Source of the DNA: a bacterium | GTDB lineage: Bacteria; SAR324; NAC60-12 | DNA length: 64,000 nucleotides | Direction of reading: 5' to 3' | Assembly: GCA_965205865.1 (NCBI GenBank) | Contig: CBDBHR010000027.1 | Location: 32,001 to 96,000 of the forward strand | In this document: in pieces, positions 1 through 64,000 of the stretch | Position numbering within the stretch: position 1 is the first letter of the stretch | How the letters are laid out: each line of letters starts with the position of its first letter | The notes under the pieces: generated by a model | Databases searched by the model: none | Seen by the model: only the letters and a program-made list of their open reading frames with translations | What the model was told of the DNA's origin: nothing | Program-made: the position numbers and the translations under genes

Positions 1-1243
1 CGGGAATGAGAGTTACCAGAAAACAAATGGCAAACGAGGTCAAGGCGATCACTCCGATTTCCGGCCATTCTATCGAGACAGGAATGCGATTGCCGCCGGG
101 ATAGACTCCCGGAGGGATCTCCACGATATTGAAATTGAGCAGCACCCAACAAATTGACAATCCCAGCAATAAACCAAAGAAGGTTCCGAACACGCCGATC
201 ATCACGCCCTGCAACATGAAGATGGAAAGTACACTGCGGTCGGTCGCCCCCAACGACTTGAGGATGGCGATTTCCTTTGTTTTCTCCAGAACCAGCATCG
301 TCAGCGAACTGATGATATTGAATGCTGCCACCAGGACGATGAGAGCCAGCACGATGAAGAGGGCCAGTTTTTCAAGTTTCATCAATTGAAAAATACTTTT
401 ATTTTCACTGGCCCAGTCGTTGACGATGTAGAGCTTCAAGTCCTCTTGTAACTCGGCAGCGACTCGGGTCGCCTCGACCGGATCGGCAATACTCACTCCA
501 ATCCCCGTAACGCGCTCGCCCATGTTGTAAATCTTCTGCGCCAGCCGATAGTCCACAAAGGCCAGCACTTCATCGTAACCGGAGATTCCTGATTCGAAAA
601 TGCCGATCACCTCCAGTATTTTTGCCCGAGGGACATCGCCCACAGGCGTCATACGAGTTTCCGAGGAAATGAGTTTTACCGTATCCCCGAGGATCACCCC
701 CAGTCCCTGTGCCAGGGAAGCGCCTAAAATAACACCGTCACTTTTCTTCGCGTCACCGGAGCGTTCATATGACAAACGGGAAAGGATGTCCCGCGCAATA
801 CCTTGCTGTTCTTCAAGGGAAGGCGGTTCCGGAGGGTAGATTTCCTGACGCAGGAAAGAGGCGATTTCAGTCACTTGGAATTCGCGTTCCGGATCGATGC
901 CTCGAATCAAAGCACCTTTGGGGAGTTCATCGCCAATGATCATCGCCTGCTGGTAGATATGAGGGGCGGTATGCCGCACTTCGGAATGCCGCATGATGCG
1001 TTCTTGCAGTTTTTCGATTTCCGTTGCCCCTCCACGCACTCCGAAGACGGTCACATGAGGCAGTGAGCCGGTAATGGCTTTGCGCAGGTTATCACGGAAT
1101 CCATTCATCAGAGACGTCGAAACAATCAGAGCCACCACGCCGATCATCACTCCGCATATCGATATCCAGGTGATAACGGAAATCGAACGGTCTTTACGCC
1201 GGGATAGCAAGTAGCGCAGTCCAATATATATTTCATAACGCAT
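1..1243 (-). CDS. LolC/LolE-family lipoprotein-releasing ABC permease (3' end runs off the window)
   Basis: Not in ORF track. ATG at 1243 (-) reads MRYEIYIGLRYLLSRR..SVITWISICGVMIGVVALIVSTSLMNGF; C-terminal part has LIVLVAAFNIISSLTMLVLEKTKEIAILKSLGA and GVYPGGNRIPV. Confidence 0.9.
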   Translation of the reverse strand, partial: MRYEIYIGLRYLLSRRKDRSISVITWISICGVMIGVVALIVSTSLMNGFRDNLRKAITGSLPHVTVFGVRGGATEIEKLQERIMRHSEVRHTAPHIYQQAMIIGDELPKGALIRGIDPEREFQVTEIASFLRQEIYPPEPPSLEEQQGIARDILSRLSYERSGDAKKSDGVILGASLAQGLGVILGDTVKLISSETRMTPVGDVPRAKILEVIGIFESGISGYDEVLAFVDYRLAQKIYNMGERVTGIGVSIADPVEATRVAAELQEDLKLYIVNDWASENKSIFQLMKLEKLALFIVLALIVLVAAFNIISSLTMLVLEKTKEIAILKSLGATDRSVLSIFMLQGVMIGVFGTFFGLLLGLSICWVLLNFNIVEIPPGVYPGGNRIPVSIEWPEIGVIALTSFAICFLVTLIP

Positions 1244-1258
1244 GAAACAGCTCAATTA

Positions 1259-1436
1259 CGGATGGAAGGCTCAGTGTCCCCCTCACCCTGGCCCTCTCCC
1301 TCAAGGGGAGAGGGAAGAACGGATGGAAGGCTCAGTGTCCCCCTCACCCTGGCCCTCTCCCTCAAGGGGAGAGGGAAGAACGGATGGAAGGCTCAGTGTC
1401 CCCCTCACCCTGGCCCTCTCCCTCAAGGGGAGAGGG
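1259..1436. repeat. 3 x 61-bp tandem repeat containing the palindrome CCCTCACCCTGGCCCTCTCCC-TCA-AGGGGAGAGGG
   Basis: Unit starts (cggatggaaggctcagtg) at 1259, 1320 and 1381; the third unit supplies the alaS stop codon. Confidence 0.95.
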
Positions 1437-4263
1437 GAGAGTTGATATGGCGCGCCTGCAAATATTGTTCGATCAGGGATGGTGCCTGGCGCAGGGCGTC
1501 TGCCAGTTTTCCCGGAGATTTTGCGCCTGCCTGGGCCAGGTGTGGTTTGCCACCCCCTCGTCCGTCAGCCAGCGCGGCCACGAGATTGATCACCTCTCCC
1601 GCTTTGACTTTCCGGGAAACCAGGTGGTCGGAAACGACGCACAAGAAGGAAACTTTCCCGTTCAGCTCGGCCGCCAGCACCGCCAGCCCCGGATCGAGCT
1701 GCTTCCGTAACGAATCTCCAAGGCTTTTGAAGGCGTCCATGGAATCGATTTCCACTTTTGAAACCACCACCTGCACCCCGGCAACGGCATGAGCTTGTTT
1801 GAGCAGATGACCCGCGCCTCCTGCGGCAGATGCTTTTTTCAAGGCCAGCAGTTCTTTTTCCAATTGACGCTTCTCTTCGAGCATCTGATGGACCAGGGAT
1901 GCCATTTCCCCGGTAGAGACGTTGAGCAATCGACGCAGGTGATGGATGGCTTTTCCTTCTTCGCGGGCCATGCGTTCCGATTCCGGGCCGGTAACCGCCA
2001 CAATGCGGCGGATTCCTGACGCAATACTCGCTTCTGACAAAATGCGAAATTGGCCGATTTCCCCGGTCGCTCTCACGTGGCATCCGCCGCACAGTTCCGA
2101 AGAATAGTCAGCCGCCTGCACGACCCGCACCCGGTCGTCATATTTTTCTCCAAAAAGGGCAATAATTCCACTGGCAATGGCTTGATCGTATTCGGTTTCA
2201 TAAATATCGAGGGGGATATTTTCCCTGATTTTTTGATTGATCAACCCTTCGATCTCCAGCGCTTGTAGTTCGCTTAGTTTTTCAAAATGCGTGAAATCGA
2301 ATCGTAGATAATCCGGATGTACCACCGAGCCGGCTTGATTGACGTGGCTGCCCAAGACCCCTCTCAAAGCCGAGTGTAACAAATGCGTGGCGGTGTGATT
2401 GTAGGTTGTCGTCAAGCGCAGTTTCCTGTCGACTTCGGCCTTCATCGGACTTTCCGAGGGGGATGAATTGCCTTCCACGATATGAACAATCGCGTCTCCA
2501 TCCTTTTGGACGTCGACCACGGTCCATTGTTTTTCCCACGCTGTTGTTGGATCGATGGAGTGGGAACCCTCAATTGCGAATTGGCAGGCTCGGTCTCCCC
2601 CCTCACCCTGGCCCTCTCCCTCCGGGGGAGAGGGAACTTTATTGATTGAGTGGGAATCCTCTCTCGTATCAGCTCCTTGTTGCCTCAGCCAGCCATGATC
2701 GGCCACTTGTCCTCCTGCTTCGGCATAGAATGGGCTTTGATCCAAAATTATCAACCACTGCCCCTGCTCATTGCGAGCGTACCTGCGTATGGTAGAAATG
2801 GTGGTATGCGCGTGGTAACCCACAAAGCGAGAATGGGGACCTTCACTGACAATCCGCCAATTTTCAATAGTCGATTTGAATCTTGCAGCCTCTCGAGCCC
2901 GGGTACGCTGTTGTTCCATGCATTGTTCAAAGCCTGCTTCATCGATGGAATAGTGACGCTCCTCACAAAGCAGACGTGTCAAATCAATTGGAAATCCATA
3001 GGTGTCGTACAAGCGGAAAACGTCTTCTCCGCATAGCCGGTGATTGGTCCGGGTTTCGGGCTGTTGCATCATCTGCTCGAAGATTTCCAAACCCCGGTCC
3101 AGGGTCTGACCAAAACTTTCTTCTTCCGCCTGTATGACTCCGGATACGTGTTTTTCCTGCGCTGCAATTTCCGGGAATGATCCTCCCATATACTGCGCGA
3201 GGTGAGGAACGAGCAGGTGCAGGAAAGGTTCTCTCATTCCAAGCGTACGGCCATAGCGGGTCGCTCGCCGCAACATGCGCCGCAACACGTACCCTCGTCC
3301 TTCGTTGGAAGGAATGGCGCCATCGGCAATCGCAAAGGTCAGGGAGCGCAGATGGTCAGCGATCACTCGAAATGCGACACCGACTTCACCGTCCGCGTAT
3401 GACTTGCCGGTCGTCTGGGAAATCGCCTCCAGAAGCGGCGTGAACAGATCGGTATCATAGTTCGAATCCACCTTTTGCAAAACCCGGCAAATGCGTTCCA
3501 GTCCCATCCCGGTGTCGACGTGTTTGGCCGGCAATTTTTCCAGAATTCCGCAAGCGTCCCGGTTGTATTGTATGAAAACCAGATTCCACAATTCGACAAA
3601 ACGCCAGCAGCCTTCCACGTTGACGGCGCACCGGTGTTCCCCGGAAAGGGGACAGGCGCCTTCTCCCAAGTCGATATGAATTTCGGAGCAGGGGCCACAA
3701 GGACCCGTTTCGCCCATTTCCCAGAAATTATCCTTTTTGTTGCAGCGTAAAATCTGCTCATGACGAACGTCCGTGCAAGATTTCCACAAATCCTCGGCCT
3801 CCAGGTCCGGCTCCAGATTCTCTTTGGCATTCCCTTCCCCCATTGTTGTCTGATCGACTCGGCGGGAACCCTCGAATACCGTGGCCCATAATTTATCCGC
3901 GGGCAATCCCCATCGATCAACCATCAACTCCCAGGCCCAGCGGATTGCATCTTCCTTGAAATATTCTCCGAAGGACCAGTTGCCCAGCATCTCGAAAAAA
4001 GTATGGTGAAAATTATCGTGTCCCACGTCTTCCAAGTCATTGTGCTTGCCACTGGCGCGGATGCATTTCTGGGAATTGACGGCCCGCTTGTAATCACGAG
4101 CGCCTGTTTCCAGGAAAATATCCTTGAACTGATTCATGCCGGCATTGGTGAACAAAAGAGTCGGATCATCCACCGGCACCACCGGCGAACTGCGCACGAA
4201 GCGGTGTCCTTTGGATTCAAAGAATGAAATGAATTCCTGTCGGATTTGTTGGGACGTCTTCAT
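1423..4263 (-). CDS. alaS: Alanine--tRNA ligase
   Basis: LLFTNAGMNQFK, HHTFFEMLGNWSFG, DTGMGLER, editing motifs HTATHLLH and ELCGGCHV, C-terminal GRGGGKP. Confidence 0.98.
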   Translation of the reverse strand: MKTSQQIRQEFISFFESKGHRFVRSSPVVPVDDPTLLFTNAGMNQFKDIFLETGARDYKRAVNSQKCIRASGKHNDLEDVGHDNFHHTFFEMLGNWSFGEYFKEDAIRWAWELMVDRWGLPADKLWATVFEGSRRVDQTTMGEGNAKENLEPDLEAEDLWKSCTDVRHEQILRCNKKDNFWEMGETGPCGPCSEIHIDLGEGACPLSGEHRCAVNVEGCWRFVELWNLVFIQYNRDACGILEKLPAKHVDTGMGLERICRVLQKVDSNYDTDLFTPLLEAISQTTGKSYADGEVGVAFRVIADHLRSLTFAIADGAIPSNEGRGYVLRRMLRRATRYGRTLGMREPFLHLLVPHLAQYMGGSFPEIAAQEKHVSGVIQAEEESFGQTLDRGLEIFEQMMQQPETRTNHRLCGEDVFRLYDTYGFPIDLTRLLCEERHYSIDEAGFEQCMEQQRTRAREAARFKSTIENWRIVSEGPHSRFVGYHAHTTISTIRRYARNEQGQWLIILDQSPFYAEAGGQVADHGWLRQQGADTREDSHSINKVPSPPEGEGQGEGGDRACQFAIEGSHSIDPTTAWEKQWTVVDVQKDGDAIVHIVEGNSSPSESPMKAEVDRKLRLTTTYNHTATHLLHSALRGVLGSHVNQAGSVVHPDYLRFDFTHFEKLSELQALEIEGLINQKIRENIPLDIYETEYDQAIASGIIALFGEKYDDRVRVVQAADYSSELCGGCHVRATGEIGQFRILSEASIASGIRRIVAVTGPESERMAREEGKAIHHLRRLLNVSTGEMASLVHQMLEEKRQLEKELLALKKASAAGGAGHLLKQAHAVAGVQVVVSKVEIDSMDAFKSLGDSLRKQLDPGLAVLAAELNGKVSFLCVVSDHLVSRKVKAGEVINLVAALADGRGGGKPHLAQAGAKSPGKLADALRQAPSLIEQYLQARHINSPLSP
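2551..2661. repeat. In-frame palindromic element inside alaS, flanked by 21-nt imperfect direct repeats
   Basis: cccctcaccctggccctctccctccgggggagaggg at ~2597-2634; near-identical 21-mers at 2551 and 2641, 90 bp apart. Confidence 0.85.
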
Positions 4264-4457
4264 TGATTACCCTTTGACGAAGCCTGAAAAAAGCCTTCTT
4301 ACCAAGTAACTCGGTTTTGCTTCATCCATTCTTTCATTTCCTCACCGAGAGGAATCAATCCTCCCTTTTTCGCTCTGAGCGGATTCTCCGCTCCCATCGA
4401 CTCTACTTCGGCATTGCGCAATTTGCAATGCCAGCATGTTTTGCCGGACTATTCGGA

Positions 4458-5549
4458 TCAGCCCTTTTCCCGGGCAAACTCTTCCATGAAGGCTACCAGG
4501 GCTTCGATCCCTTCCATCGGCATGGCATTGTAGATCGACGCCCTCACTCCTCCCACGATTCGATGTCCTTTGAGGGCAAACAACCCATGCAGGGCTGCTT
4601 CTTTGAGAAAGATTTGAAGCAATTTCTCGCTACGCAAGTGGAAAGTAACATTCATCAAGGAACGGTGATCCGCATGGGCAGGCGGTTTATAGAAATCCGA
4701 AGAGTCAAGGACCTGATACAGGCGAGCCGCTTTTTTCCGATTGAGGGCTTCAATGACGGAGATTCCACCTTGTTTTTCCATCCATTTCAGAACCAAGTGG
4801 GCAATGTAAATTCCAATGGTGTTGGCAGTATTGAGGAGGGAATTGCTTTCGGCGATTTCTTTATAATTGAGAAGCATTGGTGTTTCAGGCAAGGCATGTT
4901 CCAACAAATCTTCCCGTACGATCACGATAGCCACTCCGGGAGGTCCCAGGTTTTTCTGCAGACTGGCATAAGTCACTCCGAACTGAGAAAAATCGACGAC
5001 GCGACAAAGAATGTCGGAAGTCGCGTCAACTACCAGAGGTAAATTTCCTGTTTTCGGGAAAGCCTTCCACTGAGTTCCCATTATCGTGTTGTTCGACGTG
5101 ATATGGATATAGGAAGCTGCGGGATCCAGGTGGGTCGCATCGATCGGGGGAATCCGGTCATACGCCGTCCCGGCGCTGCTGGCGATTGTTTGGATTTTTC
5201 CATATCGCTTCGCTTCCTCAATTGCCTGCTTTGAAAAAAAACCACTTTCCACGTAAAGGGCTTTTTTCCGCGAGGATCGCGCAATCAAATTCAGCGGAAC
5301 CGCTGAAAATTGCATTCTCCCACCTCCGTGGAGAAAAATGACCTTGTAGTGCTCCGGGAGGTTTGTCAGTCTTCGAAATATGCGAATGCTTTCATCCACT
5401 ATATTTTCAAACTCTTTAGAGCGATGACCGAGCTCTGCAATCGAGACGCCCAGACCTTGAAAATCCAAAAATTCCGCCTGTACTTGTTCCATGACCGGCC
5501 TTGGTAGCATGGTCGGTCCGGCTCCAAAGTTAAAAATACGTTGTGTCAT
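4458..5549 (-). CDS. serC: Phosphoserine aminotransferase
   Basis: FNFGAGP start, GHRSKEF, PLP-lysine motif ASLQKNLGP, RSLMNVTF, LKGHRIVGGVRASIYNAM. Confidence 0.96.
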   Translation of the reverse strand: MTQRIFNFGAGPTMLPRPVMEQVQAEFLDFQGLGVSIAELGHRSKEFENIVDESIRIFRRLTNLPEHYKVIFLHGGGRMQFSAVPLNLIARSSRKKALYVESGFFSKQAIEEAKRYGKIQTIASSAGTAYDRIPPIDATHLDPAASYIHITSNNTIMGTQWKAFPKTGNLPLVVDATSDILCRVVDFSQFGVTYASLQKNLGPPGVAIVIVREDLLEHALPETPMLLNYKEIAESNSLLNTANTIGIYIAHLVLKWMEKQGGISVIEALNRKKAARLYQVLDSSDFYKPPAHADHRSLMNVTFHLRSEKLLQIFLKEAALHGLFALKGHRIVGGVRASIYNAMPMEGIEALVAFMEEFAREKG

Positions 5550-5702
5550 TGACTGCTAATCGAATGAGGGTCGTTTATCTTACAAGGTTTTGAAAGAGGG
5601 TTGAAAAATGAATACTCGAGGATCCTTGACTTCAGAACAATCCAGTCAAAAACTCCGGCCAGGAAAAAGCGCTTTCAGGCATATTTGGCGTCCTGTTATT
5701 TT

Positions 5703-6317
5703 TCAAGATCCTGGTGCTGGAGGAATCCTCATCCGTTCGATTGTTGTGACAATCACTTTTGTGGCGTGATCGAATTCCAAATTAACAGAATGTCGGACTT
5801 CTTTAAAGCCCAAAGTAGTGCGCGCCAGGGTTTCAGGGATCAAGCAGACAGAGAAATGATCTGCTGCGACGGAAACGACTGTCAAGCTGATGCCATCCAC
5901 GGCAATCCATCCTTTGGGGATCATGTATTTGTGCCATCGTGGATCATGGTGAATGAAAACTTCTCGATTATTGGCAGTGGCGTGAATATCCAGAATAGTA
6001 CCGGTCGCGTCCACGTGTCCCATCAGATGATGGCCGCCGATTTCATCACCGACCCGACAAGAGCGTTCGACGTTTACCAGGTCTCCAGGTTTCAATATGC
6101 CGACATTGGTGCAGTTGAGCGTTTCCTGAATGACATCGAATGTCGCCACTCCGTCCCGGAGGGCGACCGTGGTTAAGCAAGTGCCATTGATGGCAACGCT
6201 GGCGCCGACCTCGAGTTCTCGACTGAAGTCATCCAGGGCAATGACCAACTGCCTTCTTCCATTTTTTTCCACCACCGATTCTACGGGGCGTAAGCCTTTC
6301 ACGATTCCGGTAAACAT
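5703..6317 (-). CDS. ribE: Riboflavin synthase (alpha chain)
   Basis: MFTGIV N-terminus, GASVAINGTCLT, GGHHLMGHVD, KGWIAVDGISLTV. Confidence 0.95.
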   Translation of the reverse strand: MFTGIVKGLRPVESVVEKNGRRQLVIALDDFSRELEVGASVAINGTCLTTVALRDGVATFDVIQETLNCTNVGILKPGDLVNVERSCRVGDEIGGHHLMGHVDATGTILDIHATANNREVFIHHDPRWHKYMIPKGWIAVDGISLTVVSVAADHFSVCLIPETLARTTLGFKEVRHSVNLEFDHATKVIVTTIERMRIPPAPGS

Positions 6318-6545
6318 GCTTCAAAGTCTCATTTTTATGCTGAATCCGAATCCCCCATGCGGCCATGATGACAATGATAAGGGATAAAACAGGGTGGACA
6401 TGGATACTATCACAGGTAATCTTGCAGGACAATTCCTCCTTTGCAGAGATATGGATCTCGATATTGGACACTGCCGGATTTTACGATCCAATATGCTGGT
6501 AGACAGGAGCTGCCACCTCTGATAATTTATGTTGAATTCGCATGA

Positions 6546-8447
6546 ATGCTCTTCTTGAATTTTATTTCGAGTGCCAAGATGATCCCTTCCGCTTCCACTG
6601 TCGAAAAAAGAATCTCCAAATTGCTGCAAAAGCTCGAGCAGCATGAAATTGACGTCTATCTCGTGCCTTCCATGGATGAACATCTCAACGAGTTTGTTCC
6701 GCAATACAAGCAACGTCTGAAAGCAATAACCGGTTTTTCCGGCTCCGCGGGTACGGCGTTGTTCCGTCGTTGCGGAAAACATCAGCTTTTCGTGGACTCT
6801 CGTTACCACCTGCAAGCCGGGCATGAGGTTGCTGAAGATTGGTTTGTCGCGCAAAAGTTGGGATTGGAGGGAGTGCCCACTGTCGAACAATGGCTGGTCC
6901 GGGAGGCAAATCGCCAGCAGTCATTGAAAATTGGTTTTGATCCATTCACGATGAGCCCGAAAACTTACCGCCTTTATCTGAAAAATCTGAAATCCTCAGA
7001 TTCTCGATTGATCCCCATCATACCAAATCTGATCGACCAGGTATGGGAAGATCGACCGCAGGCGCCTTGCCAACCCTTTTATCTCCTCGATCTCAGTTGG
7101 ACTGGTGAGACGACGGCAGGCAAGCTGGAGCGTATCCGGGAAAAAATGCATGAATGTGGCGTACAGGCGCTGGTGCTCACCAAACTGGATGAAATCGCCT
7201 GGATCACGAACTCGAGAGGAAACGATATCGACTGCAATCCCGTTTTTGAAGCTTATTGCGTGATCGATTTGAATCAGGCCTTTTGTTTTACACTGGCAGA
7301 AGTTACGCCAGAGGTTCAACGGTCCATGAGCAACTGCTTCCAATTCAAGCCCTATGCGGCATACGAAGAGCATCTGCAATCATTGTCCAACCTTAAAATC
7401 TGGCTCGACCCTGCCAGTACTACGATGGGTACTTATCTGGCGCTTCATAAAAAAGGTCAAACTCACCAGGAAAGGGCTGGGTCTCAATATGAGAGAGAGA
7501 ATCCCGTCGTACTGATGAAAGCCTTGAAAAATCATACGGAAATCAAACAAATCCGCAAAGCCCACCATTATGCCGCCTGTGGAAAAATTCGCAGCTTCGT
7601 CAAACTCTATGAGCAGTTGGACCGAGGCGTATTCGTCAGTGAACGAAGCTACGCCGAGTCCCTCTACCAAGAATACAGCCGGCAAGAAGGATTTGTGGAC
7701 TTGAGTTTTCCCACCATCGCCGGGTTTGCCGAAAACAGCGCCATCGTGCATTATTCCAATCCCAGCGCTGAAAAACAGTTGATGGGGAGAAATATGTTGT
7801 TGGTAGACTCGGGCATCCAGATTGCGGGTGGCACGACGGACGATACGCGCACCCTGGCCATTGGTGAACCAACTGCCCGGCAAAAAACGATTTATACCAG
7901 AGTTTTGCAGTCCCACATCCGGTTGGCGCTTCAAAAATTTCCCGCAGGTACCCATGGCGCTTCTCTGGATGCCGTGGCCCGTTCTCCGCTATGGAATGAA
8001 GGAATGGACTATGGCCACGGCACGGGCCACGGCGTGGGAGCTTTTCTCAACGTCCACGAAGGACCACACAACATTTCCCCACTTTCACATAACGTTGATC
8101 TTCGTGCAGGCATGATAGTCTCCAACGAACCGGGTTATTATGAAACCGGTTGGGGTGGTGTTCGCTTGGAAAATCTCTATGTAGTGGTACCTTGCGATGA
8201 GCTTCCCCCCCATCCGGGAGGTAAATCCTGGTTGCAGTTTGATTCTTTGACCATGATCCCCTTCGACCGGCGGCTCATCGATCCTCGTTTGCTGCAAGAG
8301 GATGAACGGCGGTGGCTGCAGGATTACCACCAGAGGGTTTGGGATGAAATCTCCAGCTATCTGCAAGGTAGGGATCTGGAATGGCTGAAAGAGGCATGTC
8401 AACCTATTAAAAAATACCCCTCCCCTGGAGGGAGGGGTCGGGGGTGA
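6546..8447 (+). CDS. Aminopeptidase P family (M24) Xaa-Pro aminopeptidase
   Basis: TGFSGSAG, LVDSG..GTTDDTRT, DYGHGTGHGVG.FLNVHEGP, SNEPGYY, GVRLEN; exact start uncertain. Confidence 0.93.
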   Translation: MLFLNFISSAKMIPSASTVEKRISKLLQKLEQHEIDVYLVPSMDEHLNEFVPQYKQRLKAITGFSGSAGTALFRRCGKHQLFVDSRYHLQAGHEVAEDWFVAQKLGLEGVPTVEQWLVREANRQQSLKIGFDPFTMSPKTYRLYLKNLKSSDSRLIPIIPNLIDQVWEDRPQAPCQPFYLLDLSWTGETTAGKLERIREKMHECGVQALVLTKLDEIAWITNSRGNDIDCNPVFEAYCVIDLNQAFCFTLAEVTPEVQRSMSNCFQFKPYAAYEEHLQSLSNLKIWLDPASTTMGTYLALHKKGQTHQERAGSQYERENPVVLMKALKNHTEIKQIRKAHHYAACGKIRSFVKLYEQLDRGVFVSERSYAESLYQEYSRQEGFVDLSFPTIAGFAENSAIVHYSNPSAEKQLMGRNMLLVDSGIQIAGGTTDDTRTLAIGEPTARQKTIYTRVLQSHIRLALQKFPAGTHGASLDAVARSPLWNEGMDYGHGTGHGVGAFLNVHEGPHNISPLSHNVDLRAGMIVSNEPGYYETGWGGVRLENLYVVVPCDELPPHPGGKSWLQFDSLTMIPFDRRLIDPRLLQEDERRWLQDYHQRVWDEISSYLQGRDLEWLKEACQPIKKYPSPGGRGRG

Positions 8448-8465
8448 GGTGTCGCGGGGAGGGGG
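8417..8465. repeat. G/C-run palindromic element overlapping the aminopeptidase stop codon
   Basis: cccctcccctggagggaggggtcgggggtgagg; encodes the terminal PSPGGRGRG*. Confidence 0.8.
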
Positions 8466-8503
8466 AAAAAATCTATAAATGAAAGGCATTCCAGGTATAA
8501 TCA

Positions 8504-9357
8504 ATGAAATTTTACAAATACCATGCCCTCGGCAATGATTATCTCGTTTTGGATCCGGCCGACCTCCCCAACCCTTTGAAACCTGAACAAATCCAACGAA
8601 TTTGCCACCGGCATTTTGGTATCGGTTCCGATGGGATTCTCGTCGGTCGTCCTGAATCGATTGCAGGTGAATTTTCCTTGAGAATTTTCAATCCTGATGG
8701 CAGCGAAGCTGAAAAAAGCGGTAATGGCCTGCGTATTTTTGCCCGCTACCTATGGGACCGGGGACTGGTCGGGGAGTCTCCTTTCACCATCCTGACTGCC
8801 GGGGGAAAGGTTATTGCGACCGTTGATGAAAATGGTCACGAAATTACGGTCGAGATGGGAAAAGTCAGTTTCGAGAGCAAATCGATTCCGGTTACGGGTC
8901 CCTCCCGGGAAGTGATCGATGAAACAATGCGGATCGAAGGCAAAGACTTCAAATATTGCGCGGTAAGTATCGGCAATCCACACTGCGTTCTTGCGCGTAA
9001 AGTTCTTTCAGAAGCAGAAACGCGGCACTATGGACCTCTGCTGGAAAATGCGCCATGTTTTCCCAGGCGCACCAATGTCCAATTCATGCGGATTCTGATC
9101 GCAGTAACATCCAAATTCAAATATGGGAGCGTGGCGCAGGATACACGCTTGCTTCAGGTAGCAGCAGTTGCGCGGCGGCGGCAGTTGCTTATAAACTGGG
9201 ATTGTGTGATTCCCCAATCCACGTTCACATGCCTGGCGGGATCATTGATATTGCGATTTCATCCGATTTCCTCATCACCATGACCGGACCCGTCACTCGA
9301 GTCGCAAAAGGTTCACTTTCCTCTGAAATCATTTCGGAATTTCCTGGTTTATCCTGA
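8504..9357 (+). CDS. dapF: Diaminopimelate epimerase-like protein, apparent frameshift near 9095
   Basis: KYHALGNDY, RHFGIGSDG, FNPDGSEAEKSGNG, SIGNPH, FPRRTNVQF; continues in another frame as IWERGAGYTLASGS..MTGP. Confidence 0.88.
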
Positions 9358-9598
9358 GTTCGAGATAAGAATTTAATAAATTCAATATGTTATGGAATCT
9401 TCATATCTTAGAGAAACCTTGTCATTCCTGCGAGATCCCTGCGTACGCAGGGAAGGAATCCGGAGGTATGCAGCCAGACTGAAATCCGGATCCCCGCTCC
9501 CCGCTTTCGCGAGGACAAGTTTCGCGGGGACAAGTTTCGCGAGGATGACATATACACCAGGATACTCATATTATTGAAGATTTATGTCGAACTCAGGT
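9352..9598. mobile_element. MITE with (A/T)CC(T/C)GAGTTCGA terminal inverted repeats and an internal REP-like palindrome (copy 1)
   Basis: Ends cctgagttcga ... tcgaactcagg; near-identical reverse-complement copy at 54647-54862. Confidence 0.88.
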
Positions 9599-9705
9599 TT
9601 ATTATCAAACTGAGACACTACCTTTCAGCCAATTTTATTGAAATGGGGGATCACAAACGATATGGTAAATTTTATATAGCTTTTACAGTTTAAGGATAAA
9701 TTTTC

Positions 9706-12700
9706 ATGCCTTTGCTCAATCTCAAACCCACCCACAAGGTCATCAAAGATTATTATCATTCCCTGGAACAATTTGACCAATATGGCGTCACCCATGAAAT
9801 GGCGGTTCGTTCCGCATTTCAAACGTTGCTAGGGTCATGTGGAAGGCAATTAAACTGGGTACTGGTCCCTGAGTATCGTTTCAATCTGAAGGGCGGCAAG
9901 CACGTTGTCATCGATGCTTCATTGCTGGATAATTTCCATCTGGCCTATGGTTATTGGGAGGCAAAGGACATCCGCGACGATTTACCTACCGAAGTTTTGC
10001 GCAAGTTCGAAGCAGGTTATCCGCAGAGCAACATTCTCTTCCAAACGCCCAAACAGGCCATCCTCTGGCAAAACGAGCAGTGGGTGCTCGATAACGACCT
10101 GAGCGACCCGAAACAATTGATCGAGTCCCTGGAGGCCTTCTTCTCCTACCGTCCGCGACAATACGTTGAATGGCAGGATGCGGTTGCGCAGTTCAAGGAC
10201 AAGGTCCCCGAGATTGGACGAGGATTGGCCAAGCGCATTCAACAAGAACAGAAAAATAACCAGGAATTTATACAGGCTTTTGCAGTCTTTCTGGAAAAAT
10301 GTCGCGCCTCGATCAATCCCAACCTCTCTGAGGCTGCCGTCGAGGAGATGCTGATACAACACCTTCTCACGGAGCGCATCTTCCGTACCGTCTTCAAAAA
10401 CCCCGACTTCACCAACCGGAATCTCATCGCCAGAGAAATCGAAACGGTGATCCATGCTCTCACCTCGCATACCTTCAGCCGACTTGAATTTCTGGGGAGT
10501 CTGGATCGCTTCTACAAGGCGATCGAACAGACTGCGGAATCCATCAGCGATTTCTCACAGAAACAGTATTTCCTCAATACGGTCTACGAACAATTTTTCC
10601 AGGGCTTTTCCGTCAAGGTTGCTGATACTCATGGCATCGTCTATACGCCACAACCCATTGTAGACTTCATGGTGAAAAGCGTGGAGCAGATCCTGCGGAA
10701 TGAATTTGATACGTCTCTTTCTGACAACGGGGTGCACGTCATCGACCCATTCGTCGGAACCGGTAATTTATCGTCCGCGTCATGCGGGAGATCCTCAAGA
10801 CAAAGCTGCAGGATAAATATACTCAGGAACTCCATTGTAACGAAATATTACTACTCCCTTACTACGTCGCCTCGATGAATATCGAACATGAGTATTACGA
10901 GGCAACAGGGACTTACCAGCCTTTTGAAGGGATTTGCCTAACGGATACTTTCGACTTGGTTGAAATGAAAAACCGGGATCAACTCTTGCTTTTTACTCCT
11001 GAAAATACAAAGCGCGTAGAAAAACAAAAGGAGACGCCGATGTTTGTGATCATCGGCAATCCTCCCTACAACGTCGGTCAGGTCAACGAGAACGACAACA
11101 ACAAGAATCGAAAATACGAGGCGTTGGATCAACGAGTTTCGGGAACATTTGCCAGAGATTCCCAGGCGACAAATAAAAACTCATTGTCTGATCCATACGT
11201 GAAGGCCATACGCTGGGCATCCGACCGCATTGGAGAGCAGGGGATCGTTGCTTTCGTCACAAACAGCAGTTTTCTCGACGGCATCGCCTTTGATGGCATG
11301 CGGAAACACCTCACTGATGATTTCGACTCGATTTATATTCTCGATTTGGGAGGAAACGTGCGCAAGAATCCGAAACTATCCGGGACAACGCACAACGTTT
11401 TTAGCATTCAAGTGGGCGTCACTATCAATTTTTTCATCAAAAAAAGAAACAACGACGATTCCAAAATAGAATTTTCTATGCTCGTGTTGATGAATCCTGG
11501 CGTAAGGAAAACAAGTATCATTATCTTGATAGCAAAGGACAGTACCAAAACATCGAATGGCAAATGGTAAAGCCCGACAAGCATAATACATGGCTCACGG
11601 AGGGACTGCGCAGCGAATTCGAGAACTTTATTTCCATGGGAAGCCAAGCAGCAAGACGGGAAAAAGAAGAATCAATGGAGGTGATTTTCAAACACTATAG
11701 CCGTGGAGTCAACACCAGTCGTGATGCTTGGGCATACAATTTCAACCGGAACATGCTCACTGAGAACATGCAGCGGACGATCGATTATTGCAATGAACAG
11801 GTGCTCAAATGGAAACAACCTGAAATGCTGAATACCAACGTGGATGATTTTGTAGTGTATGATGATACGAAAATCAGCTGGAGTGAGTCTTTGAAATTAA
11901 ATTTGAATCGCGGAAGAAATACTGAATATAGTGAATTCAAAATTCGAGATGCGCTTTATCGCCCTTTCACCAAGTCAAACCTCTTCTTTGATCGCATTCT
12001 AAATGAAAGAGTTTACGGTTTCCCGGCCATTTTCCCCACACCTGAAACGGAAACCGAAAACCGTGTGATTTGTGTCACTGCCATAGGGAATAAAAAACCA
12101 TTTCACTGCCTGATGACCATGCAACTAACGGATGTGCATCTTACTGGAGATTCCCAGTGCTTCCCCTTTTACACTTATGACGAGGACGGGACGAACCGGC
12201 GGGAAAACATCACCGCTTGGGCATTGCAAGCATTCCGGTCTCAATACCAGGACGACACCATCAGCAAGTGGGACGTCTTCCATTACGTTTACGCGGTGTT
12301 GCATCACCCCGGCTACCGTGAGATGTATCAGGCGAATCTCAAAAGGGAGTTGCCACGTGTGCCCCTTGTCTCGGATTTCTGGAGTTACGTCAAAACGGGA
12401 AGACGGTTGGGGGAGATCCATGTTTCCTACGAGGACCAACCCGAATACCGGCTCGACTTAATAGAAAAACCCGGTGCGTCCCTCAACTGGCGTGTCGAGA
12501 AGATGAAACTCTCCAAAGACAAGACGCAGATCCACTACAATGATTTCCTCACGTTAGCCGGCATCCCACCAGAAGCGTTTGACTACCGCTTAGGCAATCG
12601 TTCAGCCCTGGACTGGGTAATCGACCAGTACCGCGTCAAGACCGACCAACGAAGCGGCATCACCAACGACCCCAACCGCCCAGACGACCCGCAGTACATC

Positions 12701-12847
12701 GTCAAACTGATTGGCAAGGTCATCACCGTCAGTCTGGAGACCGTCAAGCTGGTCAAGGGGCTACCAGCATGGCCAAAAACGGTACCCGATAAAAAAGGGA
12801 ATTATATATTAGAGTTACCAAATGCCGTTCAACTCAGCGAAAGGTGA
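9706..12847 (+). CDS. Type ISP-like restriction-modification enzyme (nuclease-like N-terminus, N6-adenine MTase, C-terminal specificity domain); split by two frameshifts
   Basis: ID..YWEAK N-terminal motif, HGIVYTPQPIVDFMV, VIDPFVGTGN, IIGNPPY, YRPFTK, LGNRSALDWVIDQY; frame breaks near 10767 and 11445-11470. Confidence 0.88.
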
Positions 12848-13015
12848 ACGGCATTCAATAAGAGAATATTATGGATAATAATGGAATACGGAAGATCGAA
12901 GCCCTATCTCAACATCATTCAAAAGTATCTAAGGGATGGGAATTATTAAATAATCTCATAGAGTCCTCAAATCTGAATGATGAAGATATTCAGTGTATTT
13001 TTTATGCTGTTAATC

Positions 13016-13234
13016 TCATTGACCCAAGGAAGGAAATGGCACGCTTGGCATAGGCGTTGATGGAGTAACGTCTATTGTTAAGACATGTTTAGGGAATACT
13101 CCATAAACATGTCCGCAATTACCGCAATACACTATTTCAAACCAAGCATTACCCCCCTTGGATTTCTGTAAGCTCTCTTGGTCTTTCATATGATCTCTCC
13201 CACTCACTTCACATTTTGGACATTTAGGTTCCAT
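13016..13234 (-). CDS. Small zinc-ribbon protein
   Basis: CPKC...CGNCGHVYG in 72 aa, preceded by an AGGA Shine-Dalgarno-like sequence. Confidence 0.7.
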   Translation of the reverse strand: MEPKCPKCEVSGRDHMKDQESLQKSKGGNAWFEIVYCGNCGHVYGVFPKHVLTIDVTPSTPMPSVPFPSLGQ

Positions 13235-13321
13235 ATCTCATCCTTTCTTTCTGTCTATGTGTCATTCATTCTCCAGAGCGCAATTTAATTTCCTCCATTT
13301 CTTCGTCGGTCAATTGCCTTA

Positions 13322-14209
13322 GAACCTGTTTGAAATAAGTTGAGCTTCCTATTGGAAGTGTTCCATGTCACATTCATTTTGAGAAAAATGAAACCTTAAT
13401 AACAAGGAGTGAACATGGAACGTTCAGGTTATAACAGTGATGTCAGTGATAAACAATGGGAAAGACTTCAAGAGTACCTTCCCGAACTTTCAACTCGTGG
13501 AGCCCACCTTCGTAAATGGGAACTACGAGTTATCATAAACGCCATTTTGTATGTAGTGACCACGGGTTGTCAATGGAGAATGCTTCCCAAAGATTTTCCT
13601 CCTTGGCAAAGTGTTTATTACCACTACAATAAATGGTGCAAGAACGACACTTGGTTCCTGATTCACCAGTTTCTCCATCGGCAAACCCGAATAGAAACGG
13701 GCAGAGCTCCCGAACCCAGTGCTGCAATGATTGATAGTCAATCCGTCAAAACCACGGAACTGGCTGATAGTCGAGGTTTTGATGGAAATAAACGAATCAA
13801 AGGGCATAAAAGGCATGTAGCTGTCGATATCTCGGGAATTCCTCTCATGGTTAAAGTCACTGATGCCAATGCCTCCGATTCCAAAAGTGCTTACGATCTT
13901 TTGGAATCGATGTTTAGCTGGTTCTTTTCGATTCAGATGATTTGGGCCGACGGAGGTTATCGAGGGGAATTAGCCCAATGGTTATGGAATCGATTTCAAT
14001 GTGAACTTGAGATCACTCTAAACCTCCAAGGAACGGGCTTTCAGGTCCTACCGAAAAGGTGGATCGTCGAAAGAACCTTTTCCTGGTTTGGATGGTATCG
14101 AAGACTCAACATCGATTATGAAAGAAAAACAAAAAACTCTGAAAACATGATCTATGTCGCTATGATTTGCTTGATGTTAAAGAGAATTAAATGACTTTCA
14201 AACAGGTTC
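13322..14209 (+). mobile_element. IS5-family insertion sequence
   Basis: TIR gaacctgtttgaaa / tttcaaacaggttc, flanked by TA on both sides. Confidence 0.92.
13409..14194 (+). CDS. IS5 family transposase
   Basis: YNSDVSDKQW, TGCQWRMLPKDFPPWQSVY, IDSQSVK, ADGGY, PKRWIVERTFSW. Confidence 0.95.
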   Translation: MNMERSGYNSDVSDKQWERLQEYLPELSTRGAHLRKWELRVIINAILYVVTTGCQWRMLPKDFPPWQSVYYHYNKWCKNDTWFLIHQFLHRQTRIETGRAPEPSAAMIDSQSVKTTELADSRGFDGNKRIKGHKRHVAVDISGIPLMVKVTDANASDSKSAYDLLESMFSWFFSIQMIWADGGYRGELAQWLWNRFQCELEITLNLQGTGFQVLPKRWIVERTFSWFGWYRRLNIDYERKTKNSENMIYVAMICLMLKRIK

Positions 14210-14281
14210 TAAGGCAAAATTCCGGTCAACCCCGAAAAACCGTTGAGAACACAGCGTTTCCGAGCGTTGTATGGTTGCCGG

Positions 14282-15220
14282 TCAGAACTGATACTTCATG
14301 TTGAGGCTGACGCCCCAGAATTGAATGTCATTCGTCATTGCTTTGTATCGCACCCGCAAAGTACCAGATGGATCAAGTACGGAGTCATGATTACGAAGTT
14401 GCTCCCACTCTCTTGGATCACTCTCGAATTCACCAAAATCCGCCCACCGGAACTTGAGCCCGATGCTCACTGGCTCACTGACTTGATAATCCACGCCCGC
14501 AATTGCTTGGTACCCGAGCAGCGTATCCAAGAGCTTGCCCCTGCCAATAGTGGTCGCGCCGGCGAGTTTTCGGTTCAGTTCCAGGCATTCCGTTTCCGTA
14601 CATTTTGAACCGTCGCTATTCTTAAATGTCGAAATATCATCGGGGTCAGAACTCCGTTGAAATCGGCCAAAGTAATCCAACGAGATTTGCACAAACCCTA
14701 CGCCAAACCCCACGTACGGTGTAAACTTCGAGTCCGAGTAGTAGTCGTAGTACAGGTTGGCGAAGAAGTTGTGAGACAACACGTCACCCACCCCAAATTC
14801 CAGTGCAGCGAGTTCATCGCTATCTGTCGCTGTGCTATCGTCATCCAACCTCGTATCTTGGTCCATGTCATCATGGGTCGTGCTGCGATAGAAATATTCT
14901 CCCTCAACCCTGAAGCTCCCCAGACGATAGCCCAAGGCCACCCCTGCCAGAACTCCGGTGCCTCCCTCAAGATCAGAAGCCCATTTATCACCGCTGTGAT
15001 TTTCTGCCTCCTCTTTAGTCAAAAGACAGGTGGAACGGGGATTTGGATTGTGGGCCCTGTCACACGCGGCCCCTTGATCATTATCACTCGCATTTACTTC
15101 CATGCCCGGAGCGACCGCGATAGCCAAATCCATCCCCATGTAAAACCTGTTCTTGGCCAATACCTGGCCGGAGGAGATCACTAACGCCGTCACCACAAAC
15201 ACGAGCAAGATTTTTTTCAT
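14282..15220 (-). CDS. Outer-membrane beta-barrel protein (opacity/surface-antigen-like)
   Basis: Signal peptide MKKILLVFVV.., LGYRLGSFRVEGEY, NLYYDY..SKFTPYVGFGVG, C-terminal KYQF. Confidence 0.85.
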   Translation of the reverse strand: MKKILLVFVVTALVISSGQVLAKNRFYMGMDLAIAVAPGMEVNASDNDQGAACDRAHNPNPRSTCLLTKEEAENHSGDKWASDLEGGTGVLAGVALGYRLGSFRVEGEYFYRSTTHDDMDQDTRLDDDSTATDSDELAALEFGVGDVLSHNFFANLYYDYYSDSKFTPYVGFGVGFVQISLDYFGRFQRSSDPDDISTFKNSDGSKCTETECLELNRKLAGATTIGRGKLLDTLLGYQAIAGVDYQVSEPVSIGLKFRWADFGEFESDPREWEQLRNHDSVLDPSGTLRVRYKAMTNDIQFWGVSLNMKYQF

Positions 15221-15378
15221 GTCACTTCTCTCTTTTTTATAATGCGTCTCATGCAACCTGTATGGGTCCACCTCTCCCCGAAGATGTCCTACAATTAGTT
15301 GAAATTTGAAACATGACCTCCATTGCGGTAAAGTCAAATTTATCGCAAAAATCATAACTGAACCACCACGGAGGTCTC

Positions 15379-15784
15379 ATGAAGAAAGTAAACAAAACCG
15401 AATCAAAAATCAATACGAAAGCAAGAGTGGCATCCTATCGGGAATTGGTAGAAGGAGAATATGATGTGAACAGCCGGTTGTTACTGATCCAATAGTTAAT
15501 CCCCACTGGTCTTCTGGCCGTAGAAGAGGCACTGCAGTCGGAAGTGACCGAGTTGGCTGGTCAACGATACAGTCGAGAATGCAGCCTCAAACGTTGGGGA
15601 TCGAACCCTGGATCTGTCTTTTCAGGTAATCAAAAACTCTCGATTCGAGTTCCCCACCTTCGAGACACCGAAGAAAATGAGGAAGTTGGCTTGGAAGCTT
15701 ATCGACAACTTCAATCTCCTCAAATCGTCGATGAGCGGGTATTTGCTCAAGTGCTAAATGGAATCAGTACGAGAAAATATGAGG
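15379..15784 (+). pseudogene. IS256-family transposase remnant
   Basis: ALQSEVTELAGQRY, RWGSNPGSV..QKLSIRVP, VLNGISTRKYE; internal TAG near 15493; ends at the 88-bp inverted-repeat element. Confidence 0.75.
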
Positions 15785-16572
15785 AAGGGGGTCAGGCCTT
15801 TGATTAAATGAAAAGGGAGCAAAAAAACTATACTCGTTCCTAATCAAATAATCAAAGTCACCGTAAAGAACTGACTTATAGTGGTTTCCAGCCACCTTTC
15901 GTCATTCCTCCGGTACAGATCCGGATGTGCGCTGCTAACGCATCCGGCTCCTGCTTCGAGTCAGACGCTCAAACGTTGATTCGGATTCGCCGTTTGGCGC
16001 ACCCTGCTTAAACCGCTCTCTGATTTTACCGGCCTCTGAGTTCCGAACACAGCAGGGCAAGCAGAATTCCTCTCAGCCAAGTCCCTTTGCTCCACAGGCT
16101 CCGTTGATTTCCTTTGCATTGTTACTCTCTACAAATGATCTCATTGTTCGCCGCTTCATAGCTACTACGAACTTGTCCGACTTCCTGAAGACGTAGATAT
16201 CGGGGTTATTTATTAATTTTCCCGATCCGACTACCAATGGAATGGTGACAGTCATCCTCAGGATCTCCCAGGTTCCGATCAAGAAACTTCCACACATGCA
16301 CAGGGTCTTTGACTCCGCCAGGCTCAGCCGAGACTCACGCTAACGCCTTCGGTTGATATTGCCTTCCCCACCAGACCACAAGGTCAGCGCATGAGACTAT
16401 GATTTCGGAGCTCAATACCGAGCCTATGTTCTCCCCTGTCAACGCTTAGCGCCTATCCTTGCGGATAACCACTCATGACTCGGGGACTCGGCGGGTCGTT
16501 ACTGCCTTACCGAGTAAGAGACTTTCACTCTCTATTTCTTGCCAGCTTTCCTGGCGCACGGCCTGACCCCTT
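15785..16572. mobile_element. 88-bp miniature inverted-repeat element (copy 1), interrupted by a group II intron
   Basis: 15785-15856 plus 16560-16572 reconstitute a near-identical copy of the element at 18733-18820. Confidence 0.9.
15857..16559 (-). ncRNA. ORF-less group II intron (703 nt)
   Basis: 5' GTGCG at 16559, 3' end ..TTTACGGTGAC at 15857 with an A at -8, domain V GAGCCGGATGCGTTAGCAGCGCACATCCGGATCT (15917-15950); precise removal restores the host repeat. Confidence 0.93.
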
Positions 16573-16642
16573 TTTGACTCTCTCCATAGTTAAAATATAT
16601 TCTTTTAGGAATGAAATTTAAATAAGTTAGAAGTATGGATAC

Positions 16643-16723
16643 GCAAAATTAGGGGACACGTAACAGCAGGCATAAAACAGTAGAGTTGGGATGCGCAGCG
16701 GTGTACATGTTCCCCAATTTTGC
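16643..16723. repeat. REP-like inverted repeat pair
   Basis: gcaaaattaggggacacgta ... tacatgttccccaattttgc (17/20 complementary). Confidence 0.65.
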
Positions 16724-16809
16724 TCACTCCATTAGAAGATTTACAGGTTATTTAAGTTTTGTTCCTTAATTAATACGCGGCACCGGTTTGGCACCGCGCG
16801 ATAGTGTAC

Positions 16810-17871
16810 TTATTTCAGCTTGGCCAGAGTGATAACTCCGTCATGATGTTTATTACGGAAAAGAAAATCCCCATTCGGTATGATGACGATGTAGGTACCA
16901 TGACCATCATTCTTATCGAAACGGCGCCCTTCCGATGATGGTGTTTCTACTATTTCTTGCTCCAGGGAACTGTCATCATAGAATTTACGGATCAAAAAAT
17001 ACTTCCCGTTTTTCTTAATGATGGAAGCCGTCCCAACACCGCCCTCTATCCATTTACCGACCAATTGATCTTCGGTGTAATCCTCATCCTGTGCCATCCC
17101 TTGGATTTTCAAGGCCCGTTCATACTCATAGAAATTTACTTTGTAACGGAACGTGGAATAGTGACCCGCTGTTACTGATGATGATTTAGACCAGTCGCCA
17201 CGTGGAGCCCAGTCGATACTGCCGTCTGCCGCAGACGTTGTATCCGAACCGGGAAAATAAATGAAAAATTTGACGGCGTTTACAAAGTTACCGGCAGCAT
17301 GGCGGTCTTGCACGATCTCAACTACTATTTGCATCGCCTCTCGCTCCGTGTATATAGAGCCGAATCTAACACGATATATGAATCTCTTGGCAGATTTCAG
17401 ACTGATGTCCTCTACTCCTATGACATCATAATTTAGGGACTGATTTTCTGACATGTTATCCTTTGTAACTTTATCGACTGATATATTGCGTGGCAAACTT
17501 GCTTCTTTGAGATTGGATATTTCCTGGTCATACTCGAGATTGATCCTAATCTTTGCTTTTTCGATCTCTTCCCGGCGTTCCTTATTCAACCTATCTCGTT
17601 TTAGTAACGCTACCTGTCCATAAAACCCATCTTTTACAATGGTCACGTGGTTGTCTGTGATGGAATGAATTTCTTTTTTTGAGTCGACGGCACAAACCAA
17701 AGCACTGTTGAAAATATGCTTTTCTTTAGAGAAAAAACCTTCTTCCTGAAAAACATAGGTACGAGGCTCGTAACCCAGGAATTTCAGCACACTTTCGCAA
17801 TTTTCTTTCGGGCCAGCAAAGACCGCGGAAGATACAAACAAAAACATGATCAAAACGATTAACTTTTTCAT
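16810..17871 (-). CDS. Secreted hypothetical protein
   Basis: Long AT-rich ORF; signal-peptide-like MKKLIVLIMFLFVSSAVFA after GGGAG. Confidence 0.75.
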   Translation of the reverse strand: MKKLIVLIMFLFVSSAVFAGPKENCESVLKFLGYEPRTYVFQEEGFFSKEKHIFNSALVCAVDSKKEIHSITDNHVTIVKDGFYGQVALLKRDRLNKERREEIEKAKIRINLEYDQEISNLKEASLPRNISVDKVTKDNMSENQSLNYDVIGVEDISLKSAKRFIYRVRFGSIYTEREAMQIVVEIVQDRHAAGNFVNAVKFFIYFPGSDTTSAADGSIDWAPRGDWSKSSSVTAGHYSTFRYKVNFYEYERALKIQGMAQDEDYTEDQLVGKWIEGGVGTASIIKKNGKYFLIRKFYDDSSLEQEIVETPSSEGRRFDKNDGHGTYIVIIPNGDFLFRNKHHDGVITLAKLK

Positions 17872-17991
17872 AATAAACTCCCAAAATAAATTTTTCCTAA
17901 ATCCTGCAATTAGATGACAATCAAACATGGAAATGGTAATATACTCAAATAGTTAACACCAGAATCAACATTTTAAGAGATCACCATTACC

Positions 17992-18732
17992 ATGAAAAAC
18001 AAACGTAGCGCAAGATCGGCAAGAACGACAGCAAAAAATATCCATATCAGCCAGGGAGGCAGAGACCTTACCGCGCAAGCAGGCTTGATTCCGGTTGTCA
18101 AATTTTTTCACAAAGAAGGGATTGTTTCAAAGACAGAGCAGACCGTAGATCATCAGCGTGGCGCCACGGGTCTCTATGACGCGGTGGACATGATCATTTT
18201 GTCGTTGGTCGGCATTGTTGGCGGCGCCCGTTCGATTCGTTCGATTGTGACAGTTTGGAACGACCGTGTTTTGAGTCGTGCGGCCGGTTGGCTGAGGATT
18301 CCGGATGAAAGCACATTCGGCCGGATACTGCGTACTTTCACACAGAAAAACATCAATGAGATGGAGAGCTTGAACCATCGGATTCGAGTCGGTATCTGGC
18401 GCAAGGCGCTTCGAAGTGGGACAAGCATTGTTGGGGTGTTACCCTGTCTTGTGATTGACGTGGACTCCACTATGAAAACGGCCTACGGCAAGCAGCAAGG
18501 AGTGTCTGTCGGATATAATCCCCACAAACGCGGTGCAGCTTCGTATCATCCTCTGCTGGCATTTTGTGCAGAGACAAAGGAGATTCTTCAGGGTTGGCTT
18601 CGTGATGGGAGTGCCTATACCAGCAATGGAGTCGTTGATCCCCATTGCCATGAGGACTAGATTCATGCGGTAACTTCTCGCTCATCTTCCAAATCGGACT
18701 CGCACTCTGTTTCGTGGAGACAGTGGTTTTTT
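17992..18732 (+). pseudogene. IS1380-family transposase remnant
   Basis: LTAQAGL, IPDESTFGR, IDVDST..YGKQQG..GYNP.KRG..SYHPLLAF, later FRGDSGFF; small insertion and stops near 18640-18672; truncated by the 88-bp element. Confidence 0.85.
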
Positions 18733-18820
18733 AAAGGGGGTCAGGCCTTTGATTAAATGAAAAGGGGGCAAAAAAACTGGACTCGTTCCTAATCAAATAA
18801 TCAAAGGCCTGACCCCCTTT
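18733..18820. mobile_element. 88-bp miniature inverted-repeat element (copy 2, intact)
   Basis: 23-bp perfect TIR aaagggggtcaggcctttgatta / taatcaaaggcctgacccccttt. Confidence 0.92.
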
Positions 18821-19039
18821 CCTATATCTGAGGCATTTCGCACTGCCGAGCGACAGTCGCTACATTATTGACTTGTACGATGAACCTGGTGAGATACTTT
18901 ATGACCATTTTGAGGCAGATTGCGCAAAATTGAGGAATCAAAATTTCATAATAAATGATCACATCGCTGATTGAAACATAGGTGCCGGAATTGCATCACA
19001 TAGCCGTAAGCCTCTCACTCTAAAAAGGAGCCATGAACC

Positions 19040-19270
19040 ATGCAGAAGGCGTTGCGCATTAGGACGACGGTACTGCCCGGAGGCAAAATCGAGATCGTGG
19101 ACCAGGAGCTTTCGGTGGGGGAGTCCGTTGACGTGATTGTCAGTAAGTCGTCGTCAGCAGGGCGGTCCGCCGTTGACATTCTGGAAGAAGCGCCGGGTCA
19201 GCGTCTGTTCAAGACTGCTGAGGACGTAGAATCTTACCTGAAGGACGAACGAGAGTCATGGGACCGCTGA
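19040..19270 (+). CDS. Putative antitoxin (VapB-like)
   Basis: 76 aa ending VESYLKDERESWDR, overlapping the downstream PIN gene; upstream AGGAG. Confidence 0.75.
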   Translation: MQKALRIRTTVLPGGKIEIVDQELSVGESVDVIVSKSSSAGRSAVDILEEAPGQRLFKTAEDVESYLKDERESWDR

Positions 19271-19518
19271 CCCTTCCGGCTGTCGGACCAATCTACCTCG
19301 ACGCCAGTGCGTTTATCTATAGCGTGGAGCGCGTCGAACCCTACCGGGAGTTGCTCGAACCCATGTGGCGGCAGGCTCAGGCCGGTCAGTTCGGCATCGT
19401 GAGCAGCGACCTGGTGGTTTTGGAGACGCTCGTCAAGCCTCTGCGCGAACGCGACACGGTAGTCGAAAGGCTCTTTCTTGATATATTTGACGCTAAAAAG
19501 GATATAGGAGAGAAATAG
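19258..19518 (+). pseudogene. PIN-domain (VapC) toxin, 3'-truncated
   Basis: IYLDASAFIYSVE and SDLVVLETLVKP present; only 86 aa, C-terminal PIN acidic motifs absent. Confidence 0.75.
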
Positions 19519-20135
19519 TGAACGATTCTATACCCGACGATATTCTGGTCATCATGAAAAAAAGAAAAATCAATTTCCTTTACTATCTGGTCCCAATTGA
19601 TAATTTGATTTCAATCAGCCGGAATGGTTTGCTTTCTCGCAACCGTATAAGTGGATGTGATATAGCGCTAGACATAGCAGATATAAATGTCATTGAAACG
19701 CGAAGGAGGAAATCCTTTTTCAACCATTTGCTACTTGATTTTGTTCCCTTGTATTTCACCCCCAAGAACCCAATGCTATACCGTCGCAGGGAGATTCAGG
19801 ATAAAATCGCCATTCTTTGTTTAAATAAAAATCTGTTGTTGCAGGAAGGCACGGTGTTTACCGATGGCAATGCTGCTTCTATGGAAACCAGATGTTTTAG
19901 AAATCCAATGGATCTCGAGAGCTTGGATTGGAAGTGTATCCGTGCCCAACGATGGCCGGATTTTGAAGACGGCAGACGGAAACGCTGTGCCGAGGTTCTG
20001 GTTCCTGACCAGATTCCTTTTTTGCATGTCCAAAAAATAATTACCCAAACAGAAGATGCCCGTTTCCGGGTTTATGAAACCATGGGAGAAAAGAAAAAAG
20101 TGGAATTACAACCAAGGTGGTATTTCGATGAGTAA
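19518..20135 (+). CDS. darT: DarT-like ssDNA ADP-ribosyltransferase (DUF4433)
   Basis: NL.SI..NGLLS, DFVPLYFTPKNPMLY, FTDGNAAS, RRKRCAEVLVP; directly upstream of a macrodomain gene. Confidence 0.88.
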   Translation: MNDSIPDDILVIMKKRKINFLYYLVPIDNLISISRNGLLSRNRISGCDIALDIADINVIETRRRKSFFNHLLLDFVPLYFTPKNPMLYRRREIQDKIAILCLNKNLLLQEGTVFTDGNAASMETRCFRNPMDLESLDWKCIRAQRWPDFEDGRRKRCAEVLVPDQIPFLHVQKIITQTEDARFRVYETMGEKKKVELQPRWYFDE

Positions 20136-20901
20136 CCTCTTAATTAGAGAAGGCAACATCTTCACCAGTAAATGTCAAACCCTGGTAAACACCGTCAATT
20201 GCGATGGCGTAATGGGAAGGGGCATCGCACTGGAGTTTCGCATACGTCGTCCTGCAATGTTCGTCCAATACGCAAGACACTGTAAGGCCAAACGTCTGGA
20301 CATCGGAAAGCTATGGATTTACAAACCGCCTCTTTGTGAGCAGGACAAAAGGTGGACGCTTAATTTCCCAACAAAACGGCATTGGAAATATCCATCCAGG
20401 AGAGAATATTTAGAATCAGGGTTGGAGAAATTCGTTGCTACCTACCGAGACCGGCACATTGAGTCAATCGCTTTTCCAACCTTGGGCACGGCTAATGGTG
20501 GTCTTTCCGAAAACGAAGTAATACCTTTGATGAAGAGCCACCTGAAAAAATGCGACGTACCGATAGAAATTTATCGCTACAAAGCCGACGCCATAGACGA
20601 TCTATACCTCGAATTTCGTAAGCGGATGCTGTCAGAAAAAAATGAGGAAGAAATGGCGAAGACCATGAACCTGCGGGTTGATCGGCTGAGGAGAATTCGG
20701 GATGCGGTGCATTCTGATCCGGAAATTAAGTCGCTCAGTCAATTGGCAAGAGTCCAGGGAATCGGATTGAAGTCGCTGGAGAAGTGCTTTCGCTTCGTTA
20801 TGGGAAAACTCAATAACGCTGAAACCGGAATACGAGAACCAGGACCCCGTTACGCAACGAATGATTCATTTGGTGATTCACAACAGACTTTCGTATTTTA
20901 A
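20128..20901 (+). CDS. darG: DarG-like macrodomain ADP-ribosylglycohydrolase
   Basis: GNIF..TLVNTVNCDGVMGRGIALEF, NFPTKRHW, SIAFPTLGTANGGL; ATG overlaps the darT end. Confidence 0.9.
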   Translation: MSNLLIREGNIFTSKCQTLVNTVNCDGVMGRGIALEFRIRRPAMFVQYARHCKAKRLDIGKLWIYKPPLCEQDKRWTLNFPTKRHWKYPSRREYLESGLEKFVATYRDRHIESIAFPTLGTANGGLSENEVIPLMKSHLKKCDVPIEIYRYKADAIDDLYLEFRKRMLSEKNEEEMAKTMNLRVDRLRRIRDAVHSDPEIKSLSQLARVQGIGLKSLEKCFRFVMGKLNNAETGIREPGPRYATNDSFGDSQQTFVF

Positions 20902-20970
20902 TGAAGCGGTATCTGCACACGAGAGAAGGCATTTTCGATTATCTCCCAGAAAAAGAAATCCAAAAGGACG

Positions 20971-22972
20971 CTACACTTCGTACCCGTAGGTTCCCTCGGA
21001 ATGGGTTCTACCCGGGATTTTGGAGATTCCCCGCTCGTTGCGGGTCAGGTACTCCAGTATTTTGAACGAAGTTCTGTGATCATCCGGATGATTGATGGCG
21101 GCAGTGATTTCCTCCAGAGTAAAATAGCGACCGGAATGAGATTGCAGGTATTGCAGGATTTTCGACTGCAGGTCGAGCACTGTACTTGCCGCTTTTTTTC
21201 CTGCTTCCACTCCGGGCTGATGGTAGGCGTTGATTTGAACGAGGGAGGCATAGTATCCCACCGCCCGTTCATACATAGCAATCAAGGCGCCTATGGTAGA
21301 GGCGTTGACTGCGTCGAGGGTGATCGTCATGGATTCCCGGTCGTTGTCATACAAGGCTTCCTCCGTACCCAGTAGGAAATCCTTGCAGGAAATCGCCTGT
21401 AGTGACGGAAGGTTCCACTTCCAAACTTTTTAACGGAAAGCAAGCCTTTTCCCCCTCCCTCCAGGGGAGGGGGATGCTTTTTCCGTCTTTTGAGGGGAGG
21501 GAAATGCTGTTTTCTTCGTCGTTCGAGGGGAGGGGGATGCTTTTTTCACCGTCTTTTGATGGGGAGGGAATTCTTTTTTCACCGTCGTTCGATGAGGAGG
21601 GAATTCTTTCTTCACCGTCGTTCGATGAGGAGGGAATTCTTTTTTCACCGTCGTTCGATGAGGGGGGAATTCTTTTTTCACCGTCGTTCGATGAGGGGGG
21701 AATGCTTTTTTCACCGTCTTTTGAGGGGAGGGGGATTCTTTCTTGGTCCTGGCTTTTTAATGGCGAGCCACCCTTTTCCCCCTCCCCTGACCCCTCCCTC
21801 CAGGGGAGGGGGATTCTTTTTTCACCGTCGTTCGAGGGGAGGGGGATTCTTTCTTGTAAGACTTGGATGAAGGTGACAAAGAAATCCGGCGCTCCCTCCC
21901 TCAACTGTTGAACAAAGGCGTGTTGATCGGTAGAGCCTTTGTTGCCATAAACGGTGATTCCCTGGTGAACGACCTCTCCCGAGAGATTTTTCTCTTTGCC
22001 CAGTGATTCCATGATCAATTGCTGCAAGTAGCGGCTCAAAAAAGCCAGGCGGTCCTTGTAAGGCAGAATCACCATGTTCTTATTTCCTTTTCCCTCTCCG
22101 GCGTAATACCACATCAATGCCAAAAGCGCGGAGGGGTTTTGTCGAACATCGGCTTGTCGGGTGATCTGGTCCATTTTGGCGGCTCCCGTTAGCAAGCCAT
22201 CGATCTCGATGCCTTCCAGGCAGGCGGGCAGTAAACCAACTGCGGAAAACACGGAGGTTCTTCCTCCCACCCAATCCCAGATTGGAAAGACGTCGAGCCA
22301 CCCTTCCGTCAAAGCCTTTTCTTCCAAAGCGCTGCCTGAACCCGTGATGGCGACGGCATGTCCGGCAAATTGCAACCCCGCCCTCCGGTAAGCCGCTTCG
22401 ACCTCCAGCATCCCATTGCGAGTTTCAACGGTTTCGCCTGATTTGGAAATCACCAGGACCAGTGTATCCGACAAGTCGGGTCCGATTTCCGCGAAAAGCA
22501 GGTCCATGCCATCAGGGTCGGTGTTGTCCAGACAATAAAATGCCATTCTGTTTTCCGATACGCCCAACGCTTGATGGATGAATTGCGGGCCCAGGGCAGA
22601 GCCGCCGATTCCCACCAGCAGGATTTTCTGAAAGGACTTGCCCGTTGGAGAATGAAGATTTCCCGCATGTATCTTGCCGGCAAAATTTTTGATTTCAGAG
22701 ATGTTTTTTTCAATCGCCGTTTGAATACGCCGGGAAGGCGCCAGGGTGGGATGACGCAACCAGTAGTGTCCCACCATACGATTTTCATGCGGATTGGCAA
22801 TGCATCCGTTCTCCAACGCATTCATTTTCGCAAAGGCGTTCTGCATGGGAGAGGTCATCTCTTCCAAGTATTGATGCGGAAATTTCATGTGGGAAATGTC
22901 CAGAACAAGACCAACAGAAGGATGGACGCAAAGATAATCCTGATAGCGTTGCCACAGCTCTTGTTTGTTCAT
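20971..22972 (-). CDS. pgi: Glucose-6-phosphate isomerase with a large repeat insertion and an apparent +1 frameshift near 21378
   Basis: [68 protein letters not shown]. Confidence 0.95.
21430..21850 (-). repeat. In-frame 39-bp tandem repeats (RIPxxSNDGEK-type) plus G/C palindromes inside pgi
   Basis: Repeated ttttttcaccgtcgttcgatgagg(g/a)gggaattc units; palindrome at ~21777-21812, partial copy ~21451-21473. Confidence 0.95.
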
Positions 22973-23214
22973 TGCGCTTGCAATTCTCATTTGAAATGAA
23001 AGCGATCGGATTTGAAAAGAGCATGGCACACTCCCGGACAAAATCAAATACAAAGCGCGGCAGAACTCCTCATGCTCTCCAAGATGGAGATTGTGTTTTG
23101 ATGAAGTAGAGGTACTCTTTTTCAAATAAATGCGTATGTTGTGACAGCCTTGCATTCTGTCGTCCGCGTACCAGGATTTACTTTTCTGCCACAAGCGACT
23201 ATAAAATTTCCACC

Positions 23215-23763
23215 ATGTTCGAGAATACCGACATTTCCCTCATTCTACGTGCGTTTCGTTTTGCTGCCCAAAAACACCGGAAGCAACGTCGTAAAGATGG
23301 TGAAACTCCTTATATCAATCACCTGATCGACGTGGCGGAAGTACTGTGGCGTGATGGAAATGCGCGAGACCCTGAAATCATTGTCGCAGGTATTCTGCAT
23401 GATACTCTGGAAGACACGCAATCCACTCCCGAAGAAATTCGAAGTCACTTCGGTGAAAAAATACTGGCATGGGTGCAGGAAGTCTCTGATGATAAGAGCC
23501 TTCCCAAAGAGGAATGCAAGCAATTGCAAATCATGCGCGCCTCCTCTTCCAGCGATGGCGCCAAACATATCAAGATTGCGGATAAGATTTGCAACATTGG
23601 CGATTTACTCCGCAATCCCCCGGCCGATTGGCCTTTGGAACGCATTCAGCAGTATCTCCGATGGAGCAATCAGGTGATGGCAGGTTTACGAGGTTGCAAT
23701 GCGCAGTTGGAATTTGTTTATGACGAAACAATGGAAGCCGTTTCAAAAGAGTACGGACTGTAA
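23215..23763 (+). CDS. HD-domain protein, Mesh1/small alarmone hydrolase-like
   Basis: [33 protein letters not shown]. Confidence 0.88.
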
Positions 23764-23770
23764 CAGCAAT

Positions 23771-25987
23771 ATGAAATTCCTCTCCCGGATTCGTTTGATT
23801 GACCGTGTGGGAACCCTCACGATTGTTTCGCTGGTATTCCTCCTGGCGTTCCATTTTCCATGGGAAGCGAGCGGCGAGGGTACGACGCGAACCACAAAGT
23901 ACAATCGCTTGATTCATGAAAAAAGCCCTTATCTCCGGCAGCACCTGGACAATGCCATTTGGTGGTATCCATGGGGAGAAGAAGCTTTCCAGGCAGCCCG
24001 TGAGGAAAACAAGCCGGTTTTTCTCTCGATTGGTTATTCCACCTGCCATTGGTGTCACGTGATGGAGGGTGATTCCTTCGCGGACGAAGCAGTGGCCGCC
24101 ATGCTCAATGAACATTTCATTGCCATCAAGGTCGACCGGGAGGAGCGCCCTGACGTGGATCAGATTTACATGGATATCCTTCTGGCCATGCGTGGACAAG
24201 GAGGGTGGCCCGTTTCCATGTTCCTGACTGTAGAGCGAGTGCCCTTCATGGGCGCAACCTTTATCCCCCGGGAACGATTCATCCCTCTGCTTCGTCAAAT
24301 CGCCACCTTGTGGAAAAATGAGCGCAGCCGTATCGAGGAGATCGGGCTGGGGGTATCGACTTGGCTTGCGCAAGAGGAAAACAGCGGTTTTGCCAATGCG
24401 CCTCTTCCCCATGAAGAAGTATTGCGAAGATATTTCCATCAAATTCAACAAAGTTTTGATTCCCATTATGGGGGATTCGGCCAGCATCCCAAGTTTCCCA
24501 ACGTCATGCAGTTGCGTTTGTTGCTACGCATTTACAAACGGACGAATCATCAGAAAGCCCTGGAGATGGCGCGAAAAACCCTGGATGGCATGGCCAGAGG
24601 AGGGATTCATGACCATTTGGGAGGGGGATTCCACCGCTACTCCACCGATCGAAAATGGCGCATCCCCCACTTTGAGAAAATGCTCTACGACAATGCCTTG
24701 CTGTCCCTCGTCTACTTGGAAGCCTATCAGGTCACTCGAAATGAAGAATACGCTTCTGTGGCAAGACGCACTCTCGACTACGTCCTGCGGGACATGACCC
24801 ATCCCCTGGGAGGATTTTATTCCGCCGAAGATGCCGACAGCGAAAAAACAGAGGGGAAATTCTATGTCTGGACAGAAAAAGAACTCAGGCAGGTTCTCAC
24901 TCCCCGGGAATTTGAACGGATTGCTCGAGTCTATCACGTGACGATTGAAGGAAATTTCAATCCGGAGGCTCGTATTCAAGCAATTGAAGAAAAAGCAGGG
25001 ATGAAATCGGTCAAACAAGCAAACATTCTTTTTGTCGACGTCGATGCCGAACTGCCCGATTTAACGGACCCGTTGCTCCGGCAGGCGCACCAGAAACTGT
25101 TTGAAGTCCGCGCAAAACGGGTGCGTCCTCAATTGGACGACAAAATTCTGAGCGCGTGGAATGGTTTGATGATTTCCGCGATGGCCAAGGGGTATCAAAC
25201 GCTGAGAGAGCAAAAATACCTGGATGCATCCCGCAAAGCAGCCCGCTTTTTGCTCGACAACATGAGAAAGTCGGATGGTTCCCTGCTGCGTCGCTGGAGA
25301 AACGGAGCGGTTGAATACAACGGGTACCTGAATGATTACGCCTACTTGATTCAAGGATTGCTCTCCCTCTATCAAAGCGATTTCGATCAATATTGGTATC
25401 AAAGCGCATTAGAACTCCAGAAGCATCAGGACGCCTTGTTCCGGGATGAAATCAACGGTTCTTACTTCTTCAGCGATGGCAGGGACGCGACTCTCCTCCA
25501 GCGTAAAAAGACCTTTTCCGACAATTCGCTTCCCTCCGGAAACGCGATTGCCGTCTTGAATTTACTTCAGATCGCCGATTTGTCATTGCAGTGGGAATTG
25601 AGAAAAAAAGCCGCTCGCATTATCAGTCATCATGGATTGCAAATGATGGAAAACCCCGTGTTATATTCCCAGATGCTGGTCGGCCTGGATTATCTGCTTG
25701 ATCGTGCCAAGGAAATTGCGCTCATTGGTCCTCCTCAACACGACTCGACCCAACGGATTGTCCAGGCTTTGCATCGTCAGTTCCTTCCTAACAAAGTCCT
25801 GGCCATGGGGCCTCCTGTCGAAGAGGAGCAAGATGCGGACACTACCATTCCACTCCTTTTCAACAAACCGATGTTTCAAGGCGAACCAACCGCCTATGTC
25901 TGTGAAAATAATATTTGTCGACTGCCAACCCATGATCTGAAGAAAATCATACTCCTGGTGAACGAACACAAAGCGTATCCTTTATGA
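23771..25987 (+). CDS. Thioredoxin-domain protein, YyaL/DUF255 family
   Basis: [47 protein letters not shown]. Confidence 0.93.
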
Positions 25988-28833
25988 AAATTGGCAGTTA
26001 CCAGCCAGAAAAGGGCCTGATGGATATTATTTCTTTTTCAAAAAAAGGAGCCTGGAGCAACAGTTTTCGTTTTGAGGACGTCAAGTGTCTGATTGTCTGC
26101 CGGGGGCCGATTCGCAAAGAAGCCCTGGAGGTCTTCGAAGCAATGGGCGTTCAACCTTCCGGCATTCTTTTGTCTGAAAAAGACAGTTTGGTCTATGCCA
26201 AAACCCTGGCACCCGAGTTGCGTTTCATCTCCCCGCGACATGAACGGGTTCATGCTATCACTGATTATACAGGGGGCACTAAAGAAGAACGGGCAGAGCG
26301 TATTCAACAAATCCTGGAAATTTGCCATGAACATCACTACACCCATGTGTTTGCCGGATACGGCTTCATGGCCGAAGATCCGGTATTCATTTCGGCCATT
26401 GAAAAAGCCGGCATCGGATTTATCGGTCCCCATTCGAGTATCGTACAAAAGGCGGGTACAAAGGATGAAGCCAAACGCCTGGGAGTTGAACTGGGAATTT
26501 CCGTTGTTCCCGGAGTGGACAACATCACAGCACTGACTTTGTTGCATAAAGCAAAGGGAAGTCCACAAAGCTATTTTCGAAAATTGATTGATCAACATGG
26601 TCTGAAAGTCGATCTTGATATTGAAAACAAGACGGCGGAACAAATAAGTGAGCAGGTGCTGCAAGCCTCCTATATACGACAAATTGATCTGATTTCCATA
26701 GGAGAGCTCCAGGAGGAAACGGAACGGCAGGTCCGAATGATCTGGGAAAAACAGCCTACCTCCCGCATTCGTTTCAAACACGTCGGCGGTGGCGGTGGCA
26801 AAGGGCAACGCATTATTGCAACCCCGGATCAAGTAGCGGATGCGGTGATGGAAGTCTTGATTGAATCCCAAGCCATCGGGGTGGGAGATAATAAGAATTT
26901 CGTGATTGAACGGAATATCGAAGACACCCGGCACAATGAAATTCAACTCCTGGGAAACGGGGATTGGTGCATCGCCTTGGGAGGTCGGGATTGCTCTCTG
27001 CAAATCCACGAACAAAAACTGCTGGAAACCTCACTCACCGCAGAGCTTCTGCAAGAGGCGGCTCAGACCTGTCAGACCCAGGGTCTGACGCGTCAGGCGG
27101 AGACTTTGATCAACGATATGGAAACTCTGGAAAAGATGTGTAAAGACGCGGAGAGTTTTGGACAAGCTATTCAACTCGATTCAGTCTCGACCTTTGAATG
27201 CATTGTGGATGGCGCCTCGCATTATTTCATGGAAACCAATACTCGCATTCAAGTCGAACACCGGGTGACGGAAATGGCTTATTCCCTCAAATTCGTCAAT
27301 CCGCACGATTCTGAAGAGTTTTTCATTCTCGATTCTCTGGTGGCTGCCATGTTGCTTGTTGCCTGTCATGGTATGCGGGTTCCCAAGCCAGACCGTCTTC
27401 CACGTTACATTTCAGGTGCAGAAGCGAGGATCAACGCCATGAATGCGGCTCTTCAGCCTCATGCCGGTGGGGTTCTGCATTACTGGTCTCCTCCCGTTGA
27501 AGGAGAATTGCGAGACGATCAAGGGATCGGCATTCTCAATCCGGATACGCAATTATTCCAGCACTATCAGCTGGCCGGTGGATATGACGCCAATGTGGCC
27601 CTGGTTGTTTGCGCAGGGCGCTCCCGCTTGGAAAACTTGCGACGATTGGCGGAAAGTCTGCGCCGGATGGAGGTGCGGGGAGAGAATGTCCGGCTCAATA
27701 TTGATTTTCACTATGGCCTGTTGCATTGGCTGATCGGCAATGACGTGATGTCTAAAACCAACACCCGCTTTGTTCTCTCCTACTTGGCGATGACCGGCAA
27801 GTTGGTTGAGATTGTTGCTCCTTTGAATTTAACAATGGCGTGGAAATTTTTACAAAACTCAGTGAGGGAATCGGCAGGGAAAGAGGGACAATCCGAATTG
27901 GACAGTAAATCAAATTTGATTCTACGTCCACTGGGGCGGATGCTGGAAAACGCGCATCTGCTGGTCGGCTGGTTGGCATCCGGTTTCCAAAAGCAGTTTT
28001 TTTATGAAAACAAGCGATTCCATTGGAGAGTAAATCCGTTAAAAATTCTCCACGATCTCTATCATTATTTACGACTTGAAGAACGCCCTCACGTACCGGC
28101 AGCCCATAAGATCTGGCCGGAAGATCAGCAACTGCTCGAGACGGGTTTGGCCTTCTATGAAGAATTGCGGATTCGGCTGGGAGACCCTGAAATGCCCTGG
28201 AGCCGGCTGGAAGCATTGCTCATGCAAAGCAACTCCCCCCCTCAGTTTTCTCCTGCGCCACAGTGGAATGAAATCCGGATGTGCCATCGTGGATTTCAAT
28301 TGGGAATGGATTTGTTGAAACTACCCCTGTTGATTGCCAGGAAAGCGCAGTATTTTGAATTTCGTTCCAATGAAGACCTGACGATAGAGATACCCTCCTC
28401 TTTCAAAGATCTGAAAGAAATCAATCGCCTGATTCAAAACCTGGCCCCCGCTCCTCCAGCCAGCGGATATGAAATTTTCGGTTGGACCGGAGGAACCTTT
28501 TATACGAAAGAAACACCAAATGCGCCCCCTTATGTTCAGGCAGGCGACCATTTTGAGAAAGGTGACACTCTGGGAATTCTGGAAGTGATGAAAATGTTCA
28601 ATCCGATCATTGCTGAATTTTCAGGAACAATCAAAAAGGTCGTTGTGGATGGAAACAACGGGGTTGTCGTTCGCCGGGGACAAGTGCTTTTTGAAGTCGA
28701 GCCCGATGCCCCCCCTACCCATACCTCTGCGGAAGAGATCAGAACCCGGCAATTACGCCATACGCGACATTTGATGGCATGCTTGATCCCCTCCCCGCAA
28801 TCAGCCAATACATATAAAAAGCGCCAGCATTGA
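25984..28833 (+). CDS. Biotin carboxylase fused to a biotin carboxyl carrier domain
   Basis: [36 protein letters not shown]-terminal LEVMKMFN biotinyl-lysine motif. Confidence 0.9.
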
Positions 28834-29171
28834 ATGCATTCTTTCTCTCCCGGACAATCAGATAAACCGGCTTTCAAAGAGAAAACCGGTTGGGAACTTG
28901 CAATCCGTAGTCAGGTGATTCAAATTTATTTTATAAAATCGCCAATTTTAATGAATTTATAATATTTTGACCTCGAATTCAAATATATAATCTCTATCTC
29001 AATTTTTTTGTGAGAAGTTGCAGTGGAAAATTTATTTTGCTCCCAATAAATGAAAATTCAAGATAAGAGTTGACACTATGATCAAGAACATCTATAAATA
29101 ACACCTGTTTTTCAAAGAATATTTTTCAGTCATAGAAGGTCCAGAAAAAGGGCTCTGATAGAAAGGGGAAA

Positions 29172-30884
29172 ATGATGAATGGTTCGGAGGTAGTAATCGA
29201 AGCACTGGAACGGGCAGGCGTGGAATATGTGTTTGGTTATCCCGGTGGGGCTTGCATGCCGATATTTGATGCCTTGTTTGATTCAAAAAAGTTGAAGTTG
29301 ATTTTGGTGCGCCATGAACAGGGAGCGGCGCATATGGCTGATGGCTATGCCCGGGCCACCGGCAAGCCCGGGGTTGTATTGGTGACTTCCGGACCCGGGG
29401 CGACCAATACGGTCACGGGGCTATTAACGGCTCAAATGGACTCGTCTCCGATTCTGGTATTGACAGGGCAGACCTTGACTCCGAACCTGGGCAAAGATGC
29501 TTTTCAGGAAGGAGATATTTTCGGTATCACCATGCCGGTAGTGAAGCACAGTTATCTGGTTAAGCAAGTCAATGATCTTCCCCGAATTATGACCGAAGCG
29601 TTTTATATCACATCCACAGGTCGTCCTGGTCCGGTACTGGTCGATTTACCCAAAGACGTGGTCAGTGCCGAATGCGCAACCACCTTCCCCAACGAATTGG
29701 ATCTTCCTGGCTATGCTGGCGATCCTAAGCTCCAATTCAGTGTGGAGCAGGTGAAAAAGGCGGCGAAATTGTTGAACGAATCCAAACGTCCTTTGTTGTA
29801 TGTTGGTCATGGGGCCGTCATATCAGGTGCTGGGAAGGCGATTTCAAAGTTGGCAAAAAAACTATGCGCGCCTGTGACAACGACCTTGTTGGGAAAAGGA
29901 TCATTTCCTGAAACAGATGACCTTTCAGTGGGAATGCTGGGCATGCATGGCACTGCTTATGCGAATAAAGCGGTCGTTGACTGTGATTTGATTTTTGCCA
30001 TCGGGGCTCGTTGGGACGACCGCATCACTGGAAAAGTGGATGAATTTTGCCCCGATGCCAAAAAACTGCATATTGACATCGATCCGGCAGAATTTGGCAA
30101 AATTGTTCAACCCGACGTGTCAATTCAGGGAGACGCTCGAATTGTTGTCGAAGAGTTATGCAAGCATGTCAAAAGACTGGACACAAAGCAATGGTTCAAA
30201 CAAATCAACCAGTGGAAAAAACAATATCCCTTGAAATACCCGAAGCGAGGAGGATTACGCGCTCAGCACGTACTCGACGAACTGTATCGTCTCACGGAAG
30301 GGAAAGCCGTCGTCACGACTGATGTCGGGCAGCACCAGATGTGGGCGGCCCAGTTCTACAAATGCTCACGGGAACGTCAATGGATTTCCAGTGGTGGCGC
30401 GGGGACGATGGGATTCGGCTTTCCTGCCGCAATCGGAGCACAGCTCGGAAGACCTGATGAATTGGTATTGGCCATTGTCGGAGATGGGGGGTTCCAAATG
30501 ACTGAGGCCGAACTTGCGACGGCAGCCATCCATAAACTGCCTATCAAAATCCTCATCATCAACAATGCGTATTTGGGTATGGTGCGGCAATGGCAGCAAT
30601 TGTTTTTTGAAAATCGTTTGAGTGGCGTTGATCTGGACGGCAATCCTGATTTTGTCAAGTTGGGTGAAGCATATGGCATCCGGGGATACCACATTCGTCG
30701 TCAGGGGGATGTCACCCGTATTTTAAAAAAAGCGTTGGCGTACAATGAGGGGCCCTGCATCATCGATGCAGTCGTCATGAAAGAAGACAATGTCTACCCC
30801 ATGATTCCGGCAGGGGCGCCGGTCAAAGACATGCTGATCGAAGCACCCGAGTTTCAAATGGAAAAACCAACCGGCAGTACCTGA
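29172..30884 (+). CDS. ilvB: Acetolactate synthase large subunit
   Basis: [56 protein letters not shown]. Confidence 0.97.
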
Positions 30885-30934
30885 TCCGATGTGAAAAAAA
30901 AGTGATCGTCGTAATGGAAAAATGAGATGAAGCA

Positions 30935-31453
30935 ATGACGAACGAAATAGAGTGGCAAGAAATCCAAGATCCCAAAACCATCAGCATCATGGTCAACAAC
31001 AAACCAGGGGTTTTGATGCGCCTTGCCCAAACATTTGCCAGGCGGGGTTACAACATCGACTCCTTGGTGGTTTCCCGCGCGCACGACCCTCGATTTTCAC
31101 GAATCACCATTGTGACCCAAGGCGATCCGCAGGGTTTCGACCAAATCATCCGGCAATTGAACAAATTGATCGACGTGGTACATGCCTATCACCATGTTTC
31201 AGAGAGTTCCGTAGAGAGAGAATTGGCTTTGTTCAAAATGAGCGCCAACAGCGAAGACCGGGTGGAGGTAATTCAAATCGCAGAGGTTTTCCGGGCAAAA
31301 ATAGTCGACTTCACAGAGGAATCTTTGATTTTGGAAGCCACGGGCACTACCGAGAAGCTCGATGCGCTGGAAAAAATACTCAATCCTATCGGAATAATTG
31401 AAATGGTTCGTTCGGGAAAGGTGATCGTTGCCAGAGGCTTGGAAGCCACTTGA
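30935..31453 (+). CDS. ilvN: Acetolactate synthase small subunit
   Basis: NKPGVL.R....FARRGYNIDSL ACT motif, QLNKLIDV, EMVRSG. Confidence 0.95.
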   Translation: MTNEIEWQEIQDPKTISIMVNNKPGVLMRLAQTFARRGYNIDSLVVSRAHDPRFSRITIVTQGDPQGFDQIIRQLNKLIDVVHAYHHVSESSVERELALFKMSANSEDRVEVIQIAEVFRAKIVDFTEESLILEATGTTEKLDALEKILNPIGIIEMVRSGKVIVARGLEAT

Positions 31454-31505
31454 GAAAAGAAAGAAAGGAAAGCCACAGGTTACTTTCCCATGGCTCTCCC
31501 CACAC

Positions 31506-31748
31506 TCAATCTAAAAAACGATCGAGTAAAAATCGATTGATCACCTCCGACTCCCGCATGGCTTGCCCATCAATTTTGAGAGTAGGTACCTGACGGTCCC
31601 CACAGAGCGCAATCAATTCTTTTTCAAATTGCGGATTTTCACGGATATTTTTCATGGTGATTTGATCTCCAATCTTTAAATTGTTGATGATATTCAAAAC
31701 ACTCTGTGAAAATCCACATTCGTTGTAATAGTACAATTCCAATGGCAT
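31506..31748 (-). CDS. Glutaredoxin-like protein (CGFS)
   Basis: LELYYYNECGFS, QVPTL.IDG..MRES; starts 1 nt after the peroxiredoxin stop. Confidence 0.85.
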   Translation of the reverse strand: MPLELYYYNECGFSQSVLNIINNLKIGDQITMKNIRENPQFEKELIALCGDRQVPTLKIDGQAMRESEVINRFLLDRFLD

Positions 31749-31749
31749 T

Positions 31750-32220
31750 TTATCCTGCATTGACCTTTTGACATTCAGCCAGAAGATCTTCTGATTTGCG
31801 AATTCCACCAGGCGTGACTGAATTGGCATAACGCACGATACCTTGTTTGTCAATTATCACGGTGGCCCGGTCCGCGATCCCATTGTCATCTAAATACAGT
31901 CCGTAACTTTCCGTCATTGCGCCTTTGGGATGAAAATCGGCGAGCAACGGAAATGAAATCCCGCCCAAGGAAGTTGCCCAGTTCTCATGGCAAAATCGAC
32001 TGTCTATACTAACACCCAGAACTTGAGTGTCCGCCGCCTTGAAATCACTGAGTCGTGATTCGATATCCGGCATTTCCTTGCTTCACGTGCCTGTCCAATC
32101 CAGTGGATAGAAGGCCAACAATACATTTTTTTCTCCTTTGAATTGGCTCAGGGAGTATTCTTTTCCTCCCAAGTGACTTGCCAATGTAAAATCAGGGGCT
32201 TGAGCGCCTACTTCAATCAT
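31750..32220 (-). CDS. Selenocysteine-containing peroxiredoxin (AhpC/TSA family)
   Basis: MIEVGAQAPDFTL..VLLAFYPLDWTGT-TGA(32083-32085)-SKEMP..VLGVSIDS..LLADF..RATVIIDKQG; TGA falls at the peroxidatic Cys position. Confidence 0.9.
32041..32064 (-). promoter_or_regulatory. Candidate bacterial SECIS hairpin
   Basis: GAATCAC-GACTCA-GTGATTT stem-loop; loop starts with G, 28 nt after the UGA. Confidence 0.65.
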
Positions 32221-32481
32221 GATTCTCCTTAATTATAAAGTGATTGCCAATAGTTCGTCTCCGTAGATTTTCAAATGTGGTTAAACCGCAAAAATGTCAT
32301 CCGGAATCCGGATGATACCTGGAAGATTCCAGGTACAGGTCTGTAGGAGCAGAACTGATGAAGACTGTATAATAGCTCAGTCTTGCTAATTTGCAAGCTC
32401 TACTAAAGCCTGTACCAAGCTTGTTTTGCGCAGCAAAATAAGATTGCGAATGGGAAAAGAGTTCGGTTCGAACTTGATTTT

Positions 32482-33274
32482 ACGGTGGAGACTTCGCTAG
32501 CGGTAACCGAGTCGAAGGTCCGGTCCCCGATACCCAGTGTCTCGTTGACCAGCGAAATCCAAGCCCCGGCTGTGTAGCGGAAGAACGTTGCGATGCTCTC
32601 TGGCTTTGGGCAGGAGTGCGGAGTCCTGAATGGGCAGGTGGCTGAGGATTGATGGCAAACAGATAAATGAAAGAGGACTGCCTGACATCGAGTGAGAGAT
32701 TCAGCGGTCTCACCTGGTTCGCAACCAGAGTATTTTCCATGCCTGGTTATAAATAAGGCTCGCTGTTAGCCAATCGCTTTGATATACTTACTGAAAACAA
32801 GTGATTTCTTGTTCCCCTTCTTTTAGGATCGTCATGTTGAAACATCCCATTTCTCCGACAGTAGATTGTGTCTTCAAGAGCATATTGGGGTCCAAGGAAG
32901 ACCAATGGTTGTATTTTTTTAAAGAAGCCGAAAACTGGAAGGAATTACCCGAAATCATCAACACCCCTGAAATGAGGCAAGCAATGGCAGTTTTAAAACG
33001 ATTTTCTGAAAAAGAAGCCGATTATCACTTATACCAAGCCCGCCAAAATGCCATCCGTGAGGAAAAAACAAGGCAAATGCTTTTGGAAGAGGCTCTGCGA
33101 GGAAAGGAAGAGGCCCTGCGGAGGGAAGAAGAGGCCCTGCGGAGGGAAGAAGAGGCCCTGCGGAGGGAAGAAGAGGCAGATGCTAAAGAAAAACGTCTCA
33201 GAGAAATCTTGAAAAAAGCTGGGATAGATCCGGATGTATAAGCTCTTTTTCTTTGGTTTCTCACGACAACCACC
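32482..33274. repeat. Left arm of an ~0.8-kb inverted duplication
   Basis: Reverse complement of ~38742-39499, plus a piece matching ~39759-39795. Confidence 0.9.
32834..33241 (+). CDS. Internally deleted Rpn-family protein (about 21 N-terminal aa fused in-frame to the C-terminal module)
   Basis: MLKHPISPTVDCVFKSILGSK|EDQWLYFF...; matches both ends of 37816-38667. Confidence 0.8.
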   Translation: MLKHPISPTVDCVFKSILGSKEDQWLYFFKEAENWKELPEIINTPEMRQAMAVLKRFSEKEADYHLYQARQNAIREEKTRQMLLEEALRGKEEALRREEEALRREEEALRREEEADAKEKRLREILKKAGIDPDV

Positions 33275-33327
33275 TCCGTAGCAGAGACAGGCTCTTCCCC
33301 GTTTTCACGAGGACAAGTTTTGTGCGC

Positions 33328-34299
33328 TTACCAATTGAAAGGGAAGAGCAGTCGGGCCAGGAATCCTCGTTTGCGTTTCCTCTTTGCGGTGCCGTAACTT
33401 CCCTGCCCGCCCCGCAACCTGGGGTCGAACAGGTCCCTGAGGGCGTCACCGAACATGTTGAGGGAATAGACGGTAATCGTCAGGCAAAGCCCGGGCCAGA
33501 GCGCCAGCCAGGGCGCCTGCTCCATGTACTTGCGCCCTTCCCGGCTGAGCAGACTCCCCCAGCTGGGAATCCCGACGGGCAGCCCGTATCCGAGAAAGCT
33601 CAGCGAGGCCTCGGCAATGATGACACCGCCAATGTTGATTGAGAAGATGATGAGGATCGGCGCCATGATATTGGGCAGGACATGCCGTATGAGGATTTGG
33701 CTCGTGGAGGTGCCCACGGCCCGGGCTGCCAGAAAATAGTCATTCTCCTTGACACCAATCACAGCCCCTCGGACGACTCGGGAACCCCCGATGCCTCCGG
33801 TGATGCCCAGCACCACGATGATCTGGAGGAGCCCCTCTCACACGATGGACATGATGGTCAACAAGATCAGCAGCCCCGGGAAGGCCATCCAGGCATCGAC
33901 AAAGCGTTGCGCAGCCAGGTCCACTTTCCCTCCCAGGAATCCGGAAGTGACGCCGATCAGGACAGCGACGAGCACATTGAGCGTGGTCGCAGCCAGACCG
34001 ACCAGCATGGAAACCCGAGCCCCGAAAATCAGACGGCTCAACAAGTCTCGCCCTATATGGTCGGTCCCCAGCGGATACTGGGCGGATGAGCCCGTCATCC
34101 GGTCTCTCAGGTGCATTTCATCAAAGGGATAAGGCGCCAGCGCATCGGCAAAGATCGCCACCAGAATCAAGAGCAAGACGATCATCCCGCAGGCCGTCCC
34201 CAGGGGCTGCTCCTTGAGCAGTCTCATCAGGAAACCCGTCAGCCGTCCCCGTCGCTTGGGCTCACTGACTGTGGATGGTGTTTCATGAGTGTTGTTCAT
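33328..34299 (-). pseudogene. Peptide ABC permease (DppC/OppC-like), in-frame TGA at 33838-33840
   Basis: LGTDHIGRDLLSRLIFGAR, AARAVG...RHVLPN, EASLSFLG; TGA in SIV*EGLLQ. Confidence 0.88.
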
Positions 34300-34321
34300 G
34301 TTCTCGATTTTTCTATAATAC

Positions 34322-34410
34322 AGTCCCGGAGGGACGAAAGGGAATAGCCCAGCGATTCATCGCTGGGAAAAGAAACCCCCTCCTCCTCAGCTAGTCCCAG
34401 AGGGACGACA
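34322..34410. repeat. REP-like palindrome cluster
   Basis: gtcccggagggac, cccagcgattcatcgctggg and gtcccagagggac hairpins. Confidence 0.65.
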
Positions 34411-34602
34411 CTTCTTCGATCGATCGAGTTACTGCCAAATATAACGCTCATGATGTCAAACATACGTGTTCGGGTTTTAAAATTAATGATTTCAGTGATA
34501 TATAAAAAAGTTTCACTCAATTTGAGGCTATCCACCTAAGGTGAAACAGTCAGTAATTTCATGGAGTTAGATTTTTTAACACCGTAAGGATTGACAGCCT
34601 CT

Positions 34603-34677
34603 TTGTCATCCTCGCGCAGGCGGGGATCCAGGGGATTGAAGCGAACCCTGGATTCTTGTTCAAGCCAGGAATGACAA
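34603..34677. repeat. REP-like palindrome (GTCATCCTCGCG..GGGGATCC / GGATTC..GGAATGAC type)
   Basis: Same type as the internal palindrome of the 9352 and 54647 MITEs. Confidence 0.7.
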
Positions 34678-34864
34678 CGCTTGCGGTTGTCGCTAGTTCA
34701 TGATTTTAACATTTTGTCCCACTATAGGTGAGTAGCCCAATTTGATTAAATTTTCACGATTTGCGATAAGAAATTCAACGAAAGTCAGGTTCCCTCCCCT
34801 CCCGATGCACCCCTGCAGATCAAATGTTCTTGTGCGTTCTTGTGCGTTCTTGGCAAAATAACGA

Positions 34865-35862
34865 CTACTCATACCTGACCCTCGGGTCCAAGTAAGCATA
34901 AATCAGGTCGATCATGAGATTGATCCCCACCACCGCAGTGGCGAAGAGCAGGTTGATTCCGGACACCAACGGGTAGTCTCTGATTTCGAGTGCATCCAGC
35001 ATGAGACCCCCTAACCCTGGCAGGACAAATATGTTCTCCATGATCACGGCGCCGCCGATCAGGATCGGCAACTGCAGACCGCAGAGAGGCTGGGCGGCCG
35101 CAGCGCGGCCAATAAGCCTAGCTGAACGCGACACCACCGGGATGAGGGCATTTTTGATGGCGTGCCGGATTACCACGATCCGCTCCTTGAGCCCCTTGGA
35201 CCAGGCGGTGCGGATATAGTCCTGCCGGAGCACCTCCAGCATCATGGTGCGCGTCATCCGCATGGTGGCGGCCGCTGAAGCCGTCCCCAGAATCAGGCTG
35301 GGAATGAGGAACATGCCGAGATTGCCCAGCGGGTCTTCGGAGAAAGGAATCAGCTGCATCGGTGGCGACCAGGACCACCAGATGGCCGGGTAGATCATGA
35401 CCATCAAGCCCAGCCAGAAGTTCGGCGTGGCCAGGCCGATGATGGCGAAGGAGCGCCCCAGTCGGCGGCCGTATTCTGGCGAATCGCCGAGTAGATGCCC
35501 ACCGGCAGTGCGATCAGGAATCCAATGACGAGGGCCAGGACGCCAAGCTCCAGGGTGACGGGCAATCTGGCGAGTATCTTCTCCTCTACTATAAAACCAC
35601 CGAGCAGTGATTCGCCAAGGGTGCCGTGAAGCAAAATACCGCCCACCCAGCGGCCATACTGCACGTAGACCGGCACGTCCAAGCCTAACCTACGCTCAAG
35701 AGCTTCACGGTCGATGGGCCCACTCCCCATGTATGCCAAATCGCCCATCATGATGTCGATGATGTCGCCCGGGATGAAGCGCACGGAGAGAAAGACAAGA
35801 ATCGTCACGATGAACAGCGTGGGGATCATGAGCAGTATCCTCCTGGTGATATACGCGCTCAT
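34865..35862 (-). pseudogene. Peptide ABC permease (DppB/OppB-like), frameshift near 35458
   Basis: MSAYITRRILLMIPTL, RLGLDVP..QY, VLRQDYIRTAWSKGL, IDLIYAYLDPRVRY. Confidence 0.88.
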
Positions 35863-35958
35863 TCCCCACACCTCATCGTTGTTCGGTTTAGATGGGACGG
35901 CGGCCTTCCGCCACCGTCCCACCATTCACTGTCTTGTTACTGCTTCTGAAGGCGGATA

Positions 35959-37125
35959 CTAGAAGCCCATCTCCTTCTTCAGATCTTGATCAATCCAGAG
36001 ACGGGCGAAGATGGGAAGTCGGTGCTGGCCCCCAAAGTGAACTTCTCCGTTATAACCTGTGACCCACGGCTGGAGCGCCATGTACTTTCCAGTTTTCGGA
36101 CCCCATACACGGTAGTGACCCTCTATCAGGAACATGTCGACCTCCTTGATCAGCCTCTGCTGTTCTGCAAGGTCGGTCGTGGCTTCAGCCGCTTCGATCT
36201 TGGCGTCTATCTCGGCGTCCCTCACATGGGGGAGGTTCCAATCTGACGTCGAGTGAGCCCAAACGCGGAGTATACTTGGATCAGTATTGAAACCCAGAAT
36301 TGTCATAGCGATACCTTTCAGGGTGCGTGCCGTTACCAGAGGAATAAACTGAGGTCGGTCCAGGTCCCTGATCTCTACATCGATGCCAATTTCCTTCCAG
36401 TATCCTGCGGCTATTTCCGTGTACCCCAAATCGAACTCACCGAAGTGGTTCAAGATCGTCTCGAAGCCATTGGGATAGCCAGCTTCCGCCAGAAGCTGCC
36501 TCGCCCCTTCCGGGTCATAGGCATAGCCTTTCTTGACCTCGTCGGGCCACTCGTCAAACGGCGTGTAGTAGCCTACGGCACCTTCCCCCATGACCCCCTG
36601 AGGTTGCCAGTTTGCAGTGCCCTTGTAGTGGGTATCGCTAATGGTCTTTAGGTCCAACGCCATCTGCATCGCCTTGCGCACCCTGATGTCATCGAATGGC
36701 GGCTGGTCTACCGGGAGGGCGTAAGAGGTTTCCGAACGATCCCACCACGCCATGAGCTGGATGTCAGGATTGGTGCGTATGAGGCTATCGACGATGTCGA
36801 CCGATACGATATCAGAGACACCAGCAGGGAAACCCAGGAAATCGATCCTACCGGAGCGCAGTCCCGCCAGACGTGTCGCTTCCTCCATGATGAAAAGGCC
36901 CACTAACTTGTCAATGTAAGGTAAGCGGTTTTGCGGGTACTTTTCGTCGAAGCCCCAGTAGTCGGGATTCTTGGTGTGGGTGATAGACGTGCCTTGGACC
37001 CAGTCAGTCAGCTCATAGGGCCCAGTGCCGACGAAGTTCCTCCAATCCGAAATGTCGCCGTGTTGCTTGATGACCTCAGGGGGCAATATGAATCCGTAAT
37101 GGTCCTCTACGAGGATCGTTTTCAA
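35959..37125 (-). pseudogene. Peptide ABC substrate-binding protein (family 5), 5'-truncated
   Basis: VGTGPY, KNPDYW, PFDDIRVRKAMQMALD, YDPEGARQLLAEAGYPNG; N-terminal part absent. Confidence 0.85.
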
Positions 37126-37556
37126 TTCCTCTCACGATATTTTTCAATCGATCGGAAACCCTCTCATTCGCTAAAACAACTTAGCAATGGCATGATCCTA
37201 GCACAACAACCCAATGTCAACCCCCCAAGGCAAAATAAATGCGGGATTCGCAAAAAAACAAAAAATCAATAAATCTGCTCAAATCCGGGGACAGTCAGAA
37301 GCCGTTCAGTTCAATAACATTGAAAAAAGATTCCCGGCAAGGATTCATCGTTTTCACATCCTCCCAGGGTATTGTTCAATCGATCGAGTGGGAACCCTCC
37401 CACAGCTAATTTTGAATCAAACGAGCGGAAGTCATCTCCTTCCCTGAAACAACAAGGCATGATTTCAGCACTACTACGCGGCGCAAAGCCTATAGCAAGT
37501 TTGGATCAGGAGAATTGCGCAACAATGGAGGTCAGCTATAAAAAAATGGAGGTCAG

Positions 37557-37745
37557 CTATAAAAAAGATATATTGCGGTCCATCTTCGGCATGAGCCAAA
37601 AAGCGAATGTTCGCTCCACAATCCAGCGTTTTTTCCAACGGCGATAATGATCGTAAACGCTTTTCCAGGGAGGTAAATCATGGGCAAGCATTCTCCACTG
37701 ACAACCCGTTTTCAGGACATACAAAATCGTATTGACGATGCTATG
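37557..37745 (-). pseudogene. Internally deleted IS5-family transposase remnant
   Basis: ILYVLKTGCQWRML.HDLPPWKSVYDHYRRW joined directly to KRWIVERTFA. Confidence 0.8.
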
Positions 37746-37815
37746 TTTGCTATGAATACTTTTGGCCACGCAGGGGGCGGAACGTGGTTGTCGTGAGAAA
37801 CCAAAGAAAAAGAGC

Positions 37816-38667
37816 TTATACATCCGGATTTATCCCAGCTTTTTTCAAGATTTCTCTGAGACGTTTTTCTTTAGCTTCTGCCTCTTCTTCCCTCCGCAGG
37901 GCCTCTTCTTCCCCTCGTAGGGCCTCTTCTTCCCTCCGCAGTGCCTCTTCCTTTCCTCGTAGGGCATCTTCAAAAAGCATTTGCCTTGTTTTTTCCTCAC
38001 GGATGGCATTTTGGCGGGCTTGGTATAAGTGATAATCGGCTTCTTTTTCAGAAAATCGTTTTAAAACTGCCATTGCTTGCCTCATTTCAGGGGTGTTGAT
38101 GATTTCGGGTAATTCCCTCCAGTTTTCGGCTTCTTTAAAAAAATACAACCATTGGTCTTCCCTGTTTAATGTCTCAGAATACTGCCATTTGTCCAATTCT
38201 AAAACATGGATTGAACAATGCTCCGAGAATCTTTTTTGGTTTTCCTGGTCCACTAATTGGAAGTGATGATGAAAGGCAGGGCTTTCGGGAAACAGGTTGG
38301 GAGTCAGCATCCAAATGGAAATGACCGACCGCAGTTGGGCGAATGCCTCTCCGCTTTGCAGTTGGGATCGATAAATATCGCTCCACATGTAGAGCATCCT
38401 CTCCGGCAAATAAGGAAAAACGGACAATTGAATTTCTATCTGGTAGGTGGTTCTATTTTCATCTTTGGCTTTGACATCGACAATCGTCAATTTGTCCGAA
38501 TAAAACTCGCGTTCATTGTAGGGGTTGAGGATTTCAACATCCAAAATGGGAGACTGCGGAGCCAGCACGCCGTTGAGGAAATCAATCAATAAATTTGTAT
38601 TTTCCTCTGACCCCAAAATGCTCTTAAAGACACAATCTACTGTCGGAGAAATGGGATGTTTCAACAT
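37816..38667 (-). CDS. Rpn family recombination-promoting nuclease / PD-(D/E)XK protein, full length
   Basis: P.VD.VFK.ILG, LLIDFLN, DK..IVDVKAKD, QIEIQ, ERMLY.W; C-terminal EEALR heptad repeats. Confidence 0.93.
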   Translation of the reverse strand: MLKHPISPTVDCVFKSILGSEENTNLLIDFLNGVLAPQSPILDVEILNPYNEREFYSDKLTIVDVKAKDENRTTYQIEIQLSVFPYLPERMLYMWSDIYRSQLQSGEAFAQLRSVISIWMLTPNLFPESPAFHHHFQLVDQENQKRFSEHCSIHVLELDKWQYSETLNREDQWLYFFKEAENWRELPEIINTPEMRQAMAVLKRFSEKEADYHLYQARQNAIREEKTRQMLFEDALRGKEEALRREEEALRGEEEALRREEEAEAKEKRLREILKKAGINPDV

Positions 38668-38741
38668 GACAATCCTTAAAGAGGGGAACAAGAAATCACT
38701 TGTTTTTGCTATGAATACTTTTGGCCACGCAGGGGGCGGAA

Positions 38742-39499
38742 CGTGGTTGTCGTGAGAAACCAAAAAAAAAGAGCTTATACATCCGAATCTATCCCAGCTT
38801 TTTTCAAGATTTTTCTGAGACGTTTTTCTTTAGAATCTGCCTCTTCTTCCCTCCGCAGTGCCTCTTCTTCCCTCCGCAGAGCCTCTTCCTTACCTCGCAG
38901 AGCCTCTTCCTTACCTCGCAGAGCCTCTTCCTTACCTCGCAAGGCTTCTTCCAAAAGCATTTGCCTTGTTTTTTCCTCACGCAAGGCATTTTGACGGGCT
39001 TGGTATAAGTGATAATTGGCTTCTTTTTCAGAAAATCGTTCTAAGACTGCCATTGCTTGCCTCATTTCAGGGGTGTTGATGATTTCGGGTAGTTCCTTCC
39101 AGTTTGCGGCTTCTTTTGACCCCAATATGCTCTTGAAGACTCAATCTACTGTCGGAGAAATGGGATGTTTCAACATGACAATCCTTAAAGAAGGGAAACA
39201 AGAAATCACTTGTTTTCAGTAAGTATATCAAAGCGATTGGCTAACAGCGAGCCTTATTTGTAACCAGGCATGGAAAATACTCTGGTTGCGAATCAGGTGA
39301 GACCGCTGAATCTCTCACTCGATGTCAGGCAGTCCTCTTTCATTTATCTGTTTGCCATCAATCCTCAGCCACCTGCCCATTCAGGACCCCGCACTCCTGC
39401 CCAAAGCCAGAGAGCATCGCAACGTTCTTCCGCTACACCGCCGGGGCTTGGATTTCGCTGGTCAACGAGACACTGGGTATCGGGGACTGGACCTTCGAC
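38742..39499. repeat. Right arm of the inverted duplication
   Basis: Reverse complement of ~32511-33274. Confidence 0.9.
38775..39176 (-). pseudogene. Second internally deleted Rpn cassette (TGA at codon 12; C-terminal module intact)
   Basis: MLKHPISPTVD*VFKSILGSK|EAANWKELPE...; directly tandem to the full-length copy. Confidence 0.85.
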
Positions 39500-41008
39500 C
39501 GCAGCGTGTTCGCCTTTGACACGCTATACCTGCCCAATGAAGTCATCACCGGGCACCTGGCTGAGAGCTGGGAGCACCCGGATCCTTTTACCTACGTGTT
39601 CAAGCTCCGCGACGATGTCTTCTGGCATAACAAGGCGCCCATGAACGGTCGACCCTTGAACGCGCACGATATCGAATACACATGGCAGCGGCTCCTGGGG
39701 TTGAGCGGCGGTGAGCCGAGCCCGGATATTGCGGTAGTCGGCGACCTCGCGAAGATTCCCTTCGACTCGGTTACCGCTAGCGACGACTCCACCGTGGTAT
39801 TCAAGTTGAAAGAGCCGAGTCTCATCGCCTTGAGATCCATGCTCGTGGGAGAACATACCTTCGTCATCGCTCGCGAGGTGGTCGAGCAATATGGGGACAT
39901 CCAAGACTGGCGTAATGTGGTCGGGACGGGGCCCTATCAACTGACCGATGTGCTGGAGGGCAGCAGCTGGACCTACACCAAGAATGATGACTACTGGGGA
40001 ACCGACCCGAAGTATCCCGAATACCGCATGCCCTATGCGGACTCGGTGGAGTACGTGATCATCAACGACCCCGCGGCCAAACTGTCCTTGATGCGCTCGG
40101 GGCAGGCGGATTATATGGGGTTCGCTTACCTCTCACATCTCACCAGCATCGACCAGGCGGTCAGTCTGCAGAAAACCAATCCCGAGCTGGTGCTGCACCC
40201 GTTTTCGTTTCGCGCGGAGACGGGGTTCAGTTGGAACAACCAGAAGGAGCCCTGGAGCGACATCCGGGTACGCCGGGCCTTCAACATGGCCGTCGACATC
40301 GAGTCCATCGCCCGGAACTACATGCAGGGTTGGGGTGATGCGAGCCTGGTCGGTCCAATTGGCAAGAGCGTGGTCGGGTAATTCATGCCGGCCGAGCAGT
40401 GGCCTGACGAGGTCAAGCAGTGGTATCGGTATGACCCCGAGGCGGCCGAAAAGCTGCTGGATGAGGCCGGCTATCCGCGTGGCGCAGACGGTAAGCGCAT
40501 GAGCGTCATCTTTCAGAAATACGAGTTCGTCGACCTCGGTTACTACCAGATCGCCATGGATTATCTCCGGCAGATTGGCATCGATGTGGAGATCCGGATC
40601 GTACCCCGCGCGGAATGGGGCAAAATGGGCCAGGAGCAATCTTTTATCGACTTGCACTCCGAGGTTTGGGCCGCCGAATATGGCACGCCCACGGGCCCGA
40701 TCGCTCCCTATTGGTCGCAAAACGGATGGCGCCCTCAGAATGTCAACGACGCCATGTTTGACAAGTACTTCGAAAACGCGCTGGCCGCTACCACGCTAGA
40801 GGAACAGGAGAAATGGCTGCAGAAGGCCGACCTGCGAGTCGCCGAGATGCTGTGGGTGATCAGGGGGCCACTGGCGCCGCTGTTCGGTGCCACCCGGCTG
40901 TGGATCAAGGGATACAACGGGGAAACCGATCTCGGCATAACTGTCAACAAATCCTGGCTCGCCTTAATCTGGGTCGACCAGGAGCTGAAGAAAGAGATGG
41001 GCTACTAG
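39425..41008 (+). pseudogene. Peptide ABC substrate-binding protein (family 5), 5'-truncated, in-frame TAA at 40379-40381
   Basis: GHLAESWE, VGTGPY, PWSDIRVRRA, YDPEAAEKLLDEAGYP, WVDQELKKEMGY. Confidence 0.87.
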
Positions 41009-41075
41009 TCCTCGCCTCCAGGATGGGGAACTGCTTCAGCGGTCCCCTGTCTTCTCTCTCGAAACTTCCTGATCA

Positions 41076-41132
41076 ACCTGAGTTCGACATAAATCTTCAA
41101 TAATATGAGTATCCTAGTGTATATGTCATCCT
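41076..41132. mobile_element. One-ended fragment of the CCTGAGTTCGA MITE
   Basis: Identical to 54647-54703. Confidence 0.88.
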
Positions 41133-41235
41133 TTGGAGCCGAGATGAACTATACCGATAGTCGATGTTTTGTTGATACGATCATTTTCCTCTGCTCCCTT
41201 GATGAAGACTCGCTAAAAAAGCAGAAGACTGCCCC

Positions 41236-42081
41236 TCAAAGCGGAAAATAATATTGAAAAAAAATGGTGTGATACTGGGAGGATTGCAAGGCGTTGTTGA
41301 CGTTGGGGCTTGTGATCAAGGGAGAATAAATTCCGTAAGTATAACGGTATTGTATGAAGAAATTGGAAGTGAGAAAAAAGGAAACGCCGCCTCCGAAAAT
41401 CAGCGAACCTTCTTGGTAAAGCATCGAAGAACCATTCGAGATTGAAGACCTATCAACGGAGCTGCTTGATGCGTTGGCGATCAGTCGAACTTCAGAGGTT
41501 TGAACCCCGATACCATAACGCAAGTAGAGATCCGGATTCAGACGCAATACTCGAAAATACCAAAAATTGTTTTGGATCGCCTCCACAGCATTGAAAGAGA
41601 CGTCCTGCAGAGTCAAGACTTCTTGAAGATCCAAGATGGTCACATGCCGGGTATATTCTAAATTTAGCGTTTCCGTGAAATATCCCAGATTGAAGGCAAC
41701 CCCGTTGCGGACACTATCATTGTCAAGAATAGAAAGCCCTTCTCGAAAATCCAAACGAACTTGCCGAAAACCGAACCCGAAATAAATACCCAGCGTACGA
41801 ATGGAAGTCCCTTCTGTGATGAATGTGGGATCCGGGATTTTCAAGACGCCATGGGTTTCCAGACTTCGTTCTTCCATACTGGGGGAGACAGACTCTTGGA
41901 TGTTACCGGCCTCTGAATTTGTCTTTTGTTCTCTCGCAAGCGGAATAGGGACAACTTCCATTTCGAGCTGGGAGGAATTCGCTTCCCGGGAATTCGGACT
42001 CTGAGCCTGAACAGATCCTGTCAGAGTCAGCTGGGATATCAACAAGCAAATCAGCGCGTAAAGAAAGATCCATGGTTTCAT
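41236..42081 (-). CDS. Hypothetical exported protein, probable outer-membrane beta-barrel
   Basis: Signal peptide; alternating aromatic strands; C-terminal FFQYYFPL. Confidence 0.75.
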   Translation of the reverse strand: MKPWIFLYALICLLISQLTLTGSVQAQSPNSREANSSQLEMEVVPIPLAREQKTNSEAGNIQESVSPSMEERSLETHGVLKIPDPTFITEGTSIRTLGIYFGFGFRQVRLDFREGLSILDNDSVRNGVAFNLGYFTETLNLEYTRHVTILDLQEVLTLQDVSFNAVEAIQNNFWYFRVLRLNPDLYLRYGIGVQTSEVRLIANASSSSVDRSSISNGSSMLYQEGSLIFGGGVSFFLTSNFFIQYRYTYGIYSPLITSPNVNNALQSSQYHTIFFQYYFPL

Positions 42082-42098
42082 TGATCGCAGACACCGGA

Positions 42099-44690
42099 TT
42101 AGAATTGAAATGACTGCCGCGGCAAGGGCAACACCTCGCCGAGGGAGATTCTCAAGATGATGGAAGGATCAACGATTTCTTTTCGTATTCCTCCGCTGGT
42201 AACGGTCTGTTCTGCCAGTTCTTTGAAAACGAGACTGATAGTATAGCATTTCGGATGATAGTCGATAAAGAACGAATCTTCAATCAAACGTCGTCGCAAG
42301 GCGTTTTTATCGGAAACATTAAGATTGAGTTTCCCACTGAACCCGAAAGATAATTCGTCACTGGCTTCAAAAATATTGCCGAAGCTGAGGGTATTGGTTT
42401 TATCATGGAACACATTATTCGGAGAGCGGTATGCGGATTCATTGTTGTGAAATTGAATTTGAGCCCGATTGTTGGGGCTGACTTGAACGTTAAGGTTCGC
42501 TTTCGATTCCACAACCCGTTTCGCCTGATGACTATAGCGCAGAAAAAACTCGACTGAGAATTGGGGACCAGGATTCAGTTTCCATTCGATTTGCAGAGGG
42601 AGCAGAGGTTCTCCCGGCATGGTTTCCTGATCTTCGATTTTTGGGCCTTTTGGATCAAAGTTTTTATCCCGCCGCAATAGGTTTATACGCTGGATGATAT
42701 TCAAACGGGAAAGCACCCAACTCTCGCTCTCCTGATCCGTGTCTCTCACTGTTGCTGCTCGCCGGCTGCGAACTCCCTCTTGAAGATAGGATAGAATCAA
42801 TTCTTCCTGTTCCGTAGAGAGTTTATTAGAAAGCAAGGCTCTCATTTGTGACAAAAAAGCTGTTTCTGAAAAAAATTTCTCATTGACCAAAGCCTGCAAC
42901 CGGTTGAAAATACTTTCGCTCAAATGGTTTTTCAAGAGTTTGATGGAATGCTCCGTGAGAGTGACTTCTCGTACCAACAAATGTTTTTTGACCAGTAGCA
43001 GATTGTCCAGCCGAAGCGTCAGTAATTGCTTGCCTGCTAAGCTATCCTCTTTGTCAAAAAAATCAACAGGTGCCGGACTGGGATACCTCGAAGTTGGTTG
43101 AATCAATGCCATGGTCTTGTCTTGATTCACGTCCTCGGTTGATTCAAAGAGAAGACGGGGGATAATAATGTGTTTAAAGCGACTGAAAATCCCGTCGTCC
43201 GCAACTATCACCCGAGACAAAGTCGTATTCACTTCTGCTTCGAAGAGATCAATCCCATGAAAAATTTCCCGGTTTTCCCGCGATTCCAATGCAATTGTAC
43301 GATCCGCGTAAAACACTGGTGAGCCTGGGTTATTCACCTGATAGTAAGACAATCGTTTGGCTTGGCTCACTATTATATTAACCCCAGCGAAGGGGGCAAA
43401 GCGAAAACGTAGACGAGGCGTGAAAATTTCACGCCATCCAATCACGCCTTTATCTCGATAAAAACGGGTGACCACTCCGTCCACTTCAAACGTGAGCGGT
43501 ATCTGAAAGGGATTGTCGCTGTAATGAAAGGAAATCTCTGGTAGGCGCTGCACCCGGGTTTCGATGAAATTCCTATTCAAAAGGGCAACTTCTTCATACA
43601 CCAACTCCCGGTCGATGACAAAATTGATATTTCCCTGGTCGAATTGATGAGAAAGGCTGAGATTGAGATCTTGGGCATAATTCGGATTAGGCTCACGTAC
43701 TTGTTCATATTCGCGCTGGAATTGACTGTCACTGAAAATCTCGCTGGAGAAGATTAGCTGAGTCCGCTCTCCCCAATTCTGACTATGATTGAATTGAAGT
43801 TTAAAGCGAGGATGTTGCAGTTCGGAATCGGGAATATCGTCCGCATTCAGACGCCCACTCTCTTGGGCGGGATCACGTCTATAGTTTTCTCGCATTGCCC
43901 AGAAATTCCATTGCCCTCGCAAATCGTTTCGCAAGGCATATTCGTATTGAATACCCATGCCAACACCACGACGTTCAATGAAATCTGCCATAAGGGTGAG
44001 ATTTTGATCTTGAGCAATGCTCCAAAAATAGGGAACCTGCAGTTTGATTCCCAGATTGAATTTTTCTTCAGTACTGGAAATGACTTCATAGGACGGCGCT
44101 AAAAAACCACTCTGACGTTTTGTGACAGTGGGCCAGAAGAGATAGGGAAAATAAAAAACCGGGATACCCCGGATCAGCAGACTGACTCCTTGGGCGGAAG
44201 AAAAATTTTCTCCCTGGTAATTGACTTGCGCACCCTCGATTTCCCACACAGGGTTTTGTGGATCACAGGTGGTGATGGAACATTGTTTTGCAACAAACTG
44301 TAATTTCCCCGTTTTGTGAGCTTCCTTTGCCGTCAAAAAGGCCTGTGTGGTGGCGTCATATAAAACAACATTGTAGAAAATCCCTTGCTGGGTGTTCAAA
44401 TCGAATTCCAGACGATCTAAAATTGCGATGATCCGGGAATCCGTAAATCTCACAAAGTCACTGGCAATCAGGGACCTGCTTTCCAAGTTGAAACTCACTT
44501 TCCCTGCTTCCAATGTAATATCAGCCCATGTCAAAGTGGCGTTTTCGGCAATATATGTCTGGTCATCCAAGTAGTAGGACTGGGTCTCGATCTTCAGTTC
44601 CGATATCCCTTGCGCAGCTGCCATTGGGATAGCGATCCTCCCTAGAAAGAGTACGCCGATGAGAGCGAGACGGAAGGTGGACACAAGCAA
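42099..44690 (-). CDS. lptD: LPS-assembly protein LptD
   Basis: ITTCDP..PVWEI, GIPVFYFPYL..P...RQSGFL.P, RLPEI, DYHPKCY; 863 aa barrel. Confidence 0.85.
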   Translation of the reverse strand: MLVSTFRLALIGVLFLGRIAIPMAAAQGISELKIETQSYYLDDQTYIAENATLTWADITLEAGKVSFNLESRSLIASDFVRFTDSRIIAILDRLEFDLNTQQGIFYNVVLYDATTQAFLTAKEAHKTGKLQFVAKQCSITTCDPQNPVWEIEGAQVNYQGENFSSAQGVSLLIRGIPVFYFPYLFWPTVTKRQSGFLAPSYEVISSTEEKFNLGIKLQVPYFWSIAQDQNLTLMADFIERRGVGMGIQYEYALRNDLRGQWNFWAMRENYRRDPAQESGRLNADDIPDSELQHPRFKLQFNHSQNWGERTQLIFSSEIFSDSQFQREYEQVREPNPNYAQDLNLSLSHQFDQGNINFVIDRELVYEEVALLNRNFIETRVQRLPEISFHYSDNPFQIPLTFEVDGVVTRFYRDKGVIGWREIFTPRLRFRFAPFAGVNIIVSQAKRLSYYQVNNPGSPVFYADRTIALESRENREIFHGIDLFEAEVNTTLSRVIVADDGIFSRFKHIIIPRLLFESTEDVNQDKTMALIQPTSRYPSPAPVDFFDKEDSLAGKQLLTLRLDNLLLVKKHLLVREVTLTEHSIKLLKNHLSESIFNRLQALVNEKFFSETAFLSQMRALLSNKLSTEQEELILSYLQEGVRSRRAATVRDTDQESESWVLSRLNIIQRINLLRRDKNFDPKGPKIEDQETMPGEPLLPLQIEWKLNPGPQFSVEFFLRYSHQAKRVVESKANLNVQVSPNNRAQIQFHNNESAYRSPNNVFHDKTNTLSFGNIFEASDELSFGFSGKLNLNVSDKNALRRRLIEDSFFIDYHPKCYTISLVFKELAEQTVTSGGIRKEIVDPSIILRISLGEVLPLPRQSFQF

Positions 44691-44691
44691 C

Positions 44692-45126
44692 TTACCTGAG
44701 GTAGTCTATAGTAACCCGAGCAGCCAATTCATAGCCTCGAATTCCCAGTCCGACTACCGAACCTATGGCGATATCCGAAAAATAAGAATGGTGCCGAAAG
44801 GGCTCTCGTTTGAAAATGTTGGAAATATGGATTTCAATCAAGGGGATTTGAATTCCCAATATCGCATCTCGGAGCGCGATGCTGGTGTGCGTGTACCCTC
44901 CTGGATTCATCAACAGAAAATCAGCATCCCGATGAGCATGCAACCAGTCTATCATTCCTCCTTCTGAATTGGATTGAAATGCTTGACATACGATTTGATT
45001 TTCCTTGAAAAAAGCAATGATTTTCTGTTCCGTTTCAGAGAGTGTTGTCTTTCCATAAAGATCTGGTTCACGAGACCCCAATAAATTGAGGTTTGGGCCA
45101 TTGAGTAACAGTACTGTTTTATTCAT
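44692..45126 (-). CDS. aroQ: Type II 3-dehydroquinate dehydratase
   Basis: LNGPNLNLLGSREPDLYG, QSNSEG, NPGGYTHTSIALRDA, EIHISN..REPFRHHS. Confidence 0.97.
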   Translation of the reverse strand: MNKTVLLLNGPNLNLLGSREPDLYGKTTLSETEQKIIAFFKENQIVCQAFQSNSEGGMIDWLHAHRDADFLLMNPGGYTHTSIALRDAILGIQIPLIEIHISNIFKREPFRHHSYFSDIAIGSVVGLGIRGYELAARVTIDYLR

Positions 45127-45363
45127 ACTCCCGTCCTATTTGAAAAGTAGGGTGAGCCCTCGCCGGAGACCAGGATTTTCTTCTAACGAAGATCCTTGCA
45201 AAGTAATGCGGAATGCTTGGGGTGTCAAGTCCCCGAAGGGCAAAAAGATGGCATATTTTTTGTTTGATGGCCTGTTAGAAACGGGACAAAAGGTGGACTG
45301 CATCCGGAAGAGTTGGCACAGGCCTGCCAAAAGGAGGATAATTGGAGGGAATCGCATCTTTCC

Positions 45364-46536
45364 TCAAGCTTGCCAACCAATGGCTTTCCTTGCCATCAAC
45401 TCCTCAATTTCACAAGGAGAAAATCCCCATGCTTGCAATTCTTCCGCTGTATTCTCACCAAACGAGGGAACCCCTGTCGATGGCGAAGCAGGTGTTCTGC
45501 TGAATTTCGGCGCTGAGCCCGGATGAACTACGCCATCGACCTCCAAATAGCTTTTTCTTGCCTGATTGTGAGCATGCTTGGGGGCTTCCTCAAAAGAGAG
45601 GACGGGGGCAAAACAAACATCGCTGCCTTCAAAAATCTCACACCATTCTTTGCGGGTTTTGCTCTTGAAAATTTCAGTGAATTTTTCACGCATTCTTGGC
45701 CATTGGGTTCGGTCCATTTGAGAGGGCAATTCCTCCGAGTCTATTCCCAGTTTCTCTAAAAGGAGTTGATAAAACTTGGCTTCGATAGAACCGAGGGAGA
45801 TGTACAAGCCATCTTTCGTTTCGTAAGTCCCATAAAAATGGGCTCCGCCGTCCAGGAGATTGTCTTCACGCTGTTTCGTCCATTGCCCTGCTGCAGTCAA
45901 TCCAAAGTTCCCGCTTGCCAAATAGGCGGCTCCTTCGGTCATGCTGACGTCAACGACCTGGCCTTGATGCGAATGCTGCGCTTCATAGACGGCTGCCAGT
46001 ATTCCGAAGGCCAGAAACATACCACCTCCTCCCATATCTGCTACGACGTTTAGAGGAGGCATCGGTTTTTCTTTGGGACCAATTGCGTGCAAGATTCCGG
46101 TGAGCGCCAAATAATTGATATCATGTCCGGCTGCTCGGGAGAGAGGCCCACTCTGTCCCCATCCCGTCATCCGCGCATAAACCAGCATCTTGTTGCGTAC
46201 AAAGCAATCTTCCGGACCCAATCCAAGTTTCTCGGTCACTCCCGGACGGAATGGATCAATCATCGCGTCAGCCTGTTCGAGCAACCGCAATACGGTTTCA
46301 ATCCCCCCCGGGTTTTTTAAATCAATTGAAACGGAAGGTCGATTGCGACGAAGGAGATCGTATTTGCCAGGGCGGGGAGTTCCCAATCCGGAAAGTTGAT
46401 TTCGATCAATGCGAAGTACATCAGCGCCCATATCAGCCAGCAACATGCCACACAAAGGGCCTGGACCTATGCCCGCCAATTCCAACACTTTCAGTCCTAC
46501 TAGGGGGCCCGTCAATTTAGTAGTCTCTTTCTTCAT
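45364..46536 (-). CDS. CaiB/BaiF CoA-transferase (alpha-methylacyl-CoA racemase-like)
   Basis: GIGPGP..GMLLADMGADV, FRPGV.EKLGLG, AGHDINYLA, LLDGGAHFY. Confidence 0.92.
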   Translation of the reverse strand: MKKETTKLTGPLVGLKVLELAGIGPGPLCGMLLADMGADVLRIDRNQLSGLGTPRPGKYDLLRRNRPSVSIDLKNPGGIETVLRLLEQADAMIDPFRPGVTEKLGLGPEDCFVRNKMLVYARMTGWGQSGPLSRAAGHDINYLALTGILHAIGPKEKPMPPLNVVADMGGGGMFLAFGILAAVYEAQHSHQGQVVDVSMTEGAAYLASGNFGLTAAGQWTKQREDNLLDGGAHFYGTYETKDGLYISLGSIEAKFYQLLLEKLGIDSEELPSQMDRTQWPRMREKFTEIFKSKTRKEWCEIFEGSDVCFAPVLSFEEAPKHAHNQARKSYLEVDGVVHPGSAPKFSRTPASPSTGVPSFGENTAEELQAWGFSPCEIEELMARKAIGWQA

Positions 46537-47075
46537 AATTTCTTATCGGAAAAGATCCATTGTGTTTTTGATAACTCCCACCATATGGGAATTGAAAAAT
46601 TCGGTGAACAGAGAAATCCTTTTGAGAAGATCTTAGGTCACTCCCTATTCTGCAGAAGATCCATATCCCATAAAATCGGGTGGCGTTGCAGGGTAAGAAC
46701 GAAGCGAGGATCAAGTCGAAAATTCTGCAACCCCTGATACAAATTGATACAATTTGTAACCTCTGCGAAAAGATCTCGGCCTCTTGTCCATGAAACACTC
46801 GAGAGAGTTGGCGCACACCCACAAAACCCTTTATTTCCTTGAGGGTATGCTATAACATAAACTCAGTTCCGGAGCGGGATTGAAAGCAGATTTCTCCATT
46901 TCTGAAGAGGGTTTGTGAGAATTCGAGTGGAAAGCGAAGGACCCTCACTATTTCCCTTTTTGAAAAAGAAGAAAAACCAGCCAATCACGAGTTTTTCTTC
47001 TCCAGAATACACTTTTTAACATAAATATAATTCAAAAGGCAAGCATTGGGAGAGTCAAATGACCATGGTGAGAAA

Positions 47076-47714
47076 ATGAACATGAAGATGCGATTGCTAC
47101 TGTTCCTGGGCGTATGGTGTCTCCTGTTGGCAGGGGTCTCTACCGGCGTTGCTCAGGCAAAAACCACCATTGTTTTTTTGGGAGATTCGTTGACAGAAGG
47201 ATACGGATTGGAAAAAACAGAAGCCTTCCCTTTTCTTTTTCAACAGGCTCTGAAGGCGAAAGGATACAAAGATATCAAAGTGATCAATGCGGGTATCAGT
47301 GGATCCACTTCAGCCAGCGCTCCTTCTCGTTTGAAGTGGTATCTGCGAATCAAGCCGACAATTTTGGTTTTAGCCCTCGGTGCTAATGATGGACTGCGAG
47401 GCGTGAATCCCCAAGCCATGAAAAAAAACCTGGCGACAACCATCCAACTAGCTCTGGATCGCAATATACAAGTGGTATTGGCAGGAATGAAGATTCCGCG
47501 CAATTACGGATCCCAATATACTCGGGAGTTTGAATCGGTGTATCCGGAACTTGCCGAAGAATTCAAGATTCCCCTCATCCCTTTTTTACTGGATGGAGTG
47601 GCCACCCACCCCGAGATGAACTTGCCAGATGGTATTCACCCCAATTCAAAGGGGCATCAAATCATTGCCAAACACATCTTAGAAAATCTACTGCCTTTGC
47701 TGCCCGAATCTTGA
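47076..47714 (+). CDS. GDSL arylesterase / acyl-CoA thioesterase I (TesA-like)
   Basis: FLGDSLTEGYG, NAGISGSTS, LGANDGLRG, DGIHPN. Confidence 0.93.
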   Translation: MNMKMRLLLFLGVWCLLLAGVSTGVAQAKTTIVFLGDSLTEGYGLEKTEAFPFLFQQALKAKGYKDIKVINAGISGSTSASAPSRLKWYLRIKPTILVLALGANDGLRGVNPQAMKKNLATTIQLALDRNIQVVLAGMKIPRNYGSQYTREFESVYPELAEEFKIPLIPFLLDGVATHPEMNLPDGIHPNSKGHQIIAKHILENLLPLLPES

Positions 47715-47809
47715 TCCATCTGTTGCCTGATTGAAGCGTTGGAATAGGCAGACATTTTTTTTTTTGGAATAAAGAAGGATTATTTTAAATTTATATTTCA
47801 AGAGTTTTT

Positions 47810-48469
47810 ATGATCTTAGAAGTCAACAAATTGATCAAAACATTTGAAACGTCTGCCAAATCCGTAGAGGTCCTCACAGGGATCAACCTCACAATCGATG
47901 CCGGTGAGACCGTTGCCATATTGGGTCAATCAGGAAGCGGAAAATCGACATTGCTTTCCTTAATGGCCGGTCTGGACCAACCCACATCTGGTTTTATTGA
48001 ACTCATTGGACAAAAACTGCACGAAATGGATGAAGAAAACCTCTCGAAATTCCGTGCTCAAAATATAGGGATTGTTTTCCAGCAATTTCACCTCATGACC
48101 CATTTGACAGCACTGGAAAATATCTCACTGCCCCTGGATCTCAGCCGTGATCCGAATGCGCTAAGCAAGGCTGAGATTGCGTTGCGGCAAGTGGGACTGG
48201 ATCATCGGGAGAGTCATTTTCCCCATCAGTTGAGTGGTGGGGAATGCCAAAGGGTTGCTATCGCACGCGCACTGGTCGTCCGACCCGCTTTACTACTTGC
48301 TGATGAACCGACTGGGAATTTAGACAATAAGACAGGGGAACATATTGCGGATTTGTTTTTTGATCTGGTAGAATCGACAGAAATGACCCTCCTTTTTGTC
48401 ACTCACAACGAACATCTGGCAGATCGCTGTTTTCGCAAGCATATTTTACGGAAAGGTAGATTCGTATGA
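47810..48469 (+). CDS. ABC transporter ATP-binding protein (YbbA-like)
   Basis: GQSGSGKST, LSGGECQR, LLADEPTGNLD. Confidence 0.93.
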   Translation: MILEVNKLIKTFETSAKSVEVLTGINLTIDAGETVAILGQSGSGKSTLLSLMAGLDQPTSGFIELIGQKLHEMDEENLSKFRAQNIGIVFQQFHLMTHLTALENISLPLDLSRDPNALSKAEIALRQVGLDHRESHFPHQLSGGECQRVAIARALVVRPALLLADEPTGNLDNKTGEHIADLFFDLVESTEMTLLFVTHNEHLADRCFRKHILRKGRFV

Positions 48470-51042
48470 GGCTTTGGATCAAACTGGCGCTTAAGGAAAT
48501 TCGTAACAATTTCCATTTCAGTCTTTTTTTCATCATCAACCTCACTCTGGGACTGATCGGGTTTATTGCGCTGGATTCATTCAAGACCTCGATTCATCAT
48601 CATTTGGAACAAAATTCAAAAAACATCCTGACGGCTGACATAAGCGTGCGTTCCAATCAGCCGTTTACGGAGCAAGAAATCGACTTGTTTACGGAAGCCA
48701 TTGGCGCAGAAGCAGAAACATCGGAGCAAATTCATTTCATCTCCATGGTTGCAGGCAATCAAAATTCCCGCATGGTGCGCATTATTGGAATCGATGAGAA
48801 TTTTCCCCTTTATGGCGATATTGTTTTAAAAAACCATGGAGTCCTCGAAGGTAAGAAAGTTCGGGATAGGTTGTTGTTGCGGAAAGGAGCCTGGGTTGCC
48901 CAAGATTTGATGATCGCCTTTGAATTCCAGGAAGGAGAGGCGGTCAAGGTCGGCCAAACATCTTTTGAAATCGCAGACACGATTTTGGAAGATCCTACCA
49001 GTACCGCTGCATTTCTTGCAGGAATTCCTACCGTTTATTTGGGTATCAATCAGATTCCGGATACCGGATTAGTGCAAACCGGCAGCCGGATTCGCTACGA
49101 GCGCTTTTATAAATTACCGGAAGGCGCAGCATTGGAATCGGTGGAGGAAGAGTTGCGTCAAAGGCTTAACGCGCTCTATCCGGGATCTCGAAGAATACGC
49201 ATTGAAACTCACAAAGATGCCAGCGAACAACTGGGGAGGGTGCTGGGGTACCTCAATGATTACCTGGGATTGGTTGCCCTCATTGCTTTGTTTCTGGCAG
49301 GAGTGGGCGGAGCTTATTTGTTCCGCAGCTTCTTAACCAGCCGTTTTCGGGAAATGGCCATCCTCATCAGCTTGGGCGCAACTCGGAAAAATGCCTATCT
49401 GATGAGTTTGATGCAAATCACAATCCTCGGTTTGATCAGTGCGGCTGCTTCCACTTTCTTTGCCTTCCTCTTACTTCCCATACTACCCTCACTTTTACAG
49501 AATTTCCTTCCCAAAGGCTTCGTCAGTTCCATGGGGTGGAGCACTCTCTTGCTCGCATTTTTTATGGGTACCTTGGGCAGCGTGATTTGCTGTTTGCCGA
49601 TCTTGGTCCGTATTTACAATCTCAATCCCGTCGCTTTATTTCATGAAAATGTTATTCCTACCCGGGAGGACCGACGCACGCAGGTGAGGAAGATTTTCAG
49701 TTATACGCCGGCACTGCTCGCGTATTGGGCATTGGCTGTTTGGCAAGCGCATTCCTGGCTCATTGGCAGTTTGTTTGTCTCATTGTTTTTGGGCTCGCTT
49801 GTTGTGCTGGGATTGGTAGCTTGGGGAGTTTTGACGATCTGTGGCAATCTCTCGCACCATCAGAGAGTGACTCCTAAAATCGCCCTGAGGAATCTCAATC
49901 GCAATAAATTGGGAGCCATTTCCTGTTTTCTTGCCATTGGTTTGGGATCTTTGTTGATCAACCTGATTCCCCAAATCCAACGGGGCTTGCAAGAAGAAAT
50001 TGCCCAACCTGCAGAAGTCGAGGTTCCCAGTTTTTTCCTCTTTGATATCCAGTCTGAACAAGTGCCCCTTTTGCAAAACTACCTGCAGCAAGAAAATTAT
50101 CAATTGTCCTATCTCTCTCCCATGATTCGCGCCCGTTTGGAAGCAGTCAACCAGAAAACTTTTGATTCCACCGTCGAGCAGGTGATGATGACCAGGGAAA
50201 ATGAAAGGGAACAGCGATTTCGAAATCGCGGTTTCAATTTATCGTATCGCGCGGAATTGAACGACTCTGAATCCTATGTGGCAGGAAAACCGCTTTCTCT
50301 ACAATTTCAACCGGACTCGGAAAACCCGCCAGAAATCTCATTGGAGGAAGGTTTTGCCGAACGCCTGGCACTGAAAATTGGGGATGAATTGACCTTTGAC
50401 GTGCAAAGCGTGCCCATCACCGGAAAAGTGGTCAACTTGAGAAAAGTCAAGTGGAACAGCTTTCAGCCCAATTTTTTCATCGTTTTCCAACCAGGAGTTC
50501 TGGAAGACGCGCCGAAAATTTTTCTGGCAGGGATATCTAATGTGAGCGCCAATCGCAAACTGGCTTTACAAAACGGAATCGTGCAGCGTTTTCCCAATAT
50601 TTCCGTAATCGACGTGTCCCGCGTCGTCTCTCGCATTTTGGATATTACAGAACAAATCAGTTGGGCAATTCGTGTGATGGCCTACCTTTCCATTCTAGTT
50701 GGGCTGGTGGTCTTGTTTTCCATTGCCCGCTACGAGATTCAACATCGATTTTGGGAAATCAATCTCTTGAAAGTCCTGGGAGCCCGTTTTCAGGACGTGC
50801 GTCTCATCGTACAAATCGAGTTTGGCATTCTGGGATTGTTTGCTGCCATTTTCGGGGTTATTCTCAGCAATGGCATGTCCTTTGTTATTTCCTATATCAT
50901 TTTTGAACGCCTCTGGAGTTTTTCCTGGCAAATGAGCCTCTTCAGCATTGTGGGCATCAGTCTCCTCAGCATTGGGACCGCCTTGCTGGCCACCCATCAA
51001 CTACTCAAACAAAAACCCTTGAAGTTGCTCCAAGCGACTTGA
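48466..51042 (+). CDS. ABC transporter permease (YbbP-like, FtsX-type duplicated)
   Basis: 858 aa; FPLYG, PSFFLFDIQ, WNSFQPNFF; coupled to the ATPase gene. Confidence 0.9.
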   Translation: MRLWIKLALKEIRNNFHFSLFFIINLTLGLIGFIALDSFKTSIHHHLEQNSKNILTADISVRSNQPFTEQEIDLFTEAIGAEAETSEQIHFISMVAGNQNSRMVRIIGIDENFPLYGDIVLKNHGVLEGKKVRDRLLLRKGAWVAQDLMIAFEFQEGEAVKVGQTSFEIADTILEDPTSTAAFLAGIPTVYLGINQIPDTGLVQTGSRIRYERFYKLPEGAALESVEEELRQRLNALYPGSRRIRIETHKDASEQLGRVLGYLNDYLGLVALIALFLAGVGGAYLFRSFLTSRFREMAILISLGATRKNAYLMSLMQITILGLISAAASTFFAFLLLPILPSLLQNFLPKGFVSSMGWSTLLLAFFMGTLGSVICCLPILVRIYNLNPVALFHENVIPTREDRRTQVRKIFSYTPALLAYWALAVWQAHSWLIGSLFVSLFLGSLVVLGLVAWGVLTICGNLSHHQRVTPKIALRNLNRNKLGAISCFLAIGLGSLLINLIPQIQRGLQEEIAQPAEVEVPSFFLFDIQSEQVPLLQNYLQQENYQLSYLSPMIRARLEAVNQKTFDSTVEQVMMTRENEREQRFRNRGFNLSYRAELNDSESYVAGKPLSLQFQPDSENPPEISLEEGFAERLALKIGDELTFDVQSVPITGKVVNLRKVKWNSFQPNFFIVFQPGVLEDAPKIFLAGISNVSANRKLALQNGIVQRFPNISVIDVSRVVSRILDITEQISWAIRVMAYLSILVGLVVLFSIARYEIQHRFWEINLLKVLGARFQDVRLIVQIEFGILGLFAAIFGVILSNGMSFVISYIIFERLWSFSWQMSLFSIVGISLLSIGTALLATHQLLKQKPLKLLQAT

Positions 51043-52127
51043 AATTCAATCCGGTTTCTGCAGGAGAGAGAGTTTGTCAAGAATGGATAGAGTAATCAGC
51101 GGAGCGCTATTGACAACCACTTTCATGAGGAGGATAAATTTTCGGCAAGTTGTTTGCCGGAAGCTACTTCTTCCTGGAAATCTTCTTCAGAATATTCAAT
51201 GACCTTAAAGCCATGTTCCGAAAGCAGATGGTAGAATTCATATTTATTGCCTGACAGAAAAATACAATTTTACTAATAGGAGGTGTAGAACTCGCGAGAA
51301 CAGCCATTCTTGAACAAGCCATATTTTAGATAGCTGAAGCTATTTTTCTTTGAGATCCCCGCTTTTTTGTTAATCCTCTTTTTTTGGGCACTCGCTCCCA
51401 GCCTCCCTTCTTATTTTAGTGCTTGACCGAAAAATACTCAAATTGCTGATATTAAATGACAATTCTTCAATTTCACAGGATGAAGATTGGTTTGATGCAG
51501 TGTTCAGATTGCCAAAATCAGCAAAAAATGGGATTTTTATGAGTTTCTCCAAAATCTTCGTTTCTTGAAAATAGGTGAATACCATTAAATATCATGTAGT
51601 TATCTAATTTTTGTCCAAGCACTAGTTATCATATTCTAACTTGACTATCTCGTCAGGTTAGAAGGTATAAAGGACCGATATTTGGGGAAGCGACGACGAG
51701 TGGGTTGCCAGCGGAGGAATTGCTTAAGCGCTTGAATGGTCCTATCAATGTTAATCTTGAATCGTTTTTTTCTTATTCCTGCCTTTATGGACCGGTATAG
51801 GCTTGGCCAGGTCTCTCCTTCCGGCTAGCGCTGCGTATCGAAAAAATGCCGCCTCTCGAGCGGTTTTACTCGAGATTTGAAACTAGCGCCTCCCTGCGGA
51901 ACCCTCGAGTCGAAAAACCGGAAGACCGACAATCTCCCGCCTCGGGTGTGGCAAAAGCTGGAATTGCGTTTTTTGATTCAGTAGACTAAAATTGTTGAGT
52001 AAACTATCCGGTCGGCTGTCATTTTCTCTGTTATTTTCGGAATAATCAATGATTTATCATCCCGGTCTTGATCCGGGATTCAGGAACCACTTCCCTCCTT
52101 CAGCAAACCTCGAGACATTGAAGCGCG

Positions 52128-53345
52128 TTGGCAAAACCCGAGAAAAAAACGGTTTTTACGGATTTTGAAAAAAAGAGCATCTATAGCTTGAGTTGCATCT
52201 TCTTTTTCAGAATGTTCGGACTTTTTCTGGTCATCCCCGTTTTCAGCCTGCTGGCTTTGGACTTGCAAGGAGCCACGCCTTTGCTGATTGGATTGGCGTT
52301 GGGAGCCTATGCGCTCACGCAGGCCTGTTTGCAGATTCCCTTTGGCATCTGGAGTGATCGAATTGGCAGAAAACCCGTGATTGCCTTGGGGCTCTGCCTG
52401 TTTATTCTGGGCAGTGCTATGGGAATATTCGTTGAAAACGTCTATTGGATGATAGTCGCGCGATTGCTACAGGGGGCTGGGGCAATCAGCAGCGCCGTGT
52501 TTGCCCTGATTGCCGATTTGACGCGCCCACAAGTCCGCACGCGGGCCAATGCGGGATTGGGAGTCAGTGTCGGTTTGGCCTTTGGGACCGCCTTTTTCAT
52601 CGCTCCATTTTTGGGAGGTTGGATGGGATTGAGCGGCATTTTCACTCTGATCACCATCATGGCCATCATCAGCCTGATTATTTTACTCTGTTGGGTGCCC
52701 ACACCCCGGCAGATGATTGCTTCGGAACCGACCTGGTCCATGATGCAGACGGTGCTGCGCACGCCCGTGCTTCTCAAAATTGATTTTGGCGCCTTCATCG
52801 CAACCATGGGATTGTCCGCCATATTTTTTATCTCCCCTCTCGTATTACACGAACATGGCTTTGCGAAAACAGATCTCTGGAAAGTTTATCTCCCCATGCT
52901 GCTGCTTGGAGGAGTGACCATGATCAGCGCAACGATTTATGCGGAAACCCGTAATCGCTACCGACAAGTGATGATGACGGGCGCCGGATTGTTATTGATT
53001 TCTTTTTTGCTCTCCTGGGCAGGAAAGGAATGGGACGGGGTGCCTCTTTATCTGGCAGCTTTGTTTTTGTTTTTCATGGGATTCAACGTCTTTGAACCGA
53101 TTTTTCCAAGTCTGTTGACGCGCATGACGACTCCCCAGACCAAAGGAACCGCCAGTGGCGTTTACAGCTTTTCTCATTTTATGGGCAATTTTGCAGGAGC
53201 TGTTTTAGCGGGATTGTGGTATCACGACCATCTTAACTGGCTCTTTTTATTGCTCATCGGTATGGCCACTTTCTTTTTTTACCTCCTCCTCACTTTTCCC
53301 AATCCTCAAAAAAAAGAAACTTCCTTTACGCCGGGCGCTCGGTGA
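52128..53345 (+). CDS. MFS transporter (YajR-like)
   Basis: FRMFGLFLVIPV, QIPFGIWSDRIGRKPVI, RLLQGAGAISS. Confidence 0.9.
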   Translation: MAKPEKKTVFTDFEKKSIYSLSCIFFFRMFGLFLVIPVFSLLALDLQGATPLLIGLALGAYALTQACLQIPFGIWSDRIGRKPVIALGLCLFILGSAMGIFVENVYWMIVARLLQGAGAISSAVFALIADLTRPQVRTRANAGLGVSVGLAFGTAFFIAPFLGGWMGLSGIFTLITIMAIISLIILLCWVPTPRQMIASEPTWSMMQTVLRTPVLLKIDFGAFIATMGLSAIFFISPLVLHEHGFAKTDLWKVYLPMLLLGGVTMISATIYAETRNRYRQVMMTGAGLLLISFLLSWAGKEWDGVPLYLAALFLFFMGFNVFEPIFPSLLTRMTTPQTKGTASGVYSFSHFMGNFAGAVLAGLWYHDHLNWLFLLLIGMATFFFYLLLTFPNPQKKETSFTPGAR

Positions 53346-53357
53346 GAGTATTTTTGC

Positions 53358-53663
53358 ATGGCCAAAGTAGAAATATTCCGTATCGGAACGGATATCCCGG
53401 GCGATGACCTCAAATATGTGTCCTTCAATTCCAGTCAATCGCTCCTGGAGTTTGTTGCAATCCAAGATGCGTTCGCAAGTAGGGTTGGTCTCCAGGTTGA
53501 GTTCATGCCACTCGCCGGAATGGGCATCCAAGTTCAGCTCAAATGTGACTTCGTTCGGACCGAAGGACCACTCCGCTTGAATACCTCCGCTTGTCATAGA
53601 TTCACGACGCTTTGGATGGCTCTCATCGCAATCCTGCTTGTGTTTTTTCAGGGTTTTTGTTAA
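53358..53663 (+). CDS. Hypothetical protein
   Basis: ATG 12 nt after the MFS stop on the same strand; no recognisable motif. Confidence 0.4.
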   Translation: MAKVEIFRIGTDIPGDDLKYVSFNSSQSLLEFVAIQDAFASRVGLQVEFMPLAGMGIQVQLKCDFVRTEGPLRLNTSACHRFTTLWMALIAILLVFFQGFC

Positions 53664-53914
53664 ATTCACAATACTCGAATGCTACTCAATAACTCAATTG
53701 TCAGAGATCCGATGAGAACCCATGGCACTTGTTATCCTGATAAAGAAACACCCTTTCCATCCGAGGACCTCCCGCGACGAGCTGGCTGAACAGCGCGAGC
53801 GCATGGCCAAGCTCGCAGGTTCGGTCGGAGGCTTCTTCGCCGGCCGCCGTGGCCTGCTTCCACGGCGCTGTTTGTCAACTGTCACGTCAAGTGTTTGAAA
53901 GAAAGAAGGAAACC

Positions 53915-54556
53915 ATGGGCTTCAATGTCGAAGGTCATCTCGGCGCCATAGAGCGCTCCCTGTCATCGCAGGAGCGGGATGGACAACCCGCTCGCGCGGT
54001 CACTCTTTCTCGCAGCTACGCGACGACGGTTGAGGACTTGTGGGACGCTGTAACGAACGGCGACCGTATTCCCCGCTGGTTTCTACCGGTCAGTGGCGAA
54101 CTCGAACTTGGCGGTCGCTATCAATTGGAAGACAACGCAGGTGGGGTGATCACGGCGTGCGAACGAGCATCGCATCTCTCGCTCACATGGGAGTTCGGCG
54201 AAGACTTGAGCTGGGTGGAGGTACGTTTCTCGGACGATGGAACCGGCCGCGCGCGCCTTACTCTCACGCACACAGCGCACCTTTCGGAACACTGGGGCGA
54301 GTACGGGCCGGGCGCGGTCGGCGTCGGCTGGGAGTTGGGTCTCTTGGGACTCGCGCTCCATCTAACGCAACCGACCGAGCCAAAGCCGGAGGAAACCGCT
54401 TTCGCCTCTTCACGGGACGGCAAGGCGTTCATCACGGGCAGCAGCGAGGGCTGGGGGCAAGCGGCGGTCGCGGTCGGAACGGACCCCGACGCCGCGCGTG
54501 CAGCGGCAAGGCGCACAACCATGTTCTACACTGGTGAATCAGCCGAGCCTGCCTGA
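53915..54556 (+). CDS. SRPBCC/AHSA1-like domain protein
   Basis: EDLWDAVT...RIPRWFLPVSGEL.LGGRYQL, YGPGAVGVGWE; AAGGA RBS; GC-rich. Confidence 0.9.
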   Translation: MGFNVEGHLGAIERSLSSQERDGQPARAVTLSRSYATTVEDLWDAVTNGDRIPRWFLPVSGELELGGRYQLEDNAGGVITACERASHLSLTWEFGEDLSWVEVRFSDDGTGRARLTLTHTAHLSEHWGEYGPGAVGVGWELGLLGLALHLTQPTEPKPEETAFASSRDGKAFITGSSEGWGQAAVAVGTDPDAARAAARRTTMFYTGESAEPA

Positions 54557-54646
54557 TACGTACATTCGTTGCGCCCTAGAGGCTCCTGAAGGCGATTGAC
54601 GAGATCGGATTCCAGTCAAACCCCAGTTCGAGGTTCTCCTTAATGA

Positions 54647-54862
54647 ACCTGAGTTCGACATAAATCTTCAATAATATGAGTATCCTAGTGTATATGTCAT
54701 CCTCGCGAAAGCGGGGATCCGGATTTCAGTCTGGCTGCATACCTCCGGATTCCTGCTCCCTGCTTTCGCAGGGACAAGCTTCGCAGGAATGACAAGCTTT
54801 CTCTAAGATATGAAGATTCCATAACATATTGAATTTATTAAATTCTTATCTCGAACTCGGGT
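54647..54862. mobile_element. 216-bp MITE (copy 2) with 6-bp target duplication TAATGA
   Basis: taatga|acctgagttcga ... tcgaactcgggt|taatga. Confidence 0.92.
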
Positions 54863-54890
54863 TAATGAGGTATCGTCGAGCCTCCCACCG

Positions 54891-55616
54891 TTATCTCAGA
54901 GTCCCGCCACGTAGAAACGCTTCTTTCTTTTCCAGATACAATGACTCCATCTTTTTATTTGCTTGCAACACCGTTGTCAGCTTTTTTTCCAGTTCAAGCA
55001 ATATACTCCCCGGGATCGAATAAAGAGATTGGGTATCCGGTATTTCAGTGAATGTTCTCATACCGGTACAACCGTTAGACAATGTCGATTGATTTTTCTT
55101 GAATGAAAAAGGGACAACTGCGCAACCCGGTCGTCCCAGGTTATTGGTTTGTGCCGCATTTATCCACGACGTATTCTCTGTAATCTCTTGCAACTGCATG
55201 ATTTGTTTAGCATTCAACCATAGAATAACGACTTCGGGCTCAAGAGGAAACAAGGACAAAGGCCCATAAACAATTCCTGCCATAGCATTTTCAAATTTGG
55301 GAATGAGGGGTACTTCTTCTTCTTTTAAGTAACCCACCTCGCACATTGTCGTCACTGTCCCCATTAAGTCTTGTTCTTGATCTTTTGATAGAGTGAATCC
55401 CATCACCATTGCTCCCACCGCGCATTGCATGTGCGCTTCCGCGCTGGCGTAAAAGACTCCTTTTTCAGCTTCTCTCCACATTGCGCAGGTTGAAGGTATT
55501 CGTCTTTCCAAATCAGGGATCTCTCGAGGACGACTATCAACTCTTTTGAGCGCAATTGGCGCTATATCTAAATTCAGTTCATCTTTCAGTATTCTTGAAA
55601 GGATATTGTAACTCAT
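54891..55616 (-). CDS. DUF169-like protein
   Basis: PIALK, C..W..A, H..C.VGA..MG, YGPL..FP..P.VV, GCTGMR.FT. Confidence 0.8.
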   Translation of the reverse strand: MSYNILSRILKDELNLDIAPIALKRVDSRPREIPDLERRIPSTCAMWREAEKGVFYASAEAHMQCAVGAMVMGFTLSKDQEQDLMGTVTTMCEVGYLKEEEVPLIPKFENAMAGIVYGPLSLFPLEPEVVILWLNAKQIMQLQEITENTSWINAAQTNNLGRPGCAVVPFSFKKNQSTLSNGCTGMRTFTEIPDTQSLYSIPGSILLELEKKLTTVLQANKKMESLYLEKKEAFLRGGTLR

Positions 55617-56320
55617 AATTTTTCTCCAAATAGTTTAAAAGCCGTTTGGTAAAAAAATTGCTTGTTTACTAAATTTCCACTGCCATGGTCAAAGTTACCT
55701 TAGCGCACCGGCGAATTCTCCACCGCAGCCCGGTCAATGCCTCACAGGAAAATCAAAATTCAGGTGAGATGTTAGCAACTAAAGATATCAGTGTAAAGGA
55801 AAATACAAGAAGGACACGACCGCTTCCCCATTTACAGCCACAAGGCACTTGATTAAAATTCGGATTCGTAAAATCCGTTTATTGGGTTCAAAAGGCGACA
55901 GGCGTACCGGATTATAAGCGGACGACGAAAATAACCTCAGCCAAGCGTGTTATATAAACAAACGTATTCCAAGAGACAGAGTAGGATTTCCGGGAGCTCA
56001 GGAGGGAAAAAGATGCTGAGACGGACTTGACCCTGAGCCGAAAGGACTATATACGTGAACATCACCGTTTACGGCATGCTCGAGAACGGTCTGTCGAGAG
56101 CGTGAATCACAGAGGCGACCGAAGAAAAACGACATGAATGTCTTCAGCATACAGCCAAATGGCGCATTCAACGAATATGTCCGGACGCCCTTCCAAATAG
56201 ATCATAAAGAAACAGGCACGCTGCCTGACTCGATGAATTTTCCCCGGGCAGCAGTTCTCGCGCATTCCATTGAGCCATAGATGGAAACAGATATCACTGA
56301 CATCATCAGGAGAGACAGGT

Positions 56321-57892
56321 ATGGAAATCCCATTGACTCCCATGGAGTTTGCGCGACGGGCGCGCAGATTGTATTCTGACCGTGAAGCTGTCGTCGATGG
56401 AGAGCTACGACTTACATACGCGCAATTCTTCGAGCGGTGTGACCGTTGGTCATCGGCTTTGCAAGGGCTCGGCATCCAACAGGGGGAGCGGGTGGCCTAT
56501 ATTGCGCCGAACACCCATTCCCAACTCGAGTCATTCTACGCCGTACCACAGATAGGAGCGGTTCTCGTGCCGATCAATTATCGACTGACTGCCGATGACT
56601 TCGCCTTCATTATCAATCACAGCGGGGCGCGCATTGTCTGCGCCCACAGTGATTATCTCGATATGGTGACCGGCATTCGCGATCAATTGCCGACTGTCGA
56701 ACATTTTGTCGCTTTGGAAGCTTCGCGGGAGGGCTGGCTGGATTATGAAACCACGCTTGCCGCCGCCACTGACGACTTCGCGCGTCCGCATATCGAGGAA
56801 AACGACCTCATCACCATCAACTACACCAGCGGTACCACGGCGCGTCCCAAAGGGGTGATGGTGACCCATCGCAATGCTTATATGAACGTGGTGGGCACGC
56901 TCGCGCATCACCCGCTCACCCTGGAAGATCGTTACCTGTGGACGCTGCCCATGTTCCATGCCAATGGTTGGACCTTTGTATGGATCGTAATCGCGCGTGG
57001 CGCCGCGAATATTTGTTTGCGCAAAGTGGAGCCGGGCGCCATTTTTGAGCTGATGGAACGCGAAAACGTCAATATGTTCTGCGCGGCGCCAACCGTGCTC
57101 ATTGGGATCGCCAATGCTCCTGAAGAACTGCGCCGCGCAACGCGGCGAAAAGTGCGTTTGTTTACGGCAGGCGCGCCACCCGCCGCTGCTACCATCGAAC
57201 GCATCGAGGGTGAATTGGGTTGGCAATTGACGCATGCGTATGGGCTCACGGAGACGGCGCCGTTCATCACGATTTGTGAAGAACGTCCCGAACACGCGAA
57301 ACTCTCACCGCAAGAACGGGCAGTCGTCAAAGCGCGACAAGGGGTGGAACTTCTCACCTCAGGCGAACTGATCGTCATGGATGAAGAAGGAAAAGAAGTG
57401 CCCCATGATGGAAAAACGATGGGCGAGATCACCGTCCGTGGCAACGTCGTCATGAAGGGTTACTTCGATGACCCCGAAGCAACTGCTGCGGCGATACGTG
57501 ATGGCTGGTTCCATTCCGGGGATGTCGCCGTCGTTCATGCGGATGGCTACGTCGAGATTCGCGACCGGATCAAGGACGTCATCATCAGTGGTGGTGAGAA
57601 CATCTCCTCAGTGGAAGTGGAAGGCCTGCTCTTACGCCACCCTGCTGTCCAGGAAGTGGCCATTGTGGGCATTCCGCATGAGAAATGGGGGGAAGCGCCC
57701 CATGCTTTCGTCCTGCTCCGTGCAGGTACGACAGCGAGCGAAGACGAACTGAAACAGTTTGTGCGCGAGCGCCTCGCGCATTTCAAAACGCCGCAACGGA
57801 TTTCGTTTGTCGAAGAGTTGCCCAAGACGGCAACGGGGAAAGTCCAAAAATATGTCTTGCGTGGCAAACGCGCTGCCATTGCCAGGCAGTAG
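56321..57892 (+). CDS. Acyl-CoA synthetase (AMP-binding family)
   Basis: YTSGTTARPKG, YGLTET, WFHSGD, DRIKDVIISGGENISS.EVE, PKTATGK; AGGAG upstream. Confidence 0.95.
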   Translation: MEIPLTPMEFARRARRLYSDREAVVDGELRLTYAQFFERCDRWSSALQGLGIQQGERVAYIAPNTHSQLESFYAVPQIGAVLVPINYRLTADDFAFIINHSGARIVCAHSDYLDMVTGIRDQLPTVEHFVALEASREGWLDYETTLAAATDDFARPHIEENDLITINYTSGTTARPKGVMVTHRNAYMNVVGTLAHHPLTLEDRYLWTLPMFHANGWTFVWIVIARGAANICLRKVEPGAIFELMERENVNMFCAAPTVLIGIANAPEELRRATRRKVRLFTAGAPPAAATIERIEGELGWQLTHAYGLTETAPFITICEERPEHAKLSPQERAVVKARQGVELLTSGELIVMDEEGKEVPHDGKTMGEITVRGNVVMKGYFDDPEATAAAIRDGWFHSGDVAVVHADGYVEIRDRIKDVIISGGENISSVEVEGLLLRHPAVQEVAIVGIPHEKWGEAPHAFVLLRAGTTASEDELKQFVRERLAHFKTPQRISFVEELPKTATGKVQKYVLRGKRAAIARQ

Positions 57893-58042
57893 ATAGTCCA
57901 TGAATTCATGCCGGTCCACATCGTCTGCTCCATCGCGGAAGCTTTCAAGACTCGGCTTTGCGCAGTTCTCCGCATTTTATCTCCCCCTCGATGTGAGGGA
58001 ACCGGGGGAGGTTGTTTTCGACGAATTTCCCGCTCCCGGTGA

Positions 58043-58262
58043 CCCCCTCCCCTGGCCCCTCCCTCTGGAATGATAAAGGGGAGGGGAATTCTTTTGGGAT
58101 TGCAAGAGACTGGAATGATAAAGGGGAGGGGAATTCTTTTGGGATTGCAAGAGACTGGAATGATAAAGGGGAGGGGAATTCTTTTGGGATTGCAAGAGAC
58201 TGGAATGATAAAGGGGAGGGGAATTCTTTTGGGATTGCAAGTGATTGGAATGATGAAGGAAA
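58043..58262. repeat. G/C palindromic element followed by 4+ copies of a 45-bp tandem repeat
   Basis: ccccctcccctggcccctccct, then ctggaatgataaaggggaggggaattcttttgggattgcaagaga at 58065, 58110, 58155, 58200, partial at 58245. Confidence 0.95.
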
Positions 58263-58287
58263 GAGGATTGCTACCGCAGTGTTTGGA

Positions 58288-59148
58288 TCAGTCAGGCGTG
58301 ATGCCTCTCAGTCGTTCATTCCGGTGACGAAGCCATTCCAGGGTGACCAGGAGAATAATGGAAAAGAAGATCAGCATGGTCGCGACGGCTAAAATGGTGG
58401 GGCTGATCTGTTCCCGGATCCCGGAGAACATCTGCCAGGGAATGGTGCGCTGTCTGAAACTTCCGACAAAGAGCACCACGACCACTTCATCAAAGGAGGT
58501 GATGAACGCAAAGAGCGTTCCGGAGATGATCCCGGGGGCGATCAAAGGGACGGTGATCTTAAGGAAAGCGCGAAGGGGTGAGGCTCCCAGACTGGCTGCG
58601 GCACGAATCAAAGTAGAATCGAATCCTACCAGCGTCGCGGTCACCACGATCACCACGAAAGGTGTAGAGAGGACCGCATGCGCTAAAATGACTCCGACGT
58701 GCGTGCCCTGCAAATGGATTCGAGAGTAGAAAAAGAACATCCCTGCTGCAGTGATGATCAGTGGAACAATCATCGGTGAGATCAAAATCCCCATCACCAG
58801 CGTACGGAAGGGAAATCGGGGATGACTCAACCCCAAAGCGGCAAGCGTTCCCAACACCGTGGCGATCAGGGTGGAAAAGAGAGCAATGATAAAACTGTTT
58901 TTAACCGATCCCAGCCAGTTCGGGTTTGTAAAGAAATCCTCATACCAGCGTAGCGAATACCCTTGCGGATCCAGAGTCAACATCTCTGACGTGAACGAAA
59001 AATATGGGATCGCATTGAAGGACAGCGGCACAATGACGAAAATCGGGAAAATCAGGAATAATAAAATACACGCGCAAAACAGGCGGAAGAGATAATACCA
59101 GATTCTTTCACTCAAGCTGAGATAACCAGGAAATCCCGACATGATCAA
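58288..59148 (-). CDS. Polyamine ABC permease (PotC-like)
   Basis: YSLRWY, ISPMIVP.II, AAASLGA, FITSFDEVVV. Confidence 0.92.
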   Translation of the reverse strand: MIMSGFPGYLSLSERIWYYLFRLFCACILLFLIFPIFVIVPLSFNAIPYFSFTSEMLTLDPQGYSLRWYEDFFTNPNWLGSVKNSFIIALFSTLIATVLGTLAALGLSHPRFPFRTLVMGILISPMIVPLIITAAGMFFFYSRIHLQGTHVGVILAHAVLSTPFVVIVVTATLVGFDSTLIRAAASLGASPLRAFLKITVPLIAPGIISGTLFAFITSFDEVVVVLFVGSFRQRTIPWQMFSGIREQISPTILAVATMLIFFSIILLVTLEWLRHRNERLRGITPD

Positions 59149-60491
59149 CCCAATTTGATGTTGGCAATGCCTACGACTTTATCGTAAAGCAAATAAAGCG
59201 CTAGTATCAACAACAGCAGAATCGTCCCCAGGGCGGCCGCCAGACCCCAATTCAGGGAAGTCGAAATGTGATAGGCGATCAAATTGCTGATAAAGGTGCC
59301 ACCGGTCCCCCCTACCAGGGCAGGCGTGATATAATAGCCGATGGCAAGAATGAACACCAGAAGCCCGCCTGCGCCGATTCCGGGAACCGTGTTGGGCAGA
59401 TATATTCTGCGAAATGCCGTGAATGGCGTTGCGCCCAGAGAACTAGCGGCACGCATATAATCGGGGGGAATGGTTTTCATGACGCTGAAAAGGGGTAAAA
59501 CCATGAAGGGAAGCAGGATGTGGGTCATGGCAATCACGGTACCGGTGGCGTTATAGATCATCGAAAGCCTGTTTGCATCGTCAAGGATATTGAGAGCGAC
59601 CAGAAAATCATTGATGACCCCTTCTTTTTGCAACAAGGCAATCCAGGCGCTGGTGCGAACCAGCAGGGAGGTCCAGAAAGGCAGGAGCACCAGGATCATC
59701 AGCAAGTTGCTGATTCGGGTCGGCAAGGACGCCAGCAAAAAAGCAAGAGGGTATCCCAGCAGGAGGGTCATCACGGTAATCAACAAACTGAGTAGGAGCG
59801 TCTTGCCGAACAACTCGACATAGATCCGTTCCGTCTCGGGTTTCGGAACGATCTGGCCTCTGTTATTATTCTCGACGTCGAAAGCGGCCAGATAATAAGA
59901 AGCGGTATGGATTCCGCTTTCGCGTTTCAACACCTGCCAGAATTTGATCTGCTCCCACCGTTTGTCGATCCTTACCATTTCCTCACGAAACGAAGTGACC
60001 TCGTCGAATTCGAGATTCTTTACGCTGCGAGCGCTTTTTCTGAACAAACTGGAGAACCCGGCGTGCTCGTAATTGAGTCGTTTGCCGGCCCGGTTGATGG
60101 TTTTTGTTTCCGCCCCTTGACGGATATCGGTTGCCAGAGCGGCGAATACAATTTCATTGGGGAGTTCACCGCTCCGTTCATCCCAGTCCGCAAGCCGTTG
60201 CACGGTTCGGGGAAGCTCTGAGGGAATGATTTCATTATTGACGCTGCGCAACAGCATATCACTGATGGGGAGCAGAAAGGTGAGCACGATGAAAAGGAAA
60301 AGGGGAGCCACCAACGACAAGGCCACCATTTTCTGGCGGCGCAACGTGCGCCGCAAACTGATCTTCAATGGCACCCCGTCGGCGGTAGTCAACGGAATCC
60401 CCCTCCCCTGGAGGGAGGGTCCGGGGGAGGGGGAAATGGGGAATTTCGAATCATTTCGAGTCATATTGCCGGCGACCTTCTCGTTGCTCAA
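59145..60491 (-). CDS. Polyamine ABC permease (PotB-like)
   Basis: LLPFWTSLLVRT, HILLPFMVLP, LAIGYYITPALVGG. Confidence 0.92.
   Translation of the reverse strand: MSNEKVAGNMTRNDSKFPISPSPGPSLQGRGIPLTTADGVPLKISLRRTLRRQKMVALSLVAPLFLFIVLTFLLPISDMLLRSVNNEIIPSELPRTVQRLADWDERSGELPNEIVFAALATDIRQGAETKTINRAGKRLNYEHAGFSSLFRKSARSVKNLEFDEVTSFREEMVRIDKRWEQIKFWQVLKRESGIHTASYYLAAFDVENNNRGQIVPKPETERIYVELFGKTLLLSLLITVMTLLLGYPLAFLLASLPTRISNLLMILVLLPFWTSLLVRTSAWIALLQKEGVINDFLVALNILDDANRLSMIYNATGTVIAMTHILLPFMVLPLFSVMKTIPPDYMRAASSLGATPFTAFRRIYLPNTVPGIGAGGLLVFILAIGYYITPALVGGTGGTFISNLIAYHISTSLNWGLAAALGTILLLLILALYLLYDKVVGIANIKLG
60399..60433. repeat. G/C palindromic element in the 5' end of the PotB-like gene
   Basis: ccccctcccctggagggagggtccgggggaggggg; encodes SPSPGPSLQGRG. 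Confidence 0.85.
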
Positions 60492-60494
60492 CGA

Positions 60495-61589
60495 TTACTC
60501 TGCCAGCCAGGCTTGGAAGCGTTCGTTCATATCATCCCGATTATCCGCCCACCATTCATAGTTGAACAGCAAAGTATTTTTGGAATTTGCAGGAGCGGTC
60601 GGCATGTGCGGTGCCATATCGATACCTAATTCTGCATGCTTGCCGATCAAAGGTGCGGAAGACGCGCGGGCCGGACCATAGGATATATACTTGGCCTGAT
60701 CCGCCAGACGTTGCGTGTCGGTTGCGAATTTGACGAACTTCAAGACTTCCTCCTTGTTTTTCGTTCCTTTGGGAACAACCCAGCCGTCCAGATCGAAGAC
60801 CTGCCAATCCCACATCATGCCAATGGGTTGTTTTTCTGTTTCGATCGCATCGAATAAACGGCCATTGAATGCGGAAGCGATCACCACTTCGCCGTCCGCC
60901 AGCAATTGAACCGGTTGTGATCCTTGGGTCCACCAGACCACTTCGGACTTGATCGTGTCCAGTTTGCGGAAAGCCCGTTCGACGCCTTCGGAGGTACTCA
61001 GGACCTCGTAGACTTGATCCACCGGGACGCCATCGGCCAGCAAGGCCCACTCCAGATTGCCGATCGGTCTTTTCTCCAGGGAGCGTTTGCCGGGGATTTT
61101 TTCCAGATCGAAGACGTCGTTGATGGTGGTCGGCGCCGTCTCGACTTTGTCCGTACGATAACCAAAGGTCGTCGAATAAACGATCTGCGGGATAAAACAA
61201 GGACTGACGATCATTTCCCCGAAATCCTGCGACGCCGGGGTACCATCCGGGGCAGCGGCCAATTGCGCGTCATGGTCGATTTCTTCGACGACGCCCTCAT
61301 CGCAGAGGGAAATGGTATCCGCTGCCGTCGAGTCGAGCAGATCCCAGGTGACGTTTCCGGCTTCGACCTGAGCGCGCAGCTTGGCTGCGCCTTCCGCGGC
61401 AGAATCGTCATTGACGATCTTGATCTCCGGGTTTGCTTGCATGTAGGGATCATGATAAGCCTTCTGTTGACTGGCACTATATGCGCCTCCCCAGGAGACG
61501 ATGACCAACGTTGTTTCTGCCGACGCGATTCCGCTCCACCAGGTCAGTGCCGTGATGATAAACATGGTTCGTTTTAAATATTTTTTCAT
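60495..61589 (-). CDS. Polyamine ABC substrate-binding protein (PotD/PotF-like)
   Basis: Signal peptide, VSWGGAY..SQ, AQVEAGNVTWD, QLLADGEV, ERFQAWL. Confidence 0.92.
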   Translation of the reverse strand: MKKYLKRTMFIITALTWWSGIASAETTLVIVSWGGAYSASQQKAYHDPYMQANPEIKIVNDDSAAEGAAKLRAQVEAGNVTWDLLDSTAADTISLCDEGVVEEIDHDAQLAAAPDGTPASQDFGEMIVSPCFIPQIVYSTTFGYRTDKVETAPTTINDVFDLEKIPGKRSLEKRPIGNLEWALLADGVPVDQVYEVLSTSEGVERAFRKLDTIKSEVVWWTQGSQPVQLLADGEVVIASAFNGRLFDAIETEKQPIGMMWDWQVFDLDGWVVPKGTKNKEEVLKFVKFATDTQRLADQAKYISYGPARASSAPLIGKHAELGIDMAPHMPTAPANSKNTLLFNYEWWADNRDDMNERFQAWLAE

Positions 61590-61693
61590 CTCTACTCCTT
61601 TATTTTTTATTGACGTATGCATTGAAAATTCATTTTACGAAATGCAGCGGCGTCCCTTGCGGGAGTCTTTCTGCAAGTTGCTCATGAATCGAA

Positions 61694-62791
61694 TCAATCG
61701 GAGGGATCCAGGGCGCGACAATCCTCCACGTGCCACCCGATTCTGATGCTTTCTCCGCTTTGCGGCCGGGCGCGAGTGGAAGAATTGGGAATTTTTACGA
61801 TAAAGTCATCGTATCCGCAAACCCTGATACGAGTGCGGATATGATCCCCCTGGTAGACCAGTTCTTCTACCGTGGCATCAAAGATATTGGCAAGACTCCC
61901 GCATTCCGGACCGACTATCACCCGTTCCGGTCGCAACGAGAGGGTCGCGCGTTTGCCCACTCCGTCGATATTGATCGTTTTGGCCTTCACCACGCCCTGC
62001 CCCCCATCTATTTCGACCCAACACTGGTCAGCATCCGTTTTCCGCACCGTACCCGAAAGACGATTGTTTTCACCAATGAAATTGGCGACAAAAGCGTTTT
62101 CGGGACGCTCATAGAGGACTTCCGGGGAGGCTAATTGCTGGACAACCCCTGCGTCGAATACCGCGACTCGATTCGACAGTGTCAGCGCCTCACTCTGGTC
62201 ATGCGTCACATAAACGACGGTTATGCCCAGGCTGTCGTGGATGTGTTTGATCTCATATTGCATCTGCTCTCGCAAGTTCTTATCCAGAGCTCCCAATGGT
62301 TCGTCCATCAAGACGAGTTCGGGATCGAATACCAGGGCTCGCGCCACGGCGATCCGTTGTTTCTGACCCCCGGAAAGCTGTCCCGGCCGTCGGTCCCCGA
62401 AACCTGCAAGCCTTACCATCTCGAGCGCGCGATTGATCCGTTGCTCCCGTTCAGGCTTGGGTATCTTGCGGACTTCCAGGGGAAATGCCAGATTCTCGGC
62501 AACCGTCATGTGAGGAAAAAGAGCATAATTTTGAAAGACCATCCCCATACTACGTTTATGCGGGGGAATGTGGTTGATGAGCCGCTCCGCCAGATAGATT
62601 TCGCCATGAGTTGCCGGTTCGAAACCGGCAAGCATCATCAGGCAGGTGGTTTTCCCCGACCCGGAGGGTCCGAGCATGGTGAGAAATTCACCACGCGCGA
62701 CGTCCATATTGAGGCTTTTGATAACGAGAGACTCGCCGTCATAGCTTTTTTGCACGTCTACAAATCGCACCAGGGGGTTACTTCCACTCAT
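61694..62791 (-). CDS. Polyamine ABC ATP-binding protein (PotA-like)
   Basis: GPSGSGKTT, VFQNYALFPHM, LSGGQKQR, LMDEPLGALD. Confidence 0.94.
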   Translation of the reverse strand: MSGSNPLVRFVDVQKSYDGESLVIKSLNMDVARGEFLTMLGPSGSGKTTCLMMLAGFEPATHGEIYLAERLINHIPPHKRSMGMVFQNYALFPHMTVAENLAFPLEVRKIPKPEREQRINRALEMVRLAGFGDRRPGQLSGGQKQRIAVARALVFDPELVLMDEPLGALDKNLREQMQYEIKHIHDSLGITVVYVTHDQSEALTLSNRVAVFDAGVVQQLASPEVLYERPENAFVANFIGENNRLSGTVRKTDADQCWVEIDGGQGVVKAKTINIDGVGKRATLSLRPERVIVGPECGSLANIFDATVEELVYQGDHIRTRIRVCGYDDFIVKIPNSSTRARPQSGESIRIGWHVEDCRALDPSD

Positions 62792-63007
62792 AATGATCGA
62801 CGAAATCCGGTTGAATGCGCCATCTAGTCAACGACAATGTTCCGCCTTGACTGCTACTTGGCGATTATTTTGTAAAAAGTAACAATAATTTCCAGTAGAA
62901 TACAAATATTATCAAAAAAGAAACGTGAATACAATAACAATTCCGTTGCTAAGAGACTTCCGAGAGCAACTCGTAGTGCGGAGATTTCATCTTGCAAAGG
63001 AGAAAAA

Positions 63008-63832
63008 ATGGATATAGTGCGAAAGCAGTCGATGGTCATTCTGATATTTTTCAGTTTCGTGATCCCCTCCGCTTTTGCGGTGGATCTGAGCGCAAAAGAA
63101 GTGATGGAGAAAGTGGAAGAACGCGACACGGGTGCAACTGTCATGCGGGAAAGCACCATGATTCTCATCGACCGGAAAGGCAGGCAGCGTGTGCGTCAGA
63201 CCAAAATGTATTCCAAAGAAACGGATGAGGGCACGAAAGCGATCACTTTTTTTCTCACTCCTGCCGATGTCAGAAACACGGCCTTTCTTTCCCATGACTG
63301 GGATGATGAAAGCAAAGAGGACGATTCCTGGCTCTATCTGCCGGCATTGCGTAAAGTGAAACGAATCGCCTCCGCAGACAAATCCGGAGCCTTCATGGGC
63401 AGTGATTTTACCTACTCGGATATCGAAGGAGTGGAACTGGAAAATTATGATTTCACCTTTGTCGACGGCAAAGAAAACGAAACGGTGGACGGTTATCCGG
63501 TCTGGGTCATCGAAAGTCGGCCGCAGAATGCCATTGCCGAACAAGTGATCAAGCAAACAGGATACCTGAAAAGCCAGGCGTGGATTCGCAAAGACAATTT
63601 CATGCTCGTTCGAGGAAAATTCTGGGTGAAAAAAGGAAAGAAAATAAAATATTTGACCATCTTCGAGATCGAAAAAATCCAGGATATCTGGACTGCGAAA
63701 AGAATACAGATGGTGACCACCAAAAGAGGGAAAAAAGAACACAGCACCGTTTTGCAAACCAATTCGGTTCAGTACAATGAGTCCCTGGACGACGACATGT
63801 TCACCACGCACCGTATGGAACGGGGGCTGTGA
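63008..63832 (+). CDS. Outer-membrane lipoprotein-sorting (LolA-like) protein
   Basis: F..PADVRNTAFL, DDSWLYLPALRKVKRIAS..KSGAFMGSDFTYSD. Confidence 0.9.
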   Translation: MDIVRKQSMVILIFFSFVIPSAFAVDLSAKEVMEKVEERDTGATVMRESTMILIDRKGRQRVRQTKMYSKETDEGTKAITFFLTPADVRNTAFLSHDWDDESKEDDSWLYLPALRKVKRIASADKSGAFMGSDFTYSDIEGVELENYDFTFVDGKENETVDGYPVWVIESRPQNAIAEQVIKQTGYLKSQAWIRKDNFMLVRGKFWVKKGKKIKYLTIFEIEKIQDIWTAKRIQMVTTKRGKKEHSTVLQTNSVQYNESLDDDMFTTHRMERGL

Positions 63833-64000
63833 ATGAATCGCATCTTTTTGAGACTGGTGGCGCTTTTGGTAGTTGTCAACTGCTCTTCCGCCAACTTTTC
63901 TTACCTGCCCGTAATCCGCGCGCAGGAGATCTCCTCCGAAACAGGGGAAGAATTCGATGAGGATGAGGAAGAGTGGCTCGATGAGGAAGGATTCGAAGAT
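63833..64000 (+). CDS. Exported protein, 5' fragment
   Basis: ATG immediately after the upstream stop; hydrophobic leader then an acidic stretch; open to the window end. Confidence 0.6.
   Translation, partial: MNRIFLRLVALLVVVNCSSANFSYLPVIRAQEISSETGEEFDEDEEEWLDEEGFED

Follow-up and report, generated by a model that had tools for sequence, protein, structure and literature searches.

An ORF-less group II intron at the tips of inverted repeats of IS200-like Y1 elements in a SAR324 genome

The window analyzed here is a 64,000-nt stretch of a bacterial genome of the SAR324 lineage (NAC60-12; GenBank assembly GCA_965205865.1, contig CBDBHR010000027.1, positions 32,001 to 96,000), in which an ORF-less intron of 703 nt splits a small inverted-repeat element. 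We consider it very probable that this intron is non-autonomous, having lost its ORF by deletion, and that it belongs to an endonuclease-less group II intron family which is proliferating. The family targets the outer tips of inverted repeats that are found in several families of IS200-like Y1 (RAYT-like) elements and in their miniatures.

The intron and its host element in the window

The minus-strand exon–intron junctions, read from the sequence as ...AAAAAGGGGTCAGGCC / GTGCGCCAGG ... CTTTACGGTGAC / TTTGATTATTTGATTAGG..., place the intron at 16559..15857 (703 nt), with GUGCG at its 5' end and GGUGAC at its 3' end. These bounds agree with the initial annotation, made from the sequence of the window, which had proposed a group II intron of this length on this strand. 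Searches with Rfam covariance models identified the domain I core at 16303..16525 (minus strand) as a match to RF02005 (group-II-D1D4-6) covering model positions 1–225 of 225, with 162.8 bits (E 4.5e-47) and thus far above the gathering score of 49. Domains V and VI were placed at 15857..15952 (minus strand) from the MFE fold together with a match to RF00029 of 26.7 bits (E 0.006), under the gathering score of 40 for that model. Domain V begins with GAGC, and its helix with the AGC and a 2-nt bulge aligns well to RF00029; domain VI contains a long insertion of ~37 nt and, in the MFE fold, a bulged A located 8 nt from the intron 3' end. The window copy is 97–100% identical to the 15 other complete ORF-less copies of the genome, and the termini GUGCG...GGUGAC are found in 20 of 21 aligned complete copies, the remaining one beginning with AUGCG.

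No intact RT/maturase is encoded by the window copy. Comparison with a 1957-nt parent intron of the same genome showed that the remnant of the intron-encoded protein lies in domain IV at 15961..16119 (minus strand), where the start codon (16119-16117) and about 44 N-terminal codons are left, together with the last 7 codons and the stop, ending at 15961. Full-length siblings read ...GLSRVRQRAKRTPH... where the remnant has LSRVRQ.., and their C-terminus is ...YPNQRLSV*. The strings LSRVRQTA and PNQRLSV*, earlier singled out as protein-like, are therefore genuine pieces of the two ends of the protein, and their joint, first put near 15985, corresponds to a deletion junction at about 15986-15989.

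The intron interrupts one arm of an inverted-repeat element of ~88 bp. According to the junction alignments, the 5' exon at 16560..16572 (minus strand) is the outer tip of the inverted repeat of this element (AAGGGGTCAGGCC), and the 3' exon at 15785..15856 (minus strand), starting with T at position +1, is the remainder of the element. An intact, intron-free 88-bp copy is located at 18733..18820 (plus strand), with empty sites at 18738 (plus) and 18806 (minus). When the intron was removed by script, the exon parts (72 and 13 nt within the given bounds) matched this copy at 82 of 88 positions, in keeping with the earlier proposal that deletion of the intron restores the element. As single-stranded DNA, the intact copy is predicted to form a 23-bp hairpin (-28.8 kcal/mol, z -7.4). 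The motif GGGTCAGGCY occurs four times in the window, namely in the opposite arm of the interrupted element (15789..15798, plus strand, empty), at 16560 (minus strand, occupied) and at the two sites of the intact copy, with 0.17 occurrences expected in the shuffled window and none of 100 shuffles reaching four; the three empty identical sites that had been claimed are thus all present. What had been described as a tiny inverted-repeat element is no stand-alone MITE but derives, in miniature form, from transposase elements of the IS200-like Y1 (RAYT-like) kind.

EBS1–IBS1 pairing and the target across the genome

The hexamer GGUCUG at 16372..16377 (minus strand; intron positions 183-188) lies in the loop GUGGUCUGG(U), a hairpin loop of 9-10 nt in the Rfam consensus structure, and had been proposed to act as EBS1 for the sequence CAGGCC at 16560..16565 (minus strand), which as the final six bases of the 5' exon would be IBS1. 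When the loop hexamer was compared with exon positions -6 to -1 in 13 distinct related introns, 76 of 78 cells were paired (97.4%), with a mean of 71.4% upon shuffling, 0 of 500 shuffles as high, and 33-42% in slid registers; both sides change in five of the six pairs. This covariation, together with the position in the loop of the covariance model, supports the assignment of GGUCUG as EBS1. Solely the single-sequence folds disagree, since in both the MFE and the centroid fold GGUC (183-186) is paired with GACC (175-178), thereby occupying four of the six EBS1 bases, whereas the comparative structure keeps the loop. Within the genome itself, the combinations of the first EBS1 base with exon position -1 were A-T 7, A-C 2, G-T 12 and G-C 10, which is a trend only (Fisher p 0.42).

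No covarying EBS2 for the conserved GGGG of the target was found upon scanning all 5-nt registers in 12 introns, where the best candidate register had 75% of cells paired and overlaps IBS1. Inspection by eye of the 11-13-nt bulge preceding the EBS1 hairpin, and of GACCC in the first hairpin, likewise gave no consistent partner for the G-run. The CCCC/GGGG pairing of domain I was rejected as EBS2 because it is a true helix, with a compensatory CCUC/GAGG in the intron at locus L037.

The 4.74-Mb assembly contains 41 distinct intron 5' junctions and 36 distinct 3' junctions. Thirty-seven of the former follow GGGGTCAGGCY with at most two mismatches (23 exact, 8 with one and 6 with two); the other four have 3, 4, 4 and 9 mismatches, the case with 9 being a tandem intron–intron joint. 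GGGG at -11 to -8 is kept in 30-39 of the 41 junctions, variant sites retain GGG-N-CAGGCY, and the +1 exon base is T at 30 of the 36 3' junctions. The exact 11-mer is found 138 times in the assembly, compared to ~4.5 occurrences expected by arithmetic for 4.74 Mb and both strands, and about 24 of these sites carry an intron while about 114 are empty. The earlier idea of a dispersed, multi-copy repeat as the target hence holds at the level of the genome, with the other intron copies found at this same target and not at unrelated ones. The genome also harbors a second RF02005-type intron (L070), for which EBS1 and IBS1 could not be placed.

The target motif pairs up as the inverted termini of elements of 50-2035 bp, and doublets of inverted termini of 50-88 bp are also present. 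The proteins encoded by elements of 1046 bp and 1204 bp match Y1_Tnp with 53.8 and 46.8 bits, respectively (Pfam cut-off 23), and also contain Bac_DnaA_C, a DnaA-type HTH; the NCBIfam RAYT model NF047646 scored 71.1 bits, which is below its cut-off of 80. The Y1 transposase genes are multi-copy in this genome (10 ORFs of at least 250 aa) and in that respect differ from typical RAYTs, which are single-copy. Where an intron adjoins a Y1 gene in this genome, the two have the same orientation in seven cases and opposite orientations in two. Recognition by the intron is limited to the tip of 11-12 nt that these elements share, so that it hits several element families which are otherwise unrelated.

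The ORF-less lineage and its spread

An RT-encoding sibling with the same EBS1, a search for which had been suggested earlier, exists in the genome as four intact copies of the parent intron, 1957 nt long with an ORF of 470 aa, all having GGTCTG as EBS1. The 470-aa protein matches TIGR04416 with 344 bits over residues 63-434, and all four open ORF copies exceed the cut-off of 300 (340-345 bits); its only Pfam match is RVT_1, and a YADD motif is present. Both the DNA-binding and the H-N-H endonuclease domains are missing from this protein, as in intron classes C, D, E and F. Among solved structures, a IIC intron RT (7uim, E 7.5e-45) is the closest to it in sequence, but neither such PDB sequence hits nor the Rfam names map onto the intron classes (A-F, CL, ML).

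Comparison with the parent indicates that the window intron lost its ORF by internal deletion, and judged from their junctions the 16 complete ORF-less copies are one deletion lineage. All 16 of these read GCGCCAAACGGC and all five ORF-bearing copies read GCGCCAAAGGGC, the junction variant being C in the former and G in the latter. The deletion junctions are nested (703 to 702 to 692 nt), with two copies of 703 nt, one of 702 nt and 13 of 689-692 nt. The 3' exons of the ORF-less copies belong to at least five unrelated sequence families. The presence of one ORF-less lineage in that many unrelated element families points to spread by retrohoming in trans, in which the ORF-less copies would have been mobilized by the sibling protein.

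In the cycle that we propose, transcription that begins outside would run through the host element's tip and produce the intron RNA, which would be spliced with the aid of the RT/maturase of the full-length siblings. The RNA would thereafter reverse-splice into DNA carrying GGGGTCAGGCY^T, at a cut point set by the six pairs that IBS1 (CAGGCY) forms with EBS1, which is GGUCUG or, in some copies, AGUCUG; an EBS3 A would presumably recognize the first base of the 3' exon. As the protein is devoid of an endonuclease domain, cDNA priming would presumably occur from a nascent DNA strand at a replication fork. With the tips of several Y1 families and their miniatures as targets, the genome would thereby offer more than 100 harmless landing sites. 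Using GC skew as a proxy for the lagging-strand template, 29 of 39 intron sense strands were on the G-rich strand in the raw count (p 0.003); the numbers became 24 of 39 (p 0.20) or 25 of 37 (p 0.047) after masking of the G-rich introns, and with clusters of 40 kb counted once they were 14 versus 12 or 15 versus 10, which is not significant. Contigs from four public runs, three of them metatranscriptomes, contained no splice joint across the intron, and the intron-to-flank depth ratio of the RNA runs was about equal to that of the probable DNA run.

It could be argued that the intron entered a single element only once, and that its copies arose through transposition or duplication of host elements or larger segments. 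Some copies are indeed segmental duplicates to judge from their flanks, such as those at C28:358767 and C29:409363 with identical 45-nt 5' flanks, or three copies in a related genome (G001) that share a common 30-nt 5' flank and all lie within 11 kb, and five 1046-bp Y1 elements with 98-100% identity are moreover found within a 25-kb stretch of contig C29. As a general explanation we nonetheless regard such hitch-hiking as highly improbable, since the single deletion lineage occupies at least five families having unrelated interiors, with 3' exons reading TTTGATTA, TGCAAGTTTG/TGAAAGTTTG, TGCATAYTKG, TCGYTA and TGYGASTTTG, since the near-identical 1046-bp family itself comprises members with ORF-less introns, one with an ORF-bearing intron and three that are empty, and since so many of the exact sites in the genome are unoccupied. 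Insertion 11-12 nt from the tip furthermore splits the terminus off the repeat, which should hinder transposition of the host. An only slightly less improbable alternative is that the DNA hairpin of the element is recognized more than its sequence, in the manner of class C (IIC) introns. The folding of the element as a long hairpin, the negative search for EBS2, and the protein, with a IIC intron RT as best solved relative and no endonuclease domain, like IIC proteins, would all agree with this. However, the intron sits 11-12 nt above the base of the hairpin, within the 5' arm, rather than after a stem-loop, elements with arms ~1 kb apart are also used, variant sites hold on to the GGG-N-CAGGCY sequence, and the 6-nt IBS1 covaries fully with EBS1, compared to a pairing of 3-4 nt for IIC introns. 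The reading of a sequence-directed intron family spreading by retrohoming hence remains the one that we favor.

With regards to the window copy as such, it may be decaying, and one might consider it a fossil that no longer splices or moves, which would be compatible with retrohoming as the explanation for the family. It has 7-8 private substitutions in 703 nt, including a G to U change at intron position 169 (window position 16391) that breaks a domain I pair in a helix intact in 19 of 21 copies; the 703-nt form is rarer and apparently older than the forms of 689-692 nt, and the three other sites of the window are unoccupied. Still, the copy conforms to the family majority in domain V, in the bulged A of domain VI, in EBS1 and at the 5' and 3' splice sites, folding may survive one mispaired position in a helix of 6 bp, and the overall identity to the siblings is 96-98%, so that we find a dead relic unlikely, albeit far less so than the two alternatives discussed above.

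Relatives and known systems

ORF-less copies with 90% identity to the window copy are present in genome G001, where they occupy the same type of site and have an EBS1 variant that matches it. The proteins of introns having G-run targets form one clade (11 rows, SH-aLRT 96), with records titled Deltaproteobacteria, Desulfobacteraceae, Endozoicomonas, Psychrobium, Thiodiazotropha, Spongiibacteraceae and a Gammaproteobacteria MAG. A similar case was seen outside the clade, in a Planctomycetaceae MAG. Partner inverted repeats were found downstream of the intron at five loci (L035, L044, L045, L052 and L058), and visual inspection of the 3'-exon strings at L032 and L034 showed a partner there as well. 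Y1-like ORFs lie directly downstream in sense orientation at L039, L045, L062 and L063 and in G001; several of the Y1 matches are weak, as those of L045 (E 7e-5) and L052 (E 7e-4) were picked up solely by an HMM of our own and Pfam gave no match in L039, L045, L052 or L062. Counted genome-wide, one of three copies clearly adjoined a Y1 gene in G003 and one of four in G004, plus L062 via a fragment, and with the NCBIfam model none of one copy in G005 and none of four in G006 did so; in the genomes of three relatives, most intron copies had no adjoining detectable Y1 gene. Adjacency to a Y1 gene is thus patchy and the association at the gene level partial, and the inverted-repeat context is more general.

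That the endonuclease-less intron clade as a whole is specialized on Y1 (RAYT/IS200-like) transposon ends, at their outer tips, is a tentative proposal, which we hold to be somewhat less probable than its negation, as it builds on few independent loci, several of them with weak Y1 matches. If it were so, EBS1 would have been retuned per host to CAGGCY, CAGGCA, CACCCA or CAGGCG, with the upstream A-run and G-run kept and with a preference, in sense orientation, for the end upstream of the transposase. A cross-phylum intron clade on such targets, frequently just 5' of a Y1 gene, would possibly be the new element here, and in the open-access literature we found no account of an intron lineage that has RAYT/REP-type termini as its target.

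Similarities with a number of known introns are nevertheless evident. RmInt1 of Sinorhizobium meliloti is reportedly endonuclease-less as well, with a homing site in the multi-copy ISRm2011-2, and is thought to use replication-fork primers. Both RmInt1 and the intron studied here accordingly have their target within a multi-copy mobile element, but RmInt1 is said to be ORF-bearing and to insert inside a transposase gene, that of a single DDE-type insertion sequence, whereas the present intron, most copies of which are ORF-less, uses the terminal-repeat tip of Y1 (HUH) elements and of the miniatures derived from them.

The closest precedent is the TeI3/TeI4 introns of Thermosynechococcus elongatus, for which the account of Mohr, Ghanem and Lambowitz (2010, PMC2882425) describes many ORF-less copies derived from one domain IV deletion, with N- and C-terminal ORF remnants, experimentally shown mobilization of the ORF-less introns by proteins of ORF-bearing siblings, twintrons, and a family (F4) at a conserved site in the IS200-family element ISEL1. 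Both genomes hence have a single-deletion ORF-less lineage and a related ORF-bearing sibling. As far as that account describes the system, however, the T. elongatus proteins have DNA-binding and endonuclease domains, both missing in the 470-aa protein here, the RNA class differs from the D1D4-6 type of the present intron, and six families have differing targets, as compared to 37 of 41 junctions on one target, here a tip common to several element families. Mobility was demonstrated by experiment in T. elongatus, whereas it is suggested here by the spread to at least five element families. Class C introns, as portrayed by Zimmerly and Semper (2015, PMC4424553) and in PMC12584367, are similar to the present intron in being endonuclease-less and using multi-copy intergenic palindromic DNA at little cost to the host; they are described (PMC12584367) as inserting after a stem-loop at terminators or attC sites with an IBS1 of 3-4 nt, while the present intron, including the window copy, lies inside a stem arm and has a 6-nt covarying IBS1 plus a conserved G-run. 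Finally, in Pseudomonas putida, too, other mobile elements land in palindromic repeats of the REP type, and two of nine copies of a group II intron were noted to be REP-associated (Tobes and Pareja 2006, PMC1525189); judged by what that report gives, the association is weak (22%) and has no EBS-IBS tie, in contrast to ~90% of junctions at a target defined by base pairing in the present genome.

This genome thus presents a clear, albeit precedented, case of one mobile element living on another. By our reading of PMC2882425, T. elongatus has been the main bacterial model for genome-wide intron spread and for dependence of introns on a common splicing protein, and the SAR324 genome adds a second, independent case with another intron class, an endonuclease-less protein, an unusually clean target rule and more than 100 sites still empty. 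It also illustrates parasitism among mobile elements, as the end of a transposon is probably put out of action by an intron lying 11-12 nt from the tip of its terminal repeat. Should the clade-wide link to Y1/RAYT-like elements prove true, it would represent a fourth heritable target strategy, besides homing sites, terminators and attC sites, which could reflect coupling of two elements that need single-stranded DNA at replication forks or, alternatively, an intron gating transposase expression, and the clade would then provide a natural set of EBS1/target pairs for studying the evolution of retargeting.

The window intron and its EBS1–IBS1 pairing

The group II intron of the window was delimited from its junction sequences as an ORF-less copy of 703 nt on the minus strand (16559..15857), having the joints AAAAAGGGGTCAGGCC ^ GTGCGCCAGG at its start and CTTTACGGTGAC ^ TTTGATTATTTGATTAGG at its end. 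This agreed with the initial annotation. A match over the full length of the Rfam group-II-D1D4-6 model (RF02005) was found at 16525..16303, with 162.8 bits and an E value of 4.5e-47 (gathering score 49). The domain V/VI model (RF00029) gave 26.7 bits against the last 96 nt, under its gathering score of 40, and domain VI carried an insertion of about 37 nt. Excising the intron by script left exon parts that shared 82 of 88 positions with the intact copy of the element (18733-18820), which bore out that its removal restores an 88-bp inverted-repeat element, and the intact element was predicted to fold as single-stranded DNA into a hairpin with a 23-bp stem (−28.8 kcal/mol, z −7.4). GGGTCAGGCY occurred at four sites in the window (0.17 expected from shuffles), one of them occupied, in line with the three empty sites previously noted.

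Directly before the intact element, a terminator-like hairpin with a T-run (18707-18732) lies at the end of a plus-strand ORF (17992-18660), and such elements may favour sites just after terminators. A different repeat of about 165 bp (16604-16768) lies only some 32 nt away from the element that bears the intron; it holds an imperfect inverted repeat, GGGGAACATGTA ... TACGTGTCCCC, numbers some 60–68 genome copies by BLASTN, and was covered at very high depth in sequencing runs. Further away, an Acido-Lenti-1 RNA was found on the minus strand (34322-34367; RF01687, 55.9 bits, gathering score 37), and such an RNA also lies near the intron of one relative's locus (L033, Acidobacteriaceae MAG).

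The hexamer GGUCUG had been proposed to pair, from a loop, with the 5' exon CAGGCC as EBS1 with IBS1. In the Rfam consensus structure GUGGUCUGG, which contains this hexamer, forms a hairpin loop, and the pairing was supported by covariation. For that analysis, the region from exon position −15 to the EBS1 loop was aligned between the window copy and 13 related introns whose 5' ends were canonical or nearly so, drawn from 28 RF02005 matches among the loci of a protein scan (13 distinct rows); AAGCG/UAGCG-type 5' ends, in which the exon register is uncertain, and loci lacking a 5' exon were left out. Exon positions −6 to −1 paired with the loop hexamer in 76 of 78 cells, with changes on both sides in five of the six pairs (for example TGAGCG/CGCTCA, TTAACG/CGTTAA, TGGGTG/CACCCA and TGTCTG/CAGGCA as loop/exon hexamers). 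The covariation score was 0.79, compared with 0.26 in shuffles, none of 500 shuffles reaching that value, and pairing dropped to 33–42% when the partner was slid by one to three columns. Single-sequence folding pointed to another arrangement, with both minimum free energy and centroid structures pairing GGUC of EBS1 with a GACC just upstream. Since by eye no such complement was seen in the aligned L045 and L050 introns, we would give this local fold less weight than the covariation with regard to placing EBS1 in a loop. Within the own genome, 21 copies carry GGTCTG and 10 carry AGTCTG; AGTCTG faced T at exon position −1 in seven of nine cases, which was not significant (p 0.42). A 5-nt register scan of 12 introns found no EBS2 partner for the conserved G-run.

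A multi-copy target at the tips of Y1 element repeats

Using the intron and its full-length sibling as BLASTN queries, we found 41 distinct 5' and 36 distinct 3' junctions in the draft assembly, of which the window occupies part of contig C27 (4.74 Mb in all, 30 contigs; estimated by the tool as 91.9% complete with 3.7% contamination), copy counts being built from BLAST pieces and including fragments and nested copies. Compared with the 11-mer GGGGTCAGGCY, 23 of the 41 5' exons were exact, eight had one mismatch and six had two, while the remaining four had 3, 4, 4 and 9, the last being an intron–intron tandem joint. Position −7 was the least conserved within the motif, positions −16 to −13 were A-rich, and T was found at +1 in 30 of the 36 3' junctions. 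The 11-mer occurs at 138 genome sites (about 4.5 expected by our own arithmetic), some 24 of which are directly followed by an intron.

The motif forms inverted pairs bounding elements of 50–88, about 365, 1046 and 1204 bp. The proteins encoded by the two largest are 312 and 328 aa long, respectively, in open frames of some 334 aa; they combine the HUH tyrosine transposase domain Y1_Tnp (53.8 and 46.8 bits, cut-off 23) with a DnaA-type HTH at the C-terminus. The NCBIfam RAYT model matched the Y1 element protein end to end with 71.1 bits, slightly below its cut-off of 80. Because the elements of about 365 bp retain the first and last parts of the Y1 ORF, the short elements are, as judged from sequence, deletion derivatives of Y1 transposase elements. 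The repeat tip is common to all families, which diverge immediately inside it. The 3' exons led into at least five element families, 26 of 36 matching a family also found at empty sites, and the introns were oriented from the tip inwards in every case.

Five 1046-bp Y1 transposase elements, 98–100% identical, lie within about 25 kb of one another (G000:C29:722037-746000, G000 being the own genome); three are empty, one has an ORF-less and one an ORF-bearing intron at the same end. In the own genome, Y1-like coding remains were found within 1.3 kb of nine of the 36 intron 3' ends, seven in sense and two in antisense orientation. All four full or near-full Y1-like ORFs near introns (289–335 aa) were in sense, as was a fifth Y1-like gene in two pieces (C23:178698).

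The ORF-less lineage, its parent and nested introns

The parent intron is 1957 nt long, with an ORF of 470 aa in domain IV that matched the group II RT/maturase model TIGR04416 with 344 bits (cut-off 300), and open frames scoring above this cut-off were found in four copies. RVT_1 was the sole Pfam domain of the protein, which has a YADD motif and lacks an endonuclease domain; the best solved relative was a IIC intron RT (7uim, E 7.5e-45). Sixteen ORF-less copies were complete, 13 having 689–692 nt, two, including the window copy, 703 nt and one 702 nt. All 16 carried GCGCCAAACGGC at the deletion junction, whereas all five ORF-bearing copies had GCGCCAAAGGGC, and the deletion junctions were nested, with 11 bases of the 703-nt form missing in addition from the 692-nt form. 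These copies would be most simply explained by a single deletion, after which the deleted form spread and lost a few more bases in places; Mohr et al. inferred a single deletion likewise for the ORF-less introns of T. elongatus (PMC2882425). As the copies keep the start codon and some 44 codons, the part of domain IV that binds the protein has, we infer, survived. The copy in the window may be in decay.

Other introns were also seen in this genome. An ORF-less insert of about 903 nt, starting with GTGCGC, lies at intron position 396/397 (L068:615-1517; G000:C28:326614-327516), with an 833-nt version at G000:C30:654282-655114; RF00029 matched its 3' end with 44.2 bits (gathering score 40), and the arrangement is a twintron, with a second group II intron inside the first. 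Another insert, of about 908 nt and starting with GTGAGC, was found at position 400 in at least four copies (L030:1901-2808, i.e. G000:C30:1206302-1207209; C28:263297-264204; C29:627308-628215; C30:788635-789543). A weak RF02003 match (33.2 bits, E 1.8e-5, below the gathering score of 49) and a hairpin resembling domain V towards its end mark this insert as a probable third and divergent ORF-less group II intron, whose boundaries are ambiguous by one base. At locus L002 (G000:C26:239010-240179), a 703-nt copy is directly followed head to tail by a truncated, more divergent one, and the second intron has the 3' end of the first in the place of a '5' exon'. Intact group II intron RT genes of at least two other families also occur, one with an RF02005-type domain I (105.8 bits; L070, G000:C30:878712-879815) and one with an RF02001/RF01998-type domain I in three copies (L071; C15:7385-8410, C25:24347-25372 and C26:166135-167160).

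Relatives, proposed mechanism and known systems

The protein scan of genome contigs gave 37 loci, 28 with RF02005 matches, the closest protein (82% identity) being that of the record 'Deltaproteobacteria bacterium TL4'. Many related RF02005-type introns begin not with GUGCG but with AAGCG, UAGCG, GAGCG or AUGCG, and one or two additional bases may be present; the exon register is uncertain at these 5' ends (L035, L036, L038, L042, L043, L047, L052, L054 and L059-L061). A quick maximum-likelihood tree built from 28 proteins, its target labels assigned from exon sequences (that of L032 from its downstream partner, the 5' exon itself being unobserved), placed the introns with 5' exons of the form A-run, G-run, A/T, C-A-N-N-C-N in one clade of 11 rows (SH-aLRT 96), comprising the window protein, TL4 and gammaproteobacterial rows, with L061 beside it; L035 (Planctomycetaceae) had the same target form elsewhere in the tree. 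An inverted partner of the 5' exon was found downstream of the intron in L035, L044, L045, L052 and L058 and, by eye, in L032 and L034. Sense Y1-like ORFs lay just downstream in L063 (Y1_Tnp, 31.1 bits, cut-off 23), in L039 (NF047646, E 2.5e-9, below cut-off) and, by a custom HMM only, in L045 and L052 (E 7e-5 and 7e-4, no Pfam match), as did, by eye, a sense N-terminal fragment in L062 (no Pfam match). Because genome-wide searches of five relatives' genomes found no adjacent detectable Y1 gene for most intron copies, the clade-level link to Y1 elements is suggestive, short of established.

The complete MAG chromosome carrying L058 (G001) has three 698-nt ORF-less copies, 90% identical to the window copy (C1:1099026-1109907), inserted at GGGGGTCTGGCT^T with EBS1 AGCCTG; a decayed Y1-like gene begins about 70 nt downstream in sense. 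The cognate protein gene was found there only as a C-terminal fragment (residues 275-470, 86% identity; C1:1983339-1983926), and these copies may be stranded without a helper protein.

The window intron is a group II ribozyme with an RT/maturase-bearing parent, a 6-bp EBS1–IBS1 rule and a multi-copy target, and one ORF-less lineage has spread over many unrelated elements. From what is established for group II introns (PMC12584367, PMC4424553), splicing of the ORF-less intron would be assisted by the sibling protein, the intron RNA would reverse-splice into the target and cDNA synthesis, for want of an endonuclease in the protein, would be primed from replication-fork strands. An intron inserted 11–12 nt from the tip is likely to disable the host element at that end. 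That introns tend to lie upstream in sense may come about because both elements favour the template of the lagging strand, an idea for which a GC-skew test in the own genome gave no significant result when intron copies were masked.

For T. elongatus, the literature describes trans proliferation of ORF-less introns together with twintrons and a target in the IS200 family (PMC2882425). Location within insertion sequences or other mobile DNA is the rule for bacterial introns (PMC12584367), homing sites, terminators and attC sites are listed as their three target specificities (PMC4424553), and a higher intron count, 57, is on record for a Thiomargarita genome (PMC4853749). In the main texts of open-access papers searched, we found no description of an intron lineage targeting Y1/RAYT-like terminal tips. 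The present introns are set apart from described systems by their class and their endonuclease-less protein, by near-exclusive use of one 11–12-nt sequence, by a target that is the terminal-repeat tip common to several Y1/RAYT-like element families, and by the recurrence of this kind of target throughout a protein clade that spans several phyla.
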